A stretch of DNA of 64,000 nucleotides from an uncultured Actinomycetes bacterium (GTDB lineage Bacteria > Actinomycetota > UBA4738 > HRBIN12). Where the stretch lies: positions 690,692-754,691 of the forward strand of contig CAWHTI010000012.1 in the NCBI GenBank assembly GCA_963832225.1, in the 5' to 3' direction. Every line of letters begins with the position of its first letter. Position 1 is the first letter of the stretch. Under the pieces are notes generated by a model, which worked only from the letters and a program-made list of their open reading frames with translations, did not search any database and was not told the DNA's origin. Below are positions 1 through 64,000 of this stretch, piece by piece. Made by a program: the position numbers and the translations under genes.

Positions 1-1
1 C

Positions 2-682
2 ACCGTTGGGGACCACGAGATCGAGGTGTCGTTCGCTGGATACGGATCGTTCGGAGCGTCGTCAGCGACCACGACGCTCAAGGTGCGGCCCCCGGCGACC
101 GTCACGGTGCGCACGCGCGACGAGTTGCTCGCGCCGGGCACGCCGTTTGACGTCCACGCGCGGGTCACGCCGGTGCCGGCGTCGGGCACCGTCTCCTTCT
201 CCATCTCCGATTGGATCGACCCCTGCCGGGACCTGCCGATCGACCCGGTCACGGGTCGCGTGTCGTGCCACGTCGTGCCCGACGTGACCGGCCGCCACCG
301 TGCCGTCGTCTGGTTCTCGGGGAACGACGATCTCGCCGTCTCCGGCGGCTCCGTTCCGATCGTGTTGTCGACGTTCGACCTGGCCTTCGTGCACCCACGG
401 CGCGGCGCGACCGTCGAGCACGGGTCGCGGCTCGAGGTCGGCCTCGAACTGTCGGAGAACGCTCAACCCCTGGCCGGGCCTCTCGCGCCGGACGTCGTCG
501 AGCGATGTGGCGTGAAGGTGGTCGCGTTCGGACGTTCGTGGTGCGCCGATCGCTACGAGCGCGAGACCTTCTGGGTGCGGATGCGGATCCCGAACGACGC
601 CGAGGGTCGCGTGGTTCTCGACGCAGCGTTCCGTGGGTGGGGGCAACGGGTCGCGACGGCCACCCGCGCGATCTCCGTCTAG
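2..682 (+). CDS. hypothetical secreted/Ig-like domain protein, 5'-partial (continues upstream of window)
   Basis: Open frame runs from window edge (frame 2) to stop at 682; beta-rich, Ig-like low-complexity composition; no start inside window required. Confidence 0.4.
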   Translation, partial: TVGDHEIEVSFAGYGSFGASSATTTLKVRPPATVTVRTRDELLAPGTPFDVHARVTPVPASGTVSFSISDWIDPCRDLPIDPVTGRVSCHVVPDVTGRHRAVVWFSGNDDLAVSGGSVPIVLSTFDLAFVHPRRGATVEHGSRLEVGLELSENAQPLAGPLAPDVVERCGVKVVAFGRSWCADRYERETFWVRMRIPNDAEGRVVLDAAFRGWGQRVATATRAISV

Positions 683-801
683 AACTGATTCGGACCGCGA
701 CGCCCAACGTCGGGCGTGGTGTGGGCCGCCTCAACTTGACCGTCCGCTACCAACGTGCGATTGTATCGACACAATGATACAGACCGAATGAGGAGGCACC
801 G

Positions 802-1656
802 ATGTTGGGCCCCATCGAGGTTCTCGCGATCGTCGTGCTGGTCGTGGTCGTGCTGGTCGGGGTCACACGGCGCGCGAGCGCGGACGACGCCGATATCAGT
901 CGGTGGGCCGACGCCGCCGGGGTCGAGCTCACGTCCCAGAACGCCCCGGTCGTGCAGCGCTACCTCATCCGGCACCGGCACAGCCGCAGGGTGGGCGCGC
1001 TCGTCGGCTTCATCTCGCCGTGGCTCTATTCCGGCGTCTCGGGCACGACGTTCGACGAGGGTGCATGGGCTCTCACCCTGATGCTCGCCGGGTATCTGCT
1101 CGGTGCGTTGGTCGCCGAGGTCGGGGTGCATCGGTTCCGAGAGACCGAGACCACTGCCGTGATGCGACCTCGTCGCCTCGTCGACTATCTCTCGGTGCGC
1201 CTGCTCACGTTGCAGCGGGCCCTCGGCGTCGTCGCGTTGGCGATGATCCTGCCGTACGGTCTCCTCCAGCCCGACGCCGATATCGACCTCCCCGGCGTGG
1301 GTTCCATCGCGTTGTACGCGCTCGGTGGCGCATCGATCGCCGTCGTCGTCGAGATGATCGAGCGCCGGATCGTGGCACGCCGACAGTCGCTCGCGGACAT
1401 CACCGACGTCGAGGTCGACGACGCGATGCGATCCACCTCGATCCATACGGTCGCGGGAGCCGGCTTGGCCCTGCTCATCCAGTTCGCCGGCCCCCTGGTC
1501 GCACTCACCCTCGCCGCCGCGATCCCCGGGGAGGCGGGAGGGATCGTCGCCGGGGTGGTGATCGTCCTTGCGCTACTGCTCTCCTTCGTGTGTTGGATCA
1601 ACGTCGCTCACCCCACCGGCTTCCGGGTCCGGCGCGGTTTGCGGAGCTCAGGATGA
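802..1656 (+). CDS. integral membrane protein, unknown function
   Basis: 284-aa ORF with several hydrophobic helices (LAIVVLVVVVLVGV, LLIQFAGPLVALTLAAAIPG, VVIVLALLLSFVCWI); GAGGAGG RBS 6 nt upstream of ATG; stop overlaps downstream GntR start (ATGA). Confidence 0.6.
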   Translation: MLGPIEVLAIVVLVVVVLVGVTRRASADDADISRWADAAGVELTSQNAPVVQRYLIRHRHSRRVGALVGFISPWLYSGVSGTTFDEGAWALTLMLAGYLLGALVAEVGVHRFRETETTAVMRPRRLVDYLSVRLLTLQRALGVVALAMILPYGLLQPDADIDLPGVGSIALYALGGASIAVVVEMIERRIVARRQSLADITDVEVDDAMRSTSIHTVAGAGLALLIQFAGPLVALTLAAAIPGEAGGIVAGVVIVLALLLSFVCWINVAHPTGFRVRRGLRSSG

Positions 1657-2039
1657 TCGTCCGCGTGGAACCGTCCTCACCCGTTCCCCCCTTCGAGCAG
1701 ATCCGCATGCAGATCGCGACGATGACCCTCTCCGGCGTGCTCGTCGTGGGAGCACGGTTGCCGACGATCCGTCAGCTCGCGAAGGATCTCGGGGTCGCCG
1801 GCGGGACCGTCGCACGGGCGTACCGCGAGCTCGAAGCCGACGGAGTGATCGTGACGCGCGGGCGACACGGATCGTTCGTCGCCAAACCGAACCCGGCCGC
1901 GCGTGGCCGGTCCCGCGACGCGCTCCGCGACGCGGCGACCGCGTTCGCGGTGCGGGCTCATCAACTCGGGGCCGACCCGCAGGGTGCCTTGGAACTCGCA
2001 CGCCAGGCGCTCACGTCGCTCCCAGGGTCACGACCCTAG
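1653..2039 (+). CDS. GntR-family (YtrA-like short) transcriptional regulator
   Basis: 128-aa protein with winged HTH motif LPTIRQLAKDLGVAGGTVARAYRELEADGVIVTRGRHGSFV; ATG overlaps stop of upstream membrane protein gene (translational coupling). Confidence 0.8.
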   Translation: MIVRVEPSSPVPPFEQIRMQIATMTLSGVLVVGARLPTIRQLAKDLGVAGGTVARAYRELEADGVIVTRGRHGSFVAKPNPAARGRSRDALRDAATAFAVRAHQLGADPQGALELARQALTSLPGSRP

Positions 2040-2159
2040 GGCGCTCATGCTCCGGCTTCCGGGGCTCCCCGTCCGCGGCTCATCAACCCCGCACCATGAG
2101 GCGATCCAGGCGTGTGGTGGGCCCGTCCCGTGGACGGGCCCACCACATCCTGTCGGGGA

Positions 2160-2609
2160 CTACGCGCAATTGACGGGTTGCGCCTCGTCGATCCGCGGTG
2201 ATTGCCCGATCGGCACGCCGAGATACGTGGCGTTCAGTACGGTCGCGACCGTCCCTTCGTTCACCGCCTGGTGAACGACGCTCGGATGCTCGATGAAGAC
2301 CTCACCTGCGGTGTACGTGGTGCCCGCGCAGGCGGGATCGGACCCGCGATACAACGTGATCGATCCGCGGGCCACCCCGACGATGACCTTGCCGGGATGC
2401 GAATGCCATCCCGTGAGTCCGCCCGGTGCGAAGCTGAACTCCGTCACGACGATATCGCGATTGACGAAGTGTGCGGTGAGCTTCGGCACGGACTGACGTG
2501 CCAGCTCCGTGTTGACGGCGTTGCTTCCGGGCGTGGCGAGCGCCAGTCCCGTCACCGCCATGCCGATCGCGAGCGCCATGATGGCGATGATCGCCAGATT
2601 CCGTCTCAC
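2160..2609 (-). CDS. secreted cupin-domain protein
   Basis: Signal peptide (RRNLAIIAIMALAIGMAVTGLALATPGS) then cupin-like beta-barrel motifs (GWHSHPGKVIVGVARGSITLY, GEVFIEHPSVVHQAVNEG); GTG start preceded by GGAGG 5 nt upstream. Confidence 0.65.
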   Translation of the reverse strand: MRRNLAIIAIMALAIGMAVTGLALATPGSNAVNTELARQSVPKLTAHFVNRDIVVTEFSFAPGGLTGWHSHPGKVIVGVARGSITLYRGSDPACAGTTYTAGEVFIEHPSVVHQAVNEGTVATVLNATYLGVPIGQSPRIDEAQPVNCA

Positions 2610-2982
2610 GTCTGCCTCCCTCCGTCCGATCGGGGAGCGCAGCTTCGCACGCAGACCGTGCCGGCGCCAGCACGGAGCGGCCGAACCTTGCGCTACCCCT
2701 TGCCGCGTGTGCCCGGCGTCGCCGGAGCTCCTACGTGATCTGCGCAACTCCTCGTCCTGGTCACAACTCCACTTCTCTGTACGCGGGCGGCGTTGCTCGG
2801 GCGGCCGAGTCTAGCCCGGAGCAGCGTCGGAAGTACATCGTTCTTTCGGGTCCAGGTAGCTACGAGGGAGGGCGAGCGGCGGGGTGGCCCACGCCCGTGC
2901 GATGATGTTCGGCCGGCGGAGATCGTCGGATCTGCCCGGTCGCGACGACGCGGGCACAGCTGTCAACGAAGGTGGGGCGGCC

Positions 2983-3765
2983 ATGAGTCGGAGTGAGACG
3001 AACGGCGAGCGCGAACCTGAGGTGATCGCCGGATCGGCCGGCCCCGGGCAACCGGGACCTTCCCTGGGATGGCCCCGCTTGCAGATCATCGCGGCCGTCG
3101 CCGTCCTGGCGTCGCTGCTGATCCCCATGCTGATCACGCTCAGTCTGCAGCCCTTCCTCCTCGCGATGGCTGCCCCCTTCGTCATCGGGTTGCTCGTGAT
3201 GCGGGCCCGGCCACGGGTCGGGATCGTGTGGCTGGGCGTCGTTTCCCTGGCCGTTCTGCTGTTCAGTGCTCCGTTCCTGGTGGACGCGCTCGGCCATCCG
3301 GAGTCCGTGGTCGACTTCCTGCCGCTCTGCGTCTTCACGGTCGCCCTGCTCGTCGGCATGATCGCCGTCGTCCCGTCCCGCCGCTCGCGAACCGACGAGG
3401 CGTCGCGGGGAGCGCGCACGGTCGCCGTCGCGGCGGGTGCGGTCCTCCTCCTCGCCTGCATCGCCGCCGTGATCGCGTTCGCGGGCGTGGAGAGCGTCCC
3501 GGCACAGCCCGGCGACGTCGACGTGGTCGCGGAGGACATCGAGTTCCGTCCGGCCGCGATCGAGGCCACGGCCGGGAGCGTCTCGGTCCATGTCACGAAC
3601 GAGGACAACACTCGACACACCTTCACGATCGAGGAGCTCGGCGTCGACCTGAGCGTGCCGCCGAACAGCGAGCAGCGAGTCAGTTTCGACGCGGAGCCGG
3701 GAACCTACGTCTTCGAATGTCTCCCCCACGCTCCCGGGATGCAGGGCGAACTCGTCGTCAGGTGA
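2983..3765 (+). CDS. membrane-anchored cupredoxin (blue copper protein-like) protein
   Basis: Four N-terminal TM helices followed by a plastocyanin/azurin-like domain containing candidate type-1 Cu ligands (His in HTFTIEE, and C-L-P-H-A-P-G-M in FECLPHAPGMQGELVV). Confidence 0.6.
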   Translation: MSRSETNGEREPEVIAGSAGPGQPGPSLGWPRLQIIAAVAVLASLLIPMLITLSLQPFLLAMAAPFVIGLLVMRARPRVGIVWLGVVSLAVLLFSAPFLVDALGHPESVVDFLPLCVFTVALLVGMIAVVPSRRSRTDEASRGARTVAVAAGAVLLLACIAAVIAFAGVESVPAQPGDVDVVAEDIEFRPAAIEATAGSVSVHVTNEDNTRHTFTIEELGVDLSVPPNSEQRVSFDAEPGTYVFECLPHAPGMQGELVVR

Positions 3766-3818
3766 TTCCGCCCGGCGAGCATCTCCAAGCACCCGCCCGG
3801 GGCTGAACGGACGGCTCT

Positions 3819-5306
3819 GTGATCGTTGACCAGAGAGGTCTCGCTCACGTAGGTTGCCCTATCACGAACCCGGAGGCCCCGCTGCCACGACGACCAGCCC
3901 TTCGACTCGCCGGCGCGCTCGCCCTCCTCGCGTCGGTCGCCGGGACGCTCGCGGTCGCCCGCCCCGCTCGCGGTCCCTCCGTCCGGGCCGAGGACATGCC
4001 GCCCGACATCGTGTTCATCGTGACGGACGACATGCGGCTGGATCAGCTCTGGGCGATGCCGGTGGTGAACTCGAGGCTCGCCGGGCACGGGATGACGTTC
4101 ACGAACGCGTTCGTGCCGAATCCGTGGTGCTGCCCCAGCAGGGCAAGCATCCTCACCGGGACGTACTCGCACACCAACCTGGTCTACCGCAACTACGCGC
4201 CGTACGGCGGGTACGCGAGCTTCGACGCCTCGAGCACGGTCGCGACGTGGCTCGACGGCGCCGGGTATCACACGGGCCTCGTCGGCAAGTACCTGAACGG
4301 ATATCGGAGCGGCACTCCGCCCGGATGGGACGAATGGCACGCATTCTCGGGCGGCGTGTTGAACGAGGGCGGGGCATACTACGACTACGACTTCGTGGAC
4401 AACGGGCTCATCACCCATCGTGGGAAAGCTCCGAGCGACTACTCGACCGACGTCCTCGCTGGCCGCGCCGAGGCGTTCATCCATGACGCTCCCGCCGAGC
4501 AGCCGCTGTTCCTGTACTTCACTCCTTTCGCCCCGCACGGCCCACCGATCCCGGCAGATCGGCACGCCACGGCGTTCTCCTCCGTCGGATTCGAGCCGCG
4601 GCCGCCGAGCTTCAACGAGCGCGACGTCAGCGACAAGCCGGCATACATCCGGACGAAGCCCCGGCTCACCGACGAGGACATCGTCGGTGTCGACGCCGGT
4701 CGCAGGAAGATGCTGCGGACGCTCCTGGCCGTCGATGAGGCGATCGACCGGCTGCTCACCGCGCTGGCCGACACGGGCCGGCTCAGGTCCACACTCATCG
4801 TGTTCTCGTCGGACAACGGCCTGCTGCGGGGCGAGCATCGATGGACCTCGAAGCAAGCACCGTACGAGGAGGCGATCCGGGTTCCGCTCGTGATCCGCTA
4901 CGACCCACTCACCGTCGACGGAGCGACCGACCGGCATCTCGTGCTCAACATCGACTGGGCCCCCACCGTCGCCGACCTCGCCGGGGTCGAGGCGCCGGGC
5001 GCCGACGGCATGGCGATGACAGCGCTGCTGTCGGGGGCCCCGCGTCCGCAGTGGCGGCGCGAATTCCCGATCGAGCATCTCAAGGGAGGGTCGTACGACC
5101 CGGTGCCGACCTACTGCGCGGTGCGGACGAGAACCGCCACGTACGTCGCCTACTCGACCAAGGAGGAGGAGTTGTACGACCTCGTCCACGATCCCTTCGA
5201 GCTGCACAACCTCGCCCACGACCCCGCCTCGGAGCAGTTCAAGGCGTCGCTCCGAGCACGTGCCCAAGCCCTGTGCGATCCGGCTCCGCCCGGCTTCTCC
5301 TGGTAG
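3819..5306 (+). CDS. sulfatase (formylglycine-dependent arylsulfatase family)
   Basis: Signal peptide; the sulfatase signature C-C-P-S-R-A-S-I-L-T-G (CxPxR formylglycine motif) and the N-terminal metal-binding DD motif (IVFIVTDDMR); 495 aa intact. Confidence 0.85.
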   Translation: MIVDQRGLAHVGCPITNPEAPLPRRPALRLAGALALLASVAGTLAVARPARGPSVRAEDMPPDIVFIVTDDMRLDQLWAMPVVNSRLAGHGMTFTNAFVPNPWCCPSRASILTGTYSHTNLVYRNYAPYGGYASFDASSTVATWLDGAGYHTGLVGKYLNGYRSGTPPGWDEWHAFSGGVLNEGGAYYDYDFVDNGLITHRGKAPSDYSTDVLAGRAEAFIHDAPAEQPLFLYFTPFAPHGPPIPADRHATAFSSVGFEPRPPSFNERDVSDKPAYIRTKPRLTDEDIVGVDAGRRKMLRTLLAVDEAIDRLLTALADTGRLRSTLIVFSSDNGLLRGEHRWTSKQAPYEEAIRVPLVIRYDPLTVDGATDRHLVLNIDWAPTVADLAGVEAPGADGMAMTALLSGAPRPQWRREFPIEHLKGGSYDPVPTYCAVRTRTATYVAYSTKEEELYDLVHDPFELHNLAHDPASEQFKASLRARAQALCDPAPPGFSW

Positions 5307-5640
5307 CGGCATCCGGGGGGGACAGTGTTGGGCATCCTGATCTGGTGATCGTTGGATGGGGTGGCTTGCGGAGGCAATCCGAGGCGGCGCATGGTTGGTC
5401 CACACATCCAGAGGGATCCTCGGTCGCTGCTCTCACGGACGACGAGCAGGGGCAGCTCTGCACGACCGGGGACCTGACGTGGTCCGTGTCCAGAACAGAG
5501 ACCTCGTCATCCCAGGTCGCAGCTCCGATCCTCGATGCTCGGATCCGCGTCCGGTTCGATGCGCACAGCGTTGAGCCCGTCGTCGGATCAGGTCCTAACG
5601 AACGAGACCGAAGAGGAGACGCGCGTGGGCACGCCGTCGA

Positions 5641-6807
5641 TCAGGCGCGGCTCATGATCGTGCGCCGCAACAGCGCCGTGGCGATGGCCAGCAACCCCAC
5701 GGCGTAGACGGCGAGCACGGAGAGCTCGAGGCCAACCTCAGCCGGGCCCGCACCGGTCGTGATCGACGCCGTGAGCGATTCGATCGCCCATGCGTGTGGG
5801 GTGACGTGCGCGATCGTGTTCATCACCGGAGGAAAGATGTCGAGCGGAACCATGCACCCGCCCAGCGCCGCCAGCACCAATCCCAGGAACACACCGACGC
5901 TGCCGGCCTGCGCGGCGTCCTTCAGGATCGAGCCCATCACCATCGCCGCGCCGGTCGCCGCCAGGGCGAACAGCAACACCACCAGTCCCGTGGTGAGGGG
6001 ATCACCCCAATGGACCCGGAAGAGGAGCGCACAGCCCACCACGATCAGCGCGCCCTGGAGCAGCGCGATCGCGTAGCGCCCGAGCGTCTCCCCGGCCAGG
6101 ATCGTGCGCACGGTCGTGGGGGAGGCCAGCATGCGGCGCGTGATGCCGAGTCGTCGCGTCTCGATCAGCATGGATGAGGCCGACAGCGACGTCACGAAGA
6201 TGAACAGGACGAGCTCCTGCGCCGCGCCCGTGTCGAAGCCGCCGATGCCGCCGCCGCCGGCGATGCGCGTCGCGACCCGCACCCGGGGAAGATCCTGCGC
6301 CAGGGCCTCGGCGCGATCGAGCCCTTGGTCGAACCCGGCGGCGGCTCCCTCGTCGACCGCGAATCGCGCGGCGCTGATCTGGATGCTCTGCTCGTCCACG
6401 ACGGCGCCGACGGCGACCCGGAGCTCTTGGCCGGCACCGGTCTGGCGCGCCAGATACTCGAGGGACAGCGTCGCCCCCTCCCTGATCCGAGCGTCGTAGT
6501 CGGCGGGGATCACCAGACCGCCCTCGATCTCCCCTCGCTCGACGGCGGTTCGCAGCGCCTCCGCGTCCGCGAACGACTGCACATCCAGCCCCCCGGTCCG
6601 CTCCAGCCGTGCCGCGAGATCCTCGACGAGCACCCCGGACCCCTCGGCGACCACGCCGAGCCGCGGCGTGAATCCCGAGCCGAACGCGGCCCCGAGCGCC
6701 AGGATGATCAGGAACGGGAAGACGAACACGAAGAATATGGCGGTCTTGTCCCGCATGAGCCGTCGCAGGTTGGTCCCGGCGATCGCGAGCACCTTCCGGA
6801 TGTTCAT
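5641..6807 (-). CDS. ABC-2 type transporter permease
   Basis: 389-aa protein MNIRKVLAIAGTNLRRLMRDKTAIFFVFVFPFLIILALG..., 6 TM ABC-2 architecture; ATG overlaps stop of upstream permease (ATGA). Confidence 0.8.
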   Translation of the reverse strand: MNIRKVLAIAGTNLRRLMRDKTAIFFVFVFPFLIILALGAAFGSGFTPRLGVVAEGSGVLVEDLAARLERTGGLDVQSFADAEALRTAVERGEIEGGLVIPADYDARIREGATLSLEYLARQTGAGQELRVAVGAVVDEQSIQISAARFAVDEGAAAGFDQGLDRAEALAQDLPRVRVATRIAGGGGIGGFDTGAAQELVLFIFVTSLSASSMLIETRRLGITRRMLASPTTVRTILAGETLGRYAIALLQGALIVVGCALLFRVHWGDPLTTGLVVLLFALAATGAAMVMGSILKDAAQAGSVGVFLGLVLAALGGCMVPLDIFPPVMNTIAHVTPHAWAIESLTASITTGAGPAEVGLELSVLAVYAVGLLAIATALLRRTIMSRA

Positions 6808-7965
6808 CGAATCACCATCCGCCTCGCCCGACCCCACGCCATCGTCCCGGTGACGATCGCGATCCCCAGTACGGCCGCCAGCGGAACGGCGATCTCGGCG
6901 ATGGAGGCACCGAAGCTCAGGCGCTGGAAGCCGTCCATCAGCCACCCCTGCGGCGAGAGGAACCGCAGGGTGCCGAGGAGCCCTGCCTGCGAGATCGGGA
7001 AGAACGTCCCGCCAAGCAGGCCGCCCACGACCGCCACGATCGACACGTAGGAGCCGGCCTGTGAGGTGGTGGTTGCGAGCGTGGCGACGAGCGCCATCAC
7101 TCCGACCGCCGCGAGCACACCCGCCACCACCATCAAGGCGACCCCGGCCGGCCGGCCCCACGTCGCATCCAGCAACCACGTCGTCGCGACGACCAACAGC
7201 ACCGTGCTCACCAGGCCCATCGCGAAGCTCGCGAGCGCCTTGCCGCCGATCACCGACGCCGGACGGATCGGGGCCGCCAGGAGCCTCGCCAACGTGCCCT
7301 CCTCGCGCTCCTCCAGCAGTCCGCGGACGCCGAACTCCACCGCGAAGAACAGGAAGAACACCGCCATGCCGATCGCGAAGAAGGTCGACTGAGAGGCGAC
7401 CTGATCCTCGGCGTCGGCGGGTCGGATCTCCGCGGCGGGCGGAACCGCTCGGGCTCGCACCACCACCGCCGGGTCGACCGCCCCGCCGTCCAGCCCCGCG
7501 ATCACCGCGACGGACAGTCCGATCGCGTTCAGATCCGACACGAACGACCGGGCGAGCGAGGTGGCCACGAGCGCTCCGACACTCGAATCGGGGGACCCGA
7601 TCACCTCGATCGTGCCTCCCCGCCCGGCTTCCACGCTCGCGGCTGAACCCGGCGGGAAACACGATCGCGGCATCGATCTCGCCCCCGCCGGCCAGCGTTT
7701 CCGCCGCAGCCGCCGATCCCGTCGCCCGCAGGCGCACGAAGTCGAGGCTCCTCAGCAGTTCCGTGAACTCCAGAGGAAGAGTGCCCTCCGGGTCCTCGTT
7801 CGCAACGGCGAGGTTCGCCTCGAACCGGTCACCCTCGACGCCGCTCAGTGTCTGACTGAAGATCATCGCCATCGCGAACGGGAGGATCACCGCCACCAGC
7901 AGCGCCGTACGGTCGCGCATCCGCCGGCGCAGATCCTTGAGCGCGATCGTCCACGCGTCGCGCAC
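6804..7965 (-). pseudogene. ABC-2 type transporter permease, interrupted by a frameshift near 7640-7680
   Basis: N-terminal part (MRDAWTIALKDLRRRMRDRTALLVAVILPFAMAMIF...) in one frame from 7965; C-terminal TM bundle (ORF 6804..7673) in another frame; both halves have ABC-2 permease features. Confidence 0.65.
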
Positions 7966-7969
7966 CTCG

Positions 7970-8917
7970 TCACCCCTCGTCCCGCAGGGCCTTGCCGGTC
8001 AGGTGGAGGAAGACCGCCTCCAGGTTGGGCTCCTGCACCTCCATGGAGGTGATGCTCGTGCCCGTCGCGTCGACCGCGCGGACGATCTCGGCGAGGGAGG
8101 CGCGGACGTCGCGCGCGAGCAGATCGAGACCCCCGTCGCGGGCAACGGCCTCCTCGACGCCGGCCACCGCCTGCGCTGCCGTGGCCGCAGCTCGGAGGTC
8201 CCCACTGGCGTCGATGCGGAGACGGTCCCGCTCGCCGACCCTCGCGATCAGCTCTCGGCGGCTGCCCTCCGCCTTCAGCATGCCCTCGTCCAGGATGCCG
8301 ACGCGATCGCAGAGACGCTCCGCCTCCTCCATGTAGTGGGTGGTGTACAGCACGGCCATCCCCTCGGACGCGAGTGCCTCGACCGAGTCCAGGATGGCGT
8401 TGCGGCTCTGCGGGTCGACCCCGACCGTGGGCTCGTCCAGGACCAGCAGGGTGGGCTCGTTCAGCATGCCTAGGCCGATGTTGAGGCGACGCTTCATGCC
8501 GCCGGAGTAGGCGTCCGTGCGCTCGTCGGCCCGGTCGGCCAGGCCGATCGTCTCCAGGATGCGGTCGATCCGGGCCTCGAGATCACGCCCGGGCCGCGTG
8601 TAGAGCGTGCCGAAGAAGCGCAGGTTCTCCCGGCCTGTGAGGTCGGCGTAGATCGCGATCTCCTGCGGCACGTACCCGATCGCCGCCTTCGCTGCCAGGG
8701 TCTGTGTGTCCATTCGCTTGCCGTCGACGACGACGTCGCCGGCGTCGGGACGGAGCAGGCCACAGATGATGGAGATCGTGGTGGTCTTGCCCGCTCCGTT
8801 GGGTCCGAGCAGCCCGTAGGTCTCACCGGCTGCCACGGTGAAGCCGACGTCGACGACGGCCGGCCGGTCCCCGAAGGACTTGCGCAGACCCGTGCAGCCG
8901 AGTATCGCCTCACCCAT
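7970..8917 (-). CDS. ABC transporter ATP-binding protein
   Basis: Walker A GPNGAGKTT, ABC signature SGGMKRRL, Walker B LLVLDEPT; 315 aa; first gene of ATPase-permease-permease operon. Confidence 0.9.
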   Translation of the reverse strand: MGEAILGCTGLRKSFGDRPAVVDVGFTVAAGETYGLLGPNGAGKTTTISIICGLLRPDAGDVVVDGKRMDTQTLAAKAAIGYVPQEIAIYADLTGRENLRFFGTLYTRPGRDLEARIDRILETIGLADRADERTDAYSGGMKRRLNIGLGMLNEPTLLVLDEPTVGVDPQSRNAILDSVEALASEGMAVLYTTHYMEEAERLCDRVGILDEGMLKAEGSRRELIARVGERDRLRIDASGDLRAAATAAQAVAGVEEAVARDGGLDLLARDVRASLAEIVRAVDATGTSITSMEVQEPNLEAVFLHLTGKALRDEG

Positions 8918-9169
8918 CCGAACCCCCCGAACGTTGCGACGATGCCCCGGTCGCGGGACGGCGCCTCGTCGGTACGACCGCGTCAGGATGTGCTCGAGTC
9001 GCGGGGAGGACGCAACCCAGCAGCGCGGGCCCGGTCGCAGGGACGGTGGCAGGTATCGTCAGCTCGTAACACCCTGGGATGCCTGCCCGAACGGTCCGCA
9101 GGGGGCTGGCGTTCGACGGGCGGGTTCGCGGCACCGGGCGGCCCGATCACGACCGGAGGATGACGCGGC

Positions 9170-11996
9170 ATGGGATCGCCACCAGACGGGCCACGAGACA
9201 GGATGGTGGGCCGAGCGAAGGAGCATGCCGCGCTCCTCCGGTTCGTGGAGGAGCTGGCCGAGCGTCCGCGCGTGCTCCTCCTCGAGGGCGAGGCGGGGAT
9301 CGGGAAGACGACCTTGTGGCGGGCGGGCGTGGTCGCCGCCGCCGGCGCCGGTCACCGCGTCCTGGTCTCCCGCCCAGCCGAGCGCGAGACCACGCTCACC
9401 TACTCCGCGATCGGAGATCTCCTCGGCGACGTGTTCGACGAGGCGCTCGCGGACGCTCCGGCGCCCCAGCGGCGGGCGCTGGAGATCGCGCTCCTTCGCA
9501 GGACCCATGGCCCACTGCAGCCGGATCAGCGGGCGATCGCGCTCGGGGTGCTCGAGGCGTTCCGGACGCTGAGCGCCTCGTCCCCGGTGGTGATCGGGCT
9601 GGACGACATCCAGTGGCTCGACGACTCCTCGGCTCGCGCCCTCTCGTTCGCGATGCGCCGGCTGGAGGGGTATCCGGTGGGCGTCCTCGCCGCTCGGCGC
9701 CTCGCACCCGGCTCGGTGGACCCTCTCGATCTGATGGGCGCGATCGCCGCCGGGGACACCGTTCGCCTCCATGTGGGCCCGCTCGGCCTCGCGGAGGTCT
9801 CCCGCATTCTCCGGGCCGGTCTGGAGCGACCGCTCTCGCCGCCGCTCGTCGCGCGGGTGCACGAGGCCGCACGTGGGAATCCGTTCTTCGCCCTCGAGAT
9901 CGCCCACGCGCTCCGCGGCGCCGAGCCGGCGGCGGGGACGCCGCTTCCCATCGGGGGCAACGTGCGCGACGTCCTGCGCATGCGCCTCGACCGACTCTCG
10001 CCGGATGCGCGGGATGTCGCCCTCGTCGTCTCGGCGATGGCTCGCCCCACGGTCGGCGAACTTCGGATCGCACGTCCCGACCGGACGGCGACGGATCGCG
10101 GCCTGACGGAGGCGCAGGAGGCCGGCATCATCGTCGTCGAGGGCGACCACATCGGATTCGTCCATCCGTTGCTCGGCGCTGCCGTCTACTGGTCGGCCGC
10201 CGAGGGGACGAGGCAGGCCGTCCATGGCCGCCTCGCAGCGGTCACGACCGGTCTGGAGGAACGTGCCCGGCACATCGCGCTGACCGGCGCCGGCCCCGAT
10301 CCGGAACGTGCGTCGCTGGTCCAGGACGCGGCCACCCATGCGCGGCGGCGCGGGGCGCCCCTGGCCGCTGCGGAGCTCTGGGAGCTTTCGGCCGAGCTCA
10401 CCCCGCGTGATGACGAGGCGGGGCGCTGCCGCCGCATTCGGTCCGCCGCCCTGGAGCGCTGGGATGCGGGCGACGTGCCCGGCGCCCGCGCACGGTTGGA
10501 AACGCTGATCGAGACGACCACCTCCCGGCAGCAGCAGGCGATGACGCGGATGGAGGTCGCGATCAGGTCCTACAACGACGTGGACCGGGTGGACAGTCTG
10601 CTCCGGGCCGCGCTTCCGGACCTCGGTGACGAGGAGTTCTTCACCGCGATCGTGCACGCGAACCTCGCGTGGGTGGCCCTGTGTCGATTGGAGCCGGTTC
10701 GCGCCGATCGAGCATGCCCGCGCCGCGGTCGGCTTCGCCGAACGCCGTGCCGATCCGCTGGCGCTCCGCGTGGCGCTCGACGTGCTCGGTGATGCGGAGT
10801 CGCTGCTCGGGCTGGAGACGGAGCCGACGATGCGCCGGGCGTCGGCGATCGGCGTCGACCTCGGTCCCGGCGAGACGGTTCAGCCCGCGAGGATCCGCGG
10901 CAGTCAGCTCCTCCGCGAGGGGAGGATCGAGCAGGCGTTGGCGTCGGCCCGGCAGGCGGATCGCCACCTCGTCGAGTCCGGCCTCGAGCTCATGCGTCAC
11001 GACACGCTGCCCCTGCTCAGCGAGGTGGAGTGCGCTGCCGGCGAGTGGGCCACCGCGGCCCGGCACGCGGACGCGGGCTACGACATCGTCCTCGATGCGG
11101 GCCTGGATGAGCTCCGCGATCGGATGTTGTACGCGAGGGCGCGCGTCGCCGCCCTCATGGGTCGCACCACCGATGCCGAGCGGGACGCATCCGAGGGGCT
11201 CGCTCTCGCCACTGCGATGGGGCATCGTGTGACGCAGGTCGAGCATCGCAGCGTCCTGGGGTTCCTCGCGGTGTCGATGGACGATCCCCTCGAGGCCGTC
11301 CGGTTGCTGGAACCCGCCGAGCGACTGCTGGCCGGCAGCAGTGTCGCGGAGCCGGGAGCGTTCCCCTTCGTTCCCGACCTCGCCGAGGCGCTGGTGAGCG
11401 TCGGCCGGGTCGAGCGCGCGAAGGAGGTGGTCGATCGGCTGCAGGACCAGGGCGCCGCGCTCGACCGGCCGCTCGCGCTGGCCACCGCGGGGCGGTGCCG
11501 AGGGCTCATCGCGGCGGGCCTGGGCGATCCGCAGGGTGCGCTGCTCGAGCTCGAGGAGGCGCTCGCAACGCATGAGCACATCCCGATCCCGTTCGAGTCA
11601 GCGCGCACGCGTCTGATCCAGGGCGAGACGCTGCGGCGCATGAAACGGAGGCGCGAGGCCCGTGACGCCCTCGAGCGGGCACGGTCGCAGTTCGACGAGC
11701 TCGGGGCGCCGCTGTGGACGGCCAGAGCCGACGGCGCGCTGGCGAGGATCGGCGGGCGCACGGCCTCACCGACCGACCTGAGCGAGACGGAGCGACGCGT
11801 CGCCGACGTCGTCGCCCTCGGCCTCACGAACAAGGAGACCGCCGAGCGACTCTTCATGAGTGTGAACACCGTGGAATCGAACCTGCGTCGCATCTACCGC
11901 AAGCTCGGCATCAGGTCGCGCGCGGAGCTCGCCACCCGGCATCGCCCCCCGGCAGCGCCCAACGAGGACGGATCGGATCAGGTCGATCGGACGTAG
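9170..11996 (+). CDS. large ATP-binding LuxR-family regulator (AAA/STAND ATPase - TPR-like - LuxR HTH), one frameshift near 10685
   Basis: Walker A GEAGIGKTT, Walker B IGLDDIQWLDDSS, C-terminal LuxR HTH (LSETERRVADVVALGLTNKETAERLFMSVNTVESNLRRIYRKLGIRSRAEL); reading frame changes once between ORFs 9170..10792 and 10626..11996. Confidence 0.8.
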
Positions 11997-12030
11997 AGGA
12001 AGACGGGTGCTCGGCTGCTGCTCGGCGGTG

Positions 12031-12789
12031 TCATGCCGGGCTCGCAGGCACCCGGACCGTGGCGATCACCCGCTCCGCCCGTGGTGCGAAGACCCCCATG
12101 TCGGTCGATCCATCGGGGGAGATGACGGCGACGAACAGGTGGTCCACGCCCCCGTAGGTCACGTCGGAGAGATAGAAGCGCTGCACCTCGGTTCCGGCGA
12201 TCCCGAAGACGCCGTCCCACTGGGGGAATCCCAGGAAGAGGGCGCAGGTCCGCACGCGACACCACGGATTGTCCCGCTCGTCGTTGACGGCGTCGGCGGC
12301 CACGCGGATGTCGACCACGGTGGCCGGCAGTGCCCCGATCGATCCCTCGGAGGATCCGGAGACGTCCAGCTGCGTGCTCGATCTGAGACCGCGCAGCAAC
12401 CCGGCGGCGGTCATCGGCACCCGGACACGCCTGCCGTCCTCGACGGGATAGGTGTCGACCCAGAAGAGGATCCGATCCTGATGGGACGCCACGGAGAACT
12501 CGCCCGTGCTGTCCTCCGGACTCGTCCAGCCGGCGTCGACGGTCAGCCGCATCTCGCCCCCGAAGAACCAACCGGTCTCGTACTCGCCCGGGGACAGGCG
12601 CCCCGGCTCGATGATCCCGGTGGGTCCACAGGCGGGGATGCAACCGTCGATCTCGTCCGGCTCGGCGTCGGCATCAGGCGATCTCGCTGCCTGCGCCGAT
12701 GCCGGCGGGGCCACGGATTCGGGGGGGACGCCGGCATCGTCGCACGCCGGACCGAGCATCGCGCAGACGACGAGCACGATCCGCACCAT
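12031..12789 (-). CDS. lipoprotein, unknown function
   Basis: MVRIVLVVCAMLGPACDD lipobox-like signal; paralogous to the adjacent gene 12843..13586 (shared GxYxTGWxxGG / GWT motifs). Confidence 0.5.
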   Translation of the reverse strand: MVRIVLVVCAMLGPACDDAGVPPESVAPPASAQAARSPDADAEPDEIDGCIPACGPTGIIEPGRLSPGEYETGWFFGGEMRLTVDAGWTSPEDSTGEFSVASHQDRILFWVDTYPVEDGRRVRVPMTAAGLLRGLRSSTQLDVSGSSEGSIGALPATVVDIRVAADAVNDERDNPWCRVRTCALFLGFPQWDGVFGIAGTEVQRFYLSDVTYGGVDHLFVAVISPDGSTDMGVFAPRAERVIATVRVPASPA

Positions 12790-12842
12790 CCAGCTGTGCG
12801 TGTCGATCCCGTTCGTTCCGTTGCGCAACGGCGAGCGGGGCA

Positions 12843-13586
12843 TCAGCCCTGCCATGAGAACGCCAACGACGCGACGATCTCGCCGCCGGTCTCGAGCAGC
12901 TCGCCGTGTGGCAGGCCGCCCGGATCGTCCTCGACGTTCACGATGAGGACGCCCGTATCGGTCTCGAGGATGTGCCACCGCAGCGATTGTCCGCGGACGA
13001 TGGCCCAGTTGTACCCGCCCAGCCGGGCCCCGTTGTAGATCAGCGGCACCACCGGCTTGCCCTCGCTGAAGAAGCACGTGCGCTTCCACGCCGGATCGAT
13101 CCGGAGATCGAGCTGCATCCCCTCGAGTCCGCCGACCGTGACCGGAGTCGGTTCGCTCACGTCGAGGCCGGGCGCCGCCTCGAGCCACGTGACGAGGTCA
13201 TCCACGGACCGGCCGACGCCAGGCTCCTCCGTCTCCCGGCAGTCCTGCGACGCGATGGCGGGATCGTGGAGGAAGTAGACACCGTCGGGGATGTAGAGGC
13301 CCTCGACCGAGGCGGTATCGCCGGACACGATCCGGAAGCCGCCGGAGTAGTACCACGTCCATCCGGGCGACGGGATCTCGAAATCGATCGTCGGCTCGGA
13401 GAAGGTCCACCGGTACTGGCCCGGCTCGAGCGGTCCCTGACACGGCAGGACCGGGCAGTCCGAGAGGATGCGGGGGCCCGGTGTGGTGCGCTCGGCGGGT
13501 GTCACACGGGGTGGATCCTCCGCCGCCGAGCACGCGACGGCGACGAACATGGCGGCTCCCACCATGACCCTCATCGCGCGCTGCAT
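12843..13586 (-). CDS. lipoprotein, unknown function (paralog of 12031..12789)
   Basis: Signal peptide MQRAMRVMVGAAMFVAVACSAAED with lipobox Cys; 247 aa. Confidence 0.55.
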   Translation of the reverse strand: MQRAMRVMVGAAMFVAVACSAAEDPPRVTPAERTTPGPRILSDCPVLPCQGPLEPGQYRWTFSEPTIDFEIPSPGWTWYYSGGFRIVSGDTASVEGLYIPDGVYFLHDPAIASQDCRETEEPGVGRSVDDLVTWLEAAPGLDVSEPTPVTVGGLEGMQLDLRIDPAWKRTCFFSEGKPVVPLIYNGARLGGYNWAIVRGQSLRWHILETDTGVLIVNVEDDPGGLPHGELLETGGEIVASLAFSWQG

Positions 13587-13697
13587 CGCCCTTCCCTTCC
13601 ACGCGAGCCGGCGGCCGCGGACGCAGCCGCTCTCCGGCGTCCGACGTTAGGCCAGCGTTAGGCCGAGGCAACCCCGGGAATCCGTGCGATTGATGCG

Positions 13698-16383
13698 GTG
13701 GTGGGGAACTACCGGGCCTCCGTTCCCCTGACGTACTGTGCTGCGATGCGCGACCTGCCCACCGGCACGGTGACGTTCCTGTTCTCCGACATCGAGGGGT
13801 CGACCCGGATGCTGCAGGGGCTCGGGCGCGACGGCTTCGTGCGCCAGCTGGACCGACACGCCGAGATCCTGCGGACCGCGATCGCCGAGCAGGGGGGTGT
13901 CGAGATCCGTACCGAGGGCGACTCGTTCTTCGTGGCGTTCGCATCGGCGGAGGCCGCGGTGAGAACGGCCGTGGCCGCCCAGCGTGGGCTCGCGGCGCAT
14001 CCGTGGGACGACGGAGCCGCCGTTCGGGTCCGGATCGGGATGCACACGGGCGAGGGCGAGCTGGGCGGCGACGACTACGTCGGCATCGACGTCCACAAGG
14101 CCGCCCGCATCGCCGCCAGCGGCCACGGCGGGCAGGTGGTGCTCTCCGGACGCCACGCGGACGTTGCTGGCGGACCGGCTCCCCGACGGCGTCGCTCTCC
14201 GCGCGTTGGGAGCGCACAAGTTGAAGGACTTCGATCGCGACGAGCCGCTGCACGACCTCGTGATCGAGGGGCTGGAGGCAGGGCTTCCCCCCGCTCTCGA
14301 CGGCGGGCGGACGCCGGACGAACCTGCCGGAGCCGCGGACCTCGTTCGTCGGTCGCGGCTCGGCGATCGCGGAGGTCGGTGCGATGCTCGACGACGCCCG
14401 ACTGGTGACGCTTGACCGGCCCCGGCGGCACCGGCAAGACCCGGCTCGCGCTCGAGGTCGCGGCCGCGCGCCTCGATCGGTACGACGAGGTCACGTTCGT
14501 CGACCTGAGCCCCCTCGACGACGCCTCGCTCGTGATGCCGGCGATAGCCGCCGCGTTGCGCGTGCGCGCGACGCCCGGCGCCGACCCCTCGCAGGCGTTG
14601 TACGAGCGGCTGCGCCGGGCAGACCACCTGCTGGTGCTCGACAACCTGGAGCAGCTCGCGTCCGAGGCCTCGTTCGTCGGCGACCTGCTGGATGCGGCGC
14701 CCCAGCTCACGGTGCTCGCCACCAGCCGCATCGTGCTGCACGTGGCGGGGGAGCGGGAGTACCGGGTAGCCCCGCTCGAGCTCCCCGGCGGCGCGGACGA
14801 GCTCGACGTGTCCGCCGATCGCGTCATCGGAGGCGGTGCGTCTCTTCGCGGAACGCGCCTCCGCGTCGGATCCGGGATTCGAGGTGACCCAGGGGAACGC
14901 GGCGGCCGTCGCCGAGATCGTCGCCCGGCTCGACGGGCTGCCGCTCGCCCTCGAGCTGGCGGCGAGCCGGCTTCGCGTCCTCGATCCTGCGACGCTGGCC
15001 GGCCGCCTCGGGGAGCGGCTCCCGCTGCTGACGGGCGGGCCGCGCGACGCGCCCGAGCGCCAGCGGACCCTCGAGGAGACGATCAGGTGGAGCGAGGAGG
15101 CGCTGCCCGACGATGCTCGACGCCTGTTCGCACGGCTCGCCGTGTTCCCCGGTGGGTGCACGGTCGAGACCGCCGAGGCGGCCTGCGGCGCCGACGTCGA
15201 CGTGCTGGACGGGCTCGGCGTGCTCATGGATCACAGCCTCGTCCGGCGGCTGGACGCGCCGGACGGATCGGTGCGGTTCACGATGCTCGAGACGATCCGC
15301 GAGTACGCCGCCACACGGTTCGCGTCGTTCGACCCCGACGAGCGGTCCTCGATCGAGCGGTTGCAGGCCGAAGGGGTCCGAGACCTCGCCGAGCGCGCGG
15401 AACCGCACATCACGGGGCAGCAGCAGCTCCGCTGGCTGGAGACGCTCGACCTCGAGCTCGAGAACATCCGGGCCGCGCTCGACCGAGCCGAACACGCCAC
15501 GGATCCCGACGAGGTCGCGACGGGGTTGCGTACGGCGGCGGCGCTCTGGCGCTACTGGCAGCGACGCGGCCACTTCGCCGAGGGGCGGGCGAGGCTCGAG
15601 CGACTCCTCTCGCTGCCGGGAGCGCAGGCACGCGACGCCCCCCGAGCTCGGGCGCTCGGCGCGCTCGGCAGCATCGACTACTGGCTCATGAACTACGACG
15701 CGATGAGCGCGTCGTACGAGGAGGCCGCCGACATCGCCCGTGCGCTCGGGGATCGTCGGCTCCTCGCCAGAGCGCTGCTCAACCTGTCGTTCACGCCGGT
15801 CTCCTCGGGACACCCCGAGGAAGCGCAGCGGCTGCTCGAGCAGTGCCTGGAGGTCGTCGAGCCGGACGACCTCTCGATGCAGGCGGAGATCTGGAGCGGC
15901 ATCGGGTTCGGGCGGCTCCTCTCTGGGGACGCGGTCGGGGCGACGGAACCGATCGAGCGGAGCATCTCTCTGTACCGCGAGGTCGCCGAGCAGCTCGCGC
16001 TGTGCGAGGCGTTGCTCGCGCTGACCGGGGTGTACCTGGTGAGCGAGCGCCTGGACGAGGGCCTCCCGTATCTCGCCGAGGCCGCGGCGATCGCGAGCGC
16101 CTCCGGGAACCCGATCCTGCTGGCGACCGTTCTGTTCCCCCACGCCCTGCTCGCGAACATCATGGGGCGCCCGAGCCGGGCCGCGCTTCTGGTCGGCGCG
16201 TCGAACCGGCTCGAACGCGACTACGACGTGCACTTCCCCGAGATCGGCCTCGCGTTCTTCGGGGACCCCGCCGATCAAGCGCGCGCCGCACTCGGCGACG
16301 AGGCGTTCGAGCACGGGCAGGCCAAGGGCGACGCGATGACGCTCGCGCAGATGATCGAGCTCCTCGAGGACGACGCCGAGTAG
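13698..16383 (+). pseudogene. adenylate/guanylate cyclase (class III CHD) - STAND ATPase - TPR regulator, at least 3 frameshifts (about 14148, 14405, 14830)
   Basis: CHD motifs FLFSDIEGST, GDSFFVAFAS, GIDVHKAARIAASGHGGQVVLS; Walker A TGPGGTGKTRLAL; TPR-like region to 16383; protein continuity only recovered by switching among frames of ORFs 13698..14408, 13984..14415, 14412.., 14836..16383. Confidence 0.75.
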
Positions 16384-16475
16384 GTCCCTCGGTCCCGCCA
16401 CGGACCTCGCCGTCGAGCCGGCCCGACCACCACCGGAGCGGTACGCTCGGAGCCACCGGCCGAAGGAATCCGCAC

Positions 16476-19400
16476 GTGTCAGTCCCGGATCCGAACACGA
16501 CGGCGCTCGCGCCGCTGCTCGAGGCCTTCTCCCCGATGGCGCTGCACGTCCGCCGATCCTCGGGCCCGGTCGTCGGTCGCCAGGCCGAGCAGGACGCGAT
16601 CCGTCAGGAGCTGGCGTCGGCCACCGCCGGCCACCTCGCGGGGCTGACGTTCGAGGGCGAGCCCGGCATCGGCAAGACGCGGCTGCTGCTCGCCGCGGCT
16701 GAGATGGCCTCGGCGGCCGGGTTCACGACGATCGCGGTGACCGCCGACGAGGAGCTCCGCGGCCCGTTCCTGCTCGCGCGCTCGGTCCTGGGATCGGCGG
16801 CCTCCGCGCCGGTCGCCCGGGACCGGCCCGAGGTCGGCGAGGCGCTCACCCGGGGCCTCGACGCGATGTCGGGTCAGGACGATCCGGGCCTCGCGACGCT
16901 CCCCGCCGATCGCCGCCTGCTGCGCACGTTCGATCTGGGCGCCGTCGCGTTCCGAGCCGCCGCCGCCGAGGCGCCGCTCGCCGTTCTCATCGACGACCTC
17001 CAGTGGAGCGACGACGACAGCCTGCGTCTGCTCCGCTACGTGGTTCGCTCCATCGCCACGAGCCCGATCTTCCTGCTGTTCGCGATCCGCCCGGAGGAGC
17101 TCGCGCTCGTGACCGAGGCGGTGAACCTGCTCGCCGACATGGAGCGGATGGGCCTCGTCCGGCGCATGAGGGTCGACCGGCTCACGCGGCCCGAGACGCG
17201 GACGCTGATCGCCTCGGTCCTCGGAGGTCCGGTCGACGAGGGCGGCGCGTCGGTCATGCACACGCAGGCCGAGGGCGTCCCGTTCATCGTCGAGGAGATG
17301 GCCCGCGCCTACCGCGACGGCGGGATGGTGCAGCAGATCGACGGCGTGTGGAGGCTCGCCGGCAACACCGAGCGGCTCGTGCCCTCGGCGGTGCGGACGC
17401 TGATCTCGCGGCGCACCGCGCATCTGCCCGACGAGACGAAGGGGCTGCTCGCCGTCGCCGCGGTCCTCGGCCGCCGGTTCAGTCTGGAGGACCTGCGCGA
17501 GGTCGAGGTCCGCGTGGACACCGAGCGGCCCGCTCCGGATCCCGACCTGCTCGCGCGTACCCTCGTCCCGGCCGTGACCGCCGGGCTGCTCGCCGAGCAC
17601 GACGAGGCTGCGGCCGCGGACTACAGCTTCCTGCACGAGCAGGTCCGTGACTTCGCCGCGACGACGCTCACGCCGGCGCGACGTCGTGCGATCCATGCGG
17701 CGATCGTCGAGCTGCTGCTGTCGGGCGAGCCGTCGCCCGCGAGCCTGCCCCTGCTCGCCCACCACGCGAAGGCGGCGGGCAACGCCGCCGTGTGCGTGCG
17801 GTTCTCGGTGGAGGCGAGCCGCAACGCGCTCGCCGCCAACGCTCCCGAGGAGGTCCTGCGCGTCGTCGAGGTGGCGCTCCCGTCTGCAGCCTCCCCCAGG
17901 AGCGGCTCGAGCTGCTGGAGGCGCGCGATCGCGCGTTCGACATGCTCCGGCGGCCGACGGACCGCCTCGAGGGCCTCGCCGAGCTGAGCGCGCTCGCGGA
18001 AGCGCTGGGCAACTCGCACCTGGAGCTCGACGTGCGACTGCGCCGCGCTGCCGCGCTCCGTACGGCCGAGGAGTACGACCGGGCCGTCGAGCTCGCGCGC
18101 GAGGTCCGGCCGCTCGCGAAGGAGCGGGGCGAGGCCGACGTGGAGCTCGCCGCGTGCATGGAACTGGGGCAGGACCTCCTGCGTGCGACCGCGGGCGAGG
18201 CGTTCGTCCCCACGCCTCGCGAGGTGGACCTGGACGCGGCGGAGGAGGCGTTCCGTGCAGCGGTCGAGCTGGCCCGCGAGCTCGGCGACGACGCCACGCT
18301 CGCCACGGCCCTGCGGGAGATCGCGGTCGTGCAGCTCGGCCGGATCCGCGCGTGGTTCGTCGAGCAGTTGGAGATCGGCGCCCATCTCCCGATCGTCCAA
18401 CGGATCGCCGCCGGCGAGGCGCTCGAGGACATCGTGCTCGAGTTGCCGATCGCGCCGATCGTGCAGGAGGCGCACGAGCTGCTGCAGCAGGCGCTCGAGA
18501 TCTTCGAACGGCTCGGCGACCGGCGCGGGGCGATGGCCACGATCATCGCGATGGGCTACCACAGCTGGGCGGCCGACATCCATCTGGGTTCGGGCTCGGC
18601 ACGCCACATCGAGGAGATCCGCCGGCTCACGTCGAAGGCGAAGGCGTTCACGAACGAGAGTGAGCGCGCGGCGTTCGAGGCGCAGATGCTCTTCGGCGTC
18701 CACGTGTTCGCCCGGGCCAAGCTGATCCCCGACCTCGCGATCTCCAGGGGGGAGCAGGCCTGCCACCACGCGCGGGAGATGGGGGATCGCTCGCTGGAGT
18801 TCGCGGCCGCCGGCGGCACGGCGATGGCGTACCTGGACCTGGGCGACGTGGCGCCGGCGGAGCCCTGGATCGAGCGCGCCGCCGCGATCGCGTCGGAGCA
18901 CCCGACGCCGCTGCGGGCGCGCCGTCTGGAGACGTGGCGCGGGATGGTCGCCGCCACTGCGGGGGACGCCGGGGGGATGCGGACGCACCTCGAGCGGGCG
19001 GTGCAGCTCGCGGCCGAGTCGGGCCTGCCCGCGGCGAGGTGCGAGGCGCTGGCCCGCCTGGCGTTGGAGGCGGCCCGGCTGGGCGCCGAGGGAGCCGACG
19101 ACGACCTCCTCGACGCTGCGGAGCGGGCGGCGAACGAGGCGAGGGAACTGGCGGCCGCGATGCCCGGGCATCCGCCGTGGGGTGCGGAGGCAGATGCGGC
19201 ACTGGCCCGGATCGAGCTCGCGCGGGGTCGGGAGGACCGGGCCGCCGGCCACGCCCGCAGCGCGCTGCACGCGATCGAGTCCGCGAGGCACGAGGACGCG
19301 CACCTCGACGTCGCGGTGCCGGTGGCGAACGCGCTCGTCGCGGCCGGGGCGCCGGAGTGGGAGATGCTCCGTCCGTTCCTGCAGCAGACCCTCGCGATGA

Positions 19401-19717
19401 TCGCGCAGCGGACCGTGGACGAGGACGTGCGCGTGCGGTGGTTCCGCGGCCCGATCGGACGCGAGCTGACGCGGCTCGTGGGACCGGTCGACCCGCTGCC
19501 CGCCGCCGACGGCGTCAAGAAGGCGAGCAGGACGGGGGCGCGGACGCGGCGCTGTTGAAGAGCCTGATACAGGGGAAGACGAACGGTGAGATCGCCGAGG
19601 AGCTCGGGATCGACGAACCGTCCGTCGCGACGACGACTCGCGGAGCTGTACACGCACATCGGCGCGTCGTCGCGCGCCGAGGCCACCGCGTTCGCGTTCC
19701 GGGAGCGGGTCCTGTGA
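16476..19717 (+). pseudogene. large ATP-binding LuxR-family regulator (ATPase-TPR-LuxR HTH), about 3 frameshifts (about 17880, 19540, 19630)
   Basis: GTG start with GAAGGA RBS; Walker A GEPGIGKTRLL, Walker B LIDDLQWSDDDS; long TPR region (ORF 17792..19558); LuxR HTH split over two further frames (LLKSLIQGKTNGEIAEELGIDEPSVA ... RLAELYTHIGASSRAEATAFAFRERVL stop at 19717). Confidence 0.75.
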
Positions 19718-19720
19718 GGC

Positions 19721-19756
19721 GCGGGTGGGAGGGGCGCCGCGGGTGGGAGGGGCGCC
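19721..19756. repeat. perfect 18-bp tandem duplication (gcgggtgggaggggcgcc x2) carrying a GGGAGG Shine-Dalgarno, immediately upstream of the ferredoxin-cyclase start codon
   Basis: Read directly: gcgggtgggaggggcgcc gcgggtgggaggggcgcc gaag ATG. Confidence 0.8.
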
Positions 19757-19760
19757 GAAG

Positions 19761-20495
19761 ATGCCGCTGAGGGCCCGCGTCGACCGTCATCGCTGCATCG
19801 GTGCAGGCACGTGTATCACGATCGCTCCCACCGCCTTCGACTGGCACGAGGGGGACTTCGCGAAGGCCGGCGTCATCGACGCGGCGAGCGTCGAGGACGA
19901 GGTGCTCCGCGAGGCGGCGCTCGCCTGCCCGACGGCCGCCATCACGGTGGAGGAGGTCGAGGAACTGTTGCCGTGGCAGCTACGGGGCAGGGAGGCGCCG
20001 CGTCGCGTCGAGAAGACGTTCATGTTCACCGACATCGAGGGGTCGACGAACCTCGTGGAGGCGCTCGGAGACGAGGCGTGGCAGGGCGTGCTGCGGTGGC
20101 ACGACGAGACGCTGCGTCTGCTCTTCGCCGAGCACAAGGGCGAGGAGGTCGTCGCGACCGGCGACGGGTTCTTCGTGGGGTTCGACTCGCCGGATCAGGC
20201 GCTCGCGTGCGCCGTGGCGATCCAGCGCCAGCTCGCGGAGCATCGGCGGACGGCCGGGTTCGCGCCGAAGGTGAGGATCGGTGTGCACGCCTCCGGTGCG
20301 ACGCAGGTGGGGAAGAACTTCTCGGGCAAGGGCGTGCACGAGGCGGCCAGGATCGCGGCGCTCGCCGGTGGCGACCAGATCCTGTCGAGCCGAACGACGG
20401 CCGCCGACGGGAGGTTCCCGATCTCGGAGGCGGAGACCGTCACCCTCCGAGGGACGTCCGAGCCCGTCGAGATCGTCACGGTCGACTGGTCGTAG
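19761..20495 (+). CDS. ferredoxin-domain / class III adenylate cyclase (CHD) fusion protein
   Basis: N-terminal single-cluster ferredoxin motif (RHRCIGAGTCITIAP ... ALACPTAAI), then CHD motifs FMFTDIEGSTNLVE, GDGFFVGFDSPDQA, KVRIGVHASG, GVHEAARIAALAGGDQILSS. Confidence 0.8.
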   Translation: MPLRARVDRHRCIGAGTCITIAPTAFDWHEGDFAKAGVIDAASVEDEVLREAALACPTAAITVEEVEELLPWQLRGREAPRRVEKTFMFTDIEGSTNLVEALGDEAWQGVLRWHDETLRLLFAEHKGEEVVATGDGFFVGFDSPDQALACAVAIQRQLAEHRRTAGFAPKVRIGVHASGATQVGKNFSGKGVHEAARIAALAGGDQILSSRTTAADGRFPISEAETVTLRGTSEPVEIVTVDWS

Positions 20496-20536
20496 CGAAC
20501 CCCGGGCTGGCGTCGGCGGTTCGCAGGTGGTCGTTC

Positions 20537-20917
20537 TCAGGTCGCGGCAGCCGGCAGGGGAGCGAGGACGCAGAACTCGTTCCCCTCGGGATCGACCATC
20601 ACGACCCAGGTGACGTCGTCGGGCTGTCCGATGTTGACGCGACGCGCACCGAGGTCGATGAGGCGCTTGACCTGCGCATCCCGATCGACGGGGCGGAGAT
20701 CGAGATGCAGCCGGTTCTTCACCGTCTTCGCCTCCGGCACCTTCACGAACAGGATGTCCGGCGCGACATCGACGGGCGGGCTGCCCTCCGGCGGCTCGAT
20801 GACCCACTCCTCGGCGCTCTCATGGGTGATGCGCCATCCCAACGCCTCGGACCAGAAGCGGGCGAGCCGTTCGCAGTCGGCGGCATCGATCACGCTGCAC
20901 TGGATACCGATGTCCAC
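20537..20917 (-). CDS. VOC/glyoxalase-family protein
   Basis: Glyoxalase-like beta-alpha-beta-beta-beta motifs (VIDAADCERLARFWSEALGW, NRLHLDLRPVD, WVVMVDPEGNEFCVL); start uncertain (GTG at 20917 chosen; the ORF extends to ATG at 21124). Confidence 0.5.
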   Translation of the reverse strand: MDIGIQCSVIDAADCERLARFWSEALGWRITHESAEEWVIEPPEGSPPVDVAPDILFVKVPEAKTVKNRLHLDLRPVDRDAQVKRLIDLGARRVNIGQPDDVTWVVMVDPEGNEFCVLAPLPAAAT

Positions 20918-21111
20918 GGGACGAGGATACGCGTCGTCGAGCCACGTCGGGGACCCAGCGCCCTCGGCGTGGTCCCGAACGGATCCGCGGATGGGTCCCG
21001 GGACGATGGTCCCATTGCCGCCCTCGCGCAGGGGTGACAGGTTTGCTGAGAAGTCGGCAGCGCGCGTCTTCACAAGCTCTTGCGACCACCTACTGCCCGA
21101 GGAGGTTCGAC

Positions 21112-21693
21112 ATGGTGACACCACGTTCCCGGCGACGCCTGGTCGTCGTTCTGCTGGCGGGGCTGACCGCCGTCCTGGCGCCCGCGACGTCCGCGTCGGC
21201 CGCGAAGTCGCTCTTCTTCGAGGAGACGGCCGCTGCCTTCTGGGCGGTCCCCCACGAGTGCGCCGACGGCTCGACCGTGGAAGCCACGCTGCTGGTCCAG
21301 ACCACGCGCGACTTCGAGTCGCCCGACACGGAGGACGCCGACCCCACGGCCCGGGTGCAGTACCTCGCCGTCTGCCCCGACGGCACGTCGTTCAGCTGGG
21401 GCGCGATCGTGCCCGCGACCATCACGAGCACGAACAAGCTCAAGAGCGTCAGCGTTTCCGGATCGGGGACCGCCACCGACATCCTCGGTGAGACCCATCA
21501 GGTCTCCTTCGACGTCACATGGACGGCGGTCGGACCGTTGGTGACGACCGTCAACGGGCCGGGGAGCAAGCGGCAGCAGCGGGAGGCCACCGCGACCGGT
21601 CAGGTGACGTTCGACGGTGAGGTCCTCGTCAACGGCCCGGCCAACCACCCGACCCGGCCGGCCCCGTTCATCCGCATCGACACGGAGAAGTAG
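21112..21693 (+). CDS. secreted hypothetical protein
   Basis: GAGGAGG RBS; Sec signal peptide MVTPRSRRRLVVVLLAGLTAVLAPATSASA; 193 aa. Confidence 0.55.
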   Translation: MVTPRSRRRLVVVLLAGLTAVLAPATSASAAKSLFFEETAAAFWAVPHECADGSTVEATLLVQTTRDFESPDTEDADPTARVQYLAVCPDGTSFSWGAIVPATITSTNKLKSVSVSGSGTATDILGETHQVSFDVTWTAVGPLVTTVNGPGSKRQQREATATGQVTFDGEVLVNGPANHPTRPAPFIRIDTEK

Positions 21694-21747
21694 CGGGCCC
21701 GGCCGACCCACGAGTTCGGCTGCGTCGTGATTGACGATGCTCGAGCG

Positions 21748-22099
21748 TCAGGCGCTGACCTTGTCGAGCATCTGCAACAGGTCGTGGGCGGCCTGCTCGA
21801 TCTCCTTGTGACGCCACTCGCTCGCGCGGTACACGCACGCCATCAGGCCGGTCCGGTGCACCCGCCGGAAGTCCCCGTAAACGAAGCCGTAGCGTCCCTT
21901 CGTCTCGTCGGACGCGCGCGTCCGTCAGAGCGAGGAACCACTCCCCGTATTCGGTCCAGGAATGGGACTCGAGGAAGTCGTTCTCGGACGGGGTCGTTGG
22001 CTGCACCTCACCCCAATCGCTGTCGAGCACGTACTGGTGCGCCTCGATCAGGTGCCGGGCCTTGGCCACGGCAGGCTTGTTCAGCGAATACGTCGCCAT
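21748..22099 (-). pseudogene. small conserved hypothetical protein with an internal frameshift near 21910
   Basis: N-terminal 62 aa (MATYSLNKPAVAKARHLIEAHQYVLDSDWGEVQP...EWFLALTDA) in one frame; plausible C-terminal continuation (KGRYGFVYGDFRRVHRTGLMACVYRASEWRHKEIEQAAHDLLQMLDKVSA, stop 21748) only in another frame. Confidence 0.4.
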
Positions 22100-22147
22100 G
22101 TTTCGGAGGTACCCGGCACGGAACGGCCGAAACGCCTGGGTGGCAGT

Positions 22148-23485
22148 TCAACGCGTGACCGCGTAGAGCCGCCACGTTCCGGGCGCGCCCTTGAGCTCGT
22201 GCTCGCCCCGATCGAGGAAGTCGACTTCCGAGCCCGCGAGCAGGTCCCTGACGGTGCTCGAGGTCAGCACCTCGCTCGGTGATGCGCTCGCGGCCACCCG
22301 GGCCGCGATGTGCACGGCGAGCCCTCCGAGATCGGCTCCCCGGACCTCGACCTCTCCCGTGTGGACGCCCGCCCGGATCTGGATCCCCAGCGGGGAGACC
22401 GCGAGCACCATCGCGCATGCGCATCGGACGGCCGACACGGGTCGGTCGAACGCCGCGAAGAATCCATCGCCGGTGGTCGAGACCTCTCGGCCCCCGAACC
22501 GGACGAGCTCGGCTCGCATCACCTCGTGGTGCTGATCCAGGACGTCGCGCCAGCGCCGATCGCCCATGTTCGCAGCGAGCTCGGTCGACTGCGCGATGTC
22601 GGTGAACAACAGCGTGGTGAGGAGGCGGTCCGGGTCCGCGCCGGTGCGCGAACCCGTCAGAAACTCCTCGATCTCGTCGACCATCTCGTCGATGCCCTCG
22701 GAGAACGCGAGATGGTCCGTCCCGGACAGTGCGACGAACCGTGCACCGTCGATGGCGGCCGCTGCCTCGCGCGAACGATCGGCGGGCACGATGAGGTTCC
22801 CTGCACGGGTCAACACCAGCGTCGGCGTCCGGATGGAAGGCATCACGTCGGTGAGATCGGCCTCCATCGTCTGCCGATAGAAGTGGCCGTATGCCCCCGG
22901 CCGCACCGAGAACCGTTGGAGACGCGCGAGGTGTCCGTCGAACTGCTCGTCGCCGACACGACTCGGAGCCAGGAACTCGACGCCGCTGTCGTTCGAGACC
23001 GCGCTGGCCTCGATGACGGCGATCACCTCGTCGATCGACTCCATCGGCATCCCGGCCGCGAGCGAATGGGAGGCCGCGAACGTGAAGAGGACGAGCGCTC
23101 GGCACCGCTTGGGCTCCGCCGCGGCGAGCATGGACGCGACGATCGTGCCGTCGTTGAGCCCGATGACCGCGGGACGGTCGGATCCGGCCGCCTCCAGGAC
23201 GGCAACCGCGTCGTCGACCTGGGTCTGGAAGTCGGGGAGCTGGTCGAGGGGCACCGAATCGGAGAGTCCCGTGCCTCGGCGGTCGAAGTGGATCAGCCTG
23301 CCGAGCGAGCTCAGCCGCCGAAGGAACCTGGCGAAGTCGGGGAAGTCCCACACCGCCTCGACGTGGTGGACCCACGTGTCGATCAGGAGGATGTCGAGGT
23401 CGCCCTCACCGACGACCTGGTATGCGAGATGGACGTCGCCGTTCTTCGCGTACCGAGTTCGCGGATGCTCCGCCATCCGTTGCAT
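22148..23485 (-). CDS. alpha/beta-hydrolase-fold / adenylate cyclase (CHD) fusion protein (LipJ-like architecture)
   Basis: N-terminal alpha/beta-hydrolase region (HFDRRGTGLSD, IGLNDGTIVA); C-terminal CHD (LLFTDIAQSTELA, GDGFFAAFDRP, IRAGVHTGEVEV, GLAVHIAARVAASASPSEVLTS); intact 446 aa. Confidence 0.8.
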   Translation of the reverse strand: MQRMAEHPRTRYAKNGDVHLAYQVVGEGDLDILLIDTWVHHVEAVWDFPDFARFLRRLSSLGRLIHFDRRGTGLSDSVPLDQLPDFQTQVDDAVAVLEAAGSDRPAVIGLNDGTIVASMLAAAEPKRCRALVLFTFAASHSLAAGMPMESIDEVIAVIEASAVSNDSGVEFLAPSRVGDEQFDGHLARLQRFSVRPGAYGHFYRQTMEADLTDVMPSIRTPTLVLTRAGNLIVPADRSREAAAAIDGARFVALSGTDHLAFSEGIDEMVDEIEEFLTGSRTGADPDRLLTTLLFTDIAQSTELAANMGDRRWRDVLDQHHEVMRAELVRFGGREVSTTGDGFFAAFDRPVSAVRCACAMVLAVSPLGIQIRAGVHTGEVEVRGADLGGLAVHIAARVAASASPSEVLTSSTVRDLLAGSEVDFLDRGEHELKGAPGTWRLYAVTR

Positions 23486-23567
23486 CCTAGTGTGGCCGAT
23501 CCGGCTCGAAGTTCGGTCCAGTAGGCTTGCCGTGAGGGCGGCGCATGATGGATCGAGGGCGGTGTGC

Positions 23568-24893
23568 ATGACGCTCCTGGACTCGACCCCCAGGACGTTC
23601 GGTGAGTACGTGGCGACGGGTGGGGGTCGCGGACTCGAGATCGCGCTGCGGGCCGCGCCCGACGCGGTGATCGATGAGATCGCTCGAAGCGGTCTCCGAG
23701 GGCGCGGCGGAGCCGGCTTCCCCACGGGTGAGAAGTGGCGCTCGATCCGAACGACCGGCACCGGTACGAGGTTCGCGGTCTGCAACGGCGCCGAAGGAGA
23801 ACCTGCCACCTACAAGGACCGGACGCTGCTGCGCACGAACCCCTATCAGGTCCTGGAGGGCCTCGCGATCGCCGGCTACGCGGTCGGTGCCGAGCGGTGC
23901 TACGTCGGCATCAAGGAGGCGTTCACCGAGGAGCTCGAAGTGACGCGACGCGCGCTCGAGGAGATGGATGCCGCCGACGCGCTCGGAGGGATCCCGTTCG
24001 AGGTGGTTCCGGGCCCGGACCTGTACCTGTTCGGTGAGGAGACGGGGCTGGAGGAGGTCATCGAGGAACGATTGCCCCTGCCGCGCCTGGCCCGACCGTT
24101 CATGCTCGGATTGTTCGCAACACCGCCGAACGACAATCCGACGCTCATCAACAACGTCGAGACCCTGGCGAACGTGCCGCACATCGTGGCGGACGGCCCC
24201 GATTGGCTTCGCGCGAGTGGCACGGACACCTCCCCCGGCCACATGGTGTTCACCGTCTGCGGCGACGTTCAACGCGAGGGCGTATTCGAGATGGCGCTCG
24301 GGACGACCATTCGCGACCTGCTCGAGGGCCAGGCGGGCGGGCCGGCGGATGGGAGATCGATCAAGGCCGTCTTCCCAGGCGCCTCGAACACGGTGCTCGT
24401 TCCCGAGCAGTTCGATACGCCGTTGGACTTCGACTCGATGCGGCAGGTCGGATCGGGGCTGGGAGCTGGCGGCTTCGCGGTCTTCGATGACACGGCCTGC
24501 CTGGTGCGTGCTGCATACCTGTATTCGCGGTTCCTTTCAGTGGAGTCCTGCGGCCAGTGCCCGGCGTGCAAGTTCGGCACGAGCGAGGTCACGCGAGTGC
24601 TGCGCACGATCGAGAGCGGGCAGGGATCGGACCAGGATCTCGAGTTCATCCTGGCACGGGCGAGAGCCTCGACCGACGGGCAGAAGTGTGCGCTGCCCAC
24701 CGGCGAGAGCCTGCTGATCCAGAGCTTGATTCAGGTGTTTCCAGAAGAGTTCGGCGCCCACCTCAACTCCTCGTGCACATCGTCCCGGGATCTCCCCTTC
24801 CACAAGATCGTCGGGTGGGACGCCGGCGGAGCGCGGTTCATATACGACTCCACGTATGCACGAAAGCAGCCGGACTGGACCTCTTCGGTCTGA
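23568..24893 (+). CDS. NuoF-like NADH-binding FMN / 4Fe-4S flavoprotein (NADH dehydrogenase 51-kDa subunit family), stand-alone
   Basis: FMN/NADH site GLRGRGGAGFPTGEKW, GAEGEPATYKDR; C-terminal 4Fe-4S motif ESCGQCPACKFGT; no other nuo genes nearby. Confidence 0.8.
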   Translation: MTLLDSTPRTFGEYVATGGGRGLEIALRAAPDAVIDEIARSGLRGRGGAGFPTGEKWRSIRTTGTGTRFAVCNGAEGEPATYKDRTLLRTNPYQVLEGLAIAGYAVGAERCYVGIKEAFTEELEVTRRALEEMDAADALGGIPFEVVPGPDLYLFGEETGLEEVIEERLPLPRLARPFMLGLFATPPNDNPTLINNVETLANVPHIVADGPDWLRASGTDTSPGHMVFTVCGDVQREGVFEMALGTTIRDLLEGQAGGPADGRSIKAVFPGASNTVLVPEQFDTPLDFDSMRQVGSGLGAGGFAVFDDTACLVRAAYLYSRFLSVESCGQCPACKFGTSEVTRVLRTIESGQGSDQDLEFILARARASTDGQKCALPTGESLLIQSLIQVFPEEFGAHLNSSCTSSRDLPFHKIVGWDAGGARFIYDSTYARKQPDWTSSV

Positions 24894-24965
24894 CCGATCT
24901 CCGCGTGGTCAGGTCGGGCCCGAGACTCATTGCGCGACCACTGCGCCCCCGCATAGTCTCCGGCG

Positions 24966-27900
24966 ATGAGGACCTGCGCCTCCTGCGGCACCGAGAACCC
25001 TGACGGGGCGAAGTTCTGCAACGAGTGCGCCACGCCTCTCGGAGCGCCCGCCCGCCCGGTCGCAGAGGAACGCAAGGTCATCACCGCGCTGTTCTGTGAC
25101 CTGATCGGGTTCACCGCCACCTCGGAGTCCGCGGATCCCGAGGACATCGACAAGATGCTCTCCGCCTACGCGACGATGGCCCGCAGCACAGATCGAGGCT
25201 CACGGCGGGGTCGTGGAGAAGTTCATCGGCGACGCGGTGGTTGGGGTCTTCGGGGTGCCGGCCGCCCACGAGGACGACCCCGAGCGCGCCGTGCGCGCCG
25301 GTCTTCGGATCGCCGAAGAGGCCGGAGGAGCTTGAAGGCCGTGGGCGGAGCACCGCTCCGTCTGCGCGTCGGGATCAACACCGGCGAGGTCTTGGTGCGT
25401 CTGGGGATCACGCCGGGCTCGGGCGAAGGCTTTCTCGCGGGCGATGCGATCAACACCGCGTCGCGGCTCCAGTCGGTGGCTCCGGAGATGGGAGTCGCGG
25501 TCGGGCTCGCGACCTACGAGGCGACAGCTGTGGTCTTCGACTACTCGGAGCTCGAACCAGCGACCCTCAAGGGCAAGTCCGAGCCGGTCCGTGTCTTCCA
25601 CGCGACGGCCGCACGGTCGCGTCTCGGCACCGATCTCACCCGGACACACGACACCCCGTTCATCGGCCGGGAGATCGACCTCGCGTTGCTCAAGGGGATC
25701 TTCGACAAGGCCGTCGCCGCCGACACGGTCCAGCTCGTCACGGTCGTCGGCGAGCCCGGAATCGGCAAGAGCCGGATCGTCGCCGAGCTCGGCTCGCTAC
25801 ATCGACACCCGATCCGACCTCGTCACCTGGCGTCAGGGACGATGCCTGCCCTACGGGGAGGGCATCACGTTCTGGGCGCTGGGGGAGATCGTGAAGGCCC
25901 ACGCGGGGATCTTGGAGTCCGACCCGCCCGACGCTGCCAGAGCGAAGCTCGACGTGGTCCTTCCGCAGGGCCCGGAGCGTGGGTGGTTCCGGCAGCGCCT
26001 GCTGCCGCTGCTGGGGATCGAGGCCGCTTCGTCGGCCGAGCGGGAGGAGCTGTTCACCGCGTGGCGGCGGTTCCTGGAGCAGATCGCCGAGGACGATCCG
26101 ACCGTGCTCGTGTTCGAGGACCTGCACTGGGCCGACGACGCGATGCTCGCCTTCCTGGAGCACCTGGGCGGTCGCGCCGAGGGTGTGCCGCTGCTCGTGG
26201 TCGGCACCGCCCGCCCCGAGCTGTTCGAGCGCCATCCCGACTTCGCGTGCGGGGCTGCGGAACGCGACGCCCGATCAACCTGTCGCCGCTCTCGTCCGCA
26301 GGAGACCGCCCGTCTGGTGTCGGCCCTGCTCGAGAGCAGCGTGATCCCCGCCGAGTTGCAGCAGCCGATCCTCGACCGCGCCGGCGGGAACCCGCTCTAC
26401 GCCGAGGAGTTCGTCCGGCTGCTGAAGGACCGGGAACTGCTCGTCCGGAAGGGCTCGAGCTGGGAGCTCGGGCAGGGGCCGAGGTGCCCTTCCCCGACTC
26501 GGTGCAGGCGCTGATCGCCGCTCGACTGGACACGCTGGCACCCGACGCGAAGTCGATGCTCGCCGACGCCGCGGTCATGGGCAAGGTGTTCTGGGCGGGC
26601 GCCGTCGCCGCGATGGGCGAGCGTGACCCCGCCGAGGTGACCGAGGCGCTGCGTGAGCTCTCGCGCAAGGAGCTCGTGCGCCCGGCCCGGCGATCGTCGA
26701 TCGAAGGCGAGGCGGAGTACGCGTTCTGGCACGTCCTCACCCGCGACGTCGCGTACGCGCAGCTGCCCCGAGCCTCACGGGCCTCGCGCCACGTCGCCGC
26801 CGCAACGTGGATCGAGTCCAAGGCCGCCGAGCGTGCGGAGGACCTCGCCGACGTGCTCGCCTACCACTACGCCACGGCGCTGGAGCTCGCGCGCGCAGCC
26901 GGGCAGGCCGACCAGGCCGCCGAGCTGGAGGGGCCCGCGCTCCGGTTCCTCACCCTGGCCGGCGACCGCGCCCTCGGCCTCGACACGGCCGCGGCTCTGG
27001 AGCATTCGAGCGGGCGCTCGCCCTCACGCCGCCGGGGCACCCCGAACGCCCGGGCGCGCTCGCTCGCTTCGGCGAGGCCGCTTTCCAGGCCGGCCGCGCG
27101 GTCGAGGCGGCGGAGGCCCTGGAGGAGGCGATCGCGTCCTTCCGGGCGCGAGGCGATCTCGCCGCCGCCGCCAACGCCATGGCCACGCTCGGCAACGCGT
27201 ACTTCGACGGCGGGGATCCGCGGTGGGCGGGGTTGCCCGCGGAGGCGTCGGCGCTCCTGGAGCCGCTGCCGCCCGGCCCCGAGCTCGTCGGGGCGCTCAC
27301 CGAGCTCGCCAGGGTGGAGACCCTCCAGGGGAGGCACGAGGCGGGCGCACGGTACGCCGAGCGGGCGCTCGCGCTCGCCGAGGAGCTCGGGCTCGGGCGG
27401 CCCGCGCGCACCCTCGGCTATCGCGGTCTGGCCCGCGCCGGACTCGGAGATCCCGCGGGCCTCGAGGACATGCGTGAGGCGATCGCGCTCGCGACCCAGG
27501 CCGGAGAGGGCCGCGAGGTGGCCTTGCTCCACAACAACCTCGGGGAGATGCTCTGGATCTTGAAAGGCCCCGAAGCCTCGCTGGAGGTCCTGCGCTCGGG
27601 GACCGCCTTCGCACGGGCTCGGGGGCTCGCCGAGATGAGCGACGCCATCACGACGAGCACGATCGATCCGCTCATCGATCGCGGCGAGCTGGATGAAGCG
27701 CTCGCCGCCGCCGCCTCCGTCGCCGAACGCCTCGAGTCGAGCGACGTCGTGTGGGATCTCGTCGGGGTTCGCGCCGCGCAGGCTCGGATCCAGGCCCTGC
27801 GCGGCCAGGCCGCGAAGGTGGCCGGCTCACTCGATTGGCTCGAGTCGACCGCTCGCGGAGCCGGGGACGCGCAACTCGTCGTCCTCGGCCTGGGGCCGGC

Positions 27901-28390
27901 AGCCCTCGTACGCGCCGGGCTCGGACAAGGCGATGCTGCGGCCGAGCTGCTGACGGAGATCGACGCGACCCTCGGCGCTCGCAAGACCGTGTACTACCCG
28001 GTCATCCTGCCCACGCTGGTGCGCACCGCACTGCGGATCGACCACCCGGATCTCGCCGAGCGTCTCGCGGCTGGTCTCGATCACCCGTTCCCCTACGCCG
28101 AGCACGCGCTCGCCGCGGCGAGCGCGGCGCTCGACGAGGCTCGCGGGGACCTGCCGGCCGCCGCCGTTGCCTACGCCGATGCCGCCGGGAGCTGGGAGCG
28201 GTTCGGGGTCGTCCCCGAGCATGCGTTCGCGCTCCTCGGACAGGGCCGGTGCCTGGTCGGGCTGTCCCGTCCGACCGAGGCCTCCTCGACCCTGCAGCAC
28301 GCTCACGAGATCTTCGAACGGCTCCAGGCGGTCCCCGCGCTCGGCGAGACCGACGAGCTTCTGCAGCAGGCCGCCGTAGCTCGGTCGTAG
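24966..28390 (+). pseudogene. zinc-ribbon - adenylate cyclase (CHD) - STAND ATPase - TPR regulator, about 5 frameshifts (about 25185, 25330, 25800, 26480, 27004)
   Basis: N-terminal Zn-ribbon CASCGTENPDGAKFCNEC; CHD motifs ALFCDLIGFT, FIGDAVVGVFG, VGINTGEVLV, GDAINTASRLQS; Walker A GEPGIGKSRIV, Walker B LVFEDLHWADDA; TPR region to 28390; continuity needs three reading frames. Confidence 0.75.
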
Positions 28391-28469
28391 GCGAGCTCGA
28401 CCAATCTGTCAGCCGAGCCCGCGGACTTCGACCCCCCGGGTCCTGGCTTCATCGATCGGGGAGGAGCGG

Positions 28470-29653
28470 AACCCGAGGCCCCTCCCGGCGCCCGAGGAGG
28501 ACGCCCTCGGGTGACGGCGGACGATCCGAACCGTTCGTGCAGGCGATCGAGGGTCGTGTCCATCGCCGGCGCGAGCGAGCCGTCGAACGGCAGCGCCAAC
28601 TGGACCGCGTCGTCAGCGAACAGGTTGCTGAACGTGATGCCGATCAGCGTGATGCCGCGACGCTGCGATCTCCGGGCAGGGCGTCGGCGAGCAGGGTCCG
28701 GCCGGCCGCCAGCAGCGTCACAGTGTCGGCTGTCGCCTGGGGCAGCGTGTGCGAGCGCGTGGCTCGTGAGAGATCGTCGAACCGGAGGCGCAGCGTCACC
28801 GTTCGGCAGACGCGGTGGGCGTTCCGCAGGCGCCGGGCGAGCCGGTCGACCAGCGCGATCAGGTCGATCTCGCAGCGTCTCGGGTGAACGTCGACGCCGC
28901 GCCGAGCGCTCGCTGGGTGCCCATCGAGCGACGACGGCGACCGACCTCCACCCGGCGCGGATCGCGGTTGTGCGCGAGGGCGTGGAGATGACGTCCGGCC
29001 GCCCGTCCCAGGATCCGCACCAGCGCGGGCTCGCCGAGCGCCCGCCACGTCGTGCGACGGTCGTGATCGAGCGGTCCCGCAGCTTCCGCGCCGTCACCGG
29101 CCCGACGCCCCACAGCCGCTCGACCGGCAATCGCGTGCAGGAACGTGAGCTCGTCGTCGATCGGAACGACGAGCAGGCCGTCGGGCTTGGCGACGCGCGC
29201 TGGCGACCTTCGCCAGGAACTTCGTGCGCGCCACGCCCACCGTGACGCGGATCCCGACCCGCTCGAGCACCGTCTCGCGCGCAGGCCCACTGCGATCTCG
29301 GTCGGCGTGCCGGAGATCCGGCGCAGCCCGCCGACGTCCAGGAACGCCTCGTCGATCGAGAGCCCCTCGACGAGCGGCGTCGTGTCGTGGAAGACCGCGA
29401 ACATCGCCTTGCTCGCCTCGCTGTAGGCCTCCATCCGCGGTCGGACGACGATCGCCTGCGGGCAGAGGCGTCGCGCCTGCGTCTCGCCCATCGGCGTCCG
29501 CACGCCGCACGCCTTGGCCTCGTAGCTGGCCGCCAGCACGACCCCGCCCCCGACGATCACCGGGCGGCCGCGCAACGCCGGGTCGTCGCGCTGCTCGACC
29601 GACGCGTAGAAGGAGTCGGCGTCCGCGTGCAGGATCGTGCCCTCGCTCGCCAC
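28470..29653 (-). pseudogene. dinB: DNA polymerase IV (DinB), heavily frameshifted (at least 5 frame changes)
   Basis: Y-family motifs ILHADADSFYASVEQ, PVIVGGGVVLAASYEAKACGVR, SIDEAFLDV, VGVARTKFLAKVAS, PVERLWGVGPVTARKL, TVTLRLRFDDLSRATRSHTL, ITLIGITFSNL scattered across three frames of the minus strand. Confidence 0.7.
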
Positions 29654-29732
29654 CGGTCGATGCTCGCACCGGCCACCGACACGCTCGGCGTCTCGAGTGG
29701 AGGATGGGGTGGCGCGACGGTGACCGCCTAGC

Positions 29733-31898
29733 ATGGAGCTCGATCCCGCGGCGTCGGCGATCATGCGAGGATCGGCGGAGGGAGTCCGAGCCATGGAACA
29801 GCCAGCGACAGCTTCCCGCCGCGAGGGCGTCATCGACGTCTCCGACCGGCACGGACGCTTCCGGCGCCCGACCGGAGCGCCGCCGCCACTACCCAAGAAG
29901 ATCGGCGCCACCGGTGTCGCCCGACTGGCCGTGGTCGTGCTCGTCGTCATCCCGGCCTGCATCTGGCTGCACTACGATCCTGTGCCGTTGGACCGGTTCG
30001 ATGCCGCGATCACCCGTGCGGTGGTCTCACTGCGTGTTGGGTGGCTCGACACGCTGGCCCGATCCGTCAATGCCGCCGCCTCGCGGTACGGGCTCGCGCT
30101 CCTCAGCGTGCTGACGGTGGTGGCCGTTGCCGCGTTCCGTCGGTGGCGGCACCTCACCCTCTTCTTCATCGGCGTGGCGCTCGTGGGACTCTCAGCGGAA
30201 GTGCTGTTGCTACTCGCGGCGCGGCCGCGCCCGTTCGATGTGACGATCATCGGGGCGTGGGAGGGCTTCTCGGCCCCCTCGATCCCCATGACGGGTCTCG
30301 CGGTCGTGGTCGTCGGCATCGCGTACATGCTCGTGATCCCTGGCCGCCCCCGGATGGTCGCCAAGTGCATCGGTCCGGTCGTGCTGATCCTGGCCGCCCT
30401 CCTCCGCGTGTACCTCGGGATCGACCACTTCACCGACGCGATGTTCGGGGTGATCCTCGGCGTCTCGATCCCGGTCGCCCTCTTCCGCGCGTACGCGCCG
30501 AACGACATCTACCCGGTGCGATACGGCCCACAGGGCAAGGCGGCCCACCTCGACGTGTCCGGCGCGCGTGGCGAGGCGATCAGGGTCGCCATGAAGGAGC
30601 AGCTCGGCTACGAGGTCCTGACCATGAAGCCGGTCGGGCTCGAGGGCTCGGGCGGCTCCACGCCCCTGAAGATGCGGGTCGTCGACGATCAGGGCGTCGA
30701 GCGGTCGGTCTTCGCGAAGCTGTACGCGAAGAGCCATGTGCGGGCGGACCGCTGGTACAAGCTCGGGCGCACGATGCTCTACGGCCGCCTCGAGGACGAG
30801 ACCCCCTTCAGCACGGTCCGCCGCTTCGTGGAGTACGAGGACTACACCCTGCGACTCCTCGGCGAGAAGGGCTTCTCGACGCCCGAGCCGCTCGACATCG
30901 TCGAGATCACGCCCGAGCGCGAGTACCTGATCGCGATGGAGTTCTTCGAGGACGCGGTCGAGATCAGCGAGGTCGAGGTCGACGAGCAGATCATCGACGA
31001 CGGATTGCAGCTGATCCGCCGGATGTGGGACGTCGGGCTGTCCCACCGCGATATCAAGCCGGCGAACCTGATGGTGCAGGACGGGAGGCTGCGCCTGATC
31101 GACGTGTTCTTCGTGCAGGTACGTCCATCGCCGTGGCGCCAGGCGGTCGACCTCGGCAACATGATGCTGGTGCTCGCCCTGCGCTCGAACCCGGAGGTCG
31201 TCTACGAGCGGGCCCTCGCCAATTTCACACCCGAGGAGCTGTCCGAGGCGTTCGCCGCGACCCGGGGCGTGGCCAGCCCCACGCAGCTGCGGACATCGTT
31301 GAAGGCGGACGGACGCGGCCTGCTGGAGACGTTCCGGGAGCTCGCACCGTCCCGTAAGCCCATCGGGATCCAGCGGTGGAGTGTCCGCCGCGTGGTGTTG
31401 ATCCTCTGTACGACGCTGTTGCTGTGCCTGGCCGTGCTGACGGGCATCGCGCTGTTCATCCCCTCGCGCGGCGACGTGTGGAACGCCACGTGCGGCACGG
31501 GCCGCACGATGCAGCTGATGGCGCAGGCGGTCCCGACGGCGGCGAAGCTGCCGTGCATCGGCGACCTCCCGCTCGGTTGGGGCACGGAGCAGGCGACGGT
31601 TGCCCGAGGCAGGGCGACCTTCACCGTGGGGATCGGGTCGGACCTGGTGAGCCCGGTCACCGTGACGTTGGTGGAGACCTGTCCGCCGGACAGCGCGCTC
31701 CAGTCGATCCCGATCGAGGGTGGATGTGTCACCTACCAGGTGCCGCCAGTGACCGAGGCCGGGTCGGTGCCGTCGTTCGACCACGGGGGAGGCCTCGCGT
31801 TCATCGACCGGGATGTGCTCGTCGCCGCAGTCGAGCAGGACGAGGATCTCGTGCTCTGCGGCGCGCACGCTCCGTGCGCCCCGGCACCCGCACGATGA
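29733..31898 (+). CDS. PAP2-like membrane phosphatase domain fused to protein-kinase-like domain, C-terminal TM and Cys-containing extracytoplasmic domain
   Basis: 6 TM N-terminus with PAP2-like motif 3 (RVYLGIDHFTD) but degenerate motif 2 (PSIP instead of PSGH); kinase-like Gly loop GLEGSGGS, VFAKLY lysine, catalytic loop HRDIKPANLM, IDVFF; TM (VVLILCTTLLLCLAVLTGIALF) then domain with 6 Cys; 721 aa intact; true start may be ATG at 29793. Confidence 0.7.
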   Translation: MELDPAASAIMRGSAEGVRAMEQPATASRREGVIDVSDRHGRFRRPTGAPPPLPKKIGATGVARLAVVVLVVIPACIWLHYDPVPLDRFDAAITRAVVSLRVGWLDTLARSVNAAASRYGLALLSVLTVVAVAAFRRWRHLTLFFIGVALVGLSAEVLLLLAARPRPFDVTIIGAWEGFSAPSIPMTGLAVVVVGIAYMLVIPGRPRMVAKCIGPVVLILAALLRVYLGIDHFTDAMFGVILGVSIPVALFRAYAPNDIYPVRYGPQGKAAHLDVSGARGEAIRVAMKEQLGYEVLTMKPVGLEGSGGSTPLKMRVVDDQGVERSVFAKLYAKSHVRADRWYKLGRTMLYGRLEDETPFSTVRRFVEYEDYTLRLLGEKGFSTPEPLDIVEITPEREYLIAMEFFEDAVEISEVEVDEQIIDDGLQLIRRMWDVGLSHRDIKPANLMVQDGRLRLIDVFFVQVRPSPWRQAVDLGNMMLVLALRSNPEVVYERALANFTPEELSEAFAATRGVASPTQLRTSLKADGRGLLETFRELAPSRKPIGIQRWSVRRVVLILCTTLLLCLAVLTGIALFIPSRGDVWNATCGTGRTMQLMAQAVPTAAKLPCIGDLPLGWGTEQATVARGRATFTVGIGSDLVSPVTVTLVETCPPDSALQSIPIEGGCVTYQVPPVTEAGSVPSFDHGGGLAFIDRDVLVAAVEQDEDLVLCGAHAPCAPAPAR

Positions 31899-31943
31899 CA
31901 AAGCTCGTTGAGCTCCGCCAGCAATGAGCAGGGATCGCGTGCG

Positions 31944-32525
31944 TCACCTCACCGGTTCGAATCGAAGATGGGTCGCTCCCGGCGTCTCGATCGAACTCGT
32001 CCTCCTCAGCTCGATCCGTCCGGGGCCGAGACCCTCGAAGAGTCTGGTGCCGCGGCCGAACAGGACGGGGATGAGGTGGAGCTGCATCTCGTCCAGCAGT
32101 CCCGCCTTCAGATACTCCCTGATGATGTTCGCTCCGCCCCAGATGCCCACGTCCCTCTCGCCGGCGGCGGCACGAGCCAGTTTGAGGGCGGCCCCGATCC
32201 CATCCCTCACGAAGGTGTAGGTCGTACCGCCCTGCATGGGCAGGGGGTCTCGCTCCTTGTGCGTCACGATGAACACCGGCATCCCGAACGGGGGAGGATC
32301 GCCCCACGGCTCGAACCCGACGTCGAACATCCGCTTCCCGATCAGGACCGCCCCGGTCGAGGCATAGATCTCGTCCACGATCGCGGCATCGGTCTCGGTC
32401 TTCGCATCGAACCGCCAATCGTGAAGGCGATCACCATCGTCCCCCATCCCGTTGCCGACCCGCACGTTCGGTCCGCTGATGAACCCGTCCAGCGACATCG
32501 AGATCTCGCATGTGACCTTACCCAT
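31944..32525 (-). CDS. dihydrofolate reductase-family protein (RibD C-terminal reductase domain family)
   Basis: MGKVTCEISMSLDGFISGP ... GAVLIGKRMF ... WGGANIIREYLKAGLLDEMQLHLIPVLFGRG typical of bacterial RibD-C/DHFR-like family. Confidence 0.75.
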   Translation of the reverse strand: MGKVTCEISMSLDGFISGPNVRVGNGMGDDGDRLHDWRFDAKTETDAAIVDEIYASTGAVLIGKRMFDVGFEPWGDPPPFGMPVFIVTHKERDPLPMQGGTTYTFVRDGIGAALKLARAAAGERDVGIWGGANIIREYLKAGLLDEMQLHLIPVLFGRGTRLFEGLGPGRIELRRTSSIETPGATHLRFEPVR

Positions 32526-32565
32526 CACGGCCCTCCTCAACGGATCGTCCGTGAGAGGGTAGACC

Positions 32566-33534
32566 TCAACTCGCCGCGGCCGGACCCCAGTCGATGAACC
32601 GCGGTCTGAGCGACGAGAACGGCAAGACTGTGTGCTCATCGTGGCCGTTGGGGCGAACGATCATCAATGCGCTCTGGTCCCCATGCTCGAGCCGGTAGGT
32701 GATCCACTTGCCGTTCGGCGAGTAGCCGCCGGCGAGGGCGAGCCGATCGGGCCTGCGCAGATGTGTCAGGTATCGCAGGCCGGTCCCGTCGGGCCGGATC
32801 GTGAGGACGTTCGCCGGGTGATCGGGGTTGCCCGCGTTGTCACTCATCACGAGCCGGGAGCCATCCGGCGCCCAGTCGTGCTTGAACGTGATGCCCCACA
32901 AGGTGGGCGTCACCTGTCGGGCGTCGCCCCCGTCGATGCTCACCGCGAACAGCGCCGTCAGGTCACCGGGCGTGAACGACAGGAACGTGACGGTCTGTCC
33001 GTCGGGTGACACCTCGGCGGTTGCTGCGCCCGCCGGACCTGTCCCCAGGAGACGCCGTCCGGTGCCGTCGCGGTTCATGATCCAGACCGTCTCTTCGTCC
33101 GCGATCGGGTCGTACCGCGAGAACACCAAATGCTCACCGTCGGGAGTAAACGCCGGATCGGTCTCGCAGCCGCCGGGGGTCTGTGACGGGATGATGTGCC
33201 GGTGGGTCCCGTTCGCGCGGATCAGCGCGATCGCGCACTCGTTGCGGGAGAAGGCCAGCCACCGTCCATCGGGGGACCAGTCGGGAGTCGAGGCTTCACC
33301 GGGGCCATGCGTGATCTGCTGCAGATGGAGACCGTTGCGTCGGACCGTGAAGAGCTGGATGCCGTCGTCGGTCTCAGCGCTGAACGCGATCAGCCCGTTC
33401 TCGGCGGGGAACGCGGCATGGGCCGGCATCTGGCTCACCAGCAGTGAGACCACGACCATCCCGACCGCCAAGCTGAACGTGATCAGGATCGACTGCATCA
33501 ACCGAAGTGTGCCGCCGCTACGTGACGCCCCCAT
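32566..33534 (-). CDS. secreted TolB-like PD40 beta-propeller protein
   Basis: GGAGG RBS; signal peptide; repeated PD40 units (DWSPDGRWLAFS, FTPDGEHLVFS, VSPDGQTVTF, WAPDGSRLV, YSPNGKWITY). Confidence 0.7.
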   Translation of the reverse strand: MGASRSGGTLRLMQSILITFSLAVGMVVVSLLVSQMPAHAAFPAENGLIAFSAETDDGIQLFTVRRNGLHLQQITHGPGEASTPDWSPDGRWLAFSRNECAIALIRANGTHRHIIPSQTPGGCETDPAFTPDGEHLVFSRYDPIADEETVWIMNRDGTGRRLLGTGPAGAATAEVSPDGQTVTFLSFTPGDLTALFAVSIDGGDARQVTPTLWGITFKHDWAPDGSRLVMSDNAGNPDHPANVLTIRPDGTGLRYLTHLRRPDRLALAGGYSPNGKWITYRLEHGDQSALMIVRPNGHDEHTVLPFSSLRPRFIDWGPAAAS

Positions 33535-33798
33535 GGGAGGACCCCCTTTTCCCCGCCCGGTGTGATCGGCGGATCGTGAAGCTCCCGAGGTGCGGGCGGC
33601 CGAGGGGCGCTCCTGCTTGAGTTGCACGCTAGACCGGTCGGCGCATCGGGTCAACGGGACCTTCCGGGTCCCGGGAAGGTGATCCGGCGGCCGTGGCAAC
33701 GCACTGGTGATGTTCGACGGTGAGGAGGTACCGCGTGTCGTCGTCGCACGCCGCCTGAGGCTGGCCCACGGTATGGCGCCAGATCGGGCGGGCTCGCG

Positions 33799-34701
33799 TC
33801 AGGGCAGCACGAGGACGCGTTGGACCGGCGGGAGCCCGGAGGCGAGCTCGTTCCAGGAGGCGCCCTCGTCGGTCGAATCGTAGAGGTGCCCGTCGGAGGT
33901 GCCGAACGAGGCGAGGGTTCCGTCGGGCAGTGCGTCCAGACAGTAGGTGTCGATGTTGTCGTGGAACCACTCGGGGAGCCCGGCGCGGCAGCGCTCGAAC
34001 GTGCCCCCGGAGAGGTCGCCCCGATACACGGCGGCCCAGCCGCCGCGAGGTCCGTTCGAGGCGGACATGAGGACACTTCCACCGCAGACCGCGACGGCTC
34101 GCGAGTAGCGGGCCTCGAGGCCATCGGTCCGGTACGCCCAGGTGGCACCTCGATCGGTACTCACCGCGAGCCCGCCCGCACATGCCGCGAGCACCATCCC
34201 CGCTGCGGTCGTGACGTGATGGACGTCGGCGTCGACGTCGATCGTGGGTGTCCACGTCCCGCCCTCATCGTCGCTCCGAAGGATCCCGCCGACGTGGACG
34301 TTGACGTAGATCTCGTCTTCCCAGTTCGCCATGGAGCGGGTGTCGGGCGGTCCGCCCCAAGGGGTGTGCCAGATCTCGCGGCCGCTCGTGTGGTTGAACG
34401 CGTCGACCGGTTCGAGCGCCTCGCCGTCGAGCCGGAACAACCGCGCCTCCGACGAACCCACGAAGACGTCGGCACCGATACCGGTGACACAGGTGGCCCG
34501 AAGGGCGTCGAGATCCGTGACGTGGGACCAGTCGCCGCCGGTCGCGTGCCAGAGCTCGGACGCGTCGACGATCTCCCAGAGCTCCGTGCCTGCGCGTCCG
34601 AGCGCCGTCACGGACCGACCGACGTGGTCCTTCCCTCGCAGCTGGCCGTCATCGTCGAACGTGTGCATGCCGTTTCGTGTCGCCACGAGGATCGTTGGCA
34701 T
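33799..34701 (-). CDS. BNR/Asp-box-like beta-propeller hypothetical protein
   Basis: 300-aa intact ORF with Asp-box-like motifs (SDDEGGTW, STDRGATW, STDEGASW). Confidence 0.5.
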   Translation of the reverse strand: MPTILVATRNGMHTFDDDGQLRGKDHVGRSVTALGRAGTELWEIVDASELWHATGGDWSHVTDLDALRATCVTGIGADVFVGSSEARLFRLDGEALEPVDAFNHTSGREIWHTPWGGPPDTRSMANWEDEIYVNVHVGGILRSDDEGGTWTPTIDVDADVHHVTTAAGMVLAACAGGLAVSTDRGATWAYRTDGLEARYSRAVAVCGGSVLMSASNGPRGGWAAVYRGDLSGGTFERCRAGLPEWFHDNIDTYCLDALPDGTLASFGTSDGHLYDSTDEGASWNELASGLPPVQRVLVLP

Positions 34702-34843
34702 GGTCCCATGCTCTCACCTCCACGGAATCGCCCTCGAGCGGCCCAGGTGTTGTCTCAGCAGCGTCAGCCTGTCGGGTGGGAACGACAAGGCAATGAAGAG
34801 GCTCGACGCGCCGAGCGCGTGGCCGGCCTTTCGCTACACGTCC

Positions 34844-35428
34844 TCAGGGCTCGCGGACGAATGGCGCGCTTGTGTAGAGCGCAGTCGTGTACAGGAGGTG
34901 CGTCTTGAGGTTCTCGGACGTTCCCGTCTCCTTCTGATGCACGAGCTCGAGCGACAGCGTGTCGTTGGAGAGCGTCGCGTCGAACACGTACGCATCTCCC
35001 AGATCCGGGAGTGACAGGCGTAGCTGCCCGTCGGCGAACGCGTAGGTGCCGGACTCATCGACCGCAAGGGGGAAGTGCACATCTTCTCTCGAATGGCTGA
35101 AGTCGGAGGAGTCGAACTGGAGCTCGAAGGTGATCTCTGGAGGAGATCGTTGATCCTTGATCCACCCGTCGACAGCATGCTCATCCAGCTCGGCAGCCAG
35201 CATCGCGGCACGGATGTCCTCGATCGGGACCGGCCCAGTTGACCAGACGCCCTCCAAGGATTCTGCCTCGACCGAGGTGGAGGCGCTCCCACTCTGCGCC
35301 GGGGATGTGGCCCCTTCCGTCCGCGTCGAGGAGTCGCACGACGCCGACCCCATCAACACGAATACGATGAGCGCCACGGGGCCGAGGGCGCTGCGCATTG
35401 GTCCCGACATCCTCACAAGCTCGATCAT
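34844..35428 (-). CDS. lipoprotein, unknown function
   Basis: Signal peptide with lipobox (LIVFVLMGSASC); 194 aa. Confidence 0.5.
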   Translation of the reverse strand: MIELVRMSGPMRSALGPVALIVFVLMGSASCDSSTRTEGATSPAQSGSASTSVEAESLEGVWSTGPVPIEDIRAAMLAAELDEHAVDGWIKDQRSPPEITFELQFDSSDFSHSREDVHFPLAVDESGTYAFADGQLRLSLPDLGDAYVFDATLSNDTLSLELVHQKETGTSENLKTHLLYTTALYTSAPFVREP

Positions 35429-35609
35429 GGACCCTGCCCGATTTGCCGTCGAACCGCCTCAAGAGAGATACCGCACGCATTGACCGTTCCACCACGGGTG
35501 GTTACGTTCACGACCTGCTTGCTGGGTGATTTCGTGACGCCCTGCCGTCGGAGCGAGGGGTGGTAGCCGCCGCACGAGGATCGTCCCGAGACGAGAGGGC
35601 GGAGGCGCG

Positions 35610-36851
35610 ATGTTTCGGATGCGACATGCGACTCGGATGACCGGGGAGAACACGTACCAACCAGGAGGTCTGGCGAGCACCGCTGTTGCCGCGACGACCG
35701 CGTTGCTGGCGGCGGGCCTGCTCCTGTGGCCGGCGGATGCAGCTCGAGCCGCGACACCCACGTGCTCCGGTCGGGCCGCGACCATCGTGGGCACCTCCGG
35801 AGACGACAACCCTCTGCCCGGGACGTCCGGGGACGACGTCATCGTCGGACGGGGAGGAGACGACGTGATCCGAGGAGGCGGTGGCAACGACCTCATCTGT
35901 GGCAAGGGCGGCGCGGACACGCTCAGCGGCGACGCTGGGGACGATGACCTCCTCGGGGGGGTCGGTGAGGACGTTGCGGACTATTCACAGTCGTATTTCC
36001 CATCGACGGCCGACGGGGTGAACGTCAACCTCGGCACGGGGCAGGCGACGGGCGAGGGAACCGACCAGCTGACCGGCATCGAGGGCGTGAACGGCTCCGA
36101 CTACGGCAGCGACATCCTCACCGCGAGCGACGCGGGCTCGACGTTGGACGGAGGCTTCGAGGCCGACACCCTCATCGGCGGCGCGTCGGCAGACGTCCTC
36201 CGTTCGGGTGCGACCGACGCCGAGCCCGATACGGTGGAGGGAAGGGGTGGCGACGACACGCTCGATCTCGGCGACCAGGATGTGCTCTCGTATGCCCACG
36301 CTCCGAGTGCCGTCCACGTCGATCTCGGTCTGTCGACGGTGAGCGGCGGCGACGGCGCCGACGTCCTCATGGGTTCGCCCCACTACGTCATCGGATCCAG
36401 GTACGGCGACGACATCTTCGGCGACGAGAACGGAAACATCCTCGTCGGCGGTCCCGGACGCGACACGATGGACGGCGAAGGCTATTACGACACGCTCTAC
36501 CCGGGCCGCGGCGACGATACGCTTGACGGTGGTCCTGGATCGGACACCGTGGTCTACGGCGACGGGACGGCGACGGCGGGCGTGACGGTCGATCTCAAGC
36601 TCGACTCAGTGCTCGGTGGTTCAGGCAACGACATCGTGAGCAGTATCGACGCCGTCGTCGGCACGGAGTTCGACGATGTCATCAAGGGCGGCGGCCATTC
36701 CAACTTCCTGTCCGGACTCGCGGGTGATGACAGGTTGAGGGGCCGGAGAGGGACTGACTTCCTGAACGGCGGTGAGGGGAACGACCGGGTGATCGGCGGA
36801 AACGGATTCGATAGTTGCGAGGGCGAGTTCACCCTCTCTTGCGAATCCTGA
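35610..36851 (+). CDS. secreted calcium-binding protein with hemolysin-type (RTX) GGxGxD repeats
   Basis: Signal peptide; more than 12 nonapeptide repeats (GTSGDDVIVG, GRGGDDVIRG, GGGNDLICG, GKGGADTLSG, GGPGSDTVVYG ...); 413 aa. Confidence 0.7.
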   Translation: MFRMRHATRMTGENTYQPGGLASTAVAATTALLAAGLLLWPADAARAATPTCSGRAATIVGTSGDDNPLPGTSGDDVIVGRGGDDVIRGGGGNDLICGKGGADTLSGDAGDDDLLGGVGEDVADYSQSYFPSTADGVNVNLGTGQATGEGTDQLTGIEGVNGSDYGSDILTASDAGSTLDGGFEADTLIGGASADVLRSGATDAEPDTVEGRGGDDTLDLGDQDVLSYAHAPSAVHVDLGLSTVSGGDGADVLMGSPHYVIGSRYGDDIFGDENGNILVGGPGRDTMDGEGYYDTLYPGRGDDTLDGGPGSDTVVYGDGTATAGVTVDLKLDSVLGGSGNDIVSSIDAVVGTEFDDVIKGGGHSNFLSGLAGDDRLRGRRGTDFLNGGEGNDRVIGGNGFDSCEGEFTLSCES

Positions 36852-36924
36852 GTCGCCTGCCGACGGTGACCCCGAATGTCAGACGATGGGCGGCCGCAGG
36901 GGTCGTTCGGATGGTGAGCGCTTC

Positions 36925-38292
36925 ATGATCGAGATGCCCGAGACGCGGTACGTGAAGACCGCAGACGGCACCCGGCTGGCCTACCAGGTCTTCGGCAGCG
37001 GCAAGCGAGACATCCTCTACCTGCCCGGACACATCGGGCATGTGGAAGTGCATTGGGAGGACCCGCTCTACGCAGCGTTCCTTCGGGGTCTCGGGTCGTT
37101 CGCGCGGGTCATCGCCGTCGACCGACGCGGTCAGGGATTGTCCGATCGGCTGTCTCCGGGGGACCTGCCGCCGCCCGAGGTCCTGGTCGACGACGTCGTT
37201 AGCGTGATGGCAGAGATCCGATCCCACGACACGGTGGTGCTGGGTCACGACGAGGGCGCACAGATCGGTGTCTTGCTCGCGGCGAGCCACCCGGACGCGG
37301 TGCGCGGCCTGATCCTCTACGGGAGCTCACCGAGCGGCGCGTGGTCGCCGGCGACGCCCTGGGGTGATACCGAGGAGGAATGGATGTCGTGGTTGGCGTG
37401 GGTCATCCCCAGGTGGGGCAGCATGGAGAGCGCCATCGTGGACGTCCAGGAGGCCGCCCCGGAGCGTGTCGGCGACGAGGCGTTCACCCGCTGGGTCGCG
37501 AAGCTGTACCGCTATGGCGTGAGTCCCAACGCCGCCTCCGCTCTGTATCAGCTGGCGCTCGGACTCGACGTCACTGATGTGCTGCCGGCCGTGAGGGTGC
37601 CGACGATGGTGGCGCACCGGACGGGCGACCGGATGACGCCGATGGAGGCCGGTCGATTCATGGCCGCACGGATCCCCGAGGCCAGGTTCGTCGAACTCCC
37701 CGGCGAGGATCATTTCCCGAACGGTCCCTCGTGGGAGGCACTCGTGGACACGATCCGCGGCTTCGTCGACGGATCGCAGGACCGGCCGACGGACAGCCGG
37801 CGGTTGGCCACCGTGCTGTTCACCGACGTCGTGGGATCGACTGCGCGCTCCGCCGAGCTCGGCGACGCCGCGTGGAAGGTGATGCTCGAGTCCCACCACT
37901 CAGCCGTGAGAAGGGAGCTCGAGCTCCACGGTGGCCACGAGCTCAGCACCGCGGGAGACGGCTTCTTCGCGACGTTCGGGGGACCTGCGGCGGCTGCGGA
38001 GTGCGCTCGCGCGATCGCCGACGCCGTGAGACGGATCGGGCTCGAGATCCGGGCGGGGGTCCACACCGGCGAGGTCGAGACGATCGACGGCGAGGTGGGT
38101 GGCATCGCCGTGACGATCGGCGCCCGGATCGGCGCGTTGGCCGGGCCGTCGGAGGTGCTCGTCTCCTCGACCGTGAAGGACCTGACCATGGGATCGAGAC
38201 TCACGTTCGAGGACGCGGGCCGGCATCAGTTGAAGGGGGTGCCAGGCCGCTGGCGTCTCTTCAAGGTTGCGGAGCCTTCTTTGGAGACGTGA
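36925..38292 (+). CDS. alpha/beta-hydrolase-fold / adenylate cyclase (CHD) fusion protein (second LipJ-like paralog)
   Basis: Hydrolase region (VDRRGQGLSD, LGHDEGAQIGV); CHD (VLFTDVVGSTARS, GDGFFATFGGP, IRAGVHTGEVE, GIAVTIGARIGALAGPSEVLVS). Confidence 0.8.
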   Translation: MIEMPETRYVKTADGTRLAYQVFGSGKRDILYLPGHIGHVEVHWEDPLYAAFLRGLGSFARVIAVDRRGQGLSDRLSPGDLPPPEVLVDDVVSVMAEIRSHDTVVLGHDEGAQIGVLLAASHPDAVRGLILYGSSPSGAWSPATPWGDTEEEWMSWLAWVIPRWGSMESAIVDVQEAAPERVGDEAFTRWVAKLYRYGVSPNAASALYQLALGLDVTDVLPAVRVPTMVAHRTGDRMTPMEAGRFMAARIPEARFVELPGEDHFPNGPSWEALVDTIRGFVDGSQDRPTDSRRLATVLFTDVVGSTARSAELGDAAWKVMLESHHSAVRRELELHGGHELSTAGDGFFATFGGPAAAAECARAIADAVRRIGLEIRAGVHTGEVETIDGEVGGIAVTIGARIGALAGPSEVLVSSTVKDLTMGSRLTFEDAGRHQLKGVPGRWRLFKVAEPSLET

Positions 38293-38331
38293 CCTCAGTT
38301 CGCGTGCAGAGCGAAGGCTGAACAACGAGGT

Positions 38332-38367
38332 ATGTACCTTGACTGGTACGTACCGAACAGGGTACAT
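38332..38367. promoter_or_regulatory. candidate ArsR/SmtB operator: nested inverted repeats ATGTACC-n6-GGTACGTACC-n6-GGTACAT, 9 bp upstream of the ArsR start codon
   Basis: Read directly: atgtacc ttgact ggtacgtacc gaacag ggtacat; the inner 10-mer is a perfect palindrome and the outer 7-mers are perfect reverse complements. Confidence 0.4.
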
Positions 38368-38375
38368 TCGGTGGC

Positions 38376-38702
38376 ATGGACGCCGTGATGCACGCGTTGT
38401 CGGACGCCAGCCGACGCACCGTGCTGGAGGCGCTCGGTCAGGGTGAGGCAACCGCGGGTCAGTTGGCGACCTTGCTGCCGATCGCGCGCCCCGGTGTCTC
38501 CCGCCACCTGCGTGTGCTCCGCGAGGCGGGGCTGGTCGAGGTGCGTCGGGAGGCGCAACGGCGCGTGTACAGCCTGCGGCCCGAGCCACTCGCAGAGCTC
38601 GACGACTGGCTGGGGCGCTACCGCTCGCTGTGGGAAGCACGACTCGGCGCCCTGCACACCGAGGTCGCCCGAGGGAACCGACGACGAAGGAGCACGACAT
38701 GA
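38376..38702 (+). CDS. ArsR/SmtB-family transcriptional regulator
   Basis: HTH motif ATAGQLATLLPIARPGVSRHLRVLREAGLV; 108 aa; stop overlaps start of downstream SRPBCC gene. Confidence 0.85.
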   Translation: MDAVMHALSDASRRTVLEALGQGEATAGQLATLLPIARPGVSRHLRVLREAGLVEVRREAQRRVYSLRPEPLAELDDWLGRYRSLWEARLGALHTEVARGNRRRRSTT

Positions 38703-39214
38703 TGTCCGATCGAACCGGATCCATCGACCTCGTGGGCTCCCTCCGAACCGCCGATGGCAAGGCCGTGGTCCGCATGGAGGATCGCTACCGGACGGACGTC
38801 GACGACCTGTGGTCGGCGCTCACCGATCCGGAGCGGCTGGCACGCTGGGTCGCTCGGGTGGACGGCGATCTCCGGGTGGGCGGCGCGTTCCACGCCAGCT
38901 TCACGAGTGGCTGGGAGGGCCCGGGACGGGTGGATGCGTGCGAGCCGCCACGGCGGCTCCTGCTCACCCTGTCTCCCGGCGAAGACGATCAGACCGAGAT
39001 CGAGGTCGAGCTCGCCCCCGACGGTGACCTGACCCGACTGGTGATCGAGGAGCGCGGCCTGCCGCTCGACGAGGGTGCGGACCACGGTGCGGGATGGCAG
39101 GCCCACGTCGAGGATCTCGGGTCCTACCTCGCCGGCCGGCCGACGGCCGAGTGGCACACGCGATGGACCGAGCTGATCCCGGCGTACCGCGAGCAGCAGT
39201 GTCCTCTTGGATGA
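38699..39214 (+). CDS. SRPBCC-superfamily protein (Aha1/activator-of-Hsp90-ATPase-like)
   Basis: Typical ArsR-Aha1 operon partner; 171 aa (MMSDRTGSIDLVGS...WSALTDPERLARWV...). Confidence 0.7.
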   Translation: MMSDRTGSIDLVGSLRTADGKAVVRMEDRYRTDVDDLWSALTDPERLARWVARVDGDLRVGGAFHASFTSGWEGPGRVDACEPPRRLLLTLSPGEDDQTEIEVELAPDGDLTRLVIEERGLPLDEGADHGAGWQAHVEDLGSYLAGRPTAEWHTRWTELIPAYREQQCPLG

Positions 39215-39372
39215 CGAAGATCGTCGTCGCCCGCCGACGTGCCGTTCGTGTCAGGTCGTGCGGTACGCCACGGTTGCGTAGTCGAGGCGGGTCGTCGCCC
39301 ATTCCAGCCCAGGACACGACGCAGCCAGGTAGAGCAGTGCCCGCAAGGGGAGCCTTGTCTCGGTGGACGAGC

Positions 39373-40746
39373 CTACGGTGCGATGTTCTGGTTCACGCGG
39401 AAGAGGTTGTCCGGGTCGTACGTTCGCTTCACCTCGACCAGCCGATCGTAGTTGCCGCGGTAGCTGGCCCGTAGCTGACCCTGATCGTCTCCGGACATGA
39501 AGTTCACGTAGCCGCCCGCTTCAGCGTGCGGCGCCGTCGCGTCGAAGTACTCCCGGACCCAGGCGATGTTCGCGTCGTTCGTCGCAGGATCGGGCCACAT
39601 CCCCGCGATCACCGTGGCGAACGTCGCGTCGCGATAGGCGAACGCCGTCGCGTCGGCGGCGACACGGTGACACGCTCCGTTGATGGGATAGATGTGCACC
39701 GTCGACTGCAGGCTGGGTACCTTCGGTCCGTGCTCGAGGTGGACGTCGATCGCCTCGTCGGTGAGCTCCGTGGAGAAGTGCGTCTTCCAGTAGTGCTGCA
39801 GGGCCCCTGCCGGATACAGGGCGTCGAAGGCGGCGTTCAGCGCCGGGTACGGCATCGGTCCGACGTGTTCCGCGACGACCGGCGCGACGTCGCGCAGCGG
39901 CTTCAGCACGGCCTCGCCTTCATCGACCGGGCCGGCCCAGCAGGCAACGAAGGCGAGGAACGTGTCGCCGTGCCGATCCTCAGGGATGAACGGCAGCGGC
40001 GGCGCGATCTGGAACGCCGGGAACCCGCCGAACTGCTCGGGCGCGTCGCGGATGAATTCCCGGTAGAACCGGAGCACGTCCCCCGCGGCGGCGAGCTCGA
40101 AGAACATCGGGCCGCCGTAGATCGTGTCGACCGGATGGAGGCGGAACTCGAACGACGTGACCACGCCGAAGTTGCCGCCCCCGCCGCGAAGCCCCCAGAA
40201 CAGATCCTCGTTCTCCCGTTCACTCGCCGTGAGGACGCGACCGTCAGCCGTCACGACCTCGGCCGACACCAGGTTGTCGATCGATAGGCCGGCGCCGCGC
40301 GCGAGGTAGCCGATCCCGCCTCCGAGGGTCAGCCCACCCACGCCCGTGGTCGAGACGACCCCACCCGTCGTGGCGAGGCCGTGTGCGTGCGTCGCGTCGT
40401 TGAAGTCGCCCCACGTGGCGCCGCCCTGCGCACGCGCGATGCCGCCGCCGGCGTCGACGTCGACGTTGCGCATCCCCGAGAGGTCGATCACGACCGCGTC
40501 GTCGGCGGTTCCGAAACCGGGAACGCTGTGGCCGCCGCCGCGGACCGCGACGGGCGATCCGGACGCTCGTGCCTGCGCCACCGCGGCGCGCACATCCCCG
40601 AGGTCGGTCGCTCGCACGATGACTGCCGGCCGTCGGTCGATCATCGCGTTGAAGACGCGCCTGGCGTCGTCATACGACGGATCGTCGCGCATGATCACCT
40701 CGCCTCGAACCGCGGACCGCAGTGCCGTCGCATCGATCGTGCCCAT
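39373..40746 (-). CDS. FAD-binding oxidoreductase (PCMH-type / BBE-like FAD-linked oxidase)
   Basis: FAD-binding domain motifs (VAVRGGGHSVPGFG, GLTLGGGIGYLARGAGLSIDNLV, WGLRGGGGNFGVVTSFEF) and C-terminal BBE-like ending (RLVEVKRTYDPDNLFRVNQNI). Confidence 0.8.
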   Translation of the reverse strand: MGTIDATALRSAVRGEVIMRDDPSYDDARRVFNAMIDRRPAVIVRATDLGDVRAAVAQARASGSPVAVRGGGHSVPGFGTADDAVVIDLSGMRNVDVDAGGGIARAQGGATWGDFNDATHAHGLATTGGVVSTTGVGGLTLGGGIGYLARGAGLSIDNLVSAEVVTADGRVLTASERENEDLFWGLRGGGGNFGVVTSFEFRLHPVDTIYGGPMFFELAAAGDVLRFYREFIRDAPEQFGGFPAFQIAPPLPFIPEDRHGDTFLAFVACWAGPVDEGEAVLKPLRDVAPVVAEHVGPMPYPALNAAFDALYPAGALQHYWKTHFSTELTDEAIDVHLEHGPKVPSLQSTVHIYPINGACHRVAADATAFAYRDATFATVIAGMWPDPATNDANIAWVREYFDATAPHAEAGGYVNFMSGDDQGQLRASYRGNYDRLVEVKRTYDPDNLFRVNQNIAP

Positions 40747-40914
40747 GCCAGGCTCCCTTCTCGGTGCGCCCTCGGCGCCGGTGAGCCACGGATGATATTC
40801 CCGCGACTCCAGATGCGCGAGTCGGGTGGGGTCGAGGCACGCCGAGCGGTGGTCCCGCCGGAGCACCGGGTCGGAGGTGCTCGTCTCTTCCACCGATCAG
40901 CACGGGATGGATCC

Positions 40915-41337
40915 GACGAGAGGGTGGTTGTCGAGATCACGGAGTCCTCGGCGATGCGCGACCCGCAGCGTGCGCACGACGTGCTGTGGGACCTGCACTC
41001 GCGGGGACTCCGCGTGGCGATCGACGACTTCGGCACGGGATACTCGTCATTGTCACGGTTGCGGTCCTTCCCGGTCGACGTGCTCAAGATCGACAGATCC
41101 TTCGTGAGTCACCTCGACCAGGATCCCGGTCTGGCGCACATCGTCGCCGCCTTCATACAGCTCGGCCGTGGCCTCGGCATGACGACGCTCGCGGAGGGCA
41201 TCGAGAACGAAGGAGAGTGGCGGTTCCTCGCGGAACAGGGGTGCGAGCTGGGACAGGGGTACTTCTTCAGCCGACCGGTCCCGGCCGACGACATCACCGA
41301 GCGCATCAAGGCCGGCGGCTTGATCGTCGCCTCGTGA
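40915..41337 (+). pseudogene. EAL-domain (c-di-GMP phosphodiesterase) remnant, 5'-truncated (C-terminal ~140 aa only)
   Basis: EAL C-terminal motifs (VEITESS, RVAIDDFGTGYSSLSRL, DVLKIDRSFV, EGIENEGEWRFLAEQGCELGQGYFFSRP) with no N-terminal half: the upstream region is occupied by the FAD oxidase gene on the opposite strand. Confidence 0.6.
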
Positions 41338-41371
41338 ACCCGGGACGTTGAGAGGTCCGTAGCCGTCCTCC

Positions 41372-42673
41372 TCAACGCCGAACGAGGCGGAGGGTTCGGT
41401 TGGTCAGGTCGGAGAGGGTGGAGTGGTCGTAGCCCATGATCGCGCTGCGGACGCGGTCGTTGAGCGGATCGACCCAGTGCCCGGGGAGCGCATCGGTCCC
41501 GTGCATGGCGCCGAAGACGGAACCGGCGGTGGCGCCGGTGCAATCGGTGTCCCAGCCCCCCTGGACCGCAAGGCCGATCGTCCTGGAGTAATCGTCACGT
41601 CCCCACAGGAGGCCCGCCGTCACCAGCGCAGCGTTGTTGACCGTATGGACGAAGGCGTAGTGGCCGTAGCGTTCCTCGATCTGATCTCTGGCGTCCTCCC
41701 AATCCAGATCCTTCGCATGCAGGTCCATGGCTTCCCTGACCGCCTCCGCAAGCCTCGTGCGGGGTGGGACGTAGGCGAGGGAGATCTCGAGCGCCGTTCG
41801 CATGTCGTCGGTGACGAAGCAGGCGGCGATCAGCGCCGCGACCCACATCTCTCCGTAGATCCCGTTCTGCGTGTGGGAGAGCGATGCATCCTGGAACGCG
41901 AGCAGCGACGCGCGCTCCGGGTCGCCGGGGTACACGTAGCCCCACATGTCGGCTCGGATCTGCGCACCGATCCATTCGCGATAGGGGTTGCGATGCGTGG
42001 CCGTCTCCGGGGCGGTATGGCCGTGGATCAGGTTCCGGTACGCGGCTCGCTCGGCCGTGTAGACCTGCGTGAAGGGGAGATGATCGAGCCACTCCTCGGC
42101 GACGTCCATGGGCCCGAACTCGAACCCCCGATCCTCCAGGATGTGCATGCCGAGGATCGTGTAGTCGGTGTCGTCGTCGCGCGCCATGAACTCCACGTTG
42201 CCTCGCGTGGTCTCGGGCCAGCACCAGTTGAGCTTCAATCCGTCCGGCCATGGATCGAGGACCGGCAGGTAATCGTCGATCGGGTAGGCATCCGCGAGCT
42301 CGAGGTATCGCCGGATCCTCTCGCGGCTCCAACCCTCGACCGGCTTGCCGAGGTTGCAGCCCGCACAGCGCCCGAGCCACGCGGCCAGCAGCCGGTCGCG
42401 AAGACCGTCGTCGTCGAGGGTCAGCGGGGGAACGTCCGGCGGCGGCCCCAGCGCCGCGCGGATCTCCTCGAGCGAGGAGGGTTCGTCGAGATGCCAGTCG
42501 GCGCGCAGCGACGTCTCCTCCAGCGCAGCGTGGGCCCTCGCGATCTCCTCCGTCGACCCGCTCTCCAGAGCGCGCCGGCAGACCTCGTCGACCTCATCGA
42601 CGTCGTACCCGGACTCCCGGCGCTGCGCCAGCTCATCCGACAGCATCTCTGCCACGTCCAACACGTCGTGCAC
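41372..42673 (-). CDS. ADP-ribosylglycohydrolase-family protein
   Basis: ARH fold motifs (GCNLGKPVEGW, GGWDTDCTGATAGSVFGAMHG); 433 aa intact. Confidence 0.75.
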   Translation of the reverse strand: MHDVLDVAEMLSDELAQRRESGYDVDEVDEVCRRALESGSTEEIARAHAALEETSLRADWHLDEPSSLEEIRAALGPPPDVPPLTLDDDGLRDRLLAAWLGRCAGCNLGKPVEGWSRERIRRYLELADAYPIDDYLPVLDPWPDGLKLNWCWPETTRGNVEFMARDDDTDYTILGMHILEDRGFEFGPMDVAEEWLDHLPFTQVYTAERAAYRNLIHGHTAPETATHRNPYREWIGAQIRADMWGYVYPGDPERASLLAFQDASLSHTQNGIYGEMWVAALIAACFVTDDMRTALEISLAYVPPRTRLAEAVREAMDLHAKDLDWEDARDQIEERYGHYAFVHTVNNAALVTAGLLWGRDDYSRTIGLAVQGGWDTDCTGATAGSVFGAMHGTDALPGHWVDPLNDRVRSAIMGYDHSTLSDLTNRTLRLVRR

Positions 42674-42698
42674 GGTCGCTCCTCCCCTTCGATCCGTC

Positions 42699-43697
42699 CT
42701 AGGTCGACCCGCGATCGACGAGCCGTGAATGCAGAACGACCTCGCGCCGCTCGCCCGAGTAGCCGCCGCCGATCCGCTCGGCGAGCAGGCGACCCGCGAC
42801 CCGTCCCGCCTCGTAGGCCGGGTTGATGATCGTCGTCAGCGGCGGGTTGACGAGCGCGGCGGCCTCGATGTCGTCGTACCCGACCAGCGCGAGATCCTCG
42901 GGGATGGAGAGCGTCGCCTCCCGCGCCGCGTCCATGGCCCCGATCGCCATCAGGTCGTTCGCCGAGAAGACGGCCGTGGGCGGCTCCGGCAGCGCCAGGA
43001 GTGTCCGCATGGCGTGCGCACCGCCCGAACGGGTCCAGGCGCCATCCGACGTGAGCTCCGCCTCGAACCGGATCTCCGACTCGGCGAGCCCCCGCCGGTA
43101 GCCGTTGTATCGCTGGAGATCCGTCCCCCGGGCCCCGCGGATCATCCCGACACGCACGTGTCCTCGACGGATCAGATGCCGGGTGGCCTCGAACGCTCCG
43201 TGTTCGTCGTCGGTGAGCACCACGTCGACCCGCGCGTCGTCGACCCTGGCTCCGAGGCTGACCACCGGCATGCCCAGATCGAGGATGTGGTGCAGGTCGG
43301 CCGCCTCGAGCTGGAAGGAGACGATCACCATCCCGTCGACGTGCCGGTCGGCGACGTCGGCGATGAACTCGAGCTCACGCTCCCGCACCGCGTCCGTGTT
43401 GCAGATGTAGGTCCGATATCGCCCCGACACCGCGTCGTCGAGCCCCCGCGCGAGCATCGGATAGTAGGGATTCGTGATGTCGGGGATCACCAGTGCGATC
43501 GTGTCGGAGCGCCGGGTCCGCAGGCTCCGCGCGACGCCGTTGGGCCGGAACCGCAGCTCGTCGATCGTCCGTTCGACCCGTTCGCGCGTGGCCGCGGCCA
43601 CGGGGCGGTTCCCGCTCAGGACGTGCGAGACCGTCGTGCGGCTGACCCCAGCCAGCGCCGCCACCTCGGCGATCGTGGTCCTGCCGTTTCGGGCCAT
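42699..43697 (-). CDS. LacI-family transcriptional regulator
   Basis: N-terminal HTH TIAEVAALAGVSRTTVSHVLSG plus periplasmic-binding-fold sugar-sensor domain; divergent from the sugar ABC operon. Confidence 0.85.
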   Translation of the reverse strand: MARNGRTTIAEVAALAGVSRTTVSHVLSGNRPVAAATRERVERTIDELRFRPNGVARSLRTRRSDTIALVIPDITNPYYPMLARGLDDAVSGRYRTYICNTDAVRERELEFIADVADRHVDGMVIVSFQLEAADLHHILDLGMPVVSLGARVDDARVDVVLTDDEHGAFEATRHLIRRGHVRVGMIRGARGTDLQRYNGYRRGLAESEIRFEAELTSDGAWTRSGGAHAMRTLLALPEPPTAVFSANDLMAIGAMDAAREATLSIPEDLALVGYDDIEAAALVNPPLTTIINPAYEAGRVAGRLLAERIGGGYSGERREVVLHSRLVDRGST

Positions 43698-43879
43698 GGT
43701 CGCGGCCGACTCTGCCGAAAATCGATTTGCATGTCAACCGGCGTGCCTGGCGTGTCTTGCTCACCCCCTGGCACCGGGTCTACACTCCGCCGCAGCCAAA
43801 ACGATTTGGAAGTCGGGCGAACGTCGTGGCGAGCGGGGGCTGAGGCCACGGTCATCGACCGTTTCCGGAATGGATCAGG

Positions 43880-45061
43880 GTGGCGGGTATCTCGCTGGAG
43901 GCCGTGACCAAGACGTACCCGGACGGCACGCGCGCCGTCTCCTCCCTGGATCTGGACGTTCCCGACGGCAGCCTCATGGTGCTCGTCGGACCGTCCGGGT
44001 GCGGCAAGACGACCGCGTTGATGATGGTCGCCGGCCTCGAGGAGGTCACGGAGGGGACGATCCGGATCGGTGACCGGATCGTGAACGACGAGATGCCGAA
44101 GGATCGCGACATCGCGATGGTGTTCCAGAACTACGCGCTGTATCCGCACATGTCCGTCTACAAGAACATGGCGTTCGGTCTGAAGATCCAGAAGGTCGAT
44201 CGACGCGAGATCGATCGACGCGTCCGCGAGGCGGCCCGCACCCTGGAGCTGGGCGACGACCTGTTGGAGAAGAAGCCCAAGCAGCTCTCCGGAGGCCAGC
44301 GGCAACGGGTGGCGATGGGCAGGGCGATCGTCCGGCAGCCTCAGGCGTTCCTGATGGACGAGCCGCTCTCCAACCTCGATGCGAAGCTGCGCGTCGAGAT
44401 GCGGGCGGAGATCTCCCGGATCCAGCGCGAGCTCGGCGTCACCACCATCTACGTGACGCACGATCAGACCGAGGCGATGACGCTCGGGAGCCTCGTCGCC
44501 GTGCTCAACGACGGCGTGCTGAAGCAGGTCGGACCTCCTCAGGAGGTGTATGACCGCCCCGCGGACCTCTTCGTCGCCGGCTTCATGGGTTCTCCGGCGA
44601 TGAACCTGGTCGAGGCCGACCTCTCGGTGGCCGACGGGGGCCGGTTCGTGGAGTTCGGTCACCATCGGCTCCGTTTGGCCGACGACGCCCTCGCGAGACG
44701 TCCGGCCCTCGCCGCCCACGAGGGGAGGAGGATCGTCGTGGGGATCCGCCCGGAGCACATGGAGGACGCGAGCATGATCGACGGCGTGCCCGAGGACCGG
44801 CGGATGCGCGCCGTGGTGGAGATGCGCGAGGCGATGGGGTCCGAGGCATACCTGCATTTCCACGTGCCGGGACCGACGGTGGTCGGTGCCCCGAGTGGAG
44901 GCGACGCCGAAACGGCGGCGGACGTGAACGGCAGTCAAGGATCGAAGTTCGTTGCCCGCGTGCACGCGCAGACGCGGGTCGATGCAGGAGACAACATCGA
45001 ACTGGCCGTGGACACGGCCTCCATGCACTTCTTCGAACCCGGAACCGGGGACAGGATCTGA
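43880..45061 (+). CDS. sugar ABC transporter ATP-binding protein (MalK/UgpC/MsmK type)
   Basis: GTG start; Walker A GPSGCGKTT, signature LSGGQRQRVAMGRAIV, Walker B FLMDEPLSNLD, C-terminal MalK-like regulatory domain; intact 393 aa. Confidence 0.9.
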   Translation: MAGISLEAVTKTYPDGTRAVSSLDLDVPDGSLMVLVGPSGCGKTTALMMVAGLEEVTEGTIRIGDRIVNDEMPKDRDIAMVFQNYALYPHMSVYKNMAFGLKIQKVDRREIDRRVREAARTLELGDDLLEKKPKQLSGGQRQRVAMGRAIVRQPQAFLMDEPLSNLDAKLRVEMRAEISRIQRELGVTTIYVTHDQTEAMTLGSLVAVLNDGVLKQVGPPQEVYDRPADLFVAGFMGSPAMNLVEADLSVADGGRFVEFGHHRLRLADDALARRPALAAHEGRRIVVGIRPEHMEDASMIDGVPEDRRMRAVVEMREAMGSEAYLHFHVPGPTVVGAPSGGDAETAADVNGSQGSKFVARVHAQTRVDAGDNIELAVDTASMHFFEPGTGDRI

Positions 45062-45083
45062 ACCGAGAGAACGGGGGCACGAG

Positions 45084-46370
45084 ATGAGACTCGGGCGTGG
45101 TGCGGCGATGATCGCGGTGTTCGTCATGATCGCGAGCGGGTGCACGGGCGGCGACGACGAACCGCCGGCGGGCGGGGCGGCGCCGAGCGGACCGGTGACC
45201 CTCAGCCTGTGGATCTTCGAGGGCGAGGAGGAGTTCCTGCCGGCGCTGACGGAGGCGTTCGAGGCGGAGCATCCGAACATCACGCTGAAGGTCACCGACA
45301 TCCCCGAGGACAACTACGTCACGAAGATGGACACGGCGCTCGCCGCCGACAGTCCGCCGGATATCGGGTGGGTGTACGAGGCGCGCTGGATGAAGGCCGG
45401 CAGGGTGCTCCCGATCGACGACGTGATCGCGTCCCACCAGATCGACACCTCCGTGTTGAACCAGAACGCCCTCTCCGGCTGCATGTACGAAGGGAGCACG
45501 TATTGCCTGGGGTCGTACACCGGCGCCGTGATGCTGTTCTACAACAAGGACCTCTTCGACGAGGCCGGCCTGCCGTACCCATCGGCCACGGATCCCGATG
45601 TCGGTCGACGAGTACGCGAACGTCGCTCGCAAGCTCACGCAACCCGACGAGGATCTCTCCAAGCACGTCTTCGGCGGGTCGGCCGATCCGCCGTTCTGGT
45701 GGGTCGGCACGAACACCCACTTCAGCGAGGACGGGAAGACGATCGAGGGCCTCGTGAACGACGCCCCGACGGTCCACATGTACGACGTTCTGACGTCGAT
45801 GACCCGCGACAAGGTCGCTCCCAGCGAGTCCGACTACCAGTTCTACGGCAACACGGAGATCCTCGCGACGGGCCAGCTCGCGATGAGCATCACCGACAAC
45901 CTCTCCGCCATCCCGATCCTCGAGAAGGCGGGGGTCAACTGGGGAGCGGCGCCCACGCCCGTCGAGGATGCCGGCGAGCCTGCCTTCGTCAGCGCGTGGA
46001 CGGACCAGTTCGGGCGTCTTCGAGGGAAGCGAGAATCCCGAGGCGGCCAAGGAGTTCATCGCGTTCCTGAGCACGGAGGGGAATCAGCTGCGGGCGGAGA
46101 AGGGCGACGCCCTTCCGCTCGACTCGACGGTCGCAGAGGAGACGGACTGGGCGGGAGAGAGCGAGGGCCGCGCCGAGACGCTGGAGGTCGTCAAGCTCGC
46201 CGAGGACGAGATGTTCGTTCCGGGATTCTGGGAGGTGACGAACCCGCTGTGGGACTCCTTCGCCCTCGTCGTTGAGGGAGAGATGACCGCCCAGGAGGCG
46301 CTGGACGAGGCGGCCCCGAAGATGCAGGAGAGCCTCGATCGAGCCTGGCAGACGTGGGAAGACGACGTAG
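45084..46370 (+). pseudogene. sugar ABC transporter substrate-binding lipoprotein, at least 2 frameshifts (about 45590, 45990); 3' end uncertain
   Basis: Lipoprotein signal MRLGRGAAMIAVFVMIASGC; SBP family-1 sequence continues across ORFs 44952.., 45598.., 45968.. Confidence 0.65.
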
Positions 46371-46374
46371 TCGG

Positions 46375-47290
46375 CCGGGCGACGCAACGTGCGCCGCGTC
46401 GCGGAGGGAGGACGCGGGCGGGATTCCTGTTCGCGTCTCCCTGGCTCATCGGGGTGGTCCTCCTCCTGATCGGCCCGATCATCGCGTCGGTGATCCTGAG
46501 CCTGACCAACTGGAACCTGATCTCGTCGCCGCGATGGGTCGGGTCTGGAGAACTACCGCGACCATGATCGCCAGCGAGAGCTTCTGGCAGTCGATCAAGG
46601 TGACGCTCTTCTACACGGTCGCTCGCCGATCCCGCTCTACCAGGTCGCCGGGCTGGCGCTCGCGCTCCTCCTCAACCAGCGTGTGAAGGGGATGTACATG
46701 TTCCGGACGATCCTGTTCCTGCCGGCGGTCCTGAGCGGCGTGGCCGTGGCGGTGCTGTGGGTCTCGCTCCTCAACCCCGACCTCGGCGTCGTCAACCAGG
46801 GTCTGCGGGCGATCGGCATCGACGACCCGCCACGCTGGCTGCAGAGCCCCACGTGGGCGGTCCCGGCGGTGGTGCTGATGGGGCTGTGGGGGGTGGGGGG
46901 CGGGGCGATCATCTACCTCGCCGGCCTGCAGAACATCCCGCCCGTGCTGTACCAGGCCGCCAAGATGGACGGGGCGGGTCCGTGGCAGACGTTCCAGCCA
47001 CATCACGCTGCCGCTGCTGACGCCGACCCTGCTGTTCACGCTTCTGATCGGGCTCATCGAGGCGTTCCAGGTGTTCGACACGGCCTTCGTGCTGGGCGGC
47101 GGAAGCCGGGGAGGGACCAGGGGTGCGTTGCTCTTCTACGTCCTCAACCTGTGGAACGAGGGATTCCGCAACGGCCGGTTCGGCTACGCATCTGCACTGG
47201 CCTGGGTGCTGGTGGTCGCGGCCGCCGTCGTGATCGTCCTGATCTTCAAGACGTCGAGCCGCTGGGTCTACTACGAGTCGGAGAGACAAC
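46375..47290 (+). pseudogene. sugar ABC transporter permease (MalF/UgpA-like), multiple frameshifts; ends approximate
   Basis: Permease segments (RAGFLFASPWLIGVVLLLIGPIIASVILSL; FRTILFLPAVLSGVAVAVLWVSLLNP; EAA-like loop AAKMDGAGPWQTF; VFDTAFVLGGG...LLFYVLNLW) lie in at least three frames. Confidence 0.6.
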
Positions 47291-47360
47291 TGACGTGCGC
47301 GACCGCCGTCGATCCGATCGGACCGGCCGCGCCCACGATGCACGCCCGGAATCCCGGAGC

Positions 47361-48203
47361 ATGCTCCGACACGCGCTCTATCTGGTGCTGACCTACGCGG
47401 CGCTGCTGGGGCTGTGCGCGCTGATCATCTTGCCGCTGAGCTGGATGATCACGGTCGCGCTCAAGCCCGACAACGCACCGGTCTTCACGTTCCCGCCCGA
47501 GTGGCTCCCGACCGAACACTGGCACTGGGAGAACTTCAGCCGGGCGCTGCTGCGATCCGGCACGGCCGTTCCTGCGCTACACGCTCAACACGCTGATCAT
47601 CGTCGCTGGGAACATCGTCGGCACGCTGTTCTCCTGCTCGCTCGTCGCCTATGCGTTCGCAAGGCTCCGCTTCCGGGGTCGCGAGTTCCTGTTCAACGTG
47701 CTGATCATCACGATGCTCATCCCGTGGCAGACGCTGATGATCCCCCAGTTCCTGATGTTCTTCCAGCTCGGGCTGGTACGGCACCTACCTGCCGCTGATC
47801 GTGCCGTCGTTCTTCGCCAACGCCTTCTTCATCTTCCTGATCCGCCAGTACATGCGGACGATCCCGAAGGAGCTCGAGAACGCGGCCAGGGTGGACGGCT
47901 GCAACCACTTCCAGGTCTTCTGGCACATCGTGCTGCCGCTCTGCAAGCCGGTGCTGGCCGTCTGCGTGGTCTTCGTCTTCCTCGGGCGAATGGAACGACC
48001 TGCTGGGACCGCTCATCTACCTCGACAGCAACGAGGAGTTCACCGTCGCGATCGGGATGGCCAACATCGTGACGCGCGGGGATCCGGCCACGAACCTGCT
48101 GATGGCCGCGAACCTGATCATGATGCTGCCCGCGATCGTCCTGTACTTCTTCGCCCAGGAGAAGCTGATCGGCGGCATCGCGTCGGTCGGACTCAAGGGA
48201 TGA
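47361..48203 (+). pseudogene. sugar ABC transporter permease (MalG/UgpE-like), at least 4 frameshifts
   Basis: MLRHALYLVLTYAALLGLCALIILPLSWMITVALKP; IITMLIPWQTLMIPQFLMFFQLGL; EAA motif region PKELENAARVDGCNHFQVFWHIVLP; C-terminus NLLMAANLIMMLPAIVLYFFAQEKLIGG found in different frames. Confidence 0.6.
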
Positions 48204-48204
48204 C

Positions 48205-50718
48205 ATGAGCACGCGGCCGCCAGAGGCTCCCTTCGAGACGATCGATCTCTCCGCCGTCTGCAACGTGACGTGGGACGCGTTCCGAGGTGGCACGGACGAA
48301 GCGGAAGCGCCCACGGGTGAACGGTCCTACCGAGGGATCCCGTTCCTCGTCGGTGCTCGGGACGGCTCGGCACGGCTGATCGCGCTCGGCGGGGAGGGAG
48401 CGGATCGTCTCCGGATCCCGATCGGCCGGCGGGCCAGACACGTCGTGTTCGCGCACTGCCTGCATCATCACGACGACTCGCTCGATCCGGGGGAGCCGTG
48501 TGCCACGTACGAGTTCGCGTTCGAGGACGGGGACGTCGTCGAGGTCCCCATCCGGATCCGGATGGAGATCGGCGCCGCGGACGACCCGTGGGGACTGCAC
48601 CCCCTGCTGGCGCGGAGCGACCGGATGGCGGCGGTGATGCCGCGTCACGAGGGAGCCTGGATCGACGCGGGGATTCGGCAGACGGAGGTCGACGGCGAGC
48701 TCCCGGTCGACCACTTCTATCTGTGGGCGTGGACGAACCCGCGACCCGACCAGACGATCGAGGCGGTGTCCGTCCGAGCCGCCGGACCGCCCTTCGCGAT
48801 CGGCGCCATCACGCTGGGGCACCTGGAGGAGCCGGTCTTCTTCCGCGCCGCCAGACGCGCGGTGCGGATCGACCTGCCCGATCCCGCCGACGCCGCCAGG
48901 CCGTTCGCTCTGGAGGTCGAGGTCGATCGCGGCGTGGCCACCTACCCGTACCCGCTGCCCGGGGAGGGGCCGGAGGCGTTCCTGGACGATCCCCTGCGCG
49001 GCTTCGGTCAGCCGTGGGATCGCTCGAGCAGCCCCGCGTACGTCGAGATCGCGGCGAGTCCCTCGGCGACGGTCACGCTCCGGCAGGGGGACGAGGTGCT
49101 CGGCTCGTTCTCCTACGGTGACCTCGAGGCGAGCGAGCGGCTCGAGCCCTCCGAGCGGCTGCGCGTCGAGCTGTCGGATCCCGGTCGGAACTGGGTCCGC
49201 ACCGTCGTGGTCGACGACCGGACCGGCGAACCGATCCCGTGCCGGATCCATCTCCGCTCGCGCGACGGGATCCCGTTCCAGCCGCACGGGCACCACTCGC
49301 ACATCGTCTCGGACCTGTCGCCCTGGAACGTCGACGTCGGCGGCGATCTGCAGCTCGGCCACGCGACGTACGCGTACATCGACGGGCGGTGCGAGGGGTG
49401 GTTGCCGCGAGGCGATGTGATCGTCGACGTCGCCCGGGGGTTCGAGTACGAACCGCTCCGGCAGACGGTCCGGATCGAGCCCGGACAGCGGGACCTCACC
49501 CTCCGCCTCAGACGATCCGTCGACATGGCCGCCGAGGGCTACTACAGCGGTGACACCCACGTGCATTTCCTGTCGACGCCGGGCGCGCACCTGGAGGCCG
49601 CCGCCGAGGGAGTGAACGTCGTGAACCTGCTGCAGGCGCAGTGGGGGCACCTGTTCACGAGCACCGAGGAGTTCACCGGTGAGCCGAGCTCCGGCCACGG
49701 CGGAGAGACGATCGTGTACGTGGGCCAAGAGAATCGCCAGCACACGCTCGGACATCTCGGTCTGCTCGGGCTGACGCGGCCGGTCATGCCCTGGAGCTCG
49801 GACGGTCCGGACGAGGCCGAGCTCGGCGGCAACCTGGAGACCTCGCTGTCGCGCTGGGCGGACGCCTGCCACGAGCAGGGGGGCACGGTCGTGCTCCCGC
49901 ACTTCCCCTACCCCTACTGCGAGGGGGCCGCCCTGATCGCGACCGGACGGACGGACGCGGTGGAGTGGCTCCTGCAGGATCCCGGCGGCCATCGGGAGCT
50001 CTACCGGTACCTCAACCTCGGGTACCGGCTGCCGCTCGCGGGCGGGACGGACAAGATGGGTTCGGACACGGCGGTCGGTCTGTGCCGCACGTACGTGCGG
50101 ATCCCCGCGGCCGAGCCGTTCACGTACGAGACCTGGTGCCGCAACCTCCGGGCGGGGCACACGTTCATGACCACCGGGCCGCTCCTCGACCTGCAGGTCG
50201 AGGGCGCGGGCCCGGGCGATGACGTCCGGATGTCGGCGGGGGGTGGCACCGTCGCCGTCCAGGCGACGGTCCGGAGCATCTTCCCGATCCACACGCTGCA
50301 GATCGTGATGAACGGCGAGGTCGTTGCGAGCACGGAGAGCTCCTCCGGTGAGCGAGCGCTGAGCATCAGCGAGACGATCGCGGTCGATCGGCACTCGTGG
50401 ATCGCGGCCCGATGCGGCGGGCCGGGCTACTTCGGAGGCACGCCGCACCGTGACGAGTGGGCGCGACCGATCTTCGCGCACACGTCGGCCGTGTACGTCG
50501 GGGTGGGCGGACCCTGGGAGATGTTCGACCCGGAGCTGGCGAGGGCCCCGCTCGCGCTGCTCGAGGGTGGTGTGCGGTACATCCGTGAGCACGGTCTGCA
50601 GTGGGAGGCCGATCGTGTGACCCACCATCACGAGGCACCCGATCACGTCGCATACGTCGAGGCGCCGATGCGGGAGGCGATCGAGCGGCTCGAGGAGCGG
50701 GTCCGTCGGGGACGCTGA
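48205..50718 (+). CDS. large PHP-domain (CehA/McbA-like) metallohydrolase-like protein with N-terminal domain of unknown function
   Basis: Intact 837 aa; C-terminal half has PHP/amidohydrolase-like metal-ligand motifs (YYSGDTHVHF, VNLLQAQWGH, NRQHTLGHLG, HFPYPYCEG); start codon abuts stop of the last permease. Confidence 0.55.
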   Translation: MSTRPPEAPFETIDLSAVCNVTWDAFRGGTDEAEAPTGERSYRGIPFLVGARDGSARLIALGGEGADRLRIPIGRRARHVVFAHCLHHHDDSLDPGEPCATYEFAFEDGDVVEVPIRIRMEIGAADDPWGLHPLLARSDRMAAVMPRHEGAWIDAGIRQTEVDGELPVDHFYLWAWTNPRPDQTIEAVSVRAAGPPFAIGAITLGHLEEPVFFRAARRAVRIDLPDPADAARPFALEVEVDRGVATYPYPLPGEGPEAFLDDPLRGFGQPWDRSSSPAYVEIAASPSATVTLRQGDEVLGSFSYGDLEASERLEPSERLRVELSDPGRNWVRTVVVDDRTGEPIPCRIHLRSRDGIPFQPHGHHSHIVSDLSPWNVDVGGDLQLGHATYAYIDGRCEGWLPRGDVIVDVARGFEYEPLRQTVRIEPGQRDLTLRLRRSVDMAAEGYYSGDTHVHFLSTPGAHLEAAAEGVNVVNLLQAQWGHLFTSTEEFTGEPSSGHGGETIVYVGQENRQHTLGHLGLLGLTRPVMPWSSDGPDEAELGGNLETSLSRWADACHEQGGTVVLPHFPYPYCEGAALIATGRTDAVEWLLQDPGGHRELYRYLNLGYRLPLAGGTDKMGSDTAVGLCRTYVRIPAAEPFTYETWCRNLRAGHTFMTTGPLLDLQVEGAGPGDDVRMSAGGGTVAVQATVRSIFPIHTLQIVMNGEVVASTESSSGERALSISETIAVDRHSWIAARCGGPGYFGGTPHRDEWARPIFAHTSAVYVGVGGPWEMFDPELARAPLALLEGGVRYIREHGLQWEADRVTHHHEAPDHVAYVEAPMREAIERLEERVRRGR

Positions 50719-50797
50719 GTATCGGTCGGGTGTTAGCCGCCGCCGTTCTCGGGCAGCAGGCCGGGCACGGAGCGCGTCCGGCGGGCGAGTTCGTCGC

Positions 50798-52162
50798 TCA
50801 CGCCGGTCTCTCGGTGGGGCCCGGGTGCCCCCAAACCCGCGGCGGCCCGCCGTGGGCGAGCGCCGACGCCACCAGTCCGGCCCACCCGAGCAGGAGCTCG
50901 TCGTGCCCAGGCGCCGCGACGAGTTGGAGGCCCAGCGGCATCCCCTCGGGCCCGTCGAGGATCGGCAGCGACACGCAGGGGAGACCGGCGTACGACCAGA
51001 GGCCGGTCATCCAGCTGTCGCCCGTGTCGTCGTAGCCGATCGGGGCGACGCCGGTCGCCGAGGGGCAGACCCAGCAGTCGACCCCCGCCGTGGACATGCG
51101 CTCCACCAGCAGCTCGGTGAGCACGGGCTGAGCGGCACGGCACTCCCGCAGACGCTCGGCCGCGATCCCGCGTCCCGCCCGGATCGCCGCTGCCGTTCGA
51201 GGGCGATAGAGGGGTGCGAAGCGATCGAACCATCCGGCGTGCGCGAGCGCCATCTCGGCGTGCAGGAGATCGCCGACGCGCATGCTCCAGTCCCGAAGCT
51301 CCGCGGGCGTGTCCCACGGGACGCTCGCAGACCTGAGATCGAAGCCACGATCGCGGAGCACGTCGAGGTGCATCTGATGGGCAGCCCAGCCCCGAACGCC
51401 CGGTGGCTGGGGCCACCACGTCTCGGGCACGCCGATGGCGGGGTGCCGGGAGGAGGCGGGCTCGTGCCAGTCCGGGATGACCGCCCGGGCCGCGCCGTGC
51501 ACGTCCGCGACGTCGGACGCGAGGAACCCGACGGTGTCGATCGACGGCGAGAGCGGCAGTCCGTCGAACGCCAGGCGGCCGAACGTGGGCTTGTATCCGA
51601 CGACGCCGCAGTAGGCGGCCGGCACCACGATCGATTGCAACGTCTGTGAGCCTATGGCCACCCGGCAGATCCCGGCCGCGACCGCGGCCGCCGATCCGCC
51701 ACTGGATCCGCCCGGTGTCCGTCTAGGGTCGCGCGGGTTCTTCGTCGTCGGCGGTTCGCAGTAGGCGAACTCGTCCATGGCCGTCTTGCCCAGCACGATC
51801 GCCCCGGCGCGTCGCAGCTCCCGGACGATCGCCGACTCTTCGCCGTCGAAGAGCGATACGGGCAGGCGCGACCCGCCCGTGGTGGGCAGGCCCTCGACCC
51901 GGTAGAGATCCTTCACCCCCACCGCGACGCCGTGGAGCGGCCCGTCGGCAGGACGGGTGGATCCGAGTCGGATCCTGCGGTCCGGCTCGTCCACGAACGC
52001 GTTGACGCCCGGGTCGATCGCCTCGAGCCGTTCGAGGGCGGTTGGCACGTCAGGTTCGAAGCCCGCCTCGCCGCCCCGATGCAGATCCGGTGTCTCGCGG
52101 GGGTCGGATGGCGTCGCGCCTGCAGGATCATGCACGGCCCTCACTGTGGCATGTCGGGCCAT
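50798..52162 (-). CDS. amidase (amidase-signature family, GatA-like)
   Basis: AS signature GGSSGGSAAAVAAG and Ser-cisSer-Lys region (GVKDLY...); 455 aa from ATG at 52162. Confidence 0.8.
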   Translation of the reverse strand: MARHATVRAVHDPAGATPSDPRETPDLHRGGEAGFEPDVPTALERLEAIDPGVNAFVDEPDRRIRLGSTRPADGPLHGVAVGVKDLYRVEGLPTTGGSRLPVSLFDGEESAIVRELRRAGAIVLGKTAMDEFAYCEPPTTKNPRDPRRTPGGSSGGSAAAVAAGICRVAIGSQTLQSIVVPAAYCGVVGYKPTFGRLAFDGLPLSPSIDTVGFLASDVADVHGAARAVIPDWHEPASSRHPAIGVPETWWPQPPGVRGWAAHQMHLDVLRDRGFDLRSASVPWDTPAELRDWSMRVGDLLHAEMALAHAGWFDRFAPLYRPRTAAAIRAGRGIAAERLRECRAAQPVLTELLVERMSTAGVDCWVCPSATGVAPIGYDDTGDSWMTGLWSYAGLPCVSLPILDGPEGMPLGLQLVAAPGHDELLLGWAGLVASALAHGGPPRVWGHPGPTERPA

Positions 52163-52320
52163 TCGAATGCGACCACGTCGGCAGGTCCACCGTCCGCCTA
52201 CGATGCCTTCGCCGTGATCCACCCTCCGATGGTCCGGGGTTGCGCTGTTCCGGGGCAAGGTGTAGAAGTTGTGGATCGCGCTCAGGCGATTGCCCGCCAG
52301 CGTGAGAGGCGGCTTCGAGG

Positions 52321-53283
52321 ATGCCGATCGGTCGGCGCCGAGCTTCGGGCAACGGTGGGGGTCCGCTCCTCCGCGCCTGCCTCCTCTGCCTCGCGACAAC
52401 CTTGGTCTGCGCGCTGATCGTGACGCCTGCGCTGGCGACGTTCCCCGGCGCCGACGGGCGGATCGCGTTCGTAAGCGAACGCGCGGGATCGCCGCAGATC
52501 TTCTCGATGGCCCCGGATGGGAGTGACGTTCGCCAGCTCACCTCATTCGAGAAGGCGCTGGCATTCGACCCGGCGTGGGCTCCCGACGGCAGCACGATCG
52601 CCTTCATGAAGGTCCCCACCGGCAGGCGGCTGGACTCGATCTGGGTCATGGATGCCGACGGCACCGACCAGCATCGGGTAGTGGGGGACCGATGGTTCCG
52701 CTACATCCAGCCGAGCTACTCGCCGGACGGATCGACGATCGTCTTCTCGCGCTGCTATCCGAACTTCACGGCGTGCGACCTGGAGACCGCGGACGCGGGC
52801 GGCGGCAATATCCAGCGCCTCACGCCGTTCGTGCCCGACGTCTACGACCAGGCGGCGCAGTTCTCTCCCGACGGAACCCAGATCGCCTTCTCGGGCTACG
52901 GCCGAGAAGGGGTGGTGGCCGCAACGTACGTCATGGCGTCGAACGGCACGGACATCACGCGTGTCACGCCGGTGCGCCTGGGAGCCTCGGGGCCGGACTG
53001 GGCGCCGGACGGGTCCATGCTCGCCGTATGGACCCACTGCTGCGACCCGAAGATCGCGGAGATCGCCTCGCTAAACCCGGACGGAACCGGCCTCGCGACG
53101 TTGACCGACCCGGCCCCGTCGCACGACTTCCTTCCCGCCTACTCGCCCAGCGGTGAGGCGATCGTGTTCGAACGCGACCTCCCCGACTTCTCTCGCTTCG
53201 ACATCTGGGTCATGGCTTCCGACGGTTCCGAACAGACACGGCTCACGAGGGACGGGTATGCGCCGGCGTGGGGGCCGGCATGA
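52321..53283 (+). CDS. secreted TolB-like PD40 beta-propeller protein
   Basis: Signal peptide; PD40 units (WAPDGSTIAF, YSPDGSTIVFS, FSPDGTQIAFS, WAPDGSMLA, YSPSGEAIVF). Confidence 0.7.
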   Translation: MPIGRRRASGNGGGPLLRACLLCLATTLVCALIVTPALATFPGADGRIAFVSERAGSPQIFSMAPDGSDVRQLTSFEKALAFDPAWAPDGSTIAFMKVPTGRRLDSIWVMDADGTDQHRVVGDRWFRYIQPSYSPDGSTIVFSRCYPNFTACDLETADAGGGNIQRLTPFVPDVYDQAAQFSPDGTQIAFSGYGREGVVAATYVMASNGTDITRVTPVRLGASGPDWAPDGSMLAVWTHCCDPKIAEIASLNPDGTGLATLTDPAPSHDFLPAYSPSGEAIVFERDLPDFSRFDIWVMASDGSEQTRLTRDGYAPAWGPA

Positions 53284-54314
53284 TCGTGAGCGCCGTTGCG
53301 ACGATGCGAACGGGAGGACGCGGGCTCCCGGCTGGCCGTACCTGGCTCCGCCGTCTCGTCGCCTTCGGTACGGTGCTGATCTCGATGACGCCGTCCCTCT
53401 CCGCCGCACCGCAGGCCTCCGCGACGTACCCGGGTGTCAACGGGCGGATCGCGTTCACGGCCAATCTGACCGGGAGGAGCTGGCAGCTGTACACGATGGC
53501 GGTGAACGGCACGGACGTGCGGCAGCTCACGCACATCCCAGGGTCGGCCGACGTCTCGCTGGCGCCCGATTGGTCCCCCGATGGGACGCAGATCGTGTTC
53601 CACAGCAGCAAGAGCGGCCGGCTCGCGCTCTACGTGATCGATGCGGACGGTACCGGGAGGCATCGCGTCTTCTTCGATTCCAAGCACGATCTCTTCCCGA
53701 CATGGTCACCGGACGGGTCGACGATCCTGTTCTCCCGGGTCTTCCGCTCGACCGGCAACGCGGCGCTGTTCACGATCCACGCCGACGGAACGGCGCTCAC
53801 ACGCATCACGGGCGCCCGCGTCGATCATGCCGGGGCCCGATACACGCCCGACGGTTCGCGGATCCTGTACAACCGGTCGGGAGACGGCGAGATCGCCTCC
53901 ATCTGGAGCATCGCCGCCGACGGGTCGGACCCCAGGCGGCTCACGCCGACGGCGATCCGTGCCGGGTTCTTCGACATCTCACCCGATGGATCGAAGGTGG
54001 TCTTCTACGACGGCCAGAACGGACCGCTGCCGAACTCCCTGTGGATGATGGACATCGACGGTGGTGGCCTCGTTCAGTTGACCGACGCCGAGTGCTGCTA
54101 CCACGACGTGGGTCCCGGCTTCTCGCCCGACGGCACGAGGATCCTGTTCACCACGGATCGGAACTACGTGCGCGAGTGCTGCGCCGAGCTCTGGTCGATG
54201 GACACGGACGGTTCTCATGTGCTGGAGCTCACCTCGAACCTCACGGTCGGCGGTTGCCCCAGCCGGGAACTCGGCAACTGCTCGTACGGCGATTGGGGTC
54301 CGGCCGCGGCGTAA
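53280..54314 (+). CDS. secreted TolB-like PD40 beta-propeller protein (tandem paralog)
   Basis: Start overlaps previous gene stop; PD40 units (WSPDGTQIVF, WSPDGSTILFS, YTPDGSRILY, ISPDGSKVVF, FSPDGTRILF). Confidence 0.7.
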   Translation: MIVSAVATMRTGGRGLPAGRTWLRRLVAFGTVLISMTPSLSAAPQASATYPGVNGRIAFTANLTGRSWQLYTMAVNGTDVRQLTHIPGSADVSLAPDWSPDGTQIVFHSSKSGRLALYVIDADGTGRHRVFFDSKHDLFPTWSPDGSTILFSRVFRSTGNAALFTIHADGTALTRITGARVDHAGARYTPDGSRILYNRSGDGEIASIWSIAADGSDPRRLTPTAIRAGFFDISPDGSKVVFYDGQNGPLPNSLWMMDIDGGGLVQLTDAECCYHDVGPGFSPDGTRILFTTDRNYVRECCAELWSMDTDGSHVLELTSNLTVGGCPSRELGNCSYGDWGPAAA

Positions 54315-54364
54315 CGCGGATCAGTGGACAAACGATGTCGGCGGAACACACTGCTACCCGACGG

Positions 54365-54958
54365 CCGAGCTGAGGTGCGTTCATTCTGTTCTCGCTCCCC
54401 GGCACACCGGTGCTGTTCTACGGGGAGGAGATCGGCATGGGTGAGAATCTCGCGATCGACGGGCGGGCGAGCGTGCGCTCGCCGATGCAGTGGACCGACG
54501 AGAAGAACGGCGGATTCTCGGGTGCGGCCCCCTCGCGCCTCCGCCGCCCGGTGGTCGATGGCAGGTTCGGACCGCTCGCCGTGAACGTGGCGGCACAGCG
54601 ACGAGACCCGGATTCCCTGCTGAACTGGATGGAGCGTGTGATCCGCCGCCGGCGCGAGACACCGGAGCTCGGGTGGGGGTCCTGGCAGGTGCTCGAGACC
54701 GACTCACCGGCGGTTCTGGCGCACCGGTGTGACTGGGAAAACCGCCGGATCGTGGCGGTGCACAACCTCGGCGAGGAGCCGAGCGTCGTCCGCATCCAGC
54801 TCGGGGGTGACATCCCGAGCGGCGCCCGTCTGCACGATCTGCTGGCCGAGTCGGCCGAGGCGCACGAGATCGAGACCGACGCACTGGACCTCAAGCTCGA
54901 GGGATACGGGTTCCGCTGGCTCAGGCTGCAGTCACCCGGGCAGCACACGGCGCCGTGA
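54365..54958 (+). pseudogene. glycoside hydrolase family 13 (trehalose synthase / alpha-amylase-like) remnant, 5'-truncated
   Basis: Begins abruptly with GH13 conserved region VII (FSLPGTPVLFYGEEIGMGENL) and the C-terminal beta-sandwich domain only; about 195 aa of an expected ~600. Confidence 0.6.
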
Positions 54959-54990
54959 GCCACGGCGATCCGGCCACTGCCGCCGCTGGC

Positions 54991-55575
54991 TCATTCCGTG
55001 GGTCTCCCGTCGAATCCCCGCTGAGCGAGCCCGCGCAGCGCGCGATGTTGCAGGACTCGAACGGTGCCTTGTCGCTTGGCGAGGACCTCGGCGACCTCCG
55101 AGACCGTGAGGCCGGCAACCACCCGCAGAAGGAGAACGTCCGCCTGATCGGGAGAGAGGGCGGTGAGTCGAGAGATCGTTCGGTCCGCTTCGATCCGGTT
55201 CACTGCCTCTTCCTCCGCGTCTCCGGTGGCCCCGAGCGCGGCGAGGACATCGGGCGGAACCGACACGGCGCGTCGACGCTCGACCTTCCGACGCAGGTCC
55301 AGCATCCGTCGCCGGGCGATCGTGAAGATCCAGGCGTGGAAGTCGCCCTCGTCTCCGGAGAACCGACGCAGACCTTGGGCGACGCCGATCCAGACCTCCG
55401 ATGCCAGGTCGTCAGCGGAGGTGGGCTCGTGCAGGGCGAGGTACCGCAGGAGTCGCGGCTGGAGATCTCGATAGATGGCGGCGAGCGCCCACTCGGCTCC
55501 CGTTCGAGCCGCGTCGAGGACGGCGGGAAAATCGCTTCCGATGGTCATCGAGGGGACCGGAAGTGTAACGCTCAT
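54991..55575 (-). CDS. ECF-subfamily RNA polymerase sigma-70 factor
   Basis: Region 2 (LRYLALHEPTSADDLASEVWIGV, FHAWIFTIARRRMLDLRR) and region 4 HTH (LSPDQADVLLLRVVAGLTVSEVAEVLAKRQGTVRVLQHRALRGL); AGGGGG RBS before ATG 55575. Confidence 0.8.
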   Translation of the reverse strand: MSVTLPVPSMTIGSDFPAVLDAARTGAEWALAAIYRDLQPRLLRYLALHEPTSADDLASEVWIGVAQGLRRFSGDEGDFHAWIFTIARRRMLDLRRKVERRRAVSVPPDVLAALGATGDAEEEAVNRIEADRTISRLTALSPDQADVLLLRVVAGLTVSEVAEVLAKRQGTVRVLQHRALRGLAQRGFDGRPTE

Positions 55576-55629
55576 CCCCCTCGGCGCGATGTCTTGAATA
55601 GAGGCCAACCCAGGACAGGAGGTGGATGG

Positions 55630-56037
55630 ATGAAGAAGCTGTTGACAGGTGCTCTCCTCATCGTGCTCTCGGTCGGAACGCTCACACTCGGAACGACGAC
55701 GGTGGCCCTCTCGATCGGCTGCACGATCACGGGCAGCAGCGCATCCGAGAAGATCTGGGGCACTAGGCATGCCGACGTGATCTGCGCTCAGGCGGGCAAC
55801 GATCGCATCATCGCCAGGCGCGGTCGCGACGTGCTGCGCGGCGCCGGTGGCCACGACCGCCTGGTCGCCAGGAGAGGACACGATCGCCTCTTCGGCGGCG
55901 CTCGTGGCGATCGTCTCGTCTCGGCTGATGGTGTCTCCGGCAACGACAGGGTCTTCGGTCGGAGCGGGCACGATGTGTGCCGCATCGACGAAGGGGACTT
56001 CACGTCCGGGTGCGAGCGCGTCGTGATCGTCTCTTAG
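55630..56037 (+). CDS. small secreted protein with degenerate GGxGxD (RTX-like) repeats
   Basis: Signal peptide MKKLLTGALLIVLSVGTLTLG; repeats GNDRIIARRG, GGHDRLVARRG, GGARGDRLVS, GNDRVFGRSG; divergent from ECF sigma gene (55-bp spacer). Confidence 0.5.
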   Translation: MKKLLTGALLIVLSVGTLTLGTTTVALSIGCTITGSSASEKIWGTRHADVICAQAGNDRIIARRGRDVLRGAGGHDRLVARRGHDRLFGGARGDRLVSADGVSGNDRVFGRSGHDVCRIDEGDFTSGCERVVIVS

Positions 56038-56556
56038 GCGAAGCGGTTTCGCACCAGTGCAAACCCGAGGCTCGGGCGATCCCCCCACATGGTCCGAAAC
56101 TCGGTGTGAGGCGGCGACCTGGGGTCTGGCGGAGATCTCTCCAACGACCCCGGGTTGCTGGCTTCACCGCACGACTCAGGCTGGAGTGCAGAGGTTTGCG
56201 AACGATGACCGATGCACCGATCGCCACCATATCGTTCACCTGACTTCATCCTGCTGACGGCCCGATCCTCGGCTGGAGCGCTCCCGTGGACAGCGTGTTC
56301 TCCACAGGCCTGTCGGCGATTCGGAGTCGTTGCGACGCCCCCACCCGGGGCGGCTCCCACGCAAGCGTGGTCCTTCCTGGTGCGCGGGACGACCGCTCGA
56401 CCGCGACCCTTCGAACATGGATGGGCCGTTCGACGTAACGCACGTGCGTCACACGGAGCGTGCCCCGCGTAGGGCAGCCAACTAGCGTCTGACACTCCGC
56501 TACGGGAGGAACCGACGGAGGTGGCTGGATCGATGCGAGGAGCAGAGGGAGTAGCG

Positions 56557-56637
56557 ATGGCCCCGGAGTCGACGCCCGCGAACGTCGAGGCCGTCCTCGA
56601 GGACCTTCCACCGACTATGGCCTGGAGCAACTCATGA
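56557..56637 (+). other. candidate 26-codon upstream ORF (MAPESTPANVEAVLEDLPPTMAWSNS) overlapping the epimerase start by ATGA
   Basis: GAGGGAG RBS 5 nt upstream of ATG; stop TGA overlaps epimerase ATG; speculative. Confidence 0.2.
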
Positions 56638-57650
56638 CGAAGCGAGTATTGGTCACGGGCGCGGGCGGATTCATCGGCCATCACCTCGTCAAATACTTGG
56701 TGAATCGCGGTTACTGGGTACGCGGGGTCGACATCAAGTACCCCGAGTACGAGACTACCTTCGCCCAGGATTTCCAGCGGGCAGACCTGCGCGAGTTCGA
56801 CAACTGCGTCGCGGCAGCGGCCGGAATGAACGAGGTCTATCACCTCGCGGCGGACATGGGCGGCATCGGCTATATCACCGAGTCGCACGCCGTGGTCACG
56901 CGTAACAACATCTTGATCGACGCCAACGTGCTGGGAGCCGCGCGACGAGCCGAGGTCGAGCTGATGTTCTACTCGTCCTCGGCATGCATCTATCCGATGT
57001 ACAAGCAGTACGAGGCTGACGTCACACCGCTCAAGGAGGAGGACGCCTACCCGGCAGATGCCGAGAAGGGATACGGCTGGGAGAAGCTGTGGATGGAACA
57101 GCTGTGCCAGTACTTCCTCGAGGACTACGGCCTGCAGACGCGGGTCGCCAGATTCCACAACGTGTACGGACCGCTCGGCACGTACGATGGAGGCCGGGAG
57201 AAGGCGCCGGCCGCCATCAGCCGCAAGGTCGCACTCGCGAACGAGGGCGACGAGATCGAGGTGTGGGGCGACGGCGAGCAGACTCGATCGTTCATGTACG
57301 TGGACGACTGTGTGGACGGGATCTACCGCCTGACCCAATCTGATCACCATGAGCCGCTCAACCTCGGGTCGGATGAGCTCATCACCATCAATGGGTTGGT
57401 CGACCTGATCTGCGGCGTCGCGGGCAAGACCCTCGTGAAGAAGCACGACCTCTCCAAGCCCCAAGGCGTGCGAGGGCGGAACAGCGACAATACGAAACTC
57501 CGGGAGGTTCTGGGATGGGAGCCGCACTCCTCCTTGCGGGAGGGGCTCGCCGAGACGTACGACTGGATCGAGAAGCAGCTCGTGGGGTCCGGTCGTGGAT
57601 CTTCGGGGCGCACATCGAGCAGCGTCGGCGCAACGGGAGCCAGTCTGTGA
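56634..57650 (+). CDS. NAD-dependent epimerase/dehydratase (GDP-mannose 3,5-epimerase-like sugar-nucleotide epimerase)
   Basis: Rossmann GAGGFIGHHLV, catalytic YxxxK region (YGWEKLWMEQLC), conserved MYVDDCVDGI; GC and codon usage visibly lower than upstream genes. Confidence 0.8.
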   Translation: MTKRVLVTGAGGFIGHHLVKYLVNRGYWVRGVDIKYPEYETTFAQDFQRADLREFDNCVAAAAGMNEVYHLAADMGGIGYITESHAVVTRNNILIDANVLGAARRAEVELMFYSSSACIYPMYKQYEADVTPLKEEDAYPADAEKGYGWEKLWMEQLCQYFLEDYGLQTRVARFHNVYGPLGTYDGGREKAPAAISRKVALANEGDEIEVWGDGEQTRSFMYVDDCVDGIYRLTQSDHHEPLNLGSDELITINGLVDLICGVAGKTLVKKHDLSKPQGVRGRNSDNTKLREVLGWEPHSSLREGLAETYDWIEKQLVGSGRGSSGRTSSSVGATGASL

Positions 57651-57689
57651 TCTCAGCCGAGGGCATCTCTCCGATCACCGGGTCCATTC

Positions 57690-59441
57690 ATGCTCGGAGA
57701 CGTTGACGATGGTCGAACTCCCCCCTCCGCTCGAGTTCTCGTTGCTCTGCTGATCGCGAGCCTCTCTGTGCAGACGCTCGTGACAGCCGATGCGGTGCGC
57801 GCCGCGGTCACCATCCGAGTTCCTCAGGACTATGCGACCATCCAGGCGGCCGTGAACGCCGCATCGCCTGAAGACACGATCAAGGTCGCCCCGGGGACCT
57901 ACACCGAGAACGTGACGATCGATCGATCGATATCACTCGTGGCAGCGACGTACGATCAGAGCGATCCGCGGAACAACACGGCGATCTTGGACGGGGCCGG
58001 TGGGACCGTCGTCACGATCTCCAGGGGGATCGATCCGGGTCCCACGATCACAGGTTTCGTCATCCGCAACGGAAATAACGGGATCGCAGTCCAGAGTCCG
58101 GCGACCATCGAGCATTCCCATATCATCGATAATCAAGACGCTATCGACTACGTGAGAGGCGGAGGGGGGATCGCCGTCGGCAACGTCATGGAGCGATCCA
58201 TCGATGACAACATCGACAGCAACCATCCCACCGTCGATCTAACGATCGAGGACAACGAGATCCTGCAGGCAGGTGGCGATGGCATCGAAGTGCGACTGCA
58301 CGACGATGCGATCGCCGAGACGACGGTGATCACGATCCGTGGAAACGAGATCGTGGGAAATAGACAGGACGGCATCCAGATCATCGACTATTTCGATGAC
58401 ACGGACCGCCTGCTCGTCATCGAGCGGAACCTGATCAAGAGTGCGGGGTTGGCCGGCATCGGTCTGATGGACAACGGTGTAACCCGCGAGGACTTTCGCG
58501 CGGCTAGCATCCGTGAGCCCATCCGCGTGTTCCACAACACGTTCGTAGACAACGATCACGGAATCTCCGGCGGTGACAACCTGATCGCTCTCAACAACAT
58601 CTTCCAACACCACACCCTGGCGATGAAGAACGTCGACGCGAACTCCATCGCCAGCTACAACATCTTCTGGAACAATGCGGTCGACGCGCAGGGCAGCATC
58701 ATCGATGCGGCAACGACCCTCTCGGCCGATCCGCTCCTCGACGTAAGCAGCCAACTGCGGCCGGGCAGTCCGGCCATCGACGCTGGTACGGCGCACTTCG
58801 AGTGGCGCGGTGAGGTTGTCATGGACCAGCCCTCCGCGGCCTACTACGGCGCCGCGCCCGATCTCGGGTGGCTCGAGTACGTGCTAGGGCGCGTCACAGT
58901 CGCCGACTTCTCGTTCGAGCCAGAAGCCCTCCTGGTCAATCCTGGGAGCGTGGTGAAGTGGGTCTTCCGGGGACCCAGCTCGCACGCAGCGACCGACTCC
59001 ATCGGGCTCGGTCCCACGCGCGCCCCCCTATTCGACTCGGGACCAAAGGGCACCGGCGAGGTGTACAAGTTCAAGTTCGCGGCGGCCGGCCAGTACCCGT
59101 ATTCCTCGACGGCCGCGGCGCCCACGGCGATGAGCGGCACGATCACGGTTCCCGTCACCATCGCACCGATCAGGGGCTCCACCGCGACCCGATTCACGGT
59201 CACCTGGGCCTCGAAGAGCCTCTCGGGTTTCGGTTTCTCGGTCCAATCCCGGTTCAAGCCCGAGGGCTCCTCCTCGTTTACGACGTGGACGAGCTTCGGA
59301 CCCGTCCAGACCGCCCCGTCGGCGGTCTTCGTGCCGGATCGCGGTCCGGGCACGTATCAGTTCAGGTCACAACTTCGGAACGCAACGACCGGTGCGACGT
59401 CGTTGCGTTCCACGCCGACCTCCATCACCGTGACTTCCTGA
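57690..59441 (+). CDS. secreted right-handed parallel beta-helix (pectate-lyase/NosD-like) protein with C-terminal cupredoxin-like and Ig-like domains
   Basis: Signal peptide; beta-helix repeats (ITGFVIRNGNNGIAVQ, GGGIAVGNV, IRGNEIVGNRQDGIQI, NTFVDNDHGISGGDN, NIFWNNAVD); C-terminal domain resembling cupredoxin fold but without the Cys ligand. Confidence 0.6.
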   Translation: MLGDVDDGRTPPSARVLVALLIASLSVQTLVTADAVRAAVTIRVPQDYATIQAAVNAASPEDTIKVAPGTYTENVTIDRSISLVAATYDQSDPRNNTAILDGAGGTVVTISRGIDPGPTITGFVIRNGNNGIAVQSPATIEHSHIIDNQDAIDYVRGGGGIAVGNVMERSIDDNIDSNHPTVDLTIEDNEILQAGGDGIEVRLHDDAIAETTVITIRGNEIVGNRQDGIQIIDYFDDTDRLLVIERNLIKSAGLAGIGLMDNGVTREDFRAASIREPIRVFHNTFVDNDHGISGGDNLIALNNIFQHHTLAMKNVDANSIASYNIFWNNAVDAQGSIIDAATTLSADPLLDVSSQLRPGSPAIDAGTAHFEWRGEVVMDQPSAAYYGAAPDLGWLEYVLGRVTVADFSFEPEALLVNPGSVVKWVFRGPSSHAATDSIGLGPTRAPLFDSGPKGTGEVYKFKFAAAGQYPYSSTAAAPTAMSGTITVPVTIAPIRGSTATRFTVTWASKSLSGFGFSVQSRFKPEGSSSFTTWTSFGPVQTAPSAVFVPDRGPGTYQFRSQLRNATTGATSLRSTPTSITVTS

Positions 59442-59588
59442 GGACCGCGACGGCGATCCGGCACGCGGACCGGAAGGGACCTGCAGCTAGGCAAGTCGCT
59501 CGACGTCTTGGAGGTCGCTGCGGCGACGCAAGGCAACGCTTCGCCGTTGCTGCTTCCTCGCCGTCACGTGTGGTGCCGCAGGAGTCGA

Positions 59589-60470
59589 CTATCTCGCGTA
59601 CCCGAGCCGAGCGACGAGATCCGACGTTTCCCCGTCGAACGCTGCTTGGACCGCCGGTGTGAAGTGGTTGCGCCAATCCCCGGCAACGCCCTTCCGCAGC
59701 TTCGAACCCGTATCCTCTTGTCCCGGCTGGCGCCCGGAGAGGGCACGGAAGCTATACCGCGCCAGGAGGTCGGCGCGTTCGGCCGCCGAGAGCGAAACGC
59801 CGCAATGCTCGAGCAGCCGCTCCCACGATCGCTCGGCGTCCTCGCCGATCAGGTCTTCGTAGCGCACGAGGATGATGTGCGGCTCATCGACCCCGCTCCA
59901 GCTCCGGAGGGCGCCGAACAGGCCGTACGTGCCGAGTCGTTGGATGCTGTCGATCAGCCCCTGTTCCTTGTTCAGCGACGCGAGATGCTCGCGGGTCCGC
60001 TGCATGCCTCGGCTACTGTTCGTCGGGTGCGCGCTGACCGAGGAGAAGTACCAGCTGACGACGATATCGCGAGGGTCCCGGAGCACGAAGAACGCACGCC
60101 ACGGGTCCGCCTTGGGCAGCGCGGCGAAGCCTTCGTAGGGGATGTAGAGCGGTGACACGATCCTGCGGACAGGGAACGGCCGGTCGAACGAGATGTCACG
60201 GTACGGGCGGCTCCTGTCACCCGCGTCGAGCCGCGGACCATAGGCGTAGGTTCGAAGTCCTGTGACACGGTAGACCGTTGGATCAGCGAACACCTTGCGG
60301 ATCCACTGGCTGCCGGTCTTGTGGACGCAGCAGTGGTAGATGTTGCGGACCTCGCTGCGGTGTGCGACGTGCCGCAGACGCACACGGTTCTCCGCGAATG
60401 CCGCCTTCGCCCACGGAGGAACGACGTTGCGGAAGCGCTGATTCCGGAGTAGTCGCTCGTGAACGGACAC
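59589..60470 (-). CDS. sulfotransferase-family protein (PAPS-dependent)
   Basis: 5'-PSB loop CCVHKTGSQW and 3'-PB motif VLRDPRDIVVSWYF; GTG start 60470 chosen (AAAGG RBS); 294 aa. Confidence 0.7.
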   Translation of the reverse strand: MSVHERLLRNQRFRNVVPPWAKAAFAENRVRLRHVAHRSEVRNIYHCCVHKTGSQWIRKVFADPTVYRVTGLRTYAYGPRLDAGDRSRPYRDISFDRPFPVRRIVSPLYIPYEGFAALPKADPWRAFFVLRDPRDIVVSWYFSSVSAHPTNSSRGMQRTREHLASLNKEQGLIDSIQRLGTYGLFGALRSWSGVDEPHIILVRYEDLIGEDAERSWERLLEHCGVSLSAAERADLLARYSFRALSGRQPGQEDTGSKLRKGVAGDWRNHFTPAVQAAFDGETSDLVARLGYAR

Positions 60471-60490
60471 GTCGTCGACCTTTCGCGTAC

Positions 60491-62050
60491 CTACCTCAGA
60501 CGGATGACGCGCCGGGCTCGACTCAACAGCCACCTGCGCTGCACCTCGGACAACCCTCCGAAGACCGCGGCCGCCACCAAGACCACCCCCGAGAGAGCCG
60601 ACGCGACGACCAAACTCACCCACGTCCCGACCGTCACGACGGATCCCAGAGCGGCAGCCGCCCCGAAGAGCCCTGCCGTGACGAGTCCTGCTCGAAGCAT
60701 CGCCACGACCTGAGCAGAGGTCGGGATCGCCAGGATCCGACCGATCATCAGCGGATAGGTGACGCTCTGGACGGCTCGGCCCGCGATGAAGCCCGCGGCC
60801 ACGCCTCCGATGCCGAGGTCGAGCCGCGCGACGAGGAACCACGCGAAGCCGATGGACAGAGCGGCTGACAACAGCCCCAACAGCACCTTCCGACGGATGT
60901 TCAGCGTGAGGTCGATGATGTTCGCATCGACCCGGATGAACGTGAGCTGCAGGATCATCAGCACGATGAGCAGGGTCGGCCCCACGCCCGGGAAGTACCG
61001 CTGCCCGACCCACAACCGGAGGAAGGACTCCTCCCACAGCAGGACCCCTGCCCCGGCCACGGTCGCCATGAGCCAGGCCACCGCCATCGTCTCACTGCGT
61101 ACCCGTGCTGCCCGAACCATCTCTCCCGCGCCGATGAGGCCGCCGAGACCGGGCGCCATGCCGAAGATCACGCTGGTGACCGCTGAGGTGATCGTGAGCG
61201 GGATGAATCGAGTGAGCGAGTAGGTCGTGACCTGCGTCGCAGAGCCGGCGATGCCCAGCACCACGATATCGCCGCCCATCGTGATCCTCGTCACGAAGTT
61301 CCACAGCAGGAACCACCAGCTTAGCCCCAAGAACCGACGAACCGCAGATGCCTCCGGTCTGGCGACACCGAACCAGGGGATGTATCTGCGGGCCAGCCAG
61401 AGGAACAGCGCACCGCTCATCACCGTGACCACGACGGTGGCCACGGCGAGGCCGACCAACCCGGCCCCCGACACCGCCGCCACGACCATCAACCCACCGC
61501 CGACGAACTCGAAGGCGGCCGTGATGCCCATACGCTTGTAGCCGAGGTTCTCGCCTGCGAGCGCGGCCCACGGGATGTTCGTGAGACCCATGATCACCAC
61601 GCCCGCGACCAAGACCGCCGCGGTCAGTCGAACGACGGCGTAGTCGGCGGGTGGCACGTGCAGCCAGATCGGCGCGAACCATCCCACGACCGCGCCGATC
61701 GGAAGGAGGACCGGGATGAAGATCAGCCACACCACGATCGCGCTCGCGACGGCTTGTCGCTTGACCTGGAGGTCGTCGGAGGACTGGCGGTTCGCGATGA
61801 ACCACTTGAGGGCCTCGCTCGGCCGCCCGCCTGCGGGGTTGGTCTGACCGATCAGGCGGTAGACGACCTGCCAGTGTCCGAACGTGACGTCTCCCAGGTA
61901 CCGCAGCAAGAGCGGGTTGACGACGAAGCCGACGATGGCTCGGGCGCCCTGGTTCAGCGCAGTGGCGACCGAATTCAGCGACGCCTTCTTCGTCAAGCTG
62001 CCGTCGGAGAAGACCCTGGACCTGAAGCGAGTCACGAGATCGGCACCCAT
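60491..62050 (-). CDS. polysaccharide biosynthesis protein / Wzx-like MOP-family flippase
   Basis: About 14 TM helices, 519 aa, Wzx/MOP exporter architecture. Confidence 0.7.
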   Translation of the reverse strand: MGADLVTRFRSRVFSDGSLTKKASLNSVATALNQGARAIVGFVVNPLLLRYLGDVTFGHWQVVYRLIGQTNPAGGRPSEALKWFIANRQSSDDLQVKRQAVASAIVVWLIFIPVLLPIGAVVGWFAPIWLHVPPADYAVVRLTAAVLVAGVVIMGLTNIPWAALAGENLGYKRMGITAAFEFVGGGLMVVAAVSGAGLVGLAVATVVVTVMSGALFLWLARRYIPWFGVARPEASAVRRFLGLSWWFLLWNFVTRITMGGDIVVLGIAGSATQVTTYSLTRFIPLTITSAVTSVIFGMAPGLGGLIGAGEMVRAARVRSETMAVAWLMATVAGAGVLLWEESFLRLWVGQRYFPGVGPTLLIVLMILQLTFIRVDANIIDLTLNIRRKVLLGLLSAALSIGFAWFLVARLDLGIGGVAAGFIAGRAVQSVTYPLMIGRILAIPTSAQVVAMLRAGLVTAGLFGAAAALGSVVTVGTWVSLVVASALSGVVLVAAAVFGGLSEVQRRWLLSRARRVIRLR

Positions 62051-62057
62051 CGGGTCG

Positions 62058-63584
62058 TCAGATCCTCGACCACACGGCGGACTTGATCTCGGCGAGCACC
62101 TCGTCCTTCGGGCGACTCGCATCGATCACGACCGCGGGGAGCCGGTCCCAGTCCAGACGCCGGATTTCCTCGCACCGGCTGCGTACGACGTCCTCGTCGT
62201 CGATGCCGCGCTTGCGCTCGACCGCGAGATCGGGATCAACGTTCAGGACGACCAGGATGTCCGGATCGAGGATCCTCGCGTAGTAGTGCCGCTCGAGTCG
62301 AGCCAGGGACCTCACGAGCGGGCTCCCTCCGGGGGTGTCCAGCATCTTGCCCGCCAGTGGTCCGTCCATCAGCTCGATCTCGCGAAGCGGGAAGCGATCG
62401 CTGACGACGATCCCGCCGGCGGTGGCGAACCGACGGGCTCGTCGATACATCAAGTACCGGTCGCGCGCGACCGTGACCTGTTGGACCAACCTCGCGGATG
62501 CGCGACGGCTCATGGACCGTCCGTCCGAGGCAGCCAGCGAAGCGCCGGAGACGGACGGTTCCTTCATGAGTCCACGCACGCCTCGTCGCCAGACACGCCT
62601 CACGACCGACGAGGTCAATGAGCTCGGAGGCTGCCCGAGGTGCACGCGGGTCGTCGCGAAGTCCTTCGAGAGCCAGGCGTGGAGCTCGTTCACGGCCGTG
62701 GACTTTCCCGCTCCATCGCCTCCGACCACGGCGATCAGGACTCCACCGTCCAGCCGAGCCCGAGGCGACGGCCGGTGCAACGCGTGGCGGCGGACCATGA
62801 TGCGCACCCTCCGTGACAGCCTCAGGACGGCGTCGGTACCGTGCCGGCGCCGTGCGTAGGGCGCCAACGCACGTTCCAAGCGATGGGCGGTTCGGATCCG
62901 GACCCAGCCGGTGGCCCCGCCTTCGACGCACCGTCGGCACCGATCCCACAGGGCATCGCCGATGAACGGCAAGTGCTCGCGCACGACGGCCCGCACCTCC
63001 TCGAGGTCCGCACGCTGTGTAAGGAAGTCGAGCTCCCGGGTCTCGCTGGCCGCGAGCCGCCCCTTGTGCGACGCGATCGCGTCCCACGTCGAGTGTTTCA
63101 GCACCATCCGCACGACGAAGGCGGCGAGCTCGAACTCCGGAGCCGGGATCGGAAGCGGAAGCACCCCGTTGCGATCGACCGAGGCGAGGTAGGCGTCCTC
63201 GATCGGGAGCCGGTAGTTCTTCGTTGTGTCGTCGCCGAGCACGAGCTGGTAATGAGCGTGGATGTGCACGAGCTTCCCGGACGCCCCATCGAGCCCGTAC
63301 GAGTGGAACACACCCGGCACCCGTTTCATGGACGGCGACCGAGCATCCTTGAAGCCCAGGCGGCGGATCGCCACGACGAATCGCTGAGCGTCCTGGCCAC
63401 GTACCAGCAGGTCGAGGTCGCTGTCGCCTCGAGCCGAGCGCTCCAGCACGTCATTGCTCTTCCAGTGGCAGTACGCGATCTCCTCTGCGGCCAGGGCATC
63501 ACACAATCTGACGACGAGCGCCAGCGCCACGGCGTACCGATCGTCGAGATCGGTCTCGGCTGGCACGGTCGATGCGCGCGTCAA
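62058..63584 (-). CDS. fusion protein: Pol-beta-like minimal nucleotidyltransferase domain + thymidylate-kinase-like P-loop kinase domain
   Basis: N-term NTase signature ERSARGDSDLDLLV (hG[GS]...SDhDhhV); C-term Walker A VVGGDGAGKSTAV, DRF motif (IVVSDRFPLRE), TMK-like LID/PGG loop (LDTPGGSPLVRS); 508 aa intact. Confidence 0.55.
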   Translation of the reverse strand: MTRASTVPAETDLDDRYAVALALVVRLCDALAAEEIAYCHWKSNDVLERSARGDSDLDLLVRGQDAQRFVVAIRRLGFKDARSPSMKRVPGVFHSYGLDGASGKLVHIHAHYQLVLGDDTTKNYRLPIEDAYLASVDRNGVLPLPIPAPEFELAAFVVRMVLKHSTWDAIASHKGRLAASETRELDFLTQRADLEEVRAVVREHLPFIGDALWDRCRRCVEGGATGWVRIRTAHRLERALAPYARRRHGTDAVLRLSRRVRIMVRRHALHRPSPRARLDGGVLIAVVGGDGAGKSTAVNELHAWLSKDFATTRVHLGQPPSSLTSSVVRRVWRRGVRGLMKEPSVSGASLAASDGRSMSRRASARLVQQVTVARDRYLMYRRARRFATAGGIVVSDRFPLREIELMDGPLAGKMLDTPGGSPLVRSLARLERHYYARILDPDILVVLNVDPDLAVERKRGIDDEDVVRSRCEEIRRLDWDRLPAVVIDASRPKDEVLAEIKSAVWSRI

Positions 63585-63717
63585 CCCGCGACCCCGACGG
63601 GGGATCGGGGTAGAGACCCGGCTCGCGAAACGGCCATCACCCTCTCACGGTATGCAACCCCCGTCGGCCGCGCACCGGTGCCCGGGGGTATCTCTCGTAC
63701 GTCAACAGCAGTAGGGA

Positions 63718-64000
63718 TCATGGGCGGATCGCGTCGGTGCGACGATCAACCTCGATCGGAGCGCGGGGCGGTATCCACGCCCAGCCGGCGGGAAAGACGT
63801 CGTCGCGCGTGTACACGTTCAGGTCGAACGCTTCCAGGATCTCCATCGCACGCGCCTCTTCGTCCGCGTCGACCTTGCGCCGCCATTTGTTGACGAGATC
63901 TGGGCGCCTGTCGACGCCGGTCTCGAACAACAGGTGCTGCGTCTCCTCGCTCGACTTGATCCTGACGTTCACCGAGGGCACGGCGAGCGCGTCCCTCATA
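63718..64000 (-). CDS. hypothetical protein, 5'-partial (start beyond window end)
   Basis: Open minus-strand frame from window edge to stop at 63718; no recognisable motif. Confidence 0.3.
   Translation of the reverse strand, partial: MRDALAVPSVNVRIKSSEETQHLLFETGVDRRPDLVNKWRRKVDADEEARAMEILEAFDLNVYTRDDVFPAGWAWIPPRAPIEVDRRTDAIRP

What the first reader, a model, noticed from the sequence alone, without database searches (positions are those of the whole stretch)
62058..63584. Unusual fusion of a Pol-beta-like nucleotidyltransferase domain with a thymidylate-kinase-like domain
The N-terminal domain carries the minimal-NTase signature (RSARG-DSDLDLLV, the [DE]h[DE]h metal site). The C-terminal domain has a Walker A (GGDGAGKST), a DRF motif and a PGG LID-like loop typical of the dTMP-kinase fold. 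A kinase plus a nucleotidyltransferase in one polypeptide implies a two-step phosphorylate-then-nucleotidylate, or nucleotidylate-then-phosphorylate, activation. The substrate is unknown and could be a sugar, a nucleotide or a small molecule. Its position next to a sulfotransferase and flippase suggests a new activation route feeding glycan decoration. TMK-like domains are also recruited in some nucleotide-modifying and antiphage contexts. I am not aware of a characterised protein with this architecture.
Basis: partly seen in the sequence, partly recalled or inferred. Interest (0 to 1): 0.7.

Follow-up and report, generated by a model that had tools for sequence, protein, structure and literature searches.

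The report
Nucleotidyltransferase–kinase enzyme partnered with polysaccharide flippase
This gene encodes a real two-enzyme fusion (a nucleotide-transferring domain plus a thymidylate-kinase-like domain) from a large, unnamed, unstudied family that sits beside the flippase in bacterial exopolysaccharide gene clusters in seven phyla, so it probably marks an undescribed chemical step in making these sugar polymers.

Summary

The fusion is not rare. It has 931 clusters (50% identity) at E<=1e-30, full length down to about 31% identity, in seven phyla. Databases give it no specific name, and I found no paper on it.

Its constant partners are not sulfotransferases, which occur in about a third of loci. 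They are a Wzx flippase (84%) and a second small P-loop kinase (70%) inside Wzx/Wzy polysaccharide clusters. In some species the fusion is covalently joined to the flippase or to that kinase.

My best reading is an inference. It is an ATP/NTP-dependent tailoring module that works on the lipid-linked repeat unit at the flippase and installs a phosphate- or nucleotide-linked group. Local PAPS synthesis, synthesis of another soluble donor, flippase regulation and a toxin role are less likely.

It is a new variant of known enzyme kinds. Interest is moderate to high.

The parts
62058..63584 (-). Fusion gene: Pol-beta-type NTase + helical domain + TMK-like kinase. 508 aa from TTG 63584; an alternative GTG at 63566 gives 502 aa. 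Stop codon TGA at 62058-62060.
63141..63527 (-). NTase core (aa 20-148): mixed alpha/beta Pol-beta fold
63402..63464 (-). NTase motif W41-K42-S43-x12-D56-L-D58-LLV (metal-binding acidic pair)
   Evidence: D58 89/89, D56 86/89, position 43 S68/G21, K42 86/89
63252..63266 (-). H107-I-H109-A-H111 strand. The three histidines are conserved and alternate along a predicted beta-strand. Their role is unknown.
   Evidence: H 81/77/79 of 89; strand E104-111 in the model
62781..63140 (-). All-helical domain (aa 149-268) after the NTase core, carrying conserved E152, R159, K/R163 and E184
62061..62759 (-). Thymidylate-kinase-like P-loop kinase domain (aa 276-508)
62697..62726 (-). Walker A / TMK-type P-loop VGGDGAGKST, with invariant Asp290
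   Evidence: G288, D290, G291, G293 in 89/89; K294 in 88/89
62391..62399 (-). D396-R397-F: the TMK 'DR[YFH]' motif
   Evidence: R397 89/89; D/E396 89/89
60491..62050 (-). Wzx-type oligosaccharide flippase, 519 aa. Its ATG lies 7 nt after the fusion's stop codon. At least 10 hydrophobic segments.
   Evidence: ortholog in L089 is 519 aa with PF13440
59589..60470 (-). Sulfotransferase (Sulfotransfer_1), about 293 aa from GTG 60470, 20 nt after the flippase stop
63718..63999 (-). 3' end of the upstream sulfotransferase-like gene. The gene runs off the window; orthologs are 329-331 aa.
   Evidence: (ST profile hit 63721-63999)

Best explanation
The gene encodes a soluble cytoplasmic bifunctional enzyme. 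It has a Pol-beta-type nucleotidyltransferase domain of the MenT/ANT(2'')/PF14907 kind and a thymidylate-kinase-type P-loop kinase domain.

It is a conserved accessory component of Wzx/Wzy-dependent extracellular-polysaccharide assembly. It works with a second small P-loop kinase ('kin2') and next to the Wzx flippase.

The most likely mechanism is as follows. On the cytoplasmic face of the membrane, the module uses ATP/NTP to put a phosphate-linked or nucleotide-linked group on the finished undecaprenyl-diphosphate-linked repeat unit. A kinase step makes or extends a phosphate, and the NTase step transfers an NMP or a phospho-linked group. The flippase then exports the modified unit. In this window's lineage the same units are also sulfated by the neighbouring sulfotransferases.

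Shown here: the two folds, conservation of catalytic-type residues in both, the family's size and spread, its gene neighbourhood, and the gene fusions.

Inferred: that both domains are active, what the substrate is, the order of the two steps, and the chemical product.
For: Fold and active sites:
- Across 89 representatives at 31-60% identity these residues are kept: K42, [S/G]43, D56, D58, D99, H107/109/111, E129, R159, the P-loop G-x-D-G-x-G-K-[ST]-[TS], R374-D375-R376, [D/E]396-R397, R457.
- 72/89 hit PF02223 and 62/89 hit PF14907.

Context, from 80 species-level loci in seven phyla:
- kin2 is immediately downstream in 35 of 69 loci.
- kin2 or Wzx lies within 3 kb in 45 of 58.
- Of 44 loci with at least 8 kb on both sides: some polysaccharide gene 42, Wzx 37, Wzy 36, kin2 31.
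- Other neighbours are NDP-sugar epimerases/dehydratases, Wza, GT2 and GT4.

Gene fusions (domain-fusion evidence of functional linkage):
- Wzx + NTase + TMK in P0204 and P0256.
- NTase + TMK + kin2 in P0145, P0219, P0246, P0248 and P0260. hhalign of the kin2 profile to the P0246 tail gives 99.7% probability, E 1e-26.
- In the window, the flippase ATG is 7 nt after the fusion's stop.
- The protein has no transmembrane segment.

Two or three paralogous copies occur per cluster in 8 loci, often with matching kin2 copies. This is the pattern of tailoring enzymes.

Precedent: in the lasso peptide pseudomycoidin, a P-loop kinase (PsmK) phosphorylates a Ser. An uncharacterised NTase (PsmN), modelled on the same ANT(2'') structure 4xje, then adds hexose to that phosphate (PMC6993621; PMC8498205).

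From established knowledge:
- LpxK shows that a P-loop kinase can act on a lipid-linked glycan at the inner membrane face.
- ANT(2'') and LnuA show Pol-beta NTases nucleotidylating sugar hydroxyls.
- The P-loop Asp of true TMKs contacts the 3'-OH of the bound nucleotide. The invariant D290 therefore hints at a nucleotide-like acceptor.
Against: - There are no biochemical or genetic data for any family member.
- No polysaccharide from a cluster carrying this gene has a known structure, so no candidate modification is known.
- All well-known kinase+NTase fusions (HldE, FKP, PAPS synthase, CoA synthase, NadR) make soluble activated donors rather than modifying a polymer.
- TMK-type kinases normally phosphorylate a nucleotide phosphate, not a sugar hydroxyl.
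- I could not inspect the model coordinates, so I do not know whether the two active sites face each other.
- About 16% of well-flanked loci showed no flippase within 8 kb.
- The neighbourhood census used home-made profiles on stop-to-stop ORFs, so its counts are approximate.
Confidence: 0.42

Rival explanations
1. It makes a soluble activated donor. As in HldE, FKP, CoA synthase or PAPS synthase, the two domains (with kin2) convert a free small molecule X into a nucleotide-activated form. The route would be X to X-P to NDP-X, or X to X-NMP to 3'-phospho-X-NMP. A separate transferase then uses that donor to decorate the polysaccharide.
For: - Every characterised kinase+NTase fusion I know of follows this logic (established knowledge).
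- The invariant TMK-type P-loop Asp290 suits a nucleotide-containing acceptor, as in APS to PAPS or dephospho-CoA to CoA.
- Polysaccharide clusters commonly carry their own precursor-synthesis genes.
- A phosphonate survey noted PEP mutase flanked by a 'thymidylate kinase' and a PF14907 NTase (PMC8942020). That fits small-molecule activation.
Against: - Covalent fusion to the flippase in some species, and near-constant adjacency to it, have no obvious reason for a soluble-donor enzyme.
- The characterised Pol-beta-type small-molecule NTases I know of (ANT, Lnu) act on hydroxyl acceptors of the final target. They do not build NDP-X donors.
- No conserved candidate transferase for such a donor travels with the trio.
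Confidence: 0.22
2. It is a non-orthologous PAPS synthase for the neighbouring sulfotransferases. The NTase domain would adenylylate sulfate to APS, and the TMK-like domain would phosphorylate its 3'-OH to PAPS.
For: - In this window and its close relatives the gene lies between sulfotransferase genes. In L001 it overlaps the upstream one by 4 nt.
- Some clusters carry 4-6 sulfotransferases.
- The nucleotidylate-then-3'-phosphorylate logic matches PAPS synthase.
- Lasso-peptide clusters also combine kinase, PF14907-like NTase and sulfotransferase (PMC8498205).
Against: - Only 14 of 44 well-flanked loci have any detectable sulfotransferase.
- The fully read Calothrix and Methylobacter clusters have none.
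- It has no APS-kinase or ATP-sulfurylase family hit.
- I know of no Pol-beta NTase that uses sulfate as acceptor.
Confidence: 0.07
3. It is a regulatory or gating module. The domains would sense or make a nucleotide signal, or act as a checkpoint controlling the flippase. The cytoplasmic pseudokinase domain fused to the mycobacterial MurJ/MviN flippase is a comparable case.
For: - Tight linkage and occasional fusion to Wzx.
- The trio is conserved across clusters with very different glycosyltransferase sets. This suits a generic rather than sugar-specific role.
Against: - Catalytic-type residues are kept in both domains, so these are not pseudo-enzymes.
- No sensor or receiver domain is attached.
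- Two or three paralogs occur per cluster in 8 loci, which is unusual for a regulator.
- The best structural neighbours are substrate-modifying NTases, not signal synthases.
Confidence: 0.12
4. It is a MenT/AbiE-like toxin or defence element, or a bifunctional antibiotic-inactivating enzyme (ANT/Lnu-like NTase plus kinase), that merely sits in a variable surface-polysaccharide island.
For: The top structural hits of the N-domain are the MenT1 toxin, ANT(2'') and LnuA.
Against: - No PADLOC match.
- No antitoxin-like partner.
- Operonic order with flippase and kin2 is conserved across seven phyla, and covalent fusion to Wzx occurs.
Confidence: 0.03
5. The kinase half is a true dTMP kinase supplying dTDP/dTTP for dTDP-sugars, as the automatic JGI name 'thymidylate kinase' implies.
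For: Pfam PF02223 is above its cut-off. The name appears on many JGI homologs.
Against: - NCBIfam dTMP-kinase equivalogs score 29 and 23 bits against cut-offs of 83 and 193.
- Only the first half of the Pfam model aligns in this protein.
- The segment after DRF (P-x6-MDGP) does not resemble the TMK base-binding segment as I recall it (from memory; not tested).
- The obligatory NTase fusion and the polysaccharide context are not explained by a dTMP kinase.
Confidence: 0.03

Closest known systems
PF14907 (NTP_transf_5) 'uncharacterised nucleotidyltransferase'. PsmN of the pseudomycoidin lasso-peptide cluster is the nearest functionally probed NTase, but its PF14907 membership was not checked here.
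   Same: - This is the closest sequence family of the N-domain: 62 of 89 family representatives hit it, best E 5e-8.
- PsmN needs a D-x-D pair and acts after a P-loop kinase has phosphorylated the substrate (PMC6993621).
   Different: - The window protein scores below the Pfam cut-off (15 versus 31.2 bits).
- PsmN is a stand-alone protein in a peptide pathway, and its kinase partner is HPr-kinase-like, not TMK-like.
- I did not have the PsmN sequence, so neither its similarity to this protein nor its PF14907 membership was tested.
MenT/AbiEii (DUF1814) NTase toxins, and the small-molecule NTases ANT(2'')-Ia and LnuA
   Different: - Sequence identity is 10-14%.
- There is no antitoxin or resistance context.
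- The protein is fused to a kinase and carries an extra conserved H-x-H-x-H strand.
Thymidylate kinase (PF02223)
   Different: - It fails the dTMP-kinase equivalog cut-offs.
- The middle (NMP-binding) part does not align by sequence.
- It carries family-specific motifs: H315-x-G-[KR]-P and M-D-G-P.
Bifunctional kinase + nucleotidyltransferase enzymes: HldE, FKP, PAPS synthase, CoA synthase (PPAT + DPCK), NadR
   Different: - Their NTase halves are Rossmann-like (HxGH) or ATP-sulfurylase folds, not Pol-beta.
- They make soluble cofactors or donors.
- None is linked to a flippase.
WbdD (O9a O-antigen terminator: kinase + methyltransferase), and the mycobacterial MurJ/MviN flippase with a cytoplasmic pseudokinase domain
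   Same: WbdD is a precedent for 'phosphorylate a glycan, then cap the phosphate'. MviN is a precedent for cytoplasmic kinase-like domains fused to a MOP-family flippase (both from established knowledge).
   Different: The folds differ (eukaryotic-like kinases). WbdD works in the ABC-transporter pathway. The MviN domain is catalytically dead and regulatory.

Membership tests
Pol-beta nucleotidyltransferase superfamily | Minimal NTase alpha/beta fold | tested here: met
Pol-beta nucleotidyltransferase superfamily | h-G-[GS]-x9-13-D-h-[DE]-h motif (metal-binding acidic pair) | tested here: met
   K42-[S68/G21]43-x12-D56-L-D58. D58 is in 89/89 and D56 in 86/89 representatives.
Pol-beta nucleotidyltransferase superfamily | Third carboxylate on a neighbouring strand | tested here: inconclusive
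   D99 (86/89) ends strand 92-99 and is the obvious candidate. I could not read model coordinates to confirm the geometry.
Pfam PF14907 NTP_transf_5 | Score at or above the Pfam gathering cut-off (31.2 bits) | tested here: not met
   The window protein scores 15.1 bits, E 0.017. P0256 scores 29.4 bits. 62/89 relatives hit at E<=0.01, best 5e-8. It is a related, divergent lineage rather than a member by the curated threshold.
Thymidylate kinase (Pfam PF02223; NCBIfam TIGR00041 and PRK07933 equivalogs) | Pfam domain score at or above the cut-off (27 bits) | tested here: met
   31 bits, but only model positions 3-90 of 185 align. 72/89 relatives hit.
Thymidylate kinase (Pfam PF02223; NCBIfam TIGR00041 and PRK07933 equivalogs) | Equivalog (same-function) score cut-off | tested here: not met
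   TIGR00041 scores 29.2 bits against a cut-off of 83.25. PRK07933 scores 23.4 against 193.
Thymidylate kinase (Pfam PF02223; NCBIfam TIGR00041 and PRK07933 equivalogs) | TMK P-loop with acidic residue (G-x-[DE]-G-x-G-K-[ST]-T) and DR[YFH] motif | tested here: met
   GGDGAGKST and DRF. G288, D290, G291, G293 and R397 are in 89/89 and K294 in 88/89.
Thymidylate kinase (Pfam PF02223; NCBIfam TIGR00041 and PRK07933 equivalogs) | Thymine/dTMP-recognition residues and dTMP kinase activity | not testable with these tools
   The middle of the domain does not align to TMK by sequence. Activity needs an assay.
PAPS synthase (ATP sulfurylase + APS kinase) | ATP-sulfurylase and APS-kinase domains, with obligatory sulfotransferase users | tested here: not met
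MenT/AbiE-type toxin-antitoxin or other defence system | Cognate antitoxin gene next door; match to defence-system models | tested here: not met
   PADLOC gives no significant hit. The neighbours are kin2, flippase, sulfotransferases and glycosyltransferases.
Wzx/Wzy-dependent polysaccharide gene cluster (as context) | Wzx flippase, Wzy polymerase, Wzz/Wzc co-polymerase, initiating phosphoglycosyl transferase and glycosyltransferases in the same locus | tested here: met
   All are present in L001, L003 and L086, in L018 and L031 and in L088. Census: 42 of 44 loci have polysaccharide-assembly genes, 37 have Wzx and 36 have Wzy.

The most novel reading that the evidence does not exclude
The NTase-TMK fusion, the second kinase and the flippase form a previously unrecognised three-part machine. 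It installs a new kind of phosphate- or nucleotide-containing tag on lipid-linked repeat units, for example an O-nucleotidyl group, a 3'-phospho-nucleotidyl group or a pyrophosphate-linked group. The dedicated Wzx subfamily would need that tag for export. This would be a new class of polysaccharide modification and a new substrate-licensing step in the Wzx/Wzy pathway, present in seven phyla.
Probability: 0.2. Interest if true: 0.85.

Novelty: new variant of a known kind. Interest (0 to 1): 0.6.

Why it matters
Wzx/Wzy pathways build most bacterial O-antigens, capsules and biofilm exopolysaccharides. Their component list is usually treated as complete. This work points to a three-gene module that is conserved in such clusters of Actinomycetota, Chloroflexota, Cyanobacteria, Acidobacteriota, Gemmatimonadota, Planctomycetota and Proteobacteria. 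The module is the NTase-TMK fusion, a second P-loop kinase and the flippase. It has no specific name in Pfam, NCBIfam or PGAP, and I found no literature on it.

If the module modifies lipid-linked repeat units, it defines new polysaccharide chemistry. It may also define a new specificity determinant for flippases. That would be relevant to biofilm biology, to the sulfated bacterial polysaccharides now sought as heparin-like materials, and to glyco-engineering.

The question is directly testable, because cultured carriers exist: Methylobacter marinus A45, Calothrix NIES-2100, Tolypothrix FACHB-123, Blastococcus, Modestobacter and Chelatococcus daeguensis TAD1.

Tried and rejected
- **Defence or toxin role:** PADLOC found nothing and the context argues against it.
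- **True dTMP kinase:** it fails the equivalog cut-offs.
- **PAPS synthase analogue:** attractive in this window, but sulfotransferases are absent from two thirds of loci and the kinase is closer to TMK than to APS kinase.
- **Are kin2 and the fusion's kinase domain close paralogs?** hhalign matches only the P-loop.
- **PDB sequence searches** with the protein, the family profile and the kin2 profile gave only P-loop or weak TMK matches.
- **PDB profile searches for two conserved neighbours** (A6, A7) gave nothing. A6 later turned out to be Gal-3-O-sulfotransferase-like by Pfam.
- **Literature searches** for PF14907, NTase + TMK fusions and polysaccharide clusters found no study of this family. 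The Actinoplanes wps-1 sulfated-polysaccharide cluster has no homolog mentioned.
- **Exact-sequence lookup** of the window protein found no record.
- **Promoter and terminator scan** of 59300-64000 found nothing above the shuffle expectation.
- **Foldseek against AFDB50** was unavailable.
Full report
**1. What is in the sequence**

The window is GC-rich, 64-74%. At 62058..63584 on the minus strand there is an ORF of 508 aa from a TTG. A GTG six codons in (63566) would give 502 aa, which is the length called for the 95%-identical homolog P0001. The first ~20 residues are variable and predicted disordered, so the choice of start does not matter for function.

The gene is real. A search of 5.8 billion proteins returned at least 1716 hits. 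The best 120 are 356-583 aa long, nearly all full length, at E<=1e-145 and 50-95% identity.

The flippase gene starts 7 nt after the fusion's stop codon (ATG 62050). A sulfotransferase gene starts 20 nt after the flippase stop (GTG 60470). The 3' end of another sulfotransferase-like gene lies upstream at 63718..63999 and runs off the window. Nothing promoter- or terminator-like exceeded the shuffle expectation in this stretch.

**2. The two domains**

Pfam gives Thymidylate_kin above its cut-off (31 versus 27 bits, aa 288-379). It gives only a weak NTP_transf_5 match (15 versus 31.2 bits, aa 21-164). NCBIfam has no specific family. The dTMP-kinase equivalogs score far below their cut-offs (29 versus 83 bits; 23 versus 193).

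An AlphaFold2 model built on 26 homologs is confident (pLDDT 87, pTM 0.84). It shows three parts:
- an alpha/beta core (aa ~20-148);
- an all-helical domain (149-268);
- a P-loop alpha/beta domain (276-508).

No solved chain covers both domains.

**3. Are the active sites kept?**

I aligned 89 cluster representatives at 31-60% identity to the window protein and counted residues.

NTase half:

| Residue | Count (of 89) |
|---|---|
| W41 | 87 |
| K42 | 86 |
| position 43 | S 68 / G 21 |
| D56 | 86 |
| D58 | 89 |
| D99 | 86 |
| H107 / H109 / H111 | 81 / 77 / 79 |
| E129 | 84 |
| R159 | 82 |
| position 163 | K 67 / R 16 |
| E184 | 81 |

The stretch K-[SG]-x12-D-x-D is the classical Pol-beta motif. 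D99 is the likely third carboxylate, but its geometry was not checked.

Kinase half:

| Residue | Count (of 89) |
|---|---|
| G288, D290, G291, G293 | 89 each |
| K294 | 88 |
| position 295 / 296 | [ST] / [TS] |
| H315 | 87 |
| G317 | 89 |
| position 318 | K 60 / R 24 |
| P319 | 88 |
| R374 / D375 / R376 | 83 / 85 / 88 |
| position 396 | D 76 / E 13 |
| R397 | 89 |
| R457 | 89 |
| position 458 | K 59 / R 25 |
| R470 | 87 |
| D488 | 84 |

The P-loop with an Asp, together with the DR[FY] motif, is the thymidylate-kinase signature. In true TMKs that Asp contacts the 3'-OH of the bound nucleotide (established knowledge).

The 'PGG LID' at aa 414-416 is in a variable loop and is not conserved. The Gly in 'RSARG' is not the conserved motif residue.

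Across the 89 representatives, 72 hit PF02223 and 62 hit PF14907 at E<=0.01. The architecture is therefore a property of the whole family. The protein has no transmembrane segment, whereas the flippase has at least 10.

**4. How common is it, and where?**

An exhaustive HMMER scan of 1.84 billion cluster representatives (50% identity) found 2657 hits at E<=1e-3, 1992 at E<=1e-10 and 931 at E<=1e-30. The fusion was full length down to about 35% identity among the 150 listed.

A scan of one genome per GTDB species returned 80 loci. They come from:
- Actinomycetota, including cultured Blastococcus and Modestobacter;
- Chloroflexota;
- Cyanobacteria (Calothrix NIES-2100, Tolypothrix FACHB-123);
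- Acidobacteriota;
- Gemmatimonadota;
- Planctomycetota;
- Gammaproteobacteria (Methylobacter marinus A45).

A plasmid of the alphaproteobacterium Chelatococcus daeguensis also carries it. RefSeq calls it 'hypothetical protein' there. Other source names are the automatic 'thymidylate kinase' (JGI), 'hypothetical protein' and 'nucleotidyltransferase family protein'. The fusion is common but unnamed.

**5. Neighbourhood**

Close relatives at 75-95% identity (L001/2, L086, L089) show what lies beyond the window end. The order is: Wzz/Wzc co-polymerase, Wzy polymerase, GT4 glycosyltransferases, sulfotransferases, a 255-285-aa protein without a Pfam match, a 227-246-aa P-loop kinase ('kin2', weakly AAA_33/AAA_18-like), a sulfotransferase-like gene, the fusion, the Wzx flippase, a sulfotransferase. 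A beta-helix protein follows on the other strand. L089 reproduces the window's gene order exactly. L003 (53% identity) has five sulfotransferase genes and an initiating Bac_transf gene.

To see what is general, I built profiles from these neighbours and searched six-frame ORFs of all the loci. Results among species-level loci:
- kin2 is immediately downstream of the fusion in 35 of 69 loci, and Wzx in 14 of 69;
- kin2 or Wzx lies within 3 kb downstream in 45 of 58;
- of 44 loci with at least 8 kb on both sides, 42 have polysaccharide-assembly genes, 37 a Wzx, 36 a Wzy and 31 kin2;
- only 14 of those 44 have any sulfotransferase.

The sulfotransferase count includes a Gal-3-O-sulfotransferase-like family that I noticed next to kin2.

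I read two clusters gene by gene, and neither has a sulfotransferase:
- Calothrix: fusion, fusion, kin2, Wzx, Wzy, GT4, GT4, YdjC, UDP-glucose dehydrogenase.
- Methylobacter: Bac_transf, fusion, kin2, pectate-lyase-like, two epimerases, Wzx, Wzy, GT4.

In Chelatococcus the order is Wzc, fusion, 'AAA family ATPase' (kin2), flippase, inside an XrtA/PEP-CTERM polysaccharide locus. A Pfam census of 126 other same-strand neighbours is dominated by NDP-sugar epimerases/dehydratases, Wzy_C, Wza (Poly_export), GT2 and regulators.

Eight loci carry two or three copies of the fusion, often with a matching number of kin2 genes.

These counts rest on home-made profiles and stop-to-stop ORFs. The locus set is the best 80 of a pattern-limited scan. 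They are estimates, and probably undercounts.

**6. Gene fusions**

Among longer homologs, P0204 (1054 aa) and P0256 (962 aa) are Wzx (Polysacc_synt_3) + NTase + TMK. P0145, P0219, P0246, P0248 and P0260 (701-737 aa) carry a further P-loop kinase domain after the TMK domain. In P0246 that tail is a kin2 homolog (hhalign probability 99.7%, E 1e-26).

kin2 and the fusion's own kinase domain share only the P-loop, so they are two different kinases.

Covalent fusion to both partners is strong evidence that the three proteins work together at the cytoplasmic face of the membrane.

**7. Most likely mechanism**

Shown:
- two enzyme folds with conserved catalytic-type residues;
- a soluble protein;
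- obligate genomic and sometimes physical coupling to a flippase and a second kinase in Wzx/Wzy clusters;
- multi-copy occurrence typical of tailoring enzymes.

Inferred: the module modifies the completed Und-PP-linked repeat unit just before flipping, combining ATP-dependent phosphorylation with nucleotidyl or phospho-group transfer.

Two precedents shape this reading. First, in the lasso peptide pseudomycoidin the P-loop kinase PsmK phosphorylates a Ser. The uncharacterised NTase PsmN, which was modelled on ANT(2'') 4xje and needs its D-x-D pair, then adds hexose to that phosphate (PMC6993621; PMC8498205). Second, the nearest solved small-molecule NTases (ANT(2''), LnuA) nucleotidylate sugar hydroxyls.

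The order of steps is open. The TMK-type Asp290 hints that the kinase domain recognises a nucleotide moiety. That fits 'nucleotidylate, then phosphorylate the nucleotide', as in APS to PAPS and dephospho-CoA to CoA. The PsmK/PsmN pair fits 'phosphorylate, then cap the phosphate'. I put about 0.4 on the tailoring-at-the-flippase model as a whole. The general statement that this is an active accessory enzyme of Wzx/Wzy polysaccharide assembly is much safer, at about 0.85.

**8. Rivals**

- **Soluble donor synthesis (0.22).** This is the logic of every known kinase+NTase fusion: HldE, FKP, PAPS synthase, CoA synthase, NadR. It fits a remark that a PEP mutase is flanked by a 'thymidylate kinase' and a PF14907 NTase in one phosphonate gene-cluster family (PMC8942020). 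It does not explain the fusion to a flippase.
- **Local PAPS synthase analogue (0.07).** This is attractive in this window. It is contradicted by the two thirds of loci without sulfotransferases and by the structural ranking of TMK above APS kinase.
- **Regulation or gating of the flippase (0.12).** The precedent is the MviN pseudokinase. It is weakened by the kept catalytic residues and by paralog multiplicity.
- **Toxin, defence or antibiotic inactivation (0.03).**
- **Genuine dTMP kinase (0.03).**

The last two are not supported.

**9. Comparison with what is known, and novelty**

Both domain superfamilies are well known, and kinase+NTase bifunctional enzymes are a known kind. Four things are new:
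- this particular combination of a Pol-beta NTase with a TMK-like kinase;
- its size as a family;
- its fixed partnership with a second kinase and a Wzx flippase;
- the absence of any curated name or study.

A recent paper on putative sulfated polysaccharide clusters in Actinoplanes does not mention such a gene. I therefore rate it a new variant of a known kind rather than categorically new. Interest is 0.6. It is a widespread, testable gap in a pathway considered well mapped, but its chemistry is still unknown.

**10.

The glycan-decoration idea and the 'no characterised protein' statement stand. The emphasis on sulfotransferases and on rarity does not hold. The key partners, kin2 and above all the flippase, were under-weighted or lay outside the window.

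Noticed in passing
window 57690..59441 (+): A 583-aa protein with a hydrophobic N-terminus, a right-handed beta-helix (Beta_helix/NosD) and a C-terminal plastocyanin/azurin-like cupredoxin domain. It is convergent with the sulfotransferase gene. The same gene follows the cluster in the 95%-identical relative L089. It may be a secreted polysaccharide lyase or hydrolase with an odd copper-protein-like module.
   Followed up: partly
window 56634..57650 (+): An NAD-dependent epimerase/dehydratase (Epimerase E 1e-46). Its best NCBIfam hit is GDP-L-fucose synthase, far below the cut-off. It is probably the precursor-sugar gene at the edge of the cluster.
   Followed up: partly
window 54991..56088 (-): A 365-aa ORF whose C-terminal half reads like an ECF-type sigma factor. 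This is my reading of the translation, not tested with any tool. It would mark the end of the polysaccharide cluster.
   Followed up: no
L001 7433-8287, L003 7168-8010, L086 7368-8135, L089 301-1158 (just beyond the window end in this lineage): A conserved 255-285-aa protein with no Pfam, NCBIfam or PDB match sits directly upstream of kin2. It has motifs DGFxRSAGTFA, RVAHHMH and R-x-PEPTxxS. These look to me like the two PAPS-binding motifs of sulfotransferases, so it may be an unrecognised sulfotransferase family. Untested.
   Followed up: partly
L013 13462-14274, L015 8746-9558, L025 12490-13173, L017 17549-18400, L054 8231-9079: A roughly 270-aa family right after kin2 in Chloroflexota, Acidobacteriota and Actinomycetota loci. 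It has the HINKTAGTT and RDP motifs and weak to moderate Pfam Gal-3-O-sulfotransferase/Sulfotransfer_2 hits. Bacterial homologs of the animal galactose-3-O-sulfotransferase family are noteworthy in their own right.
   Followed up: partly
L018 8459-11461; L030; L056; L065; L071; L013; L015; L024: Two or three paralogous copies of the NTase-TMK fusion occur in one polysaccharide cluster (tandem in Calothrix NIES-2100), often with two kin2 genes. Some loci also have a stand-alone TMK-like gene 5-7 kb downstream (L026, L064, L073-L076).
   Followed up: partly
L003 13089-16805 and L006 3453-7533: Four sulfotransferase genes in a row follow the flippase, in addition to the one before the fusion. These are uncultured Actinomycetota. 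Sulfated bacterial exopolysaccharides have been documented almost only in cyanobacteria (PMC13390465), so these are strong candidates for heavily sulfated actinobacterial polymers.
   Followed up: no
L088 (Chelatococcus daeguensis plasmid pTAD1, 92369-111262): The fusion-kin2-flippase trio sits in an XrtA/PEP-CTERM exosortase-associated polysaccharide locus on a 535-kb plasmid. The locus also has a FemAB-family protein and an XrtA-system polysaccharide deacetylase.
   Followed up: no
window 63252..63266 (-) (aa 107-111): The H-x-H-x-H on one beta-strand of the NTase core is conserved in about 88% of the family. The pattern is the same as the histidine-triad (HIT) nucleotide-binding motif, but in an unrelated fold. 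It could be a metal or phosphate site. Unexplained.
   Followed up: partly
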